Source: Podarcis bocagei
Lineage: Eukaryota
Reading direction: 5' to 3' (one strand)
NCBI GenBank assembly: GCA_964188305.1
Contig: OZ076885.1
Length of the DNA stretch: 64,000 nucleotides
Shown: positions 1 through 64,000 of the stretch, one piece after another
How positions within the stretch are numbered: position 1 is the first letter of the stretch
How the letters are laid out: each line of letters begins with the position of its first letter
The notes under the pieces: generated by a model
Databases searched by the model: none
The model's input: the letters and a program-made list of their open reading frames with translations, nothing else
What the model was told of the DNA's origin: nothing
Position numbers and translations under genes: made by a program

Positions 1-298
1 GGCAAAATGAATGAAGCATGCAGTCCCCCTCCCGCTGCAGTCTGATGTGGACTGTTTTCTGCATGTTTCAGTCTGCTGTCGGTTCATGGCTTTCAGAGAG
101 ATTATGGTGAAGCAAATGAGATCTCTAAGCTATGCAGAGACAAATAAATATGCATGTGTTTATACTTCATGATCAACTCTTCTGTTATTAAGGAGATGAA
201 ATGTGTTTTATGTCACTTTGAACAAAACTAAAGTCTCTAATATTGAATGTACTGTATTGTGGTGTTGTCTGTGTGGCTTTTTCCCTGCTCTTGTGCAG

Positions 299-546
299 AT
301 AAAGCAGGGAGGTCGTGCTGCTGGTGTGGCCATGCATGAGCATCAGCAGGAACTGGCCAAAATGAAGTCAGAGCTTGAGAAGAAAATCTTGTTTTACGAA
401 GAGGAGCTGGTCAGGCGAGAAGCATCCCATGTCTTGGAAGTAAAAAATGTGAAAAAGGAGGTGCATGACTTAGAAAGCCATCAGCTAGCACTGCAGAAAG
501 AGATCATGATGTTAAAAGATAAATTGGATAAGGCCAAACGGGAGAA
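299..546 (+). CDS. CDC42BPB: MRCK-beta coding exon (~human exon 15), coiled coil; gene begins upstream of window
   Basis: tgcag|ATA..AA|gtaagt; IKQGGRAAG...[29 protein letters not shown]...[10 protein letters not shown] matches MRCK-beta. Confidence 0.95.
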
Positions 547-721
547 GTAAGTTCTGTGTACAACTGCTTTCTTGGAAACACCCCCCCCCCCCCGCAAAAA
601 AAATGTCGCTATACATAATGTGGCATCCGAAAACTAAATAAGATTTATGTACTCAATTCCATAAAAAGCAGCAATAGTTTCTTTGAAATGGCATTTACAT
701 GATATTATTTCACGCTTGTAG

Positions 722-827
722 GCACAGTGAGATGGAGGAAACAGTGGGAACTCTGAAAGAGAAATATGAGCGAGAGAGAACCATGCTCTTTGAAGATAAC
801 AAGAAAATAACAACTGAAAATGAGAAG
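722..827 (+). CDS. CDC42BPB: MRCK-beta exon (~16)
   Basis: gtag|G CAC..AAG|gtaaat; [35 protein letters not shown]; phase fits. Confidence 0.95.
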
Positions 828-1334
828 GTAAATTGTCATAACCTGTGAAGAAGCACAGTTTTTCATCAGATACAACAGTAATCGCCCACGTGGCTTCCTC
901 CAGATGCTATGGACTTCAGTTCCCATTAGCCCAGCATGCATGGCAAATGGTAAGGGATGATGGGATTTGTAGTTCAGCAACACCTGGAGGGCATGTTGGC
1001 TACCCCAAGATATCTTATGTTTTATTTCTTTAATTCAAATACCATTTTAGAGTCCCCTGCCCTGCTCCTAATTCAAGAGAGGCTACAAATAATTTATTTA
1101 AAAAATACAGTTTTTTTTAATTGTGTGTGAAATCTGACTATTCCATGTCAAATGTGAAAATCTGGGTGTTTAATCTCTGTTATCAAAACCGAAGAAACCT
1201 TCAGTGCTGCTTATACACATACTTTGCCACTTAACTGGGCTGGCTTAATTTGACTGTTTGGAAAACAAAATGTTGCGGGCAGTTTTACACATTTGCTGCA
1301 GGAGGTTCAAAGTTACATTAAATTACAGTTATGA

Positions 1335-1529
<195 letters not shown>

Positions 1530-1738
1530 TAGCAGAAGGAAGGCTCCCATAGAACGGAAACGTGTCATATTGTAGATGATACACTTCAGAAATCACTTGC
1601 AGCCACAAATATTGATTGATACACACTGGCTCCCTCATTTTTATTACCCTTACAGGAACTTTATTAACCTTCTATGTCAACTGATTTCACCAAAGTGAGA
1701 ATGTCTAGGTCATACATTAAAAATTAATTTGTATTAAA

Positions 1739-2211
1739 TGAAAAGGTTGCAGCCTGGCTGTTCATCAGTTCTTTGTTTCAGTTCTTTAATGGTTCTAGGA
1801 CTTGCTCGTGCGTAAGCCGGTGCTTATCTCCCCGGCTGGGTGCAAACACCTGGCTGGGTTGCCTAAGTGAACCTTTTCTGTCCGGACAGCCACTCACCCG
1901 TGGCTGACTCAGTCACTGGCAGAATCCGTCAGTGGGCATTTTTGACGCCTAATCTCCTCCTACTCTCTCTGTGCGAAAGCCTTCTGCGCAAGGAGGGCGT
2001 GGGCAGCGGAGGACCCCTACTCTCCCCGCTGGTCCCAGGCAAGGAGTCATGGGACCGCCTCGCCGCTTCCCCCATCTGCCCCCCTTCTCCACTGGTGCTA
2101 CGCTGAATCTCTTCCCCAGAAGATGGGCTGCTTCTCCCGATCCCTGGACGCTCTCTGGAATCCCTCTGGCTTTTGCTCTCTCCCTCCGGCACTGATGGCA
2201 GTTCCCTGACA
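1739..2211 (-). mobile_element. Probable solo LTR (unclassified)
   Basis: GC-rich block with TG...CA ends (TGTCAGGG at minus-strand 5' end) and ATTAAA near its 3' end; no clear TSD. Confidence 0.45.
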
Positions 2212-2454
2212 AGTTCTTCTTTTTTAAAGTCAACCTTATGATTCCTGTGCCAGACTTATAAATGAGGCAGTGTAGATCCTTCAAAGATTTTTTTAAAATT
2301 CACATCATAACACAGACATGTAGGGGGAAGATTGAAACCATTATGCCACAGCCTTTATAATTCTCCTAACAACCACATATGCACAATCTCAACACAAATT
2401 ACATTCTCCTTAAGGGTAGGGCACTCTTATCTGATGAAAAGAGCTCCTTCTGTT

Positions 2455-2566
2455 GAATCCATCCCCTGCAATGCAGGAATCTTTTGCCCAGTGTGGGACT
2501 TGAACCCATGTCTCTGAGATTGTCTCATACTCTACTGAGTCTCATGCTCTACCGACTGAGCTATCA
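2455..2566 (-). mobile_element. tRNA-Lys-derived SINE (Squam2-like) fragment
   Basis: reverse complement GATAGCTCAGTCGGTAGAGCATGAGACT...GGTTCAAGTCCC...AAAAGATTCCTGCATTGCAGGGG. Confidence 0.7.
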
Positions 2567-3093
2567 AGTGGGCTAAGAATATAAAAGAAAACGGTTTCTC
2601 CCTTTGCTCCCAGACCAGCACTGCCTGTTAAGCAGCAATATCTCAGTTAGGCTCGTTCGTGGTTGTTGCAAATTGTTATTTTTTTATTGCTTTGGGCTGT
2701 TTACAGGTTCTTAATACATTCCTTGAACTAAAGGGGAAGCTCATTCCCTTTGGAGTGGTCTTCACATGACCCTGCCTGTCCATCAAGAGTAGCTCTCATC
2801 AAACAAGGTTGGCCCATTCTTAGTACCTCAGAGATGGGAATTCACAGGTCATCACAAACCCCAAATTTCCCCTGTCAATAAACTTTGCTGCTTAATTATC
2901 TCCACAGCAGGAGTGTTACAATAGGTCTACCCTGGGATGGTTGTAGGGAAAACTACCCTGGCTGTGTCTGCTGAGTTTAATCCTGAAAAGTTTCATGCAA
3001 GAAAAACATTTTATGGTTTGAACACTGATAACATGTTATTGAATGTGTGTGTGCCTGTGTCCTTTATCAATATAAAGGGGTGACTCTTTATGA

Positions 3094-3234
<141 letters not shown>

Positions 3235-3558
3235 TAACTGGAAAGCTTTACAATTTGAGGGGCCTCCAATTTTGTGTATCTTCAATGAATCTAGAAGTTC
3301 TTTTAAAAACGATTAAGGGTTTGTTTCCTTGTTCGCTCCAATTGCCAACCCCCTGCACCACACATTAGCCAACAATAGCGTCCCCTTCCCACCCCAGGCG
3401 ACTACTACACTCGTTTTCACCTTCTCAGCCCCATTTCTGAACCCCTTTCTATTCTGCAGCCCTTCTTTGCATCCATTTTAATCTTCAGTCCCATGTCCAC
3501 CCCTCCTCCCCCTCCTTCTGTGTAATCTCCACCCTGCAGACACCCCACCCCATGGTTA

Positions 3559-3900
3559 AAGGTAAAGGGACCCCTGACCATTAGGTCCAGTTGTGATCGA
3601 CTCTGGGGTTGCGGTGCTCATCTCGCTTTATTGGCCGAGGGAGCCGGCGTACAGCTTCTGGGTCATGTGGCCAGCATGACTAAGCCGCTTCCGGCGAACC
3701 AGAGCAGCACACGGAAACACTGTTTACCTTCCCGCCGGAGCGGTACCTATTTATCTACTTGCACTTTGAGATGCTTGCAAACTGCAGGAGCCGGGACTGA
3801 GCAACGGGAGCTCACCCCGTCGCAGGGATTCGAACCGCCAACCTTCTGATCGGCAAGTCCTAGGCTCTGTGGTTTAGCCCACAGTGCCACCCGCGTCCCT
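3559..3900 (-). mobile_element. Sauria (Squam1) SINE, full length
   Basis: tRNA-like head with A/B boxes, ACCTTT tail, 14-bp TSD CCACCCCATGGTTA (3545-3558, 3901-3914). Confidence 0.9.
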
Positions 3901-5197
3901 CCACCCCATGGTTACCACCTGCATATTCCTCATCCCCACACATTGCAACTACTAAGCGGCCTTTTCAGCTTCTACCCAATTATGAAGCCATGCTTTCATC
4001 TTCACCCCCATCCACACGTTTCCTACTTCATCCTTTTTTGCAACTCTCTTTGCACCTTCATTTTCACATTCACTCCCCTTTTCCCCTCCTCCTCCTTACT
4101 TTTCTCAACTCTCCCTTGTACACAGATCGCTCCCATTTCCATGCCTCATCCTCTCTCCTACTCTGCAGCTCCTTTTGTGCACATACCACATATGTTACTG
4201 AATCTTTGAGATGAATAGAATCTTAAGAGCAAGCCTGTCAGTTAGCTTGTTGAGTTAGAGATAGTTAAATTAAGTTGGTGTGTGTGTGTATTTGCTTGTT
4301 AACAAAATATCTGTTCTAAATTAACTACACTGAATCTGGAACTTCATGTTGAAAGCAACACATGGTAGCAGTAGTGAAATGCATTTTGTGAAGGTACGAT
4401 AGAATATTTGAGGGCTCCTAATCTTTTATCTCTGACACATGAGACAGCTAAGAAATATAAGTGGGAGAAGCTTGAATACAGCGAGAACAGAGGACACTGA
4501 AAGGAAAGCAAGTGGTTGTTTTAAATAACTACAGAAGTTTGAGTAAAAGTGAAGGTGGAAGCACACTGAGAGGAAAATAGTGATTTTAGACAACAGCAGA
4601 GGTTGGAGTAAAGCAGGGATGGAGGATGCAGAAGGGTTGCCTTTTAAAAAAACAAACAGGGCAGTTTTAACAAGAAGAAATAGAAATGATGGATACAACA
4701 CCAGAAAGCTAACACAACAGAGCTATTCCAAATTCCCTTCCTGTTGTACTCAAACTTTGTTTAAACTTCCACTGCCCCTGCATCACTTCATTCTTGCTCT
4801 ACTCAAAACTTCTGCCGTTGTTTATATTTGCCACTTTTTCCCCTCCCAGTGTGCCTTCATCGCTGCTTCATTTAAACATCTGTTGTTGCTCAAAAACTAC
4901 TATTTTCCTCTCAGTTCTCTCCATCCCTGCTTTGCTCAAATGTCTGCCTTTACTTTAAACCACCACGTTCCCCTTCTCATCGTACCTCCCTTTTTGCTCC
5001 CATGTCATGGCAAATGTTGTTGTGCAACCTGCCTTTGATGTTGCTCCCCTATCCCATCCTGACTTCATGCAAATCCAGAATTGTGATGCTGCACTACAGA
5101 TTTTCCCATGGGGCTGCATGATGACATTCTTATATTTTTGTTATATATAGAGAAAAGGCAGACCATTCCTCCCCCAAAGCCTCCCTCCCGCATTCTC

Positions 5198-5720
5198 CAT
5201 AAGAACATAAAAAATTGCTTTGCTGGACCAGGCCAGTAGTCCTCAGCAGCCTACTAGCAGCTATAGCCCTTTCCTTTTGATATTCCACCAACAGCTGCTA
5301 TTCAGTGTCACGTTACGAGGAGCCATCGTGACTAGTAGTCATTGATAAATTCACCTAAAAGCCAGCTGAGCTAGTGGTAGTCACCACATCTTGTGTCTCC
5401 AAGTTCCACAAATGACTCATATACCGTGTGAAGAGCTGCTTCCTTTTTTTCTGCACGGAATTTCCTGCCAATAAGTTTAATTGGTATTGTACTGCTTTGG
5501 GGGGGAGGGGCATTTCTCTTACTGATTTTCTAATGCCATACATAATTCTATAAATATCTATCATGTTGCCCTTCCCCAGGTAACTTCGTTTTAAACTGAC
5601 CTCCCCACAAACGCTATAGCCTTTCTTCATAGAAAAGGTGCCCCAGCCTCCTGATCATTCTAGTTGTTATTTTCTGTACTTTTTCCTGTGCTACAATATC
5701 CTTTTTGAGACTGGTGGCCA
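5198..5720 (-). mobile_element. Old CR1 LINE 3' fragment
   Basis: CATAAGAACATAA tail signature and degraded CR1 ORF2 C-terminus. Confidence 0.65.
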
Positions 5721-5795
5721 TCTCAAAGAGAATCAATTTTGTGTTCCCTAATTCTAATGTATATTATTTGTGAATTGATTCTGGAACCAGTTACC

Positions 5796-5796
<1 letters not shown>

Positions 5797-5843
<47 letters not shown>

Positions 5844-6411
5844 TAATTTATTATTTGTACCCCACCAATCTGGCTGGGTTTCCCCAGCCACTCTGGGCGG
5901 CTTCCACAAAGACCAAAAATACATTAGGATGTCACACATTAAAAACGTCTCTGAACAGGGCTGCCTTAAGATGTCTTCTGAATGTCAGGTAGTTGTTTAT
6001 CTCTTTGACATCTGATGGGAGGGAGTTCCACAGGGCGGGTGCCACTACCGAGAAGGCCCTGTGCCTGGTTCCCTGTAGCTTTGCTTCTTGCAATGAGGGA
6101 ACCACCAGAAGGCCCTCGGTGCTGGACCTCAGCATCCAGGCAGAACGATGGGGGTGGAGACACTCCTTCAGGTATACTGGGCTGAGGCCGTTTAGGGCTT
6201 TGAAGGTAATCACCAACACTTTGAATTGTGCTTGGAAACGTACTGGGAGCCAATGTAGGTCTTTCAAGACCAGTGTTATGTGGTCTCGGCCGCCGCCCCC
6301 AGTCACCAGTCTAGCTGCCGCATTCTGGATTAGTTGTAGTTTCCAGGTCACCTTCAAAGGTAGCCCCACGTAGAGTGCATTGCAGTAGTCCAAGCAGGAG
6401 ATAACTAGAGC
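5797..6411 (-). mobile_element. L2 LINE 3' fragment with (TAT)n tail
   Basis: LDYCNALYVGLP...LQLIQNAAARLV...LHWLPVRF...FKVLV L2 ORF2 C-terminal motifs. Confidence 0.9.
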
Positions 6412-7504
6412 CATATATTTGGCTTGTTTCAGTTCTCATTATAATTGAGATTCCCGCCCCCCTTGGGTATTTTTTTGAAAATTACTGGGCTCTTCTTCTA
6501 TCTATCTTTCATTGTATTTACTTATTTAATGCAACCCAGTTTGGGCTACCTTTTTGAAGGAAGAGGAGTGTACAGAGTTTGAATCAATGAAAATGAAGAA
6601 TCACATCATTCAGTGAATTCTAGAAGGCAGGAATAGGATGGTATCTAGCATGGAACTTAGAAAAGTTCCAAATGAGGATGGAGCGTTGCCCTTGGCAATC
6701 AATAGCAGAAGGAAGCAGCCCTTCTCAGGAAATAGATTGGCTTAAACAGCTGGTGCCTTTGCCCATTCCCATCTCCCTTCTCAACATGCTGCTTGTTACA
6801 GCTGAACTGGCCCTAGGGAGAGGAATTGTTTCTCCTATTGGAAGCCAGGGGAAGGGTGAGTCCCAGAGCTAGTTTCCTTTCTCGTAAAGTCTTTGGACAG
6901 TGTCATTGTTTACTGCCTCAGTTGCTCTTTAGAGACTCTAATGTAACAGTCTAATCTGTATAAAAACATTAAAATATGAAAAAAAATAATGTCAAATGTA
7001 AGGCTAGAATGGGAAAATGGTGATTTTATCTGTTTACAAAGGATAGCAGATAGTTCCACAGTGAAATGGATTTTGGCAAATCATCAATCCAATAATTGCC
7101 TCTTTGAAGCACCTTTGAAGCAATTTTTTAAACTTTTCCTTGGCTTTGTTTGTTTCTGTATTTACATCCATCCCGCCAGGCCACCAGGGGCCCTCAAGGG
7201 CAATATTTTTGTCAATTCATTCTCTGGGGATTTTTTGGTCAGCTCTTGCTGTCAATGTAAAACTGCTTGGTTTGTGTTTCAGCTACATTTTCCAGCTGCA
7301 TTTCCCACCTCCCCAATTTTTAAGTTGGAATGCACTACAAATGTTTTTCTTCCCTAAATGCCGTCTTCCTTTTAAGATCTCATCTCCCCTCCACCCCTAC
7401 CTCGCTAACGATGATGAATACAACTGAAGCTTTTAAATCGCTTTTAATATTTAAACACATGTGATAAATTCTTTAGCAGTATTAACCATTGCTTTTTGCA
7501 ATAG

Positions 7505-7654
<150 letters not shown>

Positions 7655-9165
7655 TAATGTTTCAGATCATTTTTTAATTTTGCTTTTCTAATATAAAATA
7701 TGGCATTCATGTAATTCTTTATGTAATTGAGTTTTTGATGCATATTTCTGAAAGTACGTGTATTTGCCAGGGAGTCTAAGAACTCAAAATAAACAGCCCC
7801 AAGCCTCTGCCTTGCATTACAGTTTAAGCATAGCGGCCTAGATTAGCCCTCAACCAGCCTGGTGCCCTCCAGATGTTTTGGACTACCAGCCTCTGTCAGC
7901 CCCAGCCAGCTCAGTTTTGGCTAGGGGTGAGTTGTAGTCCAAAATGTCTAGAAGGCACGAGGTTGGGGAAGGTTGACCTAGATCCAAAGAACAATGCAAC
8001 TAGTTCCTTCCTGCCCAAGGGGAAAGCGAAGAACTCTTTCAAACTGGGGGAAGCTTTGAAAAGCAGTTTGGGATTTGCCATTGGGGTTGTCGCTCTTAGA
8101 AACAACAGTAAAAAAATAATCCCACTGACCGTGCAAAGCCCTTTGGTGAATTTGCGTAACTTTTTGGATCCTGGCTAATGCCCTTAAGTCTGTTTGGAAA
8201 GCAAACTGCCAAGTTGTGGGTTCCTCCTCCTCCTTCTCCTCCTCCTCTCCCTGCTTTTCTTGCATCACCTTCTTAAGCTTTAACTATAGGGATGCCAACC
8301 ATTTGGAAACCAGGGGTTGAAATGGGCAAGCATTAGTCATGGTGAACATTTGTATGGTCATAACGCTTAGCCATGGTTTTTGGCTATTAGCATAAGGGCA
8401 GGGGGGAAGAATTGCACACAACACAAGCTGGGGGGAAGAAGCATGTAATTCTGTGGCCTGCTTTTATTTTCTCAGTTGTACGTCATGATGGGTGGATGGA
8501 GCGCAGAACCCATCCAGTCATATTTTCTACCCCCCCCTCCCAATACCCCTTTCACCTCCCCACACCTCCGCACCATTTCCCATATCACTTCCATCAGCAC
8601 TTGCACCACAATGGCTGCTTCTCTTTTAAAGGAAGAAGTAGCCCTGTTCCTAATTTCCTGTGTAGGAGGAAGACTCGGGATTGTGAGAGACGGAGGGAAA
8701 AGGTGGCCAAGCAAGCAGTCATTTCCTTCCTCATGATACCCTAGGTCAAATTCCAGCCAGGAAGCCAAGGCATTCTAGCCCTGCAGCCTGAGCCTAGAGC
8801 TCTTGCATTGGCTTTTGTCATAGTGCGGGGAGGGGGGTGGGTTGGCTAGCCTGTCGTTGTTTTCAGCAAGCCCTGGGGCATCTCTGTCCCTGTTAGAGAC
8901 TTGCAGCTGGCTTCCTCCAGCCAGCCAGCATGTGCAGGATTATGGGTCATGAATGTGTCATGTTGTTAGGAAGTGTCACGGTTTTGGCAAGCTTTTTTGA
9001 AGTTGGTTTTGTACATCCGACTCATGGCTTCTCTTTCTGAAACTGGGCAGTGTAGCAACCTAGAGCTTGAGCAAATCCACATCCACTGGAGCCCCCCGAG
9101 GGCAAAGAAAAGTGTTTTGCTTTATTATGTTCCAAATGCTTCAAGGTTTCCATTTCACCATTTAG

Positions 9166-9260
9166 CAAACTAAAGGAATCTGAAACAAAAAATCGGGAAC
9201 TCTTGGAAGAAGTTGAAGCTTTAAAGAAGAAGCTGGAGGAGAAATACAGGACAGATGCAG
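9166..9260 (+). CDS. CDC42BPB: MRCK-beta exon (~20)
   Basis: ttag|C AAA..G|gtaatg; [31 protein letters not shown]. Confidence 0.95.
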
Positions 9261-9331
9261 GTAATGTAGACACTAAATCCTGTTGAGGCCCTTGTCTTGC
9301 TGTAGAATGGACAGTAGATACTAGATTCAAG

Positions 9332-9461
9332 CAGTAGCCGTGATGGTCTGATGCAGTCGAAATAAATAAATAAAAATTAAAAATGTCCAGTAGCACATTA
9401 GAGACCAACTAAGTTTGTTCTGGGTATAAGCTTTTGTGTGCATGCACACTTCTTCAGCTAC
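9332..9461 (-). mobile_element. Penelope-like element pLTR remnant with decayed hammerhead motif
   Basis: reverse complement CTGAAGAAGTGTGCATGCACACAAAAGCTTATAC...TTGGTCTCTAATGTGCTACTGG, typical reptile PLE terminus. Confidence 0.7.
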
Positions 9462-10327
9462 TCTGTCACTGTACATCTTCCTGGTACTCTGGGGACTCTG
9501 AAGCGATGAAAAAGGCCAGATGACAACTAGAACACAGGTGGCAGAAATAACTTTGAGGTCGACTGAGCACTGGTTATAATCATTCTTACCCAGTGTGGCT
9601 ATGAGGACACCAAACATACCTTGTGCTTCCATGGCATCCTCAAGTAGTCTCCCACTGGAACTGTACAGGGTGGTCTTAACAGTTCTCCATGGAGGGATCA
9701 CCACTGGATTCCTCAAAGTTCTGTTGTGCCATGTTTGCATGACACTTTGAGGATAGAACTCAACTCACCTTGATGTCATGACTATGGCAGTTCCTAGTGA
9801 GGCCTCCAGTACAACATCTTGCCCTGTTTTGTTTGGTCAGTTTCAGATTATGAGGCCCCAAGGTGCTTGCAGCTATGCATCCAGCTAAGTGCCCTCTCAA
9901 TCACTGTCCTTCATGACTAATCAAATCAAGACAGCAGGGTATGTCTGGTTGGGTCTGGAGGTGATTTACATGCCTTTACACAAGGGGGTGGACTCCACTA
10001 CCCTTAAAGAGGCTTTGGTATGGCCATTCCTTTTTTTTAAAAAAAGGTCACCCCAATACCAGCAGTTTGTGACAGCTATCCACTAGTTGAAAATGCCCTG
10101 TTTGGGGGAAGGTGATCAAGATTCAGACATTCTTGGAAGATACACATTATCTAGACCCATTCCAGACAAGGTTCAGGCCTGGCTTTGGAATAGGCTTCCA
10201 GCAAACATCAGGCGGGGACCTACAGTATTGGCGTTAAAGCACCTGCTTAAAATGCAACTTTTCACCCAGGCTTTCCCAGAGGGGTGATCCAGCTATGCCG
10301 ATGGTTTACTCTGAGTTACTAATTTGT

Positions 10328-10683
10328 AACAGTGGGTGGCGCTGTGGGTTAAACCACAGAGCCTAGGACCTGCCGATCGAAAGGGCGGCGGTTTGAATCC
10401 CCGCGGCGGGGTGAGCTCCCGTCGTTTGGTCCCAGCTCCTGCCTACCTAGCAGTTCGAAAGCACCCCTAAGTGCAAGTAGATAAATAGGGACCGCTTTCC
10501 AGCGGGAAGGTAAACGGTGTTTCCGTGTGCTGCGCTGGCTCGCCAGATGCAGCTTCGTCACACTGGCCACGTGACCCGGAAGTGTCTTCAGACAGCGCCG
10601 GCTCCCGGCCTCTTGAGCGAGATGAGCGCGCAACCCTAGGGTCGGTCACGACTGGCCCTGATGGGCAGGGGTACCTTTACCTT
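10328..10683 (+). mobile_element. Sauria (Squam1) SINE
   Basis: GGGTGGCGCTGTGGGTTAAACCAC head, ACCTTT tail, TSD TTACTAATTTGT. Confidence 0.88.
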
Positions 10684-10829
10684 TTACTAATTTGTGGTGC
10701 ATTTTGTAGTTGTTTTAGGAATGTAATTTTATTTAATACTGTTCACCACCATGATGATTGTTGCAATTTTTTTTAAAAAAAAGTAAAATAGCAGGATGAT
10801 GACTAACTAATTGTGCTTTCTTTTTCCAG

Positions 10830-10909
10830 GTCTCAAACTTTCAGACTTCCAGGATTCTATTTTTGAATACTTCAATACATCACCTCTTGCTCACGATCTG
10901 ACTTTCAGA
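10830..10909 (+). CDS. CDC42BPB: MRCK-beta exon (~21)
   Basis: ttccag|GT CTC..AGA|gtgagt; [27 protein letters not shown]. Confidence 0.95.
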
Positions 10910-11094
10910 GTGAGTATTAGCAGCCTTAAACCTTTGCACAGGAAACATAGTGAGTTGGGATGTTAAAAAGGAGTGTGGAGCAAGAAGGATAGCCGGATCT
11001 ATACTGATATATGACATAAAGTTATGAGTGAGAAGTGAGGTGGCTGTGTTTTTCTGATGATACCATCAGAATTGCAAAAAGGAATCCAAAGGAG

Positions 11095-11560
11095 GTCCAA
11101 AAGGATCTCCAAAAGGATGAACGGGGAGTAGAATGGCAAATGCAGTTCAACATCAGCAAGTGTAAAGTTAAGCACATTGGGGAGAAAAGTCCTAATTTTG
11201 CATAGATGCCAATGGGATCTGGGCTACTGTTTACTGGATAGTTCAGTGAAGATGTCAAGGCACCTGTGAAGAAAATGAATTCCATGTTAGGGATTGTTAG
11301 GGAAAGGATTGAAAATAAAACTGCCCGTGTCATAATGCCATTTCATCAATCAATGGTGTGATTGCACTTCAAATACTGTTAACAGTTCCGGTTGTCTCAC
11401 CTTGAAAAGGATATTGCTAGACCTGGAGAAGGTTCAGAAGAGTGCAGCCACAATGACCAAGGGGCTGGTGTAACTCCCCTATAAGGAGTTACATTTGGGC
11501 CTTTTTAGTTTAGGGGGAAAGGCAAGTAAGTGGGAATATCATAGCAGTGTATGCAACAAA
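11095..11560 (+). mobile_element. Old CR1 LINE ORF2 fragment
   Basis: TGGCAAATGCAGTTCAAC..AAGTGTAAAG..CACATTGG (WQMQFN..KCKV.HIG) and LEKVQKSA-like motifs. Confidence 0.75.
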
Positions 11561-12000
11561 ATGGATACAGATAATTACATTCAAAAACTGGTTCATCTCT
11601 TTCTAACTCACTCACTTATTATATGATATTGAAGTAGGTAATAGCAGTTCATAAAGAAAAAGGACCCTGTCCCACAAGCAATCTAAATTGTAAGCTCCTT
11701 GAGGCAGGGTTCCTCTCTTTTGCTGTAAAGTGCCGTGTAAATTGGAAGTTTACTTTTTGGTAGCTTAAAGTTAGAGCACAGTGTGGAAGAAGAGAAATGA
11801 GTGTTTTTTCTTCACTAACATAAACTTAAATATCCTATTCTGTGGTCCATATCTGTTTGGCTCCTCTTACAGTATTAATATATATGTGCTTATTTAGCCT
11901 CTGTTCACCTCCCTTGAGCTGTATATTAAACCCACCTCCCATTAAGGCTAAGCAAAGGGAAAGCCCACCTGTATCCATTTTTCAGACCTCCCATATCTGT

Positions 12001-12052
<52 letters not shown>

Positions 12053-13820
12053 TGTTTCATCCCATACAGCAGTAGTTAACTGTTGTTAGACTACAACTCC
12101 CATCAGTCCCAGCAACCTTGGCAATGGGCCGATATCATGGCAGTTGTATTCTAACAGCATTTGGAGGCCCACATGTTCCTCAGCTCCATTCATTTATTTC
12201 TCTCTCTGTTGGAAAGGGAATACATGACAGTGTTACTAAAAGACAGATGGGTTATAGAAAAATAAAATCACAAGAACATCCCCAAAGCTATGCTATTCCA
12301 CTAAATTATCCAGCAGACCAAGCAGACTGCAAAACCTGTCAGTTACAGCTTGCCTGACAGGAAAAATAGGCCCTTTCTTCAGCTTTTAGGTGATGTGACT
12401 GAAGATTAGTAGCTAGACACTGGGAAAAATATATGTATTCTGTTCTTGATAAATTCACCTACTTAAACTAATGAGTTCTGTGTTTGTCAGAAACACATAC
12501 TTGAGCACAGTTTGTATTCAGTGTCCTTATCAATACTTAATGGGTTGCATATTTGTTTTATTGTATGGAAATTCATCTGTTGATTGGAATGAGATTGGAA
12601 TGACCGTCACAAACAGATAAAAGAATGCTAACAATTGCCATGCTTGATCAGACCAAGCGATCATATAATTCATGCGTTGCAAGCCAAATGCTTAGAAAAG
12701 GTCACAAGATACAATAGTAATATAATAAATGCAGTGTAGAGTCATATTACAAATTCAGCACAATCATATTCACGGTGAAAAATGAAATCTTAATGAAAGT
12801 ATTTTTAATTCTCTTCCACTCTGCATGTTTTATAGAACAAACTCCCAAGTCAGTAGAAATCAAGAGTGCTTAACCTGACATGACTAATTCTGTATGCCAC
12901 TTTGCTTTCCTCGGGGGATGTATGACTTACTTGCAAGTGCCTAGTCATCTGCATCTGGAATGTCATAAAGCCCAGAGAGGATATGTGTCACAACCCAGCT
13001 CAGATAAAAACCTGTATGGAGTTTGGGTCTACAATTTCACATTCGATCACTGGAATTACAATTATATCTATTCTTGCGACTTCCTGGCTTTCCTTATTTC
13101 CTTTTCAAACTGCATGTTGGTTGCCAGGGGAAAGATAAATTGGCTGCAAGTCTTTGCAGAAAGGCTGCTTGCATCTCACAGAAGGTGGGCGCTGGTTTGT
13201 TGCTGTTGCAGAAGGATGTGCTGTGTGCTGCTCTCCACCCACACTGCAGCCTCTTTGAAAACAAACTAGAATGCAATCACAAGTTGTGCCAAACCTTAGC
13301 TGTTACCGACAACTGGGAAGTAGAAAGATCTTTGCTACGTTAGATCTAAAAGCCCTTTATAGTGAGGTGTTGAATTTTTTATGAAGATCAAATATCTGCC
13401 TTCATTATATACATCTGCAGGAAATGTTTATTATTGTATGTTGCACTTACTCTCGAGTTCCTTACCTCATTTGACCTCGCAATAGCGGCTGAGACAGATC
13501 AGTATATTCCAGTATTACAGATGGGAAAAGGAGGCTGAGTGCTAGGAACTTCCCCAAGGCCACTCACCGAGTCAGAGCTGCTATTTTCTCTGGCAACATT
13601 TTGTTGGTTGTATTCGATAGCAAACACTATTCAGATGTATTATGAGGAATATTTAATATTGGTAATGCACAGTTTGGGAATATCAGGAAAATGTTGGCTT
13701 TGCAGTCTGCAAACTTTGCCAATTACTAACTTACCTAGTTAGTTTGCTAATAACCGCTCTGATGGTTTGTTGCTGGGTAAAAAGTGATCAATTTTATCCT
13801 CTCATATCTATTACAACAAG

Positions 13821-13871
13821 GACAATGTTTCTTCCTCGTCTTCATCTTCTCTGCTAGCCTTTTGGGAAGAA
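13821..13871 (+). CDS. CDC42BPB: Alternative 51-nt in-frame cassette exon (DNVSSSSSSSLLAFWEE)
   Basis: caacaag|GAC..GAA|gtaagt, phase 0/0 between phase-0 neighbours; resembles the SSLLAFWEE insert I recall from mammalian MRCK-beta splice variants. Confidence 0.8.
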
Positions 13872-15263
13872 GTAAGTTCATGCTGGTGGCTTTACCTCCC
13901 TAATCTGTAACCTCTATGTGTAAAATTGCCATCCTAAACTAGTGACCTTTTTTTTTTAGTTGCCTTTATACACGCTTATTAAATTATACTGAAGATTAAC
14001 CGACTAAATAGAAATAGCTTCATTTCCTAAGAGTTCTCTTGTAAACTGCTCATTTGAAGTTGCTGTGGCAATTACAATGTGTATTAAAGGTGATTTATGC
14101 TTTTTAAAGCAATTTGTATTGTTGACAGCAGAATAGTGACAGGGCCAAAACCTTTCCTGTTTCCATTGAAACTTGCTATAAGATGAACAGCACATGGACT
14201 CCACTGTAGCATACGTATTTTCTAAGACCTTTCTTTCTCTAACAGCATCTTATTAAACACTATTATTATTATTAAAGACTAGCTCTGTTATGTAAGATTT
14301 CAGAGCTCCAAAGTGCAGAATTTCATTTTGGTAACAATATTAGCATTTTTTAAAGGCCCATTATCTAAGAGTCAAAAAATGATTCTTCTAAATACACCTT
14401 AGCTCTGCACCTACTAATAGCTGTATTTTCCCATTTAAAATTTGAATGAAATTTTGTGTGTGTTACATCTTCTAGCTGCTGAACCGTGTTTTGTTTTTGT
14501 TAAGTGAATTACCTAACCCAATTCTAAATCTTAAATGAGGAGGCCATATAGTTCAGCAAAACAAGGGTTATTTTTATAACATTTTCTATCCTTTATTTAG
14601 ATGCAACATAACAGTGCATTTCTGCATTTTCCGCCTAAGTCTTCAGTTTTGTTCTCCCCTCCCCACCAGAAATTTCATCTTTTAACTTTTTTGTTTTAAA
14701 ATACAGAAATCATTAGTACTATCTCCATATCTAATGCTCATTAAAGAGCCTTTAACAATAATGAACAAAGTAGATACTGTGTAAGTCTTATTTTATGGTG
14801 ATTGGGTGGGTGCATACACGCACATACAGGAGACAAAAACACGCAAGCACAGTGTAATCACACACCTGCTGTATGGAGGTAAGTCCTTGCCAGGCAGATC
14901 TGATTATGTCTGTTCCTACAGTGAGTTAGACGTAACCTTCAAAGGGTATTTGAAGGCCATGTATTAATACTTTACCTTAATCTCAGAATGAACTGATAAC
15001 TTCACAATTTTGGGGTTTTCAGCATCAGCCAACTCCACTTATATAATATAGCTGTGGCCTTTGTTGGTGGAGGGTTTCCTTTTAGAGTGTAGGTGTTAAG
15101 TAGCTTGACATTACAGAGCTCAGCAGAATGCTCTACACAAAGCATTTTCTGAGCAGACAGGCTCTTGTGCCCCAGGTGAACTTGGTTTTGTTCTGCTACT
15201 CAGGGATCCGTTGCTGGAAGCTAACTTCCTTTACTATCTCCTCTCCTCCAACCCACTTTGCAG

Positions 15264-15353
15264 ACAAATTCCGTTAGTGAGCAGGAGGCACAGGGTTCTA
15301 AAGCAGAGGTCTCACCATCAACATCTGTTGTGACTGCAGAGCAGCAGCAAGAA
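15264..15353 (+). CDS. CDC42BPB: MRCK-beta exon (~22)
   Basis: ttgcag|ACA..GAA|gtaagc; TNSVSEQEAQGSKAEVSPSTSVVTAEQQQE. Confidence 0.92.
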
Positions 15354-15790
15354 GTAAGCCGCCGTTGTTTCATTAATCCAGATTAAAGCATTTTGGGGAG
15401 CCCTAAATTTACAAATGTATGTTTACAGCCATCAGTCCGCAAGAAAACATTTTCTTTCCTCGCAGCTTCTTTCTGTGTTGACTTGTGTCAGTGTTTAAAT
15501 GTACATGCTTTGTGAGCTCCCTTTTGTTTTGCTCCCCTTTCCCTGGGCCCCTGTGTATCGCTGAGCTCCATCTTCTTCCTTGTTTACCTTCTGCTGCTTG
15601 CTAGAGTGCAGGCTTTCCTATGAGTCTTTCTGATCTGCAAACCTGCTTCTAGTAAATTTGGAACAATGCTGCGTTTTGTGATATCGGCTCTTACTCACCT
15701 TCAAAAAAGATACTCGAGTTGTTGCCAAACCAAATGCATATTGGATCCTGGAAGTCTTTAATTGCTCAACTGTAGTTTTTTGCAATTCAG

Positions 15791-15865
15791 GAACCAAATC
15801 GGCTTCAGAGGATGCCTGCTGCTCCTTCCCCCACCATTCAGTCCATTTCTCTAGCTGTACCAAAG
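15791..15865 (+). CDS. CDC42BPB: MRCK-beta exon (~23), linker before C1
   Basis: ttcag|GAA..AAG|gtaggg; EPNRLQRMPAAPSPTIQSISLAVPK aligns to human ...[20 protein letters not shown]. Confidence 0.88.
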
Positions 15866-17300
15866 GTAGGGGGCACTTGTTGACTTGTTTTGCTTAGAAC
15901 TTTTTTTTGGGGGGGTGTGCAGATATGAAAATGATTATATCCCATTCATAAGCCATCTGTATGTTAATATTGTCTGAGTTCGTCATTTTCATCTCTTAGG
16001 ATTATTTCAAATTGGTCCTGCATAGCTGTTTACAAAGCCTTATGCAGCCCATTTGCCAGGTGTAGCAACCCAACAGGTCTGCTGTCTCCTTGGGACTGTA
16101 AAAACAATGGGGTTGTTAAACACACAGCAAGCCAGTATGGGGCAGATCAGCTGTGTATGATTTCGTAGGCTGCAAGTTGTGCAGGCTTGTGCTATTAAAC
16201 ACTCCTCTGTGTGGTGTCCTTACTCATTGCTTTAGTTTTGTTGGGGTGCCAGAATAGATTTCCTTTAGGTTGCAGTTCTGGTCTGCTTGGTCTGCATATA
16301 GTTAAAATTTGCCATGATGCAAAACTTTATTCAATGCTAATCCACCACAGTATATTTTCTGTGTTCATTTAAAAATTGTTACACACCCATCACCATGAAG
16401 AGTGGGTAGCAAATATGCCCCCCCCCCCGAGAGAGAGCTTTCAGTGCTGAAAAACCAGTGAAAGAACCAATTTCAACACACTTGATCAGTGTACTAAGCA
16501 AAACCAAGGCTTAGTAAAAATATTGATCACTTCACTCTTGTCCTGGTCCTGCTGCTTCCACTCTACTCAGAGCTTCCCATAGGGCTTTTCACAGACATCT
16601 GGCTGTATGCTATAAGAACAGGTTGATGGACTAGATGGGCATTTAGCTTGACCTAGCAGTATTCTTATCACATTCTTAGCTAAGTCGTGGTATGGCATAG
16701 AGTTGCATCTGAACATGGGCTTGTGGCTTGCTTCCCTCAGACAAACCATGAGCAGGAAGTCAAAGCACACCTTGGCTGAAATCTAGAACAAGTCAAAGCA
16801 ACCAGTAGCCTAGGTTCAGATGTAGCACTAAGCCAAGCCACTTATATAAGGGCAAACGTCTCTGCCCTCATATAGGTGGTGAGATCATCTCCCAATGGCA
16901 GAGCAAGGGAGTCCCAGTCTCAGAACTGTGTCGCCCACTGCTTCTACCATGCAGCTAAGTGTAGGAATGAAAATAGTGTGATTTGTATAGAGAGCATATT
17001 TTTTAGCATTTCTTCCTACAAGTATTATAGTTAACAAGAGAGAATTTGAACTGCTAGATCTCTACATATTTTAAACATTTTGTAAGTTGCATTGAGTATT
17101 ATTTCAAAAAGATGCCCAAATAATAATAATAATAATAATCATCATCATCATCAGTACACAGTTCAGGAGTAATGGTTCCTGCTGAAATTCCATTGCAAGT
17201 AAATGAAGGCATAACCAGGGCCACCTCTTCAAATCAAAGTCCACTGAAGTGGGAACTTCTGCCACTGATACAATTTTACAATTACTTGTCATTTTATTAA

Positions 17301-17456
<156 letters not shown>

Positions 17457-17856
17457 TAAGTCTTCTAAGAACTCAAGAGACTTAACAGCATAATTTTTAC
17501 ATCTTTATTGCAGCAAGACAGTTACCTGGAGGAAATGGTTATATGCCTCATTAAAGCAAAAGGCTGGGTGATCTAAAATAGAAGTTAAAAGCGACTGCAA
17601 AGGAGCTGAATGTGATTGTCATTTGCGCCATATTTGAAGGGTCAGCTGCAGAAACGGGTTATTTACGTTACTAATGTGAGCCCATGAAATTTTCAGGAAG
17701 GGCGAGGCATTAAGAGAGGATTGCAGGGGTTCCAATTCCATTTTGACCCATGGAGTTGAAGCTGCGTTATCAGTCACCTGTGTCAGCTGTTTTAATCAGA
17801 AAGCCTCATGATAGCAATACACTGTACTTGTATGATGCTGTGCTCCTTATTTTTAA

Positions 17857-18171
<315 letters not shown>

Positions 18172-19745
18172 TAGCTTGATTGGCATAGGTTATTAGGTAC
18201 AAACTCAATTAATTCATTCAGTGCCACATTAAATAATAATCTTCAAGCATGGAAGTGTACAATAAAAAGTACAGTATATTGTGTAATTATTTCTTCACTG
18301 CATTTTGCTTAGGTGGAGTATAAAACCTGAAAGGAGGGCTTTGTTTGTTTGATCTGCACTTCACGTCGTAGATATATAATAATACATTTTATTCTTTACT
18401 GCTTTAAAAAGACATCACCTTTCTTTCAGGTTTCATACCCCACTTCAGCAAAATGCAGAAATTAGAAAAAAGGATTTGGTTTAGTTAAACAGGAAGCAAG
18501 GGTACCGAAAGAACACTGTGTACCAAAATCATCTGTGTATCTTGGTTCCTGTTGGTTTTGGTATGCTTTTGGTTCCTATTGCATCTCCTAAAATGTACTG
18601 TAATCGTGGTGCGCTCCATGAACTCGTGAGGCCCACCCTGCATCAAAGCTAGATGGAAAGTTGCACATGTCAATAGCTTTGACACTTAACTAAGCAGCAG
18701 ACTAGTGTAAAAAATAACTGTTGATTTTCAGAGACGCGCAAGTATATATGAGAAAAGAATCTGTGTGTGTTTGATATCACATAAGATGGGGCATTAGAAT
18801 TCCAAGCTGAAAAGTCCAACTGAAAATACAAACTTTATGCAGAAGCTAAAGGGAAGAAAACACAAAATCTTGCCTTGTGTCATTTTAGCGTACTGCTTCT
18901 TTATAGCAGCAGTAGCTGGAAGGCATTTGATTATCTTAGTATATTACAAAAATATTTTCCCTTTGGCGTACGGCTTAGTATCTTCTGCACTAGTATCTGA
19001 CATGCTAGAAGGGGCAAACTGCATAAGAGGATCTTCCCTAGAATTGTGCCAAAAAACCATTCTCTCTCTATCCATCCATCTTCCCAAATTATGATAAAGC
19101 CCCAAGGCTTTGTTTACAATTTATAGTAATCCCCTTAGTGCTAATCTTTATACTAGTGAGCACAGCAGGTGATTTGATAAAAAGTTCTGGAAACTGGCAG
19201 CTGGATTGCCACAGACTGAAAGTTGAGAAAGAATTCTGGGTGATAGAGGTTTGTTTCTAGCCAATCTTTAAATGGGAGAGATAAATGTTCTTATCATCTT
19301 ACGCTCTTTGATATTTTCCAGTTGCAAGGCTGAAGTGCACACATCCTGAAGTTAATTTTGTAAAAGGGGATTGTTTAAAAAATCTGTCTTCCCTGGAGTT
19401 TCTTTATCTATCTATATTTCCAGACACACTAGCATTTCCATGCTTGAATTCACATATGACTATGCATGCCGTTTGGTTTCTTATAGCTCCATGATCCATA
19501 GCACTCCAGAGTTCATCATGGAGGTCATAGGTCCTTCAATAAGCGCATCATGTTTATAGCATAATGCTCAGTACATTTGCACATGCATCTAAGCTCATGG
19601 AACTCATATTCTGTACAAGAAATTGTAGCACTATAATAAAAAATTATAGCACCAAAAATTTGTAGCACTAAAAATCAGAGTCAAATGTCGCATGGAAATG
19701 TGCTCAAGGGTCCCGCTTCTGCTTTATCTGCTAAGGTATGAATGA

Positions 19746-20000
<255 letters not shown>

Positions 20001-20382
20001 TAAAGCAATCAGAAATTGTCATACAACCCCTTAATTTTCATCAAAATAGTGTACTGTGCTTTGTTATTTCAGGGAACGATTTGACAAAATGGCCATGTTG
20101 GTCTACAAAACGATGTTAGAGTGAGCCTTGCATTTGCACATGTTGTTACTGTGTTCGTCTGTTCCTTCACCTGCTCTCCCTGCTAAAACCTAATGGTTTA
20201 CCTTGTTGCTATAACTAGCTTATCTGTACCCAGGGTCTGCCTGAACTGCACAACCAAGAATTAACACCAGTTCATGTGTTAACGTCCTAGGGAAAGGAGG
20301 CCGACAGCTTTTGCTTTAGCTGTACTTTTAAATAGGTGTAAAATCCAACGCCAATGACTTGAATTATTTGGTTTCTTACCAG

Positions 20383-20464
20383 AGATGAAGATTTTTGTGT
20401 GAGCTCTGTCCTAGCATCGGATGTTATACATGCAACCCGCAAAGATATTCCTTGCATATTCAGG
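20383..20464 (+). CDS. CDC42BPB: MRCK-beta exon (~27), PH domain
   Basis: taccag|A GAT..AGG|gtatgt; [27 protein letters not shown]. Confidence 0.96.
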
Positions 20465-22489
20465 GTATGTTCAAATACGGTTTTTATTTTACTGCCACTT
20501 CTTATTCTCATACCTTGCTTCAGTGAATGACTGATAAATAGTTGTATTGTCTGTCTCTAGTATAAATCTCAGTTTTAAAACATCCATTTAACATGTAGGT
20601 GAAGGGACACTTCTTGAAGATTAATCAGTTCGCTGTAACTGATCTGTGAAGGGCAGGCTGTGTGTTTACAATTCAGTTTTTATATGAATAATTTGTGCTT
20701 TCAGATACTAAAATTAAGTGCTCGTATCTGGCCAAAAAAAATTTGGGACGCTGCTGAAATATATTAAGGTGGTTTATGCTAGAGGTGGGCAACCTGCAGT
20801 GCCCTGCCCTAATTTCATATGAGTGAAGGAGCACCAAGGGAGATGAAGAGAGTGGGAGGAGGAAAAAGGGGAGGGGTGGGAATGCTGAAATTAATGAAGC
20901 CATGGGAGGAAAGAGAATCCCTTTGAAAACAAGCATTTCAGACTTCTAGCAAAAGATACATGTTCCTTCCCCGGCAACCTTCTGGAAGAGGGGAGAGAAA
21001 AAGGGTGTCCCTGCTCATATTGGGCTCTGGCCATGTCAACACCAGTATGTGGTCCCCAACAGTACCCCTGAGGGAATGCAGAAAAAGATTTCCCACCCCT
21101 GGTTTGCACAACTCTACCATACACGTGCATTAGACTAGGCTGTTGTCCTTGTCTAATAAATTAGCAGGGTGCATTGCCTAGTAGCAGGTAGGCGTCTAAA
21201 CTAACTGTCTCTTCCTTGCAATTGTAATTTTTGACAACTGGCATATAAGGGCCACCTTTTTAAAGAGCAAATAAACAAAGAATTTTAAAAAGCGTATTAA
21301 AATGTAAAGAAGTAAGTTAGATACACTAATCAAAACTATTCACAACATCTGGAGGACCAACAGTTCCCCATCTCTGCCGTATGGGACTGCATCTCTTGTC
21401 ATTAATGATTCCTATACATTGATTGAATGGACCTATACCTACATATACCTCCCTAGCGACAACTAGTAATCTATCATAGGCACTACAGATGTTACCAACC
21501 TTTCATTTGTTTGCTTTGGGTCATAACACATTTGGGACTTTCATACCTTTTCATAATAAGCATGTTAGGGGTAATGTAAGTTGAACGATCAATGCAAGTG
21601 GCCATCGTGCCGCCAGGCCTCATAATACATCCACGAAGGAGGCATTGTGGACATTTCTTGATCAGTATCCATGATCTCCAAGAGGCCAGGCAATATTCAT
21701 ATTCTCCGGTCAGTATGCATAGTGTCAAGAAACATGCCTTTTTTACTGTTTCTCATTCAGAAGTGTGCAGTCTGTTCCCCCAGCTTCTTTCGGCCCACTG
21801 CATAATGTTCTGTGGAGCACAACATACCAGCCAAGAAATAAGGAACGAGGCTCTAGACAAAGATTAACATTTTTCTCCCAGCTGTTTCCCCGGTCATATG
21901 AGCAAGCTGGTGTTATCATGTGGCAGCAGTGGGGCTGGCCAAGCCCCACCTCTGAAGCAATTTGCCTGCTCCCGCCACCATCTTTGGAGCAGCAGACGCA
22001 ATCCTCCCCAGCCAGGATTTGGATTGCATTGCCAAGAAATGACACTGGCCCCATTGAATGTAAATTCATGAGAATATTTCTAATGTCCCACAACCTTGCA
22101 TTTCTATTTAAAATGTGGTCAAGATAATGCACATCATCCCCCTAAGCGTGCATCATACTGAAAGTAATACAGTGTGGACAAACAACATCCACTTCACGAA
22201 ATACCATAAATCTGAGAATTTAGCTCAGCATTAAAATGGATTCTGCAAAGATTGCCAAATCATTGTACTAAGGGAAATGTTAGGAAGACTGAGGGTTTCA
22301 CCAAACAGGATTTTACACATAAGACTTGAAGAGGAACTGGAAGGGCTTGTGTATATTGAAGCTGTCACTTTTACGAAGCTGTTGTGAGTGATGTATTTGC
22401 AACTTACTTTAGCCAATGTATTTCTCCGGCAATAGAGAGGCAGCAAATTTCACTTGAATATTTTCATCTTGCTTCCTCTTGCTGTCAAG

Positions 22490-22706
22490 GTGACAGCCTC
22501 TCTCTTAGGCTCGCCTTCAAAGACCTGCTCTCTGCTGATCCTAACAGAAAATGAGAACGAGAAGCGAAAGTGGGTTGGAATCCTAGAGGGGCTGCAATCT
22601 ATTCTGCACAAAAATAAACTCAAAAACCAAGTTGTACATATTCCACAGGAAGCCTATGATAGCACACTTCCTCTCATTAAAGCCAGTTTAGCTGCTACTA
22701 TTATAG
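22490..22706 (+). CDS. CDC42BPB: MRCK-beta exon (~28), PH end / CNH start
   Basis: gtcaag|GTG..G|gtatgt; [42 protein letters not shown]...[13 protein letters not shown]. Confidence 0.96.
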
Positions 22707-23651
22707 GTATGTTGAATATAATGAGACATTTGAATGTTTGCTGTTACAGCTGCAGATGGAGCTAATGTGTTGCCTGTGCTGCCATCCTTGTGCATTTTTC
22801 CTCATCTGCATATGTGCCCAGAGAAGCTTAGTAGTGTGAAATTTACTAATTGATTTTTAAAAGCTAATTATGATTAACTCTGTTTGCAGTAGGCATCTGC
22901 AGTGCTTGAATGAATCGTCTTATTCTTATGCCCATTGCTTTTTGGCTTAAGGAAAAACAGCTAGTTCATACACTAATGATGCCTTAAAATGCAATTGTGC
23001 ATATTTTCCCTACAGGCCTTCTCATTTGGGGGTATTATTTATTTTCATATTTATAGCTTGCCTCTTGGACAATGGGCCTCAGGGCAGCTACCAAAATTAT
23101 CACAATGGCACCACATAAAAAAAACAGTTTTGGAGCAATAAATAAGATGCAATATTAAGAGCAGCTTAAAACCATAGAGCATATAGCTGTAGCAATGTAA
23201 ATTACCAGGCTGGTTAAAACAATAATCCCCTTCACCCTCTGAATGCTTGCTGGGATAGAAATTTCTTCCTTGCTTCAGAAAGTGAAGATGAGACCAGCCT
23301 GGTAAAGGGGGAGGGCACTGCTACAGAAGAAAGCCTTCTGCCCACCAGTCTAAATTAGAGAAGGAATTTAGAGTAGAACATCCTCTAGTGACCTCTGTGT
23401 CCATGGAGTCTGATACAGAAATGTTAGTTCCATTAGATAATGGAGACTGGCCACTGGAGATTTTAAAGGTTAGAATAATTTCTTTTCATTGGTGCCCAGA
23501 AATAAATTGGGGAGCCGGTACAGTTGTGAAGTCCCTCCAGCTCACTATCACTATCAAATGGGTCCCTTCCATTACAACAGCAGAAGCTCGCAATTTTCAA
23601 ACCTGTTTATATTAATAGTGGTTTCCTCCCCCCTCTCCCCACTACCATTAG

Positions 23652-23714
23652 ATCGAGATAGAATAGCAATTGGTGCTGAAGAAGGCCTCTATGTTGTAGA
23701 CGTGACCCGTGATG
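23652..23714 (+). CDS. CDC42BPB: MRCK-beta exon (~29), CNH
   Basis: attag|AT..G|gtaagt; DRDRIAIGAEEGLYVVDVTRD. Confidence 0.95.
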
Positions 23715-25519
23715 GTAAGTGAAGTTCTTTCTACAATCAGCTTTTTTATTATTATTGAACCCCATCACTTAAAAGTTCTGTTTTAAAGTTGGTTACACAG
23801 CAGTCCATCCTATACAGAAAACTTGTTTATCTAAAAAAAGCTGGACACTCTCAGTTGCCTTTTTGGCGGAAGAGAATCTCATTGGTCATCTTACCACTGA
23901 AGGCAGGTAAGGACTGTTTGCAGTTCCCCATAGACACCTTAGAAGTCCCTTTCAGTGCATTTCCAAACTCCATAAATGCAAAGGCGCTCCTGCAGTACTA
24001 AGCATTCACATGCCCCTGGCAGTTGACACCCTAGAAGAATGATCATCCAAGGATTCCCCATACAGTTTGCACAGATGAGCTTTCGGCTATGAAAGAGGGG
24101 CCAGAAAAGGTATCTACTATTTTGCCTCTTTCTGCACACTTCCATGCTCATGCTATCATTGAAACCAAAATATGCAGGAGCATAATACAGTTTAAGAATG
24201 TAACTGTGATCGACTCTTGTGCTAACTCTGGGCATGTTTGCCATGCAGGGTTTCATTGCACACGAAGCAAAAGTTTTAAAAGTTTGCAGACCTGCTTTAT
24301 TGCTACATATTATAACAAATAGAGCACACACACATATCACCGGTGAAAGGGGAATGAAGTGGTGGTGATAAAGACTTTAATGGAGGCTTGCACCATGCCC
24401 ATCAACACCTACCAGCTATATATTGTGACCTGCCAGGTATTGCTCTCACACACCATTTTTGTAATCTCAGGCAGGCAGCAAAACCAGAAGATTTATTGAG
24501 CCCTTTGTGAAACCATAGATGTCAGCCGTATGATGTTGTTTTTGTGAGTCACAAGTTGTCCAGGCCATCTCTGCTGAGTTCACCCAGCATTGATTGCTGG
24601 TGCCATGGAGTAAACATGACTTTTGAAAGCATGTTAAATGTCAGTGAAATTTGCGGGCTGTTTGCTCCATGTACACTCTTGATAGACTTGAGTAATTGGA
24701 AACAGGTACAATTTTCTCTGGGTTACAGGAATAATGATTCTTTTTTCTCACTTGGCTGTCTGAAGGCAGTGGTGATTTTCAGACAAATATTTCTCCTCTC
24801 ATGCTCTCATTTATTACAGTAGAAGTGAAAAATCTTTATGGCTTGTCAACGAGCTTTCAGAAAACTAACTCTCTCAAATGAATAACTAGTCTGTAGACAT
24901 CAGTATCTATTCTTCCCCGGTTAGAGGCTATTTTATTTTATTTTATTTTATTTTAATTTTATGGGTACATCTTGTGGCCATATTCTGCATGTCAATGTGA
25001 CTCTCCTTATTCTAACAATCTCATTAAATACTAGAATTAATTAGTGAGAGTGTGTTTATGTATGCACCTTGCATGCCCCTGAGGAAAATAATTGTATGAT
25101 GCACCATGTTTTCTGGCAAACTAACGAATAGCAAAGTATAAACTCTATCACATTTTTCTCTCTACCAAAGAAAAGTAGAATACTTTCCTGAGCCTCACTC
25201 AAGAGAACCGTTCTGGCTTCTCTGCATGTGATTAAACTGAACAATAGCAGTGTCATGCTACTGCTGCAATGGAATTGTATAGGTTTGCTTCTGTTATCAA
25301 GGAAGTGAGTTGTACAAAAAACAGAACCAGCAGAATGAAATTTATGGCAGTATTTATAACGCTAGACAGAGAGAGTAAGAAAAACCAGAAAGTTACCTTT
25401 TAGCTCAGTCGCTGTGAAGAAGTGGCTATAATTTTGTTAGTTGTTAACAAAGGAAGATTTTATCAGCCCTTCTTGACTGATAAAAACTAACAGGGAGGGG
25501 ACAGTTGGCTGGGCCGGGG

Positions 25520-25940
25520 AGGTGATTAATGCCTCCCTGCGGGTGGGTGGTCCCTCCTGCTTAAAGGCAGCAGTGATAAAACTGCTCTTCAAGAAACCCC
25601 TCATGGATCTGGAAAATTTCAGTAACTACCAGCCAGTTGCCAATCTCCCCTTCTTGGGCAGAGTTATTGATCAGATGGTTGCAGTTCCTGACCCAACTGT
25701 ACTGACTGCTGATTACTTTTTGGACCCAATTCAAAGTGCTGGTTTTGACCTATAAAGCTGTAAATGGCTCAGGACCTCAATACCTCAAGGACCACCTCTC
25801 CCCCTATGAACTGACCCAGATTCTGCAATCATAATCTGGGGCCTTTCTTTGTGTGCCTCCTCCACAAGGGGCCTGGAGGGTGGCAACGCAAGAACAGCCT
25901 TTTCTTCAGTGGCTCCCCATTTGGGGAATGTTCTTCCCAA
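25520..25940 (+). mobile_element. Old L2 fragments
   Basis: LKAAVIKLLFKKP..D...NYQPVANLPFLGRVI RT-upstream motifs, degraded. Confidence 0.65.
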
Positions 25941-27024
25941 TGTTTGCATTACTAGAATATATGTTCAGAATGGTACAAATAGTTCAGACCTAAATTGCTG
26001 CATTTAGCTTTCATGGGATTCACTGACATTCACATTGCATCTGGCCAGTTTTAGTATTTCATATATTGTAATTGCAGAATATTTTATTTGAAGTAAAGCT
26101 CAGTGTAATGTTGAACTCCATCCTATCTTTCAGTCTTCACTTTTTCTGCACTCAGTGTGTATGCCTGCTGTCAGACCCCTCCAACTAGGTCAAAGAATTG
26201 TTTTTTTCTCTAATGCTGCATCATCCTCACCTATCTTAGCATTTCCCAATATCTTTCTTCCCCGTTCCATTTGTTCATTAATAATGAAAAACATTTTCTT
26301 TATAAAAAATGAGTTATTAATAGAATAATAACTTATGTGTGTTGACCTTTAAAATATAATGTAAAGTGCACTTGGCGTTTCCCTGGATATAAGAAAATAG
26401 GAAGGTTTTGTCTGTCGGCGCTGGGTACCTTAAAAATATGTTCATTCTACATCAGGGATGATTGATTGGAAGGCCACTAACTAATTTATGGTGGGCAGCA
26501 TAGTACTATGTTACCTACAAAAATACTGGATTGAATGGGCTAATCCAGAAAGGGAAATATAGGACCATTTGACACAGTTTGGTTATACCTTATTGATAAA
26601 AGATGAGAGTATGTACCTCCTGCTTTGTATGTTTAAAACATACCAGTGGTCCATGGAAATTGCATTTTTTTTTATGAGGTCAAAATATTCTTTCTCTGTA
26701 ATATTGCAATATTGGTGTACAGTTTTAAGGGAAAGTTGAGAGTGGGACTGGGTCAAAACTATGTCTTCCTACCATCAGCCTCCCATAACCTGTGGCCCTC
26801 CAAAAGTTGAGGACTAGAACACCCATCATCACTATCCATTGGCCATGCTACATGGAACTGGTGAGTGTTGTAGACCACAACATCCAGAGGGCATCAGATT
26901 GAGGAAGGCTGCTATCACTATGGAAATATGCATATATCCTAAGTAATTACATTGCTGACACTTAAAATGGCTCAGCCTGTCTGCACTCCTATCACTTACT
27001 CACATTGACCTGTTGTTTTCACAG

Positions 27025-27621
27025 TGATCGTCCGAGCTGCTGACTGCAAGAAGGTCTACCAGATAGAGCTGGCTCCCAAAGAGAAAATCATTATCCTTAT
27101 CTGTGGACGGAATCATCACGTTCACTTGTATCCCTGGTCCTCTCTGGATGGATCTGAAGGCAGTCTTGATGTTAAGCTTCCTGAAACTAAAGGCTGCCAG
27201 TTCATTACAACTGGGACACTGAAGAAGAGCTCTTCAACAAGTTTGTTTGTGGCAGTCAAACGGCAGGTTCTGTGCTATGAAATTCATAGGACTAAACCTT
27301 TCCATAAAAAGTTCAGTGAAATCCAGGCACCTGGCAGCATACAGTGGATGACAGTGTTCAAAGACAGGCTTTGTGTTGGCTACCCATCTGGTTTCTCTCT
27401 GTTGAACATCCAGGGTGATGGACAATCTATAAACCTGGTAAATTCCAATGACCCATCGCTTGCATTCCTCTCACAACAGCCTCTTGACGCCCTTTGTGCT
27501 GTGGAGCTCAGCAATGAGGAATACCTGCTTTGCTTCAGCCTTTTGGGAGTGTACGTTGATGCGCAAGGTCGAAGGTCACGCATGCAAGAGCTAATGTGGC
27601 CTGCAACTCCTGCTGCCTGTA
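27025..27621 (+). CDS. CDC42BPB: MRCK-beta exon (~30), large CNH exon
   Basis: cacag|TG ATC..A|gtatgt; [21 protein letters not shown]...[12 protein letters not shown]. Confidence 0.97.
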
Positions 27622-27854
27622 GTATGTATATGTTTTTTTTCTGTTGCTGCTTCACTTGTCTGAAAAATAATCGGCAAATAACTGTTTTAACCATCATAGT
27701 TTTAAATCGTGCTATACCACCATTGTTTTTGATGGCGCTAATATGGACCTATACATGTTGAATAGGGCTTTCAGTGCCTACTAATTATGACAGCGAAGTG
27801 AAGGCTGTATTGCTCTGCATACCAGCTGCCAGGTGGCTGGGTGAGAGGAAACCT

Positions 27855-28230
27855 TCATTACCGGCCAGTTCCCAATCTCCTCTTCTTGGGCAAGATTCTT
27901 GAGCAGGTGTTCACAGACTAAATCCAGGTGCTCTTGGAGGAAACTTATTTTCTAGATTCATTTCAGTGGGGGTTTAGGCCTGGTTTTGGCACAGAAATTG
28001 CTTTGGTTGCCTTTGGGATGACCTGTGTCAGAAGAGAGATGGGAAATGTGGCCTTGTTAATTCTCCTCGACCTCTCAGTGGCTTTTGATGCCATAGCATG
28101 GCATCATTCTGGGGCAGCTGTCTGAGTTGAGGGGTGGATGGCACTGCTTTGTGGTCCTTCTTATATGGTCATTTCCAGAGGGTGATGCTTGGGAAGTGCT
28201 CCTCAGCCATGTGGAGCCTTCAATTTTATT
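27855..28230 (+). mobile_element. Old L2 RT fragment
   Basis: LDSFQWGFRPGFGTEIAL...LILLDLSVAFDAI, degraded RT motifs. Confidence 0.7.
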
Positions 28231-28515
28231 CCCCTCCTGTTTGGCATCAAAATAAAACTTCTGAGTGGGGTCATCTGGAGTTTTGGAGTACATTGTCAGT
28301 AATATGTATGTTGTCTGCCTGTCTGTCTGTTTGTGGGTCATTTTGAGTTGCTCTCGGCACGATAAAGCAACTAACAAATTTAATTATTAATTAATTCCGT
28401 AATAGCAATGTAAATTCCACCACTTTGCTTTACCTCATTTTTGTTAGTTTCGTAATGATAATTCTGCTTGTGAGCTTTTAGAGGTGGGTGAGTACAAAAG
28501 ACAGGTTACCCTATA

Positions 28516-28746
28516 CAGTGGTACCTTGGGTTACAAACACCTTGGGTTACAAACACTTTGGGTTACAGACTCCGCTAACCCGGAAGTAGTACCTCAGGTT
28601 AAGAACTTTACCCCAGGATGAGAATAGAAATCGCGTGGCAGCAGCGGGAGGCCCCATTAGTTAAAGTGGTACCTCAGGTTAAGAATGGTTGCAGGTTAAG
28701 AATGGACCTCCAGAATGAATTAAGTTTGTAACCAGAGGTACCACTG
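28516..28746. mobile_element. Tc1/mariner (Tigger-like) MITE
   Basis: TIRs CAGTGGTACCT...AGGTACCACTG, TA TSDs. Confidence 0.85.
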
Positions 28747-31571
28747 TATTAATCTTTAAAATACAGGAAGCTTCCATCTACTTTTCTTCACATCCACCTT
28801 GTAGATCATTTCCTTATATCAGAGTATAGCAATCAGACTTCATGATTTGACATGTTATAAAACACAAACAACCTTCAATATAAGTTGGTAATAATTGTGT
28901 CCCACTTGCACTGTCCAAGCTTCTCCTTGGTTTAGCTGCAAAGCCAATGACAAGAAAAGGGACAGGGCCAGATTCTGTGCTTCCAGTACATGGGCTTTAA
29001 CAAGCTAGAGCAAAATGCTTTTCTGTGAGATGGGCAGTCGGAATAGGCGGTTGCTCTTAAGTTCTGACAATCAGACAAACTGCCTCTTGCCCTAGTAAAG
29101 GCTTAATTGTAAGATATGAGCCACCCCCTAAAACATGTACTTCTCATGTTGATAACCAGTAGTTTAGTTCAGTCAACTTCAAGCATAGTGTGTAAATGTG
29201 TACTCCCTAAAACATCTGACTGACCTTTTCAAATGTCTTGTTCTAAAAGGCAGATTGTTAACCCATCTTCTCCTAATCATGTGTGAATGTGTACCCTGTT
29301 GTGTTGATAGTGCTAGTGCACAGAGGGGGCACTCCCTGCCCTCCCACATTTTTGCAAACCTTTGTTAGCCTTGTCTGTGGACCTTTTTTAGGGCATGCTT
29401 AGTCCTGTCTGGGCTTGTTCTCTTGCAATCTGCTTGCCCTCCCAACTGCGATCTGTAGTGACCACTTCCAAGAAAGCGGAAGTTATTCTGGGGGGGGGGG
29501 GGATGAAACACTTGAAACATTGAAACGTTTAAGAAATGTCAGCAAAATCAAAGAGTGGCTTAGACTTGCCACATCTTTTCCTTTTTCTCCCTTAAAAAAA
29601 CAGCACCACCTGAGTCTTCTGTGCTTTAAGCAGCTGTATGGTAAACATAGCTGCAGCAGCTATACCTTTTCCAGTAATGAGAAATACTTCAACTGGTGCA
29701 CATCTCATTCATTCAACGATTTAAGGCACAGGAGCTTGTCCTTAACAAAAGTGCCATCCCTGCAGTAGCTGCTAGCTGTGATGGTTCCAGCTGGAGGCTT
29801 GGGCGGGGGGTAGGAGAGCTGTTGCTATCAGGCGCTCCATTTTGAAAGACCATTGGTAAAGACCATTGCACATTGGAACTATGGGGGAGGGCTCTTTTTC
29901 ACGAGGGACCCAACCACGCATTGGGAGAAATGGTCTGCTAAGTTTCCTCTGAATCACTTCTGAAAGGGGTTTTCTTGTATAGGAAACTTCCTATGACCAT
30001 AGCACACCACACTTCCCTTTGGGAAAACCCCATAGCTTCTGGAGTTCACCTCATCCTCATTCAGCGACTGAGTGCAATGACCTTTCTATTCCCCTCACTA
30101 CCAGGTGCAGCAGAAGAGATTATGCCACACTCCTCCTCGCTTCTCCCCCCCCCCTTTTCTTTCTTCCAGAGCAGTTGGAAATTCTGTTTAAACTTTCTAA
30201 CATACCCAGAATGCCTTCCTCTGAGGAAGGTCCCCCTTGACCCTTCCTCGGAGCAAGGCATGGCAGAGGGGCTGAGGCGGAGAGCCCAGGGGAAGCCATT
30301 CCTCCTTCCCTTAGCTTGCCTCTTGGAAGTGACGGCCCTGCCCACGTCTTTCCTTCTTCCTCTGTATTTACGCAGATAATCTTGCCAGTGGAATAGGTAT
30401 TTCTGCCTTGCTACCGTGTAAAAGGACTTGTCAGTCTTGTTCTTCTTTGCAGGTGTCTTTTATACAGCAGAAAGCAAGTCAAATGCATCTCCCAGGAAGT
30501 GTGTCGTAGCCAGCTGGTGTTTGGAAACCATAAATCAAAACACCTTCTCAGGCAAAGGCCTGTATTTTCCCAAAAAGGCAGAAATGAAGCGTGTAGCATA
30601 CCTACACCTCTAACTGATTTTTTTAACATATTTTTCTCATTCTAGATATGTTGCTAGACATATCTAGTACTGTGCCTTTAAAAGCACCTTCTGAAGCAAT
30701 CTTGGCTTTCCTGTAGCCTTCCAGTCTCTCTCAGAAAAATAAGACTCTCCTCCCATCTTCAAAGAATTAACCCTTTGAAGGCATAGCTGGTAGATAGCAG
30801 GGTGGCTTGTTAGGCTGGACCAAGGAGAAATCTTCCAGCTTCCATTTTCTGTCTTTAAATGGGAAGGATGACCTGCCTTGCAGGATGGTGGAGAAGGGGC
30901 TATTGGAAAGGACCCTGCAGATTTAAACTGCTGATGATCTATAATGAAATACTTGCAACAAAATTGCTTGCTCCAGAGAGGCCTGATCTACAGCCTACTT
31001 CACAACCTTTTTTCTGTATGGTCTGTGGCAACAGAGGAAAGGCCTTTCGCAGCACTGGTCCCCCAACTATGGTATATAGTATAGCCACATTGCTATCTTT
31101 TTTGTGCCCCCTTAAAAAAAATTGTCCACCTGCTCATTTTTTGTGCATTTTTTATTATTGTCATTGATGGTTTTATCTATTTTGTTATTGTATTTGTGTT
31201 GCAATATAACTGATGGCACACTGTGCTGAAAATCTATATAGAATGATGGGAGGTATAAAAAGGGTTTCAAATAGACAAATACCTAAATAGGAATCTGTCT
31301 AGGCTGTACCAATGCAGGATGGGAGGGGGAGGGTGTTCTCATGATGGAATGCTCCCTTTACAATAAATCTTTCCCACACGAAAAGCTAAATGTCAGGAAG
31401 AAGAGTTCTTAATATGCTGACTGCCAGAATCAATGCCTTTTCATTTACTTATATCAGCGAGAACTAGACCTGAGAGATGGCTTGAGAAACAGTAACAGTT
31501 GAAATAATGATGGTGCTCAGTTTTATCTCAGAAGTATGCAGCCATAACCAGCTTTCGTATTTTCTCTCTAG

Positions 31572-31669
31572 GCTGCAGTCCATTCTATTTAACGGTCTAC
31601 AGTGAATACGGTGTTGATGTATTTAATGTCAGCACCATGGAATGGGTTCAGACTATCGGCTTAAGAAAG
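31572..31669 (+). CDS. CDC42BPB: MRCK-beta exon (~31), CNH
   Basis: ctctag|GC..AAG|gtaagt; [33 protein letters not shown]. Confidence 0.96.
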
Positions 31670-31781
31670 GTAAGTAGCTTGCCCGTACTGTAAAACACAG
31701 TGCCTTATTCGTTTACTGCAAACATCTTGGCAGTGTGTTGAGGATGAATTTTAAGCTTCCCTTACTTTGTCTCCATAACAG

Positions 31782-31866
31782 ATCAGACCCCTAAATGTGA
31801 TGGGCACACTGAATCTCCTTAACTGTGAACCTCCTCGACTGATCTATTTCAAGAACAAGTTTTCAG
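31782..31866 (+). CDS. CDC42BPB: MRCK-beta exon (~32)
   Basis: aacag|ATC..G|gttagt; [28 protein letters not shown]. Confidence 0.96.
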
Positions 31867-32380
31867 GTTAGTGCGTTCGGTCGGGGTGGGACATACAAAG
31901 GAAAAGGGATAAAGAAGAGTGGTTGTAATGTGTTGGTGATGCAGGGAAGGCAAGTAGAGTCTGTGTAAAATTACAGCCATGTGTAAAAAATTACAGAGGC
32001 AGCCATGGGTGGCTAGCCTCCTTCGCCCCAAGGGCCACATTCAGCCTCGGCCTGCCCTCTAGGGGCTGCATGCAGGTAGTGGATGTGGTTAGCCCACACT
32101 CCCCACATGTGTGCATGCAGGGCACAACTCTGTAGATCAGATAAGAGAGAGCTGTAACCCTGCCTCACTCAGCAAAGAGTCCACCTGATGCTTTGTAAAT
32201 TCCTAGGTTCCTCTGCAAAAAGAGCTTAAGGATTCCACAAAGGTCTCCTGCATGAGTCTCCTTCACTGCAGCAGGGCTTGTACAGACCTTCTGCCTAACT
32301 ACCTCAGGGCTGTTCTGTTGTGAGGATATACTAAAGAGGGGAAGAACCCGTATAAACTGCATTATGTCTTGTTATAGCAG

Positions 32381-32498
32381 GAGCTGCCCTTAGCGTGCCG
32401 GAGACATCCGACAACAGCAAGAAGCAAATGCTTCGCACCAGAAGCAAGAGAAGATTTGTCTTTAAAGTCCCCGAAGAAGAAAGAATACAACAAAGAAG
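32381..32498 (+). CDS. CDC42BPB: MRCK-beta exon (~33); NAGNAG acceptor allows start at 32378
   Basis: tatagcag|GA..AG|gtgtga; [40 protein letters not shown]. Confidence 0.94.
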
Positions 32499-32620
32499 GT
32501 GTGACTCTACTATTTCTCTTCTCTCTCACACACACACTCACACACACACACACACCGCAATTGGTGGTAAAGGAGACTCTACTTATGCAAACCCATCATT
32601 TAATGTCTTTGTTGGTTTAG

Positions 32621-32738
32621 GGAGATGCTCCGAGACCCTGAACTCCGATCCAAAATGATTTCCAATCCGACCAATTTCAACCACGTGGCTCATATGGGAC
32701 CAGGAGATGGGATGCAAGTGCTCATGGATCTCCCACTG
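32621..32738 (+). CDS. CDC42BPB: MRCK-beta exon (~34), canonical CRIB
   Basis: tttag|G GAG..CTG|gtaaaa; [39 protein letters not shown]. Confidence 0.97.
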
Positions 32739-33321
32739 GTAAAACTTCTTGTTCCTAGGGAAAGCAGATAGGCAGGCCTATGCTCAGCCACAACCTGCAG
32801 ATCTTGGGAACGAGCTGGCAGAAGAACTTTATAGCTTGAGCAGAGCGGCTGTTCATTTTCTAAGGGGCAGCTGCAAAGTTTAATCAGGGCTAATATACGT
32901 CTTGGAAGGGATCAGGAGGAGGCCTTGGCCATGCCTGCTCTCTCCCCACTTTTCTTCAGCTCGCTTCACTGTAGGGTGATGCAAATGACAGGATAGTTAT
33001 TCAGCTGTAGGATGTCTTCTAACCCTGGGAAATCAAACTCCCTTTTAAAAGGGCTTGTATCTCCTAGGAACCCCCCAGGTCTTTCCATAGTGAGAGGAGC
33101 AAGCATGCAAGCCCAACCCCTGCGACAAATCTTATCCAGGAGGGGAAGGGGAGGGGAGGCAGATGCCTGAGCAGGCTGTGTGAAAACTCTCTTTGAGAAT
33201 GCCAGCACACGCACACGGCACTGAAAGTAAGCAGGCATCACTGCCAAGAGTGCAATAGTGTTTTCTAAATAACTATTCTCTCCTCCTTCCTTTTTCTTGT
33301 TTGTCTTGTCTAAAATAACAG

Positions 33322-33495
33322 AACGAATTTCCTTCCCCTTCACTCTCCCGACATTCTGCTCTGATATCACCTCCAACAGGCTTTGAGCACGTCTATCACA
33401 TGAGCCCTATCTCTGCTGAAATCTTTCTCCAGAGTGACCATTCTTCCTCACTGCTTTCCTCCTCTTCCTGTCCCTCCTCTGCTTCTGTAGCAAGG
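33322..33495 (+). CDS. CDC42BPB: Putative alternative cassette exon encoding a second CRIB motif (58 aa)
   Basis: pyrimidine tract..aacag|AAC..AGG|gtagga, 174 nt, phase 0/0, no stops; NEFPSPSLSRHSALISPPTGFEHVYHMSPISAEIFLQSDHSSSLLSSSSCPSSASVAR contains the CRIB pattern ISxPxxFxHxxH. Confidence 0.85.
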
Positions 33496-34207
33496 GTAGG
33501 AGCAGCTCTTTAGGAACTGGATGGTGACGGTGGGCATTATGCCTCTCTGCCAACATTAAAGAAAAGTTGGGAGGGGGCACTAGCAGTTTGCAGGGTATTA
33601 CTAACCTGTATATATATATATATAAACTAGTGTTTGCTGCTCTGAATCCTACACTTGAGTTAGCAGGTTGTGCTAAACCCCTACACAGACTAGATTATGG
33701 TCCTTCCAACAGCAGGTGGCAAAGGGAAAGCTCACTGGAGAATGCTTTGAAAGCAGTTTTTACTGTTCCAGGTGTCAAATATACCATAGCTCAAAAACAA
33801 TTTTCATATGTTTGTAATTGGAAAAAACCTTGAGGCATGATCTGCAGTCAAACTCCATTCTTTTCTTTACACAGTCTGGTTTACTGGTGAGTTCTGTTAT
33901 CCTGCCTCCAGCACTTGGAAGGAACTTAGACTGATGACTCAGTTTTGTTTCGCTTGCTTTTTGGGAGGCGGGAGGGGGGAAGGAGGGATAAATTGCCCCC
34001 TTGTCAGTTATTTGAATGATGTGCCTTTGTGTTAAATGGCCCTCTTTAGCAAGCGAAGCTTAGTTTGTAAAAAATACCACCATACAATAGCTCTGAAAGC
34101 AGTATTCCTTCGGTGTTTAAAAAAAACTCTGCTAAATGTTTCACTGAAAAAGAAAATAACGTTGAAAGTGTCTTGTCTAATTGACTGTGGCTACATTTCT
34201 GCTGCAG

Positions 34208-34313
34208 AGTGTCTTACCTCCTTCACAAGATGAAAAGGCTTGTCCTCCCACGACCAACATTTCACGCCAAGCACCTCAGAGAAACAAAAGCTACATTTCG
34301 TGGCCATCTTCAG
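34208..34313 (+). CDS. CDC42BPB: MRCK-beta exon (~35)
   Basis: ctgcag|AGT..G|gtaaca; [35 protein letters not shown]. Confidence 0.94.
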
Positions 34314-34397
34314 GTAACAGTAGAAATGGATCTATTTATAACCTGCAGTTTTGTAAACCTATCGGAGTGGAGAGTCTCAGACATATTTGCTTTACAG

Positions 34398-34468
34398 GTG
34401 GCAGTGACCTAGGAGCAGCTATGCCCTTGAGGAGTATGTCTGATCCAGACCAGGAGTTTGACAAAGAG
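34398..34468 (+). CDS. CDC42BPB: MRCK-beta exon (~36)
   Basis: ttacag|GT..GAG|gtgaga; [24 protein letters not shown]. Confidence 0.94.
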
Positions 34469-34770
34469 GTGAGATCTATCTGTAGACACCCTTTGGTTTC
34501 CTCATATTGGTGCATAGCTCTCTATTCAGTCTGGAAAGAGCCTTCTACGTAAACAGCAGCTGTTTGGTTGTTTGTGTATATCTCAAGTGCCAGATCTCAG
34601 GTTTCATAGAGCTTCAGGAATCTTGATTCTAGAAGACTCCTTCACTACAAAATACTAGGGAGAAATGTTTTGAAAGCTCTGATTCCCAAGAAACACACGC
34701 TCAAACACTTTGTGGGTGTCTTGGCAACAGTTCATAACTGAGGATCCAAAATAGGTGATAAGCTTTAGAA

Positions 34771-34891
34771 CAGTGTTTCCCAAACTTGGGTCTCCAGCTG
34801 TTTTTGGACTACGACTCCCATCATCCCTAGCTAGCAGAGGATGGGAACTGTAGTTCAAAAACAGCTGGAGACCCAAGTTTTGCAAGCCCTG
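34771..34891. mobile_element. Palindromic hAT MITE
   Basis: CAG...CTG ends, long internal inverted repeat, 8-bp TSD CTTTAGAA; degraded relatives near 870-1005, 7845-7975, 12085-12180, 26775-26910. Confidence 0.85.
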
Positions 34892-35089
34892 CTTTAGAAG
34901 AACACAGCCTGGATTCCTTATTCGAGCACTCTTGCCAGCAAGTTGGTCTGCCACCTTGCATAGACTTTAGCAACGTTCCTGGAGTGTTAGAGAGGTTATC
35001 AAACAGTACCAACTGCATTTTTGAAATTGGTTCCTAATTCATCAAAACCCAGGAGCTGCCACGGCTGATTTTAATGACATGTACAAGGA

Positions 35090-35270
35090 ATATAAGAGGT
35101 TGCCTTGTACTGACTGAGACCATTGGCTAATTGCTCTATATCACATGCACTCATTGGCAGTAGCTCTCCAGGATTCAGTCAAGTTTTTCCAAGCCCTGCT
35201 TGGAGTTGCCAGGGATTGAACCTGGGACCTTCTGCATGCAAAGTGTGTGTTCTACCCTTAGCTACAGCCC
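35090..35270 (-). mobile_element. Old tRNA-derived SINE with CR1-like tail
   Basis: GGGATTGAACCTGGGACCTTCTGCATGCAA B-box region on the reverse strand; relatives near 52440-52600 and 59470-59610. Confidence 0.55.
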
Positions 35271-37536
35271 TTTCTAATCAAAGGAAAACAATTTTCCCAG
35301 TGGAGGATGTCTCTGAGACTGAAACCAGGAGCAAACATAGCCATGCACTGGTTTCCTAATTTGTGGGTTCGCACAAATGCTTTCCTTCCATCTCTTGCAA
35401 AATTATTTTTGCAGTTGTATCATAGAATGCTAATACAGCAGTCGCTGGATGGCTGGACCTTTTTAAGAAGCCTGCAGCTTTTAAATCTGTTCTTCTCCTT
35501 CTTCTCCTCCTCCGATACCCTCTAGCGCTGTTAGCAGTGGCAGTGACGAGGCTGTTTTATGAATATGTAGTGATTGTAGCCTCTTGTTAGTGAAGGAGCC
35601 ATTGGGGACTAAAGTAACGGCCAATAGTAAACAAAATTTAAGGTAGTATATTTCTGTGTCAGTTTTCAACTGTAGTCATGAAAGTGCTTTATAGTATTTA
35701 TAAAATGCAGGGTACGCCACAAATGACATGCTCAGAGCAAAACAGACAGGCTGGAGCAGGAGCTGGCATCTTATGTTCCAGTTTGCCCATGGCGGAGGAG
35801 GCAGTCCAGTTGCATCAGGCTCTGAGGGTCATGTTTGCCATCTGCTTCCCTCACCCTCCTATTCCTTCCCACCTGTTCCTTCCATTAATGAAGGCGCTTC
35901 CAGTTTTGAGAGAGGTGGAATAAAAAATACCTTTAAATAAACAATAGTGCCTGGTGGTTGTTGTGGGGGAAAGAAGCATGTGTCGGGAAGGTGCATATGA
36001 AAGGGTGAAAGTGAGCTTCAAAGCATCCACTAAAAACTCCCCAAATATCTGTTGACCCTTGCCACTTTCCTACTGAATACTGCACTAGAGAGAGCCGCAC
36101 TTGTGGAAAGATCCAGCACCCTTTGGGCTGTGGGCTGTCACTGGTGTGTGGTGGTGGTTGTTTTTTAAAATTTCTGCCATCTGCACCTTGGGTCAGCATT
36201 CTGTTGATTTTACCCCATGAGGACTGCAGAAACCACACGGCTGCAGACTCCATCCATGGCGGCCCAAACAAGAGGCGAAGCTTGGCAGGGGCTTGGACTC
36301 GATGGCCCTTGTGGTCTATTCCAGCTCTATGATTCTATGATTCTTGCAGCTGTAGCCCAGCAGGTTGCCATAAGTGTCAGGTTTTGAGGTGGCATTTTCA
36401 GTTTATGCTTACAATAGTTAAGATCAGAGCATGTGAGCTATTGCCTGTATACCAACAGTGCGCTGTGAAACTCGGGGTCATTCTGCTTGGTGGCTCCTTG
36501 CCTTGTCACAGCTCTCCCTTAACAGATCTTGCCTAAATGATTGTCTGAGGTTGCTGTTTACACCCACAGCAAAACCTTGCTGATGGTATCTCTCAGTGAT
36601 ATCGCCTTTTAATCTGTTGGCTAAATATAAAGTCTTCTTCCCCCAATTAAATGGGCTGGCGCAGCAACAGTTCTGCTGTACTTTGCAAAGAGCTAACTGC
36701 ATTCCAAAATGCTGGGAAAATGTCCAAGCAAATGGCTGAAGTGAAAAGGGAAGGGCTACACCACAGAGCCATCAGCAACAAATCTAGAAAATAACGCTGG
36801 CTGGATAGGCGCAATTGACTGTCCAGTGAATTCCTCATTTTGGGCTGCCATTTGTGTCTTCCCTGACACCATTTGCAGTCAGAAACCTTCCGTTTCTTTT
36901 TTTTTTCTTTTTTCTTTTTTTTCTTTCCTTTTTTTCTGTCAAGGACATAACATAAATAACCGGTGGACAAATTCATCTGCTGTTTTACATAACGGTCTTT
37001 GCCCCTGCTTTTCCAAGCTCCTCACTACTCACAACTGAGTGATCCTTTCCCCTATCTGGGGTTTGTGGTGGTGGTGTGTTGCTGTTGTTGCTTTTAATGC
37101 AAAACAGCCATCCAAGGCTGCTGTCAGGAGCAGGAAGAGAGATGGGAGTGGATACACTGCCTTTAATACTGTCCAATCCTGCCCCACTCCTTTCCCACCT
37201 GTAGGGGTGAATGTATGCCCATTATGTTTTCTCCCTGTGGATGAAAGAGGTGCTGCTATGCCCCCCCCCCCCGAGAGAGAGAGAGAGACTAATCCAAGTT
37301 CCCTAACAAGCTGAGGCCCAAATTATATTTGCTGCTTATCACATGCAAGGCTTGGACCCCGAGAGAAGTTCAAGCAACGGAAGGAAGGCTTCTCATCCTC
37401 TCCTCTCCTCTCCAGCAATCTCTGAGCCTTGAGAAGCCTCTCCGGAAGCATCAGGGCACCATCCTGAACAACATGGGATGGAGTTCTGGGGGAAAAAGAG
37501 ACAGGAAACTTTCCTTCCATGAGCTTCCTTAATTTA

Positions 37537-37933
37537 CGGTATTTTTCGCTCTATAAGACGCACTTTCCCCCTCCTAAGAAGTAAGGGGAAATGTGTGTGC
37601 GTCTTATGGAGCAAATGCAGGCTCCATGGCTTCAGCGAAAGCAACGCGAAGCCTCCAGAGCGCAGCCAGGAGAAGCCAGGAGAGCAAGAGGGGTCGGTGC
37701 GCACCGATCCCTCTTGTTCTCCTGGCTTCGCTTCGCTGGAGAGGTGCTGCGCAGCTTTCCCTCTCTGCGCAGCGCCCCTTCAGCGAAGCAGGAGGAGAAA
37801 AGGAAGGTTTCTCCTGCCGCTTCGCTGAAGGGGCACTGTGCAGAGAGGGAGAGAATATTTTTTTTCTTGTTCTCCCCCTCTAAAACTAGGTGCGTCTTAT
37901 GGTTGGGTGCGTTTTATAGAGCGAAAAATACAG
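37537..37933. mobile_element. pogo/Tigger-type non-autonomous DNA transposon
   Basis: ~27-bp TIRs C(G/T)GTATTTTTCGCTCTATAA(G/A)ACGCAC, TA TSDs. Confidence 0.85.
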
Positions 37934-37947
37934 TAATTTGTCTTAGG

Positions 37948-38116
37948 CAGTGGCGTAGCGTGGGAGGTGCAGGGGGGGCCGGCCGCACCGGGCGCAACAT
38001 CTGGGGGTTAGGGTTAGGGGGCGCAAATCCACAGGTTAGGGGGTGCAAATCCACGGGTTAGGGGGCACAAATTACTTGCCTTGCCCCGGGCGCTGACAAC
38101 CCACGCTACGCCACTG
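37948..38116. mobile_element. GC-rich hAT MITE
   Basis: TIRs CAGTGGCGTAGCGTGGG / CCCACGCTACGCCACTG, 8-bp TSD GTCTTAGG. Confidence 0.88.
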
Positions 38117-38826
38117 GTCTTAGGATCCAAGCCTGCCTCTTCAAGTGACTTTGCCTCAAACTTTTCTAAAGTAGGAAGGCTGCAGCATAAAGCACAGAAG
38201 GATCTATGGAGAGTGTTTGTGCTGAACACTCCTCACCCCGCCGTTTCTCTTTCCCTCTGCAGCCGCTTCCTAGGACACTTTTTCTCCCATTTTGGCTTCA
38301 TGTTTATCAAGACAGCAGGCTGGATGCTCTTTGTGCAAGGACTTGGGAAACGATGAGCTCTGGCTTCTGACTGAAGACGGTTTAATGCATAGAAACCTAC
38401 AAGGCAGCTGCTTGAACTAGAGATGGGCTAGTCTTAAAGCTCTCCTCAGGTTGGGTTGAGGGTCCCCTGCCCCCAAATCCAGAAACTCTGAGAAATTTCC
38501 CCCAAGACCATCTAAATGGCTCAGAAGATTTGCTCTCAGACAGCCCCTGGGAACACCACACTTCCTTGGCAGGGCCTTCCGCAGTAGGACTATGCTGAGA
38601 AGAAAGACAGGCTTTCTTTTCATCCTTCCTCCTCTTCCTTTCTTTCCCTTCCCTCTTATCACACTGTCAGCCAGTTGTCCACACTAATAGGTGCAATTTG
38701 GGCCCAGTTCTTTTGGGAGCTCTTGCTGCACTGCCTCTGTCTCCCATCAGAAGCATCCTAATGGTTTCAGGCACTTGACACGCAGTATTTTTCTTTTTCT
38801 TTTTTTTCTTCTTCTTTTTTTTGCAG

Positions 38827-38958
38827 CCTGACTCAGATTCTACCAAACACTCGACTCCTTCCAACAGCTCGAACCCAAGCGGGCCCCCAAGTCCCAACTC
38901 CCCACATAGGAATCAGCTGACGCTAGACGGGTTGGACCAGTCGACCTGCGATGCATAA
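38827..38958 (+). CDS. CDC42BPB: MRCK-beta last coding exon (~37) to stop
   Basis: long T tract ttgcag|CCT; [43 protein letters not shown]. Confidence 0.96.
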
Positions 38959-40800
38959 CACTACGGCTCCCCCCTCCCTCCCCAAATCCTGTTCGGGACC
39001 ATCGGCACCAGGAGCAGCTACTCCGCGGAGTATTCAAGTGCAGGAGGCCCGTCTCCAGCAACTGTGCCAAGACTTGATACAGAATTTCTAGTGTTGCACA
39101 AAAGTAAATTCTGTAGTTAGAGCTGTAGATTTGGGAGAATAAAAAAAAAGGAGGAGCGAGTTCTTTATTACGACACGGATCAAGTTGTTACTGTTTTTTA
39201 TGCAAAACTGTTTGTTCTTAACCCTATGGTGGATCAATTTCTGCACAGACGTGATATTAATGTGACATACACTACAGGCTTTTGGTAAACAGTCTTCATA
39301 TTTAAGTTGGAAAGAAAATAGAGAAGAGTCGCTGGTAGTTTTTTTTTTACTACAGTGCGGTGTCAGGAATATTTTTCTATAGGATGATGTAATGTCTCGT
39401 TAACAGGAAATCCTTTGGGGGGGAAATGGTCCTTTTGAGTGGGAAGTAAAAAGCAGGCTATAAAAGCAGGCTAGTTGCATCCTTGGCTAAATATATTCTA
39501 AATATATTCTGGTTGTGTGTTTTTTCAAGTTTTAGGAGAATGATAGGAAGCTGTAGGGCCATTCCCAGCATCAGTAGAAATATGTCAGGAAGTTGAAAAC
39601 CGAGGTTCTAGTTTGTGGCCTTTTAACTTATTTAGCCATTACATACATTCTCAGCTTTGTAAATGTCCTTCTCCCAACTTTTTAGTCATGTACATAAAAC
39701 TATTGCCGGTAACATTTTATCCTTACCCTGCTTTTTTAGACCTCTTCAGTTCATCATTAGCCGGGGCAGGGCTTTAAAAAAAAGGTGAAAAGAAAAAAAG
39801 ACTGCTGTGAAACAGGTTTTACTTTGCTTTTCCTGCTACCACTTTCGCGGACATTCTTGTAATTCCTCTTTTTGTTTTGCTTTTGTTCCAGTGTTAAAGA
39901 TACACTACATTAAGATAAAATAAAATAAAATACGCTAGGGAGCGTTCTCTTGGGATCGCTCCCTTGAAGGCTGCTTATGCGACGGGATTGTGTAGTAGTA
40001 CTTAAACCATCGGTCTATCTTGATTGGTAACCAAAGTGGAAACGTTGAAGGATGTGTATATGAGGGTGCCTCATCTTCTCCCCACCACCACCTTCCCCAG
40101 TTCATTGTATCCTCGCCTGCATGAAGACCCCATGATTGCTAATCAAAAGTATTGATCATGTAGAGAAAAAAGGAAAAATGCACAGCACACTCCTGTATAT
40201 TTTGCTACGGCCCATGTGCAGCGGTGACATATTGCGTGTATATTTAATCTCATGCTTCCATGTATTATACATTTAGTAATTTTCCCTCTTCCCCACCTCC
40301 ACCTCTCCACACCCCCTTCCCGGGGGGCGGGGGGAATTGTGATCATGTTTCATTTAAAAAAGCGTGTGTAATTAATTCTGTGGCTGGCATATCCAGTTTG
40401 TCATTGTCACATTAGTGTGCCTTCTGTGCCAATTTGATGACAGTTGGATGTCAATTGTTTTTTTAAAAAAAATCTGGTTTCTATGGGCTAATGCTATACC
40501 AATGGCTAATACTCTTTCCTGAAACACTGTATAGGACATGCACTTATCCCTAGTTTTAAATCAAGTGGCTCTAGTCAACATTTAATCCTGTTACATTAAG
40601 TGTTTGACAATACTTGCTCTTTTCTCAGATTCTTGATCAATGAAGCTCAATTTGAGCTGGACACTACTGCTTTTGGGGTTTTCTGGTTTTTACACCTTTT
40701 TTTTTTAAATGTAAGTCTGAAGTCTTTGTAATTATTGAATTGTGAGAACATTTTTGAACAATTTACTTGTCAATAAAGCAGAAGAGGAAGGTTTTAAAAA
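38959..40800 (+). other. CDC42BPB: CDC42BPB 3'UTR (end approximate)
   Basis: AT-rich stretch with no recognisable repeats between the stop codon and AATAAA at 40772. Confidence 0.75.
40772..40777 (+). terminator. Polyadenylation signal AATAAA of CDC42BPB
   Basis: AATAAA preceded by U-rich and TGTA elements, followed by pyrimidine-rich sequence. Confidence 0.75.
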
Positions 40801-41506
40801 GTACCCGGAGCTCCTGTCTTCCTTCTCTGGACAAGCATGCATTGGCCTCTCATACCTGCCTGGTTCGTTTGAAAGTCACCAGGACATGATTTGAAAGGGG
40901 AAGAACAACCCTGTGTTCTATGTTTCACCTTCAACCAACCAAATAAGCAACCTCAATACAAACAGCAACTCTTAAGTGGTCTTCTGAGGACGAGAAATGT
41001 ATCAGCACCTGAAGTTGCTTCCTGCAGCTTGCCGCAGTCTTTCGGTTCCTTACTAGAGATTGCAGAAAGAGTGGTAATTGCTGCTGATGTTCTGTTGCTC
41101 TTTTCCTTTGGCCCAAGGGTCATCCAGTGGAGTTGAGGCCAGATCAGTGCAGTAGACAGCAGGCAGCTTGTCTTGGAAATAATAGCTAGATGAGAATGGT
41201 ATTAATAGTCTTGATTAACCTTGTTGTTTTCCTCAGTGCAAATGGAAAGCTCTTTTCTTATTCTTTTTAGGCGGGAGGTGGGCATAATGGGGCATTGCCA
41301 GTATTACACACAAGCATTTTGACCAGGCCCCGGAAAAACATTTGTGTGGGATTTTGTTCCCGAAATGCAGAAGCTTTTAAGGACTGTTGACACTCTCGCA
41401 CACAGCCCGACAAATTTGCTGCAATATCTTTTAAGTGGCTTAGAAAAATTAAGGTGGGAGAGGGGTGAGAACTTGGAATTAAATTCTGGTGTTAAATATT
41501 CTACAT

Positions 41507-41757
41507 CAGGCATGTCCAAAAGGTAGATCGTGATCTACCAGTAGATCACTGGACGTCTGCGGTAGATCACTGGTAGAACATTGGCTCCCCCCAAAGAAGC
41601 TGAGCAACTGTGGCTCCCCTAAAAAAAGCTCAATGTTTTACCTCCTCCCTGAAAAAACTCAACAACGTTGACCCCAAACCCCCCAAAAGGGGGTAGATCA
41701 CTGCCAGTTTTTAACTCTGTGAGTAGATTGCAGTCTCTTGGGAGTTGGCCACCCCTG
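41507..41757. mobile_element. hAT MITE
   Basis: CAGG...CCTG ends, internal GTAGATC repeats, 8-bp TSD TTCTACAT. Confidence 0.85.
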
Positions 41758-41765
41758 TTCTACAT

Positions 41766-41883
41766 CAATGAAGTGGATTCCAGTCCACAAAAGCTTGTGC
41801 TGCCAATAAACTTTTTGGTCTTTAAAGTGCCACAAGATTCTCCATTGGTTTTGCTGCAACAGACTAATGGCTGCCCCTCTAGA
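41766..41883 (+). mobile_element. Penelope-like pLTR remnant with decayed hammerhead motif
   Basis: ATGAAGTGGATTCCAGTCCACAAAAGCTT...AATAAA...GTCTTTAAAGTGCCACAAG. Confidence 0.65.
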
Positions 41884-42745
41884 GGATGTAATTTAACAGT
41901 GCGGATTTGATAAAGCACAACTTGTTCCAGGTTGCACTGCAGACATAACAGCAATTGCAGAAGAATCCACATGCATCCACTACTTAGACACAGAGAGTGA
42001 CAGTGAAGAATATGTGCAAAGGCAGGAAGTTTAAATTAAGCTGCCCTTTTCTATCCAGGGACAGCGCTTAGCTGAAAAGCTGTCAATTTATTTGCAGCAT
42101 TTAGGGAGCAGGTGAGAGCTGCAGGCTGGACCTGAACCACAATTTACTAATGCAAAGGCATCACTGAAATGAGGTATCCTAGCAAATAAACCCTAGTATA
42201 CTTTGACCTCTTTTGCTGAATTTTCACTCGGATACAACCAAGGCATAACTTCATAAACAAGCCAGGAGCTTTAACATGGACACCAAGTGGCAGATCAAAC
42301 TCGCTGCCACCAAATATTTGCTTCTCCAAATATTTTCACGCTAATGGCAAAGCTGGAGTAATTTGAGACTGATGTGGTTGCACAATTTCGCTTTATTTTA
42401 GACCCAGGATCTTCTAAAAGTCATTTAAGCTACATTCCTAAATATACTTTTCCTGGGAGTAAGATTTATTGAACACAGTGGGAATTGCTTCTGCGTGAAT
42501 TTATTTTTATCATGGACAGATGTACACTTCCCATTCAGCAAAGTTCTCCGGGAAGTAAACAATACATAGGATTGCACCTTAACAGATTATATTCATTCTC
42601 AGTAACTTTGCCATGCTGTAAAATGACTGAATAGCCGGAGCAGAACTTAAGTATGCCTTAAACCAAAGAAGTACATATTTACAAGAACACTTTAGCATAG
42701 AGGAATTAAATGATGAAACAAATCTCTTGAAAACTTGCTACCCAG

Positions 42746-43683
42746 ATGCAGATGACACCCAGCTCTACCTCTCCTTTAAATCAGAACCAGTGAAGGCGGT
42801 GAAGGTCCTGTGTGAGTGCCTGAAGGCGGTTGGAGGATGGATGGCAGCAAACAGATTGAGGTTGAATCCTGACAAGACAGAAGTACTGTTTTGGGGGGAC
42901 AGGGGGCGGGCGGGTGGGGGGGATTCCCTGGCCCTGAATGGGGTAACTGTGCCCCTGAAGGACCAGGTGCGCAGCCTGGGAGTCATTTTGGACTCACAGC
43001 TGTCCATGGAGGCGCAGGTTAATTCTGTGTCCAGGGCAGCTGTCTACCAGCTCCATCTGGTACGCAGGCTAAGACCCTACCTGCCCACGGACTGTCTCGC
43101 CAGAGTGGTGCATGCTCTAGTTATCTCCCGCTTGGACTACTGCTACGTGCTCTACGTGGGGCTACCTTTGAAGGTGACCCAGAAACTGCAATTAATCCAG
43201 AATGCGGCAGCTAGACTGGTGACTGGGAGTGGCCGCCGGGACCACATAACACCGGTTCTGAGAGATCTGCATTGGTTCCCAGTACGTTTCGGAGCACAAT
43301 TCAAAGTGTTGGTGCTGACCTTTAAAGCCCTAAACAGCCTCAGTCCAGTATACCTGAAGGAGCGTCTCCACCCCCATCGTTCAGCCCGGACACTGAGGTC
43401 CAACGCCAAGGGCCTTCTGGCAGTTCCCTCACTGCGAGAAGCAAAGCTACAGGGAACCAGGCAGAGGGCCTTCTCGGTAGTGGTGCCTGCCCTGTGGAAT
43501 ATTCACATTCCTTCAGATGTGAAGGAAATAAGCAGCTATCCTATCTTTAAAAGACATCTGAAGGCGCAGAAGTTTTCAGGGAAGTTTTTAATATTTAACG
43601 CTGTACTGTATTTAACACTTGATTGGGAGCCGCCCAGAGTGACTGGGGAAACTCAGCCAGATGGGCGGGGTATAAATAATAAA

Positions 43684-43733
<50 letters not shown>
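42746..43733 (+). mobile_element. Young L2 LINE 3' fragment with (TAT)n tail
   Basis: open frame from ADDTQLY through WMAANRLRLNPDKTE, SRLDYC, LQLIQNAAAR. Confidence 0.92.
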
Positions 43734-43735
<2 letters not shown>

Positions 43736-44612
43736 CTTTTATCTTAGGCACAGATTGCAAAATTTGCCAGATCCCCAGCATTCCAGACCTACTTCTAGGA
43801 ATAGTTGTCCCCACAGGGGAAAATCTAAGACAAAGCAGGTAGATTGGGAAATGTGTCTTCCAATAAAACGCAACTGGAAAAATGAAAGGGACATTACTAT
43901 TGTCCATGAGGTTTATGGTCATATGTACAACATCCTAGTGAAGGACCATGTCATAATTAAAGGCTTTTTCCTTCTTGAGAACATAAATTGAGTTTGCCAT
44001 GGAGAAAGTATAAGCAGACAGTATACAGCTACTCAATTTGAACTGGTCTTCAAGAATTAACATCAAAAGCCAGTATGTTAAAAGCTTGATTGGCTATTAC
44101 TGTTGAAGTATAAACTCAGATGGTTAATAAACCTCTTATCTAAAAGTCTTTGTAAGAGTCCCAAGAGAGCTGAGAGTTAACTTAGGCCTCAAATTAGGGT
44201 TTCCAAGGGGAAAGACCTTCCCAATGCTCGATGGTGCAATTTGAAAACTAGGGCAAGCTCTGTATATACAGAACGCCAAAGGGAATATTTGAATGGGCTG
44301 TTGCTTTGCCTTTGGTTAGCCCTTGAATTGAACCTTTAGTTTATGAGGAAAACCTTAGAGGTTGTGTCCTCCTCAGAATGGAAGATGCCAGGGACCAGGC
44401 CCATTGTTCAGGCCATGTCTGCAGTATAAAGATGTCTGCAACCTTGGCTTGAAGGCTGGCAACATTAACCCTTCCGTGTGGGAATCTCTTGCAGGCAACT
44501 GCGGTGCCTGAAGACAGACAAACAGGTCATGCAACCACCGCAGTGACCAGAGGAGGAATGGCCACCGGGAGGATTGCAGAAAGTGGCCCCTAGGGCTCTT
44601 GTTACAAGCGAT

Positions 44613-44655
<43 letters not shown>

Positions 44656-45035
44656 AATTTACTATTTATACCCCGCCCATCTGGCTGGGTTTCCCCAGCC
44701 ACTCTGGGCGGCTTCCAACAAAGTATTAAAATACAGTGGTCTGTTAAACATTAAAAGCTTCCCTAAACAGTTCTGCCTTCAGATGTCTTCTGAAAGTCTG
44801 GTAGTTATTTCTCTCTTTGACATCTGGTGGGAGGGCATTCCACAGGTCGGGTGCCACTACCAACAAGGCCCTCTGCCTGGTTCCCTGTAACTTGGCTTCT
44901 CGCAGTGAGGGAACTGCCAGAAGGCCCTCGGCGCTAGACCTCAGTGTCCGGGCAGAACAATTGGGGTGGAGATGCTTCTTCAGGTATACTGGACTGAGGC
45001 TGTTTAGGGCTTTAAAGACCAGCACCAACACTTTG
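44613..45035 (-). mobile_element. L2 3' fragment with (ATC)n tail
   Basis: same L2 3' end as 42746-43733, reverse orientation. Confidence 0.9.
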
Positions 45036-46202
45036 ATAAGCTGCAGTTCACAGGGGTGGTATTCAACAAAATTTTGCTCAGAGAAAACCCACTCCAATTA
45101 ATGGATTGAACTTCGTCATATTGATTTCAGTGGGTCTGTTCTAAGTAAAATCTTTCTGGGTGCCAACCACAGGCTCAACCAGAAGGGGGACCATGGAATA
45201 AAATAAACCTCCCACCAGCCAATCTCATTGCTATCTCCTGGTTCCCTATACATCACCCAGAGGCAAAACAGATTACCAAAGCAATTTTCCTCCTTGTGTC
45301 AGCACGCTCAGGACAATATCAATCACAGAAGGCTTGTTCCCTACACCCTGCGTACTTGGCATGGCGGCTGTGTAAACCAGCAAAGAAGCTATTCTGAGGT
45401 CAGTTTGGATCCAGAGAGCTACAGTATAAAAATGGATGAGATAAGCCATCTGCTGCACTCCTTGCAGTTCCGGCACCTCAGTCCTTTCCAACAATAATAA
45501 CATGACCAGGCACTGCCTTTTCTGGCTGGGAGTGGGAAGTGATCAGAGGCAGGGAGCGAGGCTGGTACATAGGTGTGACAAAGGCATCCAAGGTTATCTT
45601 TTTCCACTGACAAGCTATGATTAATTTGGGTTTCTTTTTTTCCAAAGGCCTGAAAGGGTCAGCATCCGTTTGAAACGACATGATCCATACGCTGAAAAAT
45701 ATTGCTTCCCACTGCCCCAAAAAGTGAAACAGAAGGTCAACATTCTGGGCATATGAAAATGAATGGGCAATGAAAATTATGGGCATATTTGTGCTACAAA
45801 TGTAGTGCTTTTACATTCTATACAAAAGTATACTGACTTTGAAGCACACAGGACAGGGGTTAAGTGGAATTGGATAGCTCTTTTACCTGTGCCGGCACCC
45901 GTGGCACTTTTAGCAGTTTATGAATATTGGTGTCTCTATTTTATTTTATTTTTACTGCCCCTAATACACACACACACACAGAGAGAATCCAGGGCTACAC
46001 TGGGTCTCCCAGAGGGCATAAAGCAAGGGTCTTCAATGCTGCACCTCAGGCACCTATGGGTGACCGCTGGTACCTGCTATGGCACCCACAAAAGGTTTCA
46101 GCAAATATCCTCTTTAAAAATTCACAGTGCAGGTGAGACTGTGTACTCTGCCTGCTCGCTTCCCGTTTGCACTGGCTCCACCTCTCCTGCACTGAACACA
46201 TT

Positions 46203-46520
46203 GCGGGTGGCGCTGTGGTCTAAACCACTGAGTCTCTTGGGCTTGCCGATCAGAAGGTCAGCGGTTCGAATCCCCATGATGGGGTGAGCTCCCGTTGCTC
46301 TGTCCCAGCTCCTGCCAACCTAGCAGAAAGCATACCAATGCGAGTAGATAAATAGGTACCGCTGTGGTGGGAAGGTAAACAGTGTTTCCATGCACTCTGG
46401 TTTCTGTCACGGTGTCCCGTTGCACCAGAAGTGGTTTAGTCATACTGGCCACAAGAGCTGGAAAGCTGTCTGTGGACAAACGCCGGCTCCCTCGGCCTGA
46501 AAGTGAGATGAGTGCCAGGA
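46203..46520 (+). mobile_element. Sauria SINE, 3'-truncated
   Basis: GCGGGTGGCGCTGTGGTCTAAACCAC...GGTTCGAATCC head. Confidence 0.85.
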
Positions 46521-46907
46521 TTAGAGACAAGCCCTCCCTTCCATTCTTAATAGAGAAGAGGGACCAAGAGCTTCTCCCTGTGAGTTAGTGGCAAGGATGG
46601 TTATCGGTGCTCTTTCCCCACTGATATAAAGCCATTCTGGCACCATTTTGTGGCGCTACCTTTTTTTTAGATACACTGCCTATTTTTTTGTGACTGGCAC
46701 CCACAGCACTTTCTCAGAATCTTAAATGCTCCCAGTGGCCCAAAAGATTTGGTAGCAGAGCACCCAACGTATCAAATGTGATGGCTTGCTTTTCCCCCCA
46801 CAGCACATTTCCAAACTTTTCACAGCACACAGTTTGGCAATCTCTGTGGTCTACCGAAGAATCAAAGGAACCTGGGTGGGTGGGTGATGACTGCAATGAG
46901 CGCATTA

Positions 46908-47248
46908 AAGGTAAAGCGACCCCTGACCATTAGGTCCAGTCGTGACCGACTCTGGGGTTGCGGCGCTCATCTCGCTTTATTGGCCGAGGGAGCCGGTGTA
47001 CAGCTTCCGGGTCATGTGGCCAGCATGACTAAGGCGAACCAGAGCAGCACACAGAAACGCCGTTTACCTTCCCGCCGGAGCGGTACCTATTTATCTACTT
47101 GCACTTTGATGTGCTTTCGAACTGCTAGGTTGGTAGGAGCAGGGACCAAGCAATGGGAGCTCACCCCGTCGCGTGGATTCGAACCGCCAACCTTCTGATC
47201 GGCAAGCCCCAGGCTCTGTGGTTTAACCCACAGCGCTACCCACATCCC
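46908..47248 (-). mobile_element. Sauria SINE
   Basis: very similar to 3559-3900; TSD TGAGCG(C/T)ATTA. Confidence 0.9.
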
Positions 47249-48912
47249 TGAGCGTATTATATGCCCCCAAATGGTGAGACGATGCAGTACCTACGAAAGA
47301 GGAGTGGCAGATGAAATGGATGGAATATGCTGAATCAGCAAGTTTAACTCGTCAAATTAAGAGAATGAGATGAGGCAGCCTTCAGGGAGGATTGGAAACC
47401 ATAGATTTTAATTTTTTTAAAAAAATTATTGTAAACATGCTAAAACGCTAGCCAGTTTGGAGTATGCTCAGCAGTTATTTTGAGAATAAGGTGGAGGAAA
47501 GAAGGAACAGAATAATCATTTGAGGAAACCACGGAAGGGAAGTTAATCACTAAGGGACACTGGACGCTGGAACTGATTGTATTGCGTTTCTGGGAAATTC
47601 ATAAACAAAATTTTAAATGGAAAGGAATCACCCGGGAGCTTTGCAGCCCAACTCTTTCTGCGAGAGAAATCAGTCCTCTGATGGAGGAAATGCCTCTTGC
47701 ACCCCTTCCCATCCTTCCCTCCGGCCCTCAGTCCCCTCCAAGGATGTGGCTGCAGAGGCATGCAGCCAAGACCTAAAGGAGTGAGACCAGCTTATCAGGG
47801 CATCCCACCATTCCCAGCAAGTTCACAGCAGCCAGCCCTGCCTCCCACATCTTTGAAAAGCCCCTGAGTGGGTGATGGGACGTGTCTTCCCTCAGGAAGG
47901 GAACAGAATGTGCTTTGTTAGCACGCTGACAGAATTGATCACCGCTTTAATTAAAGTCTTTTCAGTAAGTGACCTTAAGCTCTCGCCGCTGATGCTAATG
48001 CCTTGCGAAATCATCCTCGCTAGCCGAGGGAATCCTGACTCCCAAATACCAAACCGCTAACCTGCCATGATAGGTGGCATAAATTTCACGCCGGCTGAAG
48101 CCCTCCTCCTCCTTGACATACCCTGCATTTTGCCATGTTATCCCTGGCACACGCTCTCCTTAGATCAAAACATCCCTCTGCGTGACTCACTCGATTTCGC
48201 GCTGGTATATTTGTACGAAGATGCCCTCACCCGCTGCACCCTCTTGGCTGAGAAATTGCGTTTCACCGCTGAGCTGGGCAACGGTCCCTATAATTATTGC
48301 CTTTTCTTTTCCTGGCTCCTTAGTCAGGGTTGTGCTCAGCAGACAGCTTTTCTTTCCTTTTCTCTCCCAAGCACTGATAAAGAGAGCTGAAACAGACTGA
48401 AAATGTGGGAAAGAAGGGATCGGAAGGAAAGGCTGAAATGTTTCCAGGAGGAAAAGTAGATCAGAACTTTAGAGGGAGCCTCAGGCTTGGGGAGCAATGT
48501 GGCCTCCGAGGCCTCTCTATGTGGCCCTCATAACCCTCCCCAAGCCACATCCCTCACTGGCCCTGCTTAGCCGCACCCCCTGTTTTTGCCAGGTGGGAAT
48601 ATGTCCTTCAACTAGGATGCTGCCTCCTGGCAGGCTGGAAGGAGGATACAGAGGGGAGGGCAAGGGAATGAAGAAACTACAAAAGGGAAATTCGCATGGG
48701 TTGCCCCACCCACTTTTACCTCTGGCTCCACCCACCACAGGCTCAGTAGGTTGCACGGAAGGGAACACTCTCTCTCACACACACACGTTTTCCCAACTCT
48801 GCCATAGGATGTGCAAACTTTTTCTTTTTTTAGCTTGGCTTACTTCTTTGCCTATAACATCAGCCACCAGAGAAGCTTTCCCTGGCATGAAAATAAAACA
48901 AACGACATTTGC

Positions 48913-49158
48913 AGAGGGCCTTCTCGGTAGTGGCACCCGCCCTGTGGAACACCCTCCCACCAGATGTCAAAGAGAAAAACAACTACCAGACTTTTAGAAG
49001 ACATCTGAAGGCAGCCCTGTTTAGGGAAGCTTTTAATGTTTAATAGGTTATTGTATTTTAATATTCTGTTGGAAGCCACCCAGAGTGGCTGGGGAAACCC
49101 AGCCAGATGGGCGGGGTATAAATATTATATTGTTGTTGTTGTTGTTGTTGTTGTTATT
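48913..49158 (+). mobile_element. L2 3' end with (TTG)n tail
   Basis: same L2 3' end sequence. Confidence 0.88.
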
Positions 49159-50590
49159 GCACTTCCAAGTGTTCAAAATGTGTCATGTGTATGATTTAGT
49201 TATTACAACAACCCTGTAAGTCCAGGATCGGTGACCTCAGGCCTAGAGAGCAAATGTGGCCCTCCGAGTCTTTCTGCCTGGCCCCCGGAACTCTCCCCAG
49301 GTTACACCCCTTATTAGCCTAGCTTTGCACTTTCCCATACTGTCACATGACCAGGACATCCCGGAATTACCGATACCATCCCAATATGTCCTGCTTTGGG
49401 TGCTACGCTCTTCCCCCTGAGCTGTAACTGCCCCATCTCCCACCAACCAATCACATGTGGTTTGAAATCAGGAGGGAGCAAGCGACCACAGCATCTTCTG
49501 TCCTCCTACTGCGCATCCTTGATCCAGCGCTGCTGCTGCTGCTTAGCTTGCATTTCCAAAGCCTTCCCGAAGGTCATTGGAAAGACCTTCCCATCCTTTG
49601 TGTGCATGCTTTCCTCCTGCTCCTGTTTATGGGCAGTAAACCAGCCCATGCCGAGGTTTGGAAAAGGAGGTACATCTGATCTGGGCAAGAAACATATTGG
49701 AAGACAAATTCAATTTTCATCCGCACATCTCCAGCGAGCCATTATCCTGGAGACAGGTGCGCAATGCTTTTAAATGCTATAGAGTAGCTGTCACATTTTG
49801 GCAGTGCTCGTGATATATATCAAAATGAGTTCCAAGGTCTCCTCTCCAAAGAGAGAGAGAGAGAGGGAAGGAGGAGGTATTCCAGCCACTAAAATAATAA
49901 CAGTAAAAAAGAAGAAGGGCGGGTGGGGGAGAATCAAGTTGCCATAACTTCCTGTGCAGATCATCTGCCGGCAGGCTCCCATCAATAAACCGCAGTTGCG
50001 TGTGTCTTTTCGTCACTTTCCCATTTGCAGAAGATTTAGTTGTTGGCCTTTAAAAAATGAAGTCTTGTAATGCAATACCAATATGAGGAAAGAACTGGTT
50101 TTCTTTGGTTTGAAACTGGAGGTATTTGCCTGCTGCTGCTGCTGCTGCTCAAAGCCGGCCCTATCAATTGGCAGAGTAAGGCAGTTGCCTCACATGGCAG
50201 ATATGGCAGGGTTTGTGTGTATGCTCAGGGAGGGAGGGTAAGGAGTCGGAGGTCTGAGTTTCCTCCTTGCTTTCCTGCAAAGCCCTAAGCTTCCTGTCAA
50301 ATCTATGAAGTGATGCTTATAACGTATTGAAGAAGAACCGAGGGGAAATCCTTTTTAATCTCTCCTTCCCGTTTTCGTGAAGGAACATTACTGAACAATC
50401 AATTCCAGGGAATGGGGCAAATACCTTGCATACCCTTTTGCTGGTTGGATACATGTTCTCTTTCTTTCTCTCTCCCACCCAATCCGTCATGCTGGGAAAA
50501 CACGCTGGGATGATTGTAGGTGTTGCCAGGTCCCGTCCTGCCACAATGAGTGGTCGAAGGGAGAAGAGGGAGAAGGCTAGGAGGAGGAGT

Positions 50591-51547
50591 TGTCATAAAC
50601 TGAAGAGATAACAGAGCTTAGTAGGCAGGGGCAAAAAAAGCAGAGACATCGCCTTGCCAACAAAGGTCCATATAGTTAAAGCTATGGTTTTCCCAGTGGT
50701 GATGTATGGAAGTGAGAGCTGGACCATAAAGAAGGTTGATCGCCGAAGAATTGATGCTTTTGAATTATGGTGCTGGAGGAGACTCTTGAGAGTCCCATGG
50801 ACTGCAAGAAGATCCAACCTCTCCATTCTGAAGGAAATCAGCCCTGAGTGCTCACTGGAAGGACAGATCCTGAAGCTGAGGCTCCAATACTTTGGCCACC
50901 TTATGAGAAGAGAAGACTCCCTGGAAAAGACCCGGATGTTGGGAAAGATGGAGGGCACAAGGAGAAGGGGACGACAGAGGACGAAATGGTTGGATAGTGT
51001 TCTCGAAGCTACCAGCATGAGTTTGACCAAACTGTGGGAGGCAGTGGAAGACAGGAGTGCCTGGCGTGCTCTGGTCCATGGGGTCACGAAGAGTCGAACA
51101 CGAATAAACAACTAAACAACAAGAAGTGGGCAGGGGGAGTCTGTGGCAGAGAGCAGTCCAGAATCAGAAGCTGAAGTATGAGAAGAGGGAGGCCAAGAGG
51201 CAGAGATTAGTCAGGCTGGTGGAGAGTCACAGGTGTTTCCCCCTCCTGTTGTGACAAGCTCCCCTCCCTCCTGGTCTCCCAGAATCAGGAGAGGCATGAA
51301 GAGGGAGGAGGAGAAGTTAGCTTCACTCAAGCTCCGTCTCAGGTTGCTTGAGGAAAACCCTGGAGAGGAGGCAGCTGTGGGAAGGTTGGGACATTCAATC
51401 TCAGCAATGGCTTCAGGGGAGCAAGACCTGCCGGAGATGAGTTGCTGTGCTCATTAGGCCTGACACTCCTCTGCAGATCCTGTTTTTGCTAATAAAGAAT
51501 CAGCTTCAACTTGCTCAGTGTGATTTACTGCTGGCTCGCTCCTGTCA
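50591..51547 (+). mobile_element. Solo LTR interrupted by Bov-B
   Basis: TGTCA...CA ends, 6-bp TSD AGGAGT, AATAAA at 51491; partial second copy at 61193-61487. Confidence 0.75.
50632..51124 (+). mobile_element. Bov-B (RTE) LINE 3' fragment
   Basis: TKVHIVKAMVFPVVMYGSESWTIKK..RRRIDAFELWCWRRLLRVPWTARRSN; (CAA)-type tail; TSD AGT(A/G)GGCAGGGG. Confidence 0.92.
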
Positions 51548-52715
51548 AGGAGTTTGAGTGTCCTTTGCATGACAGGAAAGTAGTGAATTGTGTGAAAGTA
51601 AGAATCACATACACTGTTCTGCCCCCTGCTCTGCCCTTCCTATCACTGACCCACAGCTCTCAAAATGTTCCCCACCGTGGAAAGCAAGACATAGGTGGAA
51701 TCTTCACACATGGAAAAATGCTTTAAAAAACCAAACCATTTTAAAAAATACATTGAATTTGGCATAGCTCACTGTTGCCATCTGGTGTCACATTTGTATA
51801 TTGCACTTTACAGCCTGTTTTATTTGCAGCTGTATCGCTGGAGTCCTTGGGCTCAGAAGGCTTCCCCGCCCCTGTTCTAAAGGTCTGGGTTTGCATGTGT
51901 GAATGTGTCTGTGATCTTACCCAGGGTCCTTTGCACCTCACCTCTCTTCACCTTTCTCATTCTGCCAACGTATTTCTCTTCTGGCATCAGAAAACCGTCT
52001 GGAGAATCCCAAAGAAGCTATGAGACCAAATGTCAGACTCCGATAAAATGAAACGAGAAAATCTGAGCGTAAGTAAAAGACGGGAGGAAGGGAGCACTTG
52101 CTAAGAATTCTGTGGAGAAAATCTCTAGATAATCTCTCTAAAAGCAGCCAGAGGAACAGCAAGTGACATTGAAACTTATCTGTGCCAGTTCTGTTCACAC
52201 AAATCACTGCCTGATTGCATATGCAGCCCCTACAATGCTGAGCGAAGCACTAGAAGAAGAAAATATGTGAATTCTCACTGAGAATTCATTGGGGGGGGGG
52301 TTGCCTGAATTCATTGCCTTTCAAGGTGTCTTTCTACAAGGCAGCAATTTGATGGTGAGGATCTTTAAAAGAGAGAGACTGTTCCAAAAGTCTGTGAGAA
52401 TTCTAACATACTGAGTTCAGCTAGAAGTTCAGCAATGCAGGAAGTTGCCATATATTGACCCAGACTATTGCTCCATCTAGCTCAGTACTGTGTCTAAGTG
52501 GCATTCTGAGTGGCAGAGACATGACATGTTTTCAGCCAGAGAGTCTTCCCCAGTCCTAGCCAGAAATATTAGCGTTTGAATGTGGAATGTTCTGCATGCA
52601 AGCAGGGGCGTCGGAAGGGGGTCGGGGCGGACCGCCCCGGGTGCCCTCACTGAGGGGGGTGCCATTCGGCGCGCCACCCGCCTGTGACTCCCAAGCCTAC
52701 CCCGAGCTGTTGGGG

Positions 52716-52716
<1 letters not shown>

Positions 52717-52767
<51 letters not shown>

Positions 52768-52950
52768 TATTTATACCCCGCCCATCTGGCTGGGCTTCCC
52801 CAGCCACTCTGGGCGGCTTCCAGCAAAATATTAAAATACAGTAATGCATCAAACATTAAAAGCTTCCCTGAACAGGGCTGTCTTCAGATGTCTTCTAAAA
52901 GTCTGGTAGTTGTTTGTCTCTTTGACATCTGATGGGAGGGCATTCCACAG
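52717..52950 (-). mobile_element. L2 3' end with (TAT)n tail
   Basis: same L2 3' end sequence. Confidence 0.88.
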
Positions 52951-53079
52951 TCACCAGGCAGGTGGAGAGGTTCTCGGGTGATGCCATCCCACTCATTGCT
53001 CTCCCTTAAGGATGGGAGGGAATAGCAATGCACAAATGATACGAAATAGGCTCTAATTGCTTTAGTGCTATAGGCATTC

Positions 53080-53085
53080 TTTATT
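53080..53085 (-). terminator. Polyadenylation signal AATAAA of AMN
   Basis: TTTATT on + strand ~305 nt downstream of the AMN stop. Confidence 0.7.
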
Positions 53086-53390
53086 GAAATTCAGTGACGA
53101 TACATATTCCACTACTGATGAGAAAAAGATTTGCAGACCCTTTCTGATTTTCATGAGGACCATCCAGCAATTTGATATGCTCTCCCATTTGAAAATTAAG
53201 CAGTATTTTTAAGACAAGGCGGCGTCAAAATAACTTTGGGGGCCGATCACCAGGGAATTCTTCTGCACTGTCCCCATTGAAGTGAGCAGGATCTGTGCAT
53301 TGGTGAGCCGGTCTCTGCAGTGGCTCAGCCTGTTGAAATGGCAAGCAAAGTACAGGATGGCAGGATTTTCTTCCTCTGACAGCTTTGATG

Positions 53391-53504
53391 TTAAGCACAA
53401 AGTTCCGTTTCATCATATAAAGGATTAATGTAATAGAGCTCGCTATTTTTGCTCGCCATCTCCTTCGGTGCCTCCTCCTCCACGGAGCACGCTCCAGCTA
53501 AAGC
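53391..53504 (-). CDS. AMN: Amnionless last coding exon (~12)
   Basis: minus strand ctctcttctag|GCT; ALAGACSVEEEAPKEMASKNSELYYINPLYDETELCA*; second endocytic NPxY/F motif. Confidence 0.9.
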   Translation of the reverse strand, partial: ALAGACSVEEEAPKEMASKNSELYYINPLYDETELCA

Positions 53505-53717
53505 CTAGAAGAGAGAGAGAGACCAGAGTCTTTAATGCGGCTGGTGCAAAATATAACTCTGGAGCTTAAATCCTTTGAAGAGAAAGTCGATCTTATGGGT
53601 TGAGATGAATCCATATTGTCAACGCAGCACTTACGTTTCACAAAGCAATGCTCAAGGCTGTTCGTTTGCTGTGCACATGATAACCCACTTCTGCACTTAG
53701 AAAAGCTGGATATCTGT

Positions 53718-53770
<53 letters not shown>

Positions 53771-53829
53771 AAGTTGCTTATACTGCACAAAACCTTTTCC
53801 CTATCTTTGCTTTATTCTAAGGACCAAAC

Positions 53830-55260
53830 TGCATGCTGTGTTAAGCATGCTGTTCACAATTGCACTCTTTCTTGGCTTGGGAGGGTTCAATCCAGAAAGC
53901 AACTGTGGTGCATGTAAATGGTTAAATCAAAGCTACCTCCTAATCCTGATTGCTGCTTTTTAACAAAAGGGGGTGTGCTGATGATGTGCTCAATGTTACA
54001 TGTGGTTTAGTCCTAAATCTATAGCTTGGTGGGTTTTGGAATATTCCAGCCTGGACTGCTGGAACGAAGAATGTGGAAGGGTGGTGAATTCCAAGATATT
54101 TAATATATCGTGGACAGATCTGAAAGCCTGTCTTCTCTCTTAATTCATCATGTAAATCAACTGGTACATTCAGATGCAACCATTCCGATTTTGTTTTATT
54201 ATTTCTCAATCCAGTCAAATCTAACAAACGTTTTAATTTCCCCGATGGCCTCCATTAGTGACACCTCTGGATCAGAGACCACCCGAGCTATATCATCAGC
54301 AAGCAAATTGAGTGGATAGGATTGACCATTACATATAACACCGTTGATTTTATTATTATTTTGAACAGTGTTTGCAAGTGGTTCCATTGCAAACATGAAA
54401 GGTAGCATTGACAGAGGCAGCCTCGCTTTGTACCTCTCTGTACATCTACAGAGTGGAAGAGTCGTGTACATTAACCCTAACTACTGCTTTGCTATTAGTA
54501 TATAAAGGTTGTGGTGCTAATATAAAACCATCATCGAAGTTCTTTTGAGAGAAGAGTAGGTACAAATAATTCCCATGCATTTTATCAAAAGCTTTATGAG
54601 CATCTAATGAAGCGATCACACATGGATTTCTATACAGTTTTCCGTAATATACTGCGTTCGGCATCTTACATCCAGGAACTGCTATATGCCTATGCTTAAT
54701 GAAACCTGCTTGACCAGCACAGATTATACTAGGTACCTGGCTGTGACGGGCTGCCCTCCTCCCTCCTCGGGGAAAAGCCTGCAAGCGCCGCACACACGCT
54801 CCACGTGGCTCGTGAAAGGGAGCGCTGAGCAGAGCCTGGGATGAATACAGGCTCTGCTCAGCGCTCACTTTCACGAGCCGCATGGAGTGTGTGTGTGGCT
54901 CTTGGGGGCTTTTCCCGGAGGAGGGAGAGGGGACTGACGGGCTGCCCTTCTCCCTCCTTGGGGAAAAGCCCCCAAGAGCCGCACACAGCTCCATGAGGCT
55001 CTTTAAAGGGAGCGCTGAGCAGAGCCTCCCGCCTGCATTTGCTCCATAAGATGCACACACATTTCCCCTTACTTTTTAGGAGGGAAAAAGTGCGTCTTAT
55101 GGAATGAAAAATACGGTAATATATTTGCCAATCTATTAGCTAAAATACCAGAAAATATTTTAGCATCTTGCCCAGTGACTGAAATGGGTCTATAGGATTC
55201 TGGAGTCTCTGAATCAGGAGAAAGGGAGGAAGCCTCCAGCTGCACAGAAGGACCTTTGCT
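53830..55260 (-). mobile_element. Degraded L1-clade LINE ORF2 (RT) fragment in last AMN intron; boundaries approximate
   Basis: SYRPIS...DAKIFSGILANRL, SLDAHKAFD, PLS..PF.FAMEPLA, LLADD, IKYLGI motifs across frameshifts. Confidence 0.8.
54738..55117 (-). mobile_element. Partial pogo/Tigger-type MITE nested in the L1 fragment
   Basis: shares TIR and ATAAGATGCACACACATTTCCCCTT sequence with 37537-37933. Confidence 0.75.
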
Positions 55261-55313
55261 GAGCACTTGGAATATAAATCCTCCTTTCTTCTCCTGCCTT
55301 AACAATTTCATTA

Positions 55314-55740
55314 CAGTGGAGCCCCGCAAGACGAATGCCTCGCAAGACGGAAAACCCGCTAGACGAAAGGGTTTTCCGTTTTGGAGGTGCTTCGCAAAAC
55401 GAATTTCCTATGGGCTTGCTTCGCAAGACGAAAATGTCTTGCGAGTTCCTGCGGGGTTTTCCCCCTCCCCCCTTTCCCCCAAGCTGCTAAGCCGCTTATC
55501 AGCTGATCCTAAGCCGCTTATCAGCTGATCCGCTAAGCCGCTTAACAGCTGATCCGCTAAGGCGCTTATCAGCTGATCCGCTAAGCCGCTAAACCGCTTA
55601 TCAGCTGACCCGCTAAGGCCGCTAAGCCGCTAATAGCGCTAATCCGCTAATCCGCTAATGGGCTTGCTTCGCAAGACAAAAAAACCGCAAGACGAAGAGA
55701 CTCGCGGAACGGATTCTTTTCATCTTGCGAGGCACCACTG
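55314..55740. mobile_element. Tc1/mariner MITE with internal minisatellite
   Basis: CAGTGG...CCACTG TIRs, TA TSDs, tandem GCTAAGCCGCTTATCAGCTGATCC units at ~55484-55660. Confidence 0.85.
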
Positions 55741-56036
55741 TATTTATTTCTACAGTGCCATGAAATGTGCATTGCACCATACAAGGGGGCTGACCCCTGT
55801 CCTGAGGGGAGGGCTACTATCTAACCACCCCCCGCCCCACTGCCATTTAAAAGAATCCCCTGGCTTTGCTGCAAGCTACCCTACGAACATAAGCTGCAAT
55901 CGGGCATTTGTGCAACTTCATAGCCGTTCATTTTTGGGATCCATTGACTTGCGCAGCAGCCCTCTCCCTGTGCTAAGACGATGCAGGAGGAGCTACTGTT
56001 GCAAGATGATGATTTACATAAAGGTGGAATTCTTAC

Positions 56037-56157
56037 CACTGGGTCACATGGTGTGTCGAAAATGGGATTATCAAACCCCTTGTCGGCTGTTTCTCCTGAA
56101 AGATCCAAGTCCCTTTTTCGGCTCCACAAGGAGGTAAAATGAACGGACGCGAGAGAT
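56037..56157 (-). CDS. AMN: Amnionless exon (~11), cytoplasmic tail
   Basis: minus strand ctacag|A TCT..GTG|gtaaga; SLASVHFTSLWSRKRDLDLSGETADKGFDNPIFDTPCDPV with FxNPxF motif; phases fit neighbours. Confidence 0.9.
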
Positions 56158-56351
56158 CTGTAGAAGGAGAAATGACTGGAAATCAGCACAAACAGCCGCC
56201 ATGAAATTCTATGATTCTGTGTTGATCTATAAGAGGTTTCATTTGGAGGCCCTGAACTCAGGGAATGGTCAAAGATTTAAGCTATGCACCATCACTGAAC
56301 ACTGGCTGAAGGAGGGTGGACAGCCAGATACAACAGAGGCTTCTTGAGGCC

Positions 56352-56658
56352 AGCGGTTTGAATCCCCGCAACAGAGTGAGTTCCTGTTGCTCTGTTCCAG
56401 CTCCTGCCAACCTTGCAGTTCGAAAGCATGCCAGTGCAAGTAGATGAATAGGTACCACTGTGGCAGGAAGGTAAACGGCATTTCCGTGTACTCTGGCTTC
56501 TGTCATGGTGTTCTGTTGTGCCAGAAGCGGTTTAGTCCTGACCCAGCAAGCTGTCTGTGGACAAACTCCCTCAGCCTGAAAACGAGATGAACACCACAAC
56601 CCTATAGTCATCTCTGACTGGACTTAACCGTCTAGGGGTCCTTTTCCTTTACCTTACC
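56352..56658 (+). mobile_element. Sauria SINE, 5'-truncated
   Basis: GCGGTTTGAATCCCCG...CCTTTACCTTACC. Confidence 0.8.
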
Positions 56659-56901
56659 TCTTGATCACCAGTAGGCCAACAGAAGTCATGTGAGAAGTCT
56701 TGACCCTTCCACATCCCCTACAAAAGAACTCCTTCCCTGGCAAGCTTGCCCTGTGGATTTTCCTAACCCCTGCCTCTTGCACCTGCTTCACCTTTACTGC
56801 ACCTGATCATGCCACCCTCATGTCAAGTTGCTCCTTGGCTATTGCCCCCCCCCCAAGCTCTGTGGAAGCCCAGCTTGACCCTTTCGTACAGCAAAGGCTC
56901 T

Positions 56902-57165
56902 TGAAGAAGAAGAGGAGGAGGAGGAGGAATTTGGATTTGATATCCTGCTTTATCACTACCCGAAGGAGTCTCAAAGCAGCTAACATCCTCCTTTCCCTTC
57001 CTCCCCCACAACAAACACTCTGTGAGGTGAGTGGGGCTGAGAGACTTCAGAGAAGTGTGACTGGCCCAAGGTCACCTAGCAGCTGCATGTGGAGGAGCAG
57101 GGAAGTGAACCCGGTTCACCAGGTTACGAGACTACCGCTCTTAACCACTACACCACACTGGCTCC
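56902..57165 (-). mobile_element. Squam3-like SINE
   Basis: reverse complement GAGCCAGTGTGGTGTAGTGGTTAAGAGCGG... with (CCT/CTT)n tail; older relative at ~57290-57497. Confidence 0.8.
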
Positions 57166-59614
57166 CAAGGGGATTTATTGTTTTCCACAATCACTTGCCA
57201 AGTGGGGCTGGGTGGGGAGCGAGAACACATGCATTCCTGTTTGCTTAGGTAACCAGGTGAGTACTCCCTTGTATCAGAAAGTTTAATTGATTGATTAGTT
57301 GCATTTAAATCCCATCTTCTTCTCCAAGGAGCTGAAGGTGTCATAAATGGTTCTCCCTCTCTTCATTTAATACCCACAAACAAACCTTTGAGGTAGGTTA
57401 GGCTGAGAGGTAGTGACTGGCCCAAGGTCACCCAATGAGCTTCATGGTCGAAAGCGGATTTGAACCCTCGTTTGCCTCCCTAACCACACTGGCTCTGCTA
57501 ACATGCAGCCGATGTGCAGTGGTGAAGATTGACTTCTGCCTTCAGGGGTTCCTCTGAGCTGGTGTTATTTCCCATGGAATGTGCATGGAGACACACCTTG
57601 CAAAGGCTAGGTGAAGTTGCCTTGTCAGCAGAATATGCTCCCCTCTTCCCAAGGCTGCTAAAATAGTTCTAAGAACTAGGTGCATTAGAGAATTCCAACA
57701 GAAACAGAGCTGGAAATGGCTGGTGTTCACCATGTCTGTAATGGAAACCAACCCTCCAAATGCAATTGGCATTCACTGCCGTTTTCCGTTCACAAATGAT
57801 ACATAATAAGACTCCCATGCTTCCGATTCCTTTGCGTTACATTTAAATGAACGGCCTTTGTGTTGAGATGAACAGTGTGGAATATAAACATAATTATGTA
57901 AAATCCTCCTTCAGTGCAGAGGGAGATGATTGGTGCATTTTCCCCCCAGAAGCTAAACTGCAGGGGAACAGAAATAGCCCTGCGTACACAGAACACATGT
58001 TGGAATTGAAATTGATGCCATAATTCCGATTAGAACTACGGTTCCCAAGCCAGTTTCAGTTTGTGGTGTATACAGTGTTGTTTTTTTCATTTAAAAGAAA
58101 AAATGTTTAGGGGCACTCTCATTTTGAATCAAGAAAATCACCATTTCCTAGTTCAAATTGGGAAGAATAAATACAGTAAATGGACAAAAGTACAAAGAAC
58201 ATGCACAACACCGTTATCCCATCTTTTGTTTTTACAGAGTCATCCTTAACTTTACACTTCATTGCTGGCTGTGATGATGAAAAATAGTAATTTTCCTACT
58301 CATATTGAAATACTGCCCCTCAATCAGGCCAAACTTTCATCAGTAAAACACCATGCACCCACATTCCACACTGCTTCACACATTAAACGCTCGCTTCTGT
58401 CTGAGACTCAGGAACACCATGAGAGGAAATGAGGCTGCCATTGGGGGTAGCAACAGAACTGGCGATTCACAGTGCTAGAGAAGAAACTAAAAAAAATATT
58501 TTTTTTAGATTCACAAAATGTTTAGGGGTATGCGTACCCTTGCACAACCCCCCCCCCCGAAAAAAGCACTGGGGGTATATATAGTGTGTATGTTTGAACA
58601 AGGGACCATGAAACTGAAACACCATTGATGATGACAGTCCCATAATTTACATGATTGCTTAACCTGGGATAAGGAGAAATAAGTCAAGAGTCCCTTGTCT
58701 TGTCTCAAGTTGCTGACCATTTCAAACTCAATCCACTCTCTTACTCACCACCTGATTATAGTCACAAACCAACAGGCTGTAGTGACTTCAAAGAACATTT
58801 TCCCAGAACAACCGATAATGCAATTAGGCACAGAATAGGAAGGTTCCTTGCCTGATTGCTCTGATCCTTTACAAAAAGATTTCCTCCAAACACCTCCTGC
58901 CTTTAAAAAAAAGGAGGGAGAGGGAGAGAGAGAGGACATTTTGTCTCAATAGAAAACCCAGTTTCCAAATCCACACCACAGGGAAATGCATGCTATATTC
59001 TCAGCAACGGAAGTTTGGAGTTTTATTTAGAAATTAAACGAAGCTCCTGTTTTATTGCTGGGAAATGCTAATCAGCTTGACACTAGCAAGGAAAACAAGC
59101 AAGGCCCAGGAGCTTTGCTGCCTGGTGTGTGGGGGGGGGGGGAGGCTAGCACTAATGAACAGGAACAGCCCAAGCGCACAGAGCATGGCGCATTGGTTTG
59201 CCAGCTGGTGGAGCACACCGAGAACGAAGATTACCCCTGAGAGCGCATAGAAGGAGCATTTGGGACTTCAGCTGGAAGCTTGCCAGGGGCATGCACACAC
59301 CGTGACCAACCACTACGCCCACTGGATATCTGCAGCATGTGTTTATATAGTCTACTGAAACGGCAGAACGGCGATGAGCAAGCAGGTCAGTCTAGGGCAG
59401 AGGAAAGGGCTGCCTGGCAAGTTCTCTCCATCCATCCACCCGCCTCCTGCCTATAGCATAGGCATAGGAAGATCTGGGGTCTGTCAATGGTTAGCGCGTC
59501 TACTCTGCATGCAGGAGGTTCCAGGTTCAATCTGAGTTATTTCCAGGGAAGGGGGAGATCCCTGTCTGAGATCCTGGAGAGCCACTGCCCATGTAGACAA
59601 TACTGAGTTGTGCA

Positions 59615-59960
59615 GAAGCTGCGAAAAGGGGTCCAATCCCATGCTAGAGATGGTTAGGAAAGGGCTGAAAGCAAAACTGCCTGGAAAACAAGTGAGGTCC
59701 CAAGCAAAGAAGAATGGCAACATAAACTGATGGAATACGCAGAGCTTGCCGATTTAGCATATAGAATAAGAGAACAAGAAGAATGTATGTTCAAAGAAGA
59801 CTGGAAAATGTTTACTGGATGTCGGGGGGGGGGAATTGTGTTCATTTAAAAACGCTGGCAGCATTAAGACAAATTCAAGAGTGTAAAGAGTTTTGATGGA
59901 TGTAACAATGGATTACTGAATGGTTTAATTCATGCAAAATATGCAGGGATGTATGGTATG
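59615..59960 (+). mobile_element. L1-clade LINE 3' end fragment
   Basis: P..EEWQHKLMEYAELA...FKEDWKMF, typical of L1 ORF2 C-terminus. Confidence 0.6.
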
Positions 59961-59965
59961 CAATT

Positions 59966-60790
59966 AAGCCGGAATTAAGATTGCCGGAAGAAATATCAAC
60001 AACCTCAGATATGCAGATGACACAACTTTGATGGCAGAAAGTGAGGAGGAATTAAAGAACCTCTTAATGAGGGTGAAAGAGGAGAACGCAAAATATGGCC
60101 TGAAGCTCAACATCAAAAAATGAAGATCATGGCCAATGGTCTCGTTACCTCCTGGCAAATAGAAGGGGAAGAAATGGAGGCAGTGAGAGATTTTACTTTC
60201 CTGGGCTCCATGATCACTGCAGATGGTGACAGCAGTCACGAAATTAAAAGACGCCTGCTTTTTGGGAGAAAAGCAATGACAAACCTAGACAGCATCTTAA
60301 AAAGCAGAGACATCACCTTGCCAACAAAGGTCTGTATAGTTAAAGCTATGGTTTTCCCAGTAGTGATGTATGGAAGTGAGAGCTGGACCATAGAGAAGGC
60401 TGATCGCCAAAGAATTGATGGTTTTGAATTATGGTGCTGGAGGAGACTCTGGAGAGTCCCATGGACTGCAAGAAGATCAAACCTATCCATTCTGAAGGAA
60501 ATCAGCCCTGAGTGCTCACTGGAAGGACAGATCGTGAAGCTGAGGCTCCAATACTTTGGCCACCTCATGAGAAGAGAAGACTCCCTGGAAAAGACCCTGA
60601 TGTTGGGAAAGGTGGAGGGCACAACGAGAAGGGGACGACAGAGGACGAGGTGGTTGGACAGTGTTCTCTTGAAGCTACTAACATGAGTTTGACCAAACTG
60701 TGGGAGGCAGTGGAAGACAGGAGGACCTGGCGTGCTCTGGTCCATGGGGTCATGAAGAGTCGGACACGACTAAACGACTAAACAACAACA
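59966..60790 (+). mobile_element. Bov-B (RTE) LINE 3' fragment
   Basis: GIKIAGRNINNLRYADDTTLMAESEEELK RT motif through 3' end GACTAAACAACAAC. Confidence 0.93.
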
Positions 60791-60879
60791 TGGTTTGCAA
60801 AATGAACCACGGAAAGAGAAGAAGGGAAGTCATTGATTTAAGGTTGTTTAAATGAATATTTCGAAGTGTGTGTGTGTAT

Positions 60880-60919
<40 letters not shown>

Positions 60920-61040
60920 GCAAAACTGCCAGTGCCAGAATACCATTATAAAGATGCATGTGTGATCACACTTGGAATACTGTGTCTAGTTCTGGTCAAC
61001 TCAATGAGGATATTGCAGAGCTGGAAGAGGTTCGCAAAAG

Positions 61041-61133
61041 AGCAGCAGCAGCAGCAACAACAACAACAACAATAACAACAATGTTTATTATTTGTACCCC
61101 ACCCATATGACTGGGTTGCCCCAGCCACTCTGG
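61041..61133 (-). mobile_element. L2 extreme 3' end with (TTG)/(CTG) tail, inserted in a CR1 fragment
   Basis: GCCCCAGCCACTCTGGG L2 end; CR1-like flanks ~60970-61190. Confidence 0.65.
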
Positions 61134-61192
61134 GGTTGGAGTAACTTCCCCATGAGGAATGTTGTACCGTTTGGGAATTTTTAGTTTAGAAG

Positions 61193-61487
61193 GCTCCCCT
61201 CTCCCCTGGTCTCCCAGGACCAGGAGAAGTATGAAGAGGGAGAAGCGGAGACAGTCGCGCTGGCATAGTCTCAGATGACTTGGGAAGGACTCAGGGGAAG
61301 AAGAGACTTCAGCAGCTCAGGGAAGGCCAGGGATCTTCAGCCTCCACAACTGCCTCATAGGGGCAAGACCTACAAAGAAGAGTTGCTGTGCTCATTAGGC
61401 CTGACACTCCTGAGCAGACCTTGTTTCGTTTCATAGTGAGTTAACTTCACTTACTCCTTGTGATTTATTGCTGGCTCGCTCCTGACA
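61193..61487 (+). mobile_element. Partial LTR, same family as 50591-51547
   Basis: shared GAGTTGCTGTGCTCATTAGGCCTGACACTCCT and GCTGGCTCGCTCCTG(A/T)CA end. Confidence 0.75.
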
Positions 61488-61816
61488 CAAGGCCAGCTCC
61501 ATGGGAGTTTTTGTTTTCATACTGAATGATGAACTTTTGTACCAAACGGGAGAGCAACAGATCTGATGATTGCTGGAGAATGCTGGACACTACTTTGCAT
61601 TGTGTATCTGGGTGGGTCCGAGAACCTATCAAAACCTAGCATGCCAAGGGGCAAAATTCCAACCTCGCCTTCTTCCTGACATGCTTGTTTTCTGCATGCA
61701 AGGATTTTTTTAAACAATAAAAAATTGCAGAGGAGCATTTATATGTGCTCTCCCATGGTACATACGGTTCCCGAAATACCATACCGCGTACTGAATATGT
61801 AGCCTAGCCCTGTTAC

Positions 61817-61979
61817 CTTAAAGTCCCTTTTCTGTAGAGTAGCAGGACAGCTCCCAAGAGCAGCAAGACAAGGAACAGAACAACGACTGTCCCAGCAATT
61901 GTAGCACCAGCCTCTTGAGTACTCCGGTTACTGCCAGTGGCTGCATGCAGGGTCCTCACCACAATGCCAAACGGCACTC
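61817..61979 (-). CDS. AMN: Amnionless exon (~10), transmembrane helix; gene continues beyond window
   Basis: minus strand tttgcag|GA..AG|gtaaca, 163 nt; VPFGIVVRTLHAATGSNRSTQEAGATIAGTVVVLFLVLLLLGAVLLLYRKGTLR; convergent to CDC42BPB as in mammals. Confidence 0.9.
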
Positions 61980-62181
61980 CTGCAAAAGCCAAACAAAATG
62001 TTACCGCCCTGATGAGGTGTCCAATTAGTTTGCATGGAGTAAATGATCCATTTTCTGCTAGACAGCAAATGACTCTATTCTACCTATTGCCCCCATCATT
62101 ATTCTATTGCTGATTTGCTTATACCAGACAGAATTGGTGCTGCCACTGCAATGTTATTTCCAAGGGCACATTAGCACTGTA

Positions 62182-62481
62182 CAATGGTAACTTGGTTTTT
62201 GAAACACCTTAGTTCACGAACAACTTGGAACCTGAACGCTGCAAAACCAGAAGTAGGTATTCTGGTTTTCAAACTTTCTTTCAAAAGCCGAACATCCTCC
62301 GTTTTGAGTCCTCCTGTGTTTCTTGTTGCGCTGCTAATTTGCACCCCCCCCCCATTGTAATTCTGAGGTGATATTTGGAGATTATATTTGGTGCTTTTGT
62401 TTTTGCTATTTATTTTGTGTTTTTTGTTTTGAGGCTTTTTCAGTTAATTTGTTTTTGTGACTGTGTGGATCCCAGTTCAGC

Positions 62482-62519
<38 letters not shown>

Positions 62520-62856
62520 GTGACTGCAAAATGAATAAAAGCCCCCCATCCAAACAATGACTATCATCAGTCCAGGTAAGAAAGTTTTTTAATTCTAATT
62601 TTTATCATCTACAATACTGTTTTGTTTATTGTATAGTACAGTACATTGATTATTGCTTTCATTTTATGGATCAATGGTCTTGTAAGGTAGTAAAATTCAT
62701 GTTAAATTGCTGTTTTAGGGGTTCTTTTTAAAAGTCTGGAATGGATTAATCCGTTTTGCATTACTTTCTATGGGAAAGCGCACCTTGGTTTTGGAACGCT
62801 TTGGTTTTGGAATAGACTTCTGGAACGGATTAAGTTTGAGAACCAAGGTACCATTG
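62182..62856. mobile_element. Tigger-like non-autonomous DNA transposon
   Basis: CAATGGTAACTTGGTT / AACCAAGGTACCATTG TIRs with TA TSDs. Confidence 0.75.
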
Positions 62857-62924
62857 TACACCCAAAGCACTATAATACCATTTTGTCAGTCATGGCCTCT
62901 CCTAAAGATTCCTGGGCATGGTAG

Positions 62925-63207
62925 AATAATAGAATTATAGAACAGGAAGGGACCACCAGGGTCGTCTAGTCCAAACTGCTGCTATGCTGGTATCTTCTGT
63001 CCAAAGCGGGACTTGAACACACAACCCAGAGATGAAGAATCTCATACTCTACTGACAGAGCTATAGTTAGTTAAGGGTGCTGAGCGTTGTTAAGAACCAT
63101 AGAATTGTAGAGTTGGAAGAGACCTCAAGGGTCATTTAGTCCAACCCTGTGCAAGGCAGAGATCTTTTTGCCCAATGCAGGACTTGAACCCATGGCCCTG
63201 AGTTTAA
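62925..63207 (-). mobile_element. Two tandem tRNA-Lys/CR1-tail SINE (Squam2-like) copies
   Basis: ATAGAAT tails, CTAGTCCAA CR1 3' motif, GGACTTGAACC B box. Confidence 0.65.
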
Positions 63208-63772
63208 GAGGAAGAGGCCCTCATTTGCCTCCCAGAGCTACAATTCCCACAGTTCCCTGGGAAGAGGGATTGTTAAACCCCTCTGGGAACTGAAGCTCTG
63301 TGAGAGGAATAAGGGTCTCCTAACAGAGAACAATTTCTGTTCTTATCCTGAAGCAAAGTTCTTAACCTGAAGCACTATTTCTGGGTTAGCGGAGTCTGTA
63401 ACCTGAAGCGTATGTAATCTGAGGTACCACTGTACTAAAATGTGTATATTAGGGGACAGTGTGCCAACCCCCCCCCAACCCCAAACATAGATTAGCTAAA
63501 AAAAAAATCACACACACAATGCATTATTTTAGGGGAAACTGCTTGCAAAAATGGTTATGCAACCAAAATGATATTTCAAAGGAGAAATTCACACCTGGTG
63601 GGTTTTCATGAGGAAACAAAGGTTCTTTTGTGAAGTGCAGCCTGGGTTTTAATAGAGAGACATGAAGGGACAGAAACATGATAATAGCATGGAACAATTT
63701 TCCTGCAGTGAGTTATCTCTCCTGGCTTGTAATACTTGTAAAGGGTCACTGCTGTTTTGCTCATTTCATACC

Positions 63773-64000
63773 TCGGGCCCAGTATACTTGAAGGAGCGTC
63801 TCCACCCCCATCACTCAGCCTGGACACTGAGGTCCTCCTCTGAGGGTCTTCTGGTGGTTCCCTCACTGTGAAAAGTGAGGTTACAGGGAACGAGGCAGAG
63901 GGCCTTCTCTGCAGTGGCGCCCTCCCTGTGGAGAGGCCAGGGAGATAAAGAACTACACAACTTCTAGAAGACATCTGAAGGCACTCCTGTATCAGGATGT
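63773..64000 (+). mobile_element. L2 fragment running off window end
   Basis: GPVYLKERLHPHHSAWTLRSSSEGLLVVPSL. Confidence 0.85.

Follow-up and report, generated by a model that had tools for sequence, protein, structure and literature searches.

MRCK kinases link Cdc42/Rac signalling to actomyosin contraction. Those described in the literature that we examined have a single CRIB, and one review remarks that a systematic characterisation of MRCK splicing is lacking. In the window analysed here, a 64-kb stretch of Podarcis bocagei DNA without any N, an initial annotation had placed a second, "hidden" CRIB exon between the canonical CRIB exon of CDC42BPB (MRCK-beta) and the exon that follows it, which raises the question of whether the segment at 33322-33495 is an exon of this gene and, if so, how old it is and what its inclusion would bring to the protein. 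We conclude, with a probability of roughly 0.8, that the segment is a genuine and ancient CDC42BPB exon that encodes a second CRIB core and can be included or skipped in frame, and that it is presumably used as a cassette and predicted to bind a GTPase.

An open, phase-symmetric exon directly 3' of the canonical CRIB exon

The exons of the window match both a teleost protein named MRCK beta-like (RefSeq XP_023665661.1; P0006) and a hypothetical protein of the lizard Phrynosoma platyrhinos (JD844_020660; P0025), identifying the gene as a CDC42BPB orthologue. Reading of the sequence and its translation bore out the presence, between the canonical CRIB exon (CRIB1) and the next exon (N+1), of an exon without internal stops and with the proposed length and phase (CRIB2; Table 1). 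The splice signals named in the initial annotation, a pyrimidine tract, a CAG acceptor and an AGG/gtagga donor (the slash marks the exon border), are all there. The tract, at approximately 33280-33311, is rich in UCUU/CUCU and lies 3' of a branch-point-like TAACTAT near 33270, and as there is no AG in 33259-33319, the CAG acceptor (AG at 33320-33321 after C; context …tctaaaataaCAG/AAC) provides the first AG that follows the tract. The donor, GCAAGG/gtagga, has its GT at 33496-33497. These signals are of moderate quality, with the donor agreeing with the consensus at 6/9 positions and an A-rich spacer preceding the acceptor.

The open frame that passes through the exon spans 33319-33510, bounded by a TAA at 33316-33318 upstream and a TAG at 33511-33513, 15 nt downstream, and these in-frame stops just outside both ends leave an open frame that fits tightly around CRIB2. 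It was fair to say that the open reading frame track misses the exon, as the list contains over it a single 37-aa ATG-initiated frame at 33400-33513 and nothing else. With its 174 nt and its 0/0 phase, CRIB2 can be included or skipped with the reading frame preserved either way; its peptide would be inserted between …MDLPL and SVLPPSQDE…. The position directly 3' of CRIB1 and the symmetric 0/0 phase are those of an MRCK alpha/beta CRIB2-type exon.

Table 1. Features of CDC42BPB in the window around the second CRIB exon
Feature	Position	Strand	Description
Exon N-1	32378-32498	+	5' border approximate (tatag/CA or cag/GA); final Arg codon split by the intron; located by tblastn with P0006 and P0013; 97% identical in aa to L002 8068-8169 of Phrynosoma
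Canonical CRIB exon (CRIB1)	32621-32738	+	Ends …DLPL, phase 0, CTG/gtaaaa; Pfam PBD 23.8 bits; 39/39 aa identical in Phrynosoma
Upstream intron, conserved 3' end	33222-33321	+	Branch-point-like site, pyrimidine tract, AG-free zone; 86% identity to Phrynosoma
CRIB2 exon	33322-33495	+	174 nt, 58 codons, phase 0/0
Donor region of CRIB2 exon	33496-33520	+	gtaggagcag…; AGG/gtagg kept from teleosts to lizards
Exon N+1	34208-34313	+	…ISWPSS; phase 0 start (cag/AGT GTC), phase 1 end; matches P0025 and L003
Exon N+2	34398-34468	+	Sequence read, tblastn
Last coding exon	38827-38958	+	Followed by TAA; tblastn with P0025 and P0006

CRIB2 is the best-conserved segment of the locus between two lizards

Retrieval with the 123-aa open reading frame downstream of CRIB2 returned the Phrynosoma protein JD844_020660 and one Logan contig (L003), which ends short of the CRIB2 exon, and nothing else. 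The corresponding Phrynosoma locus (L002, on CM034701.1) has DMPK_coil, C1, PH_MRCK and CNH domains just upstream, and contains the CRIB2 exon at 8993-9166. According to the initial annotation, stops, frameshifts or lost splice sites in a related lizard would have spoken against the exon; none is present in Phrynosoma, where the frame, the acceptor and the donor (AGG/gtagga) are identical to those of Podarcis, with hardly a change in the 30 nt that precede the acceptor. The two peptides agree at 57/58 residues (L8S). By global alignment the nucleotide identity of CRIB2 is 97.1% (169/174), with an identical run of 136 nt, compared with 92.4% for CRIB1, 94.3% for N+1, 94.5% for N+2 and 89.2% for N-1, making CRIB2 the best-conserved segment of the aligned region. 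Identity in the upstream intron is 86% over the last 100 nt, against 50-65% in its middle.

In GenBank, the Phrynosoma gene is split into a 964-aa model that extends to approximately 8461 of L002 and the 104-aa hypothetical protein JD844_020660, which starts from 10001. Neither model has a recorded PBD match; both CRIB exons are omitted, and CRIB2 falls between the two models. This annotation, the one reptile annotation consulted, is uninformative about the exon.

Several features outside the coding exons were also seen in this comparison. In the intron between CRIB2 and N+1, the stretches 33881-33933 (84% identity) and 34011-34207 (approximately 81%), the latter reaching the N+1 acceptor, are conserved and may be splicing-regulatory sequence. 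The 4.3-kb last intron has a sole block that aligns to Phrynosoma, 36468-36808, with 71% identity to L002 10940-11287; such identity, far below exon level, makes a further cassette exon unlikely. Alignment was poor around a (CA)n-type microsatellite at 32527-32556, in the short intron between N-1 and CRIB1, and around a (TA)n run at 33610-33627, in the intron after CRIB2.

The exon is shared with teleost MRCK-beta and with an MRCK-alpha-type gene

An exhaustive HMMER scan with the 58-aa CRIB2 peptide gave 12 matches among 1.84 billion representatives. One of these, XP_023665661.1, is a RefSeq protein of the teleost Paramormyrops kingsleyae named serine/threonine-protein kinase MRCK beta-like isoform X1, and it splices CRIB1, CRIB2 and N+1 together at the same borders as those of the lizard exons (DLPL/QSES…FEHIYHM…SLGW/TVLPSSQDE). 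It derives from an orthologous or co-orthologous beta gene, with the same neighbouring exons, the same 0/0 phase and an exon peptide that is 62% identical; unlike the lizard exon of 58 codons, its exon has 64, the Ser/Gln-rich tail of the fish being longer, and the protein, of 234 aa, is a partial model computed by Gnomon. Further matches (P0003-5, P0008, P0012 and P0022-24) are open reading frames that were called on genomic contigs of fish and continue through the CRIB2 exon, and a homologue search with region 64-104 of XP_023665661.1 likewise returned fish genomic open reading frames only. No match to the 58-aa peptide was found in a homologue search among proteins of 32-101 aa. Five crustacean-type multi-CRIB proteins (P0001, P0002, P0007, P0009 and P0010) were considered as relatives and rejected, as they have the CRIB core alone in common with the lizard peptide. 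As an observation in their own right, these uncharacterised proteins of 500-1000 aa contain a CRIB core, KDMIGPPTNFQHVxHVG, repeated 4-7 times with Q/E/W-rich spacers in between, an example being Homarus americanus LOC121860995 (XP_042214362.1); we know of no described effector family with arrays of this kind.

The CRIB2 exon is intact in five teleost loci (L001 and L004-L007), with the donor AGG/gtaggc. Over the seven loci available (the window, L002, L001 and L004-L007), the AGG/gtagg donor is always present, an in-frame AG acceptor lies no more than 1-2 codons from the aligned start, exon lengths are multiples of three, and the intron between CRIB1 and CRIB2 measures 457-2621 nt. The position 3' of CRIB1 recurs in L001, L002 and L005-L007, in the spliced XP_023665661.1 and in the frog protein P0011. 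The initial annotation had the exon persisting in squamate MRCK-beta, and this holds for the second lizard but is too narrow, as teleost beta genes have the exon as well. The teleost acceptor shifts by 1-2 codons among loci (cag/AGC in L001, cag/TCG AGC in L005-L007, gag/CGA in L004); it is located within CAG-repeat-like sequence, a setting that suggests NAGNAG-type wobble of the exon start.

The parallel drawn in the initial annotation, an alternatively spliced CRIB2 exon at the same position in the paralogue CDC42BPA, has a counterpart in the bullfrog. The proteins PIO38374 and PIO38372 (P0011 and P0013), which we take to be of the MRCK-alpha type from their presumed alpha C-terminus, carry …DLPM/PRSPYPSPLRHHSSLISTPSNFEHVYHMTVNSAENFL…, an homologous exon placed directly after an exon ending in DLPM, as the lizard exon is after one ending in DLPL. 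Lizard and frog CRIB2 are 64% identical over 33 aa (tblastn), and the similarity extends beyond the motif as had been proposed, with RH..LIS.P..FEH.YHM...SAE.FL and a Ser-rich tail in common. The genes are paralogous, and the exons differ in the residues after YHM (TVN in alpha, SP. in beta) and in their tails; the frog alpha-type tail has no match in the window after CRIB2. The presence of the same type of exon at corresponding positions of the two paralogues indicates that it is older than the alpha/beta split, in agreement with the origin that had been suggested for it.

CRIB2 encodes a complete CRIB core without the canonical glycine

The CRIB core of the exon, ISPPTGFEHVYH, is encoded at 33364-33399 and is followed by SPISAEIFL and then by a Ser-rich tail. 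It matches the pattern IS.P.{2,4}F.H..H in full. Six-frame translation of the window yielded two matches to this pattern, at 32658 (CRIB1) and 33364 (CRIB2), both on the + strand, 700 nt apart and in adjacent exons, and the pattern was found in 0/200 shuffles (0.02 per shuffle for a looser pattern), which excludes chance as its origin. In the protein, the first residue of the CRIB2 core would come 41 residues after that of the CRIB1 core. An alignment (A1) of nine CRIB2 peptides, drawn from the lizards, the teleosts and frog alpha, revealed that the six consensus residues of I-S-x-P-x(2-4)-F-x-H-x-x-H are invariant in 9/9 sequences. Invariance reaches beyond the core, with 17 invariant columns (R10, H11, L14, I15, S16, P18, F21, E22, H23, Y25, H26, M27, A32, L36, S49, P51 and S52), and the peptides have a signature outside it that consists of R-H before L-I-S, FEH.YHM, A..(F/Y)L and a Ser-rich tail with S.PS.

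Against the Pfam PBD profile (PF00786), the CRIB2 exon alone scores 12.6 bits (E 0.18), below the gathering cut-off of 21.3, and the match covers 13 residues at profile positions 2-14 only. In place of V/M-G after the second His, CRIB2 has H-M-S, the Gly being changed to Ser. All nine CRIB2 peptides matched PBD with E <= 1 (best 8e-4), and the language-model neighbours of the CRIB2 peptide are PBD-containing clusters, which we treat as a lead only. As judged from its residues, CRIB2 thus has the complete CRIB core, with neither the canonical glycine nor what normally comes after it. Canonical MRCK CRIB1 shares with it the core I-S-x-P-x-x-F-x-H-x-x-H-M and 61% identity over 18 aa, but scores above the Pfam cut-off, unlike CRIB2 with its FEH.YHMSP.

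A search of PDB chains with the single CRIB2 sequence gave no match, and the A1 profile matched only CRIB peptides of PAK4 (2ov2 chain I and 5upk chain A; E 0.34). The PAK4 core, ISAPSNFEHRVH, agrees with the CRIB2 profile at 9/12 positions, FEH included, although the match is weak and confined to the 12-residue core, and the H-T-G-F-D of PAK4 is absent from CRIB2. From this comparison, the CRIB2 core appears to resemble the group-II PAK type (FEH) most closely, and not the MRCK CRIB1 type (FNH).

The low profile score, with nothing outside the 13-residue core matching, and an H-x-G glycine and following region unlike those of all canonical CRIBs would also fit an exon that is alternative but whose core is a degenerate relic unable to bind Rho-family GTPases. 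The peptide could then serve as a spacer, as a Ser-rich linker under phospho-regulation, or to modulate the C-terminal contact region of CRIB1, which accords with the conserved character of the Ser-rich tail and with an insertion point that lies 11 residues beyond HMGPGDG in CRIB1, where the insertion changes what follows CRIB1. We consider this unlikely, since the invariance of I, S, P, F, H and H in lizards, teleosts and frog alpha over >400 My is hard to explain without the usual function of the motif, and since the core is 9/12 identical to that of a PAK4 CRIB whose complexes with Rac3 and Cdc42 have been solved. CRIB2 may plausibly bind a GTPase, for which the conservation of the contact residues and the similarity to the PAK4 CRIB are indirect support.

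Silent sites of CRIB2 and the adjacent upstream intron are constrained

Between the two lizards, pS is 0.066 in CRIB2 (3/45.3 sites) versus 0.37 in five flanking coding exons (42/113.5; Fisher p = 6.6e-5), so that synonymous divergence is 5-6x lower in CRIB2 than in the flanking exons, while pN is alike in the two (0.016 and 0.010, respectively). The fish loci follow the same trend, with dS of 0-0.43 for CRIB2 versus 0.35-2.2 for CRIB1. The RNA sequence of CRIB2 is under extra constraint at synonymous sites and in the proximal part of the upstream intron. RNA folding of the exon and its flanks gave z = -1.2, with no sign of a structure that would account for the synonymous constraint.

At the protein level, lizard and teleost CRIB2 are 52-67% identical, with dS of approximately 1 (saturated), dN of 0.23-0.37 and dN/dS of 0.19-0.37, and this combination of saturated dS and low dN points to purifying selection on the CRIB2 protein over deep time. 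Among fish, dN/dS is 0.08-0.38 for CRIB2 versus 0-0.1 for CRIB1, in which protein constraint is the tighter.

Conserved alternative exons under regulation usually show low synonymous divergence, and CRIB2 combines the features of a conserved regulated cassette exon: a length divisible by three, a conserved flanking intron and reduced pS. An exon that is real but constitutive in lizards, making a tandem CRIB the default state of MRCK-beta, would agree with splice signals that are reasonable and perfectly conserved between the lizards. We regard such an exon as quite improbable, because the depressed pS relative to the flanking constitutive exons and the conserved upstream intron are marks of a regulated exon, because the fish RefSeq label "isoform X1" implies further isoforms, because the 104-aa Phrynosoma model begins at N+1 without CRIB2, and because in canonical vertebrate MRCK-beta DLPL is followed immediately by the N+1 sequence. 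From the low pS, the conservation of the flanking intron, the isoform label and a canonical protein without the exon, we infer that CRIB2 behaves as a cassette in the lizard. One might speculate that the UCUU/CUCU-rich conserved tract upstream of it mediates PTB-type repression.

That the segment is no exon at all, being instead a conserved non-coding element or a decayed pseudo-exon that is open by chance, is hardly credible: very high nucleotide conservation between the lizards, synonymous sites included, would also fit a regulatory element, but lizard and teleost proteins have remained similar at saturated dS with dN/dS well below one, the frame, the in-frame AG acceptor and the AGG/gtagg donor are kept in 7/7 loci, a RefSeq model splices the exon into an mRNA, and the motif did not arise in 200 shuffles.

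A putative tandem-CRIB isoform of MRCK-beta

Our preferred reading of CRIB2 is that it is a regulated alternative (cassette) exon and not a constitutive one. Its inclusion would add 58 residues, comprising a second CRIB-type core, the conserved SAE-x-F/Y-L stretch and the Ser-rich tail, and the added core is predicted to bind a GTP-loaded GTPase of the Cdc42/Rac family. MRCK dimerises via its coiled coil. A tandem-CRIB isoform would thus present four CRIBs per coiled-coil dimer, which may alter avidity or GTPase preference at membranes. A more far-reaching proposal is that CRIB2 serves as a vertebrate-wide, tissue-regulated switch, possibly neuronal and repressed by PTB, with a PAK4-like site whose preference is unlike that of CRIB1 (e.g. 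for TC10/RhoQ, RhoJ or RhoU/V), that it has been kept in fish and sauropsids and lost or left unannotated in mammalian CDC42BPB, and that its synonymous constraint reflects a dense splicing-regulatory code; taken as a whole, we find this proposal doubtful.

Alternative splicing at the 3' end of MRCK-alpha (CDC42BPA), including a second CRIB region, was reportedly described by Tan, Cheong, Lim and Leung (Gene 2003;304:107), and full-text literature searches for a tandem-CRIB MRCK-beta returned no description. To call the exon hidden was nonetheless an overstatement, as the RefSeq protein XP_023665661.1 is already a spliced tandem-CRIB MRCK-beta-like isoform, and the exon is probably present in some automated annotations. 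The lizard CRIB2 exon is real, old and well constrained, and it is not a new type of element.

The practical value of the finding is modest, in that it corrects and extends reptile gene models such as the GenBank model of Phrynosoma, which misses both CRIB exons. For the MRCK family, the retention of a second-CRIB exon in both alpha and beta for >400 million years, with its silent sites constrained, suggests that there is a regulated isoform which engages membranes or GTPases differently.
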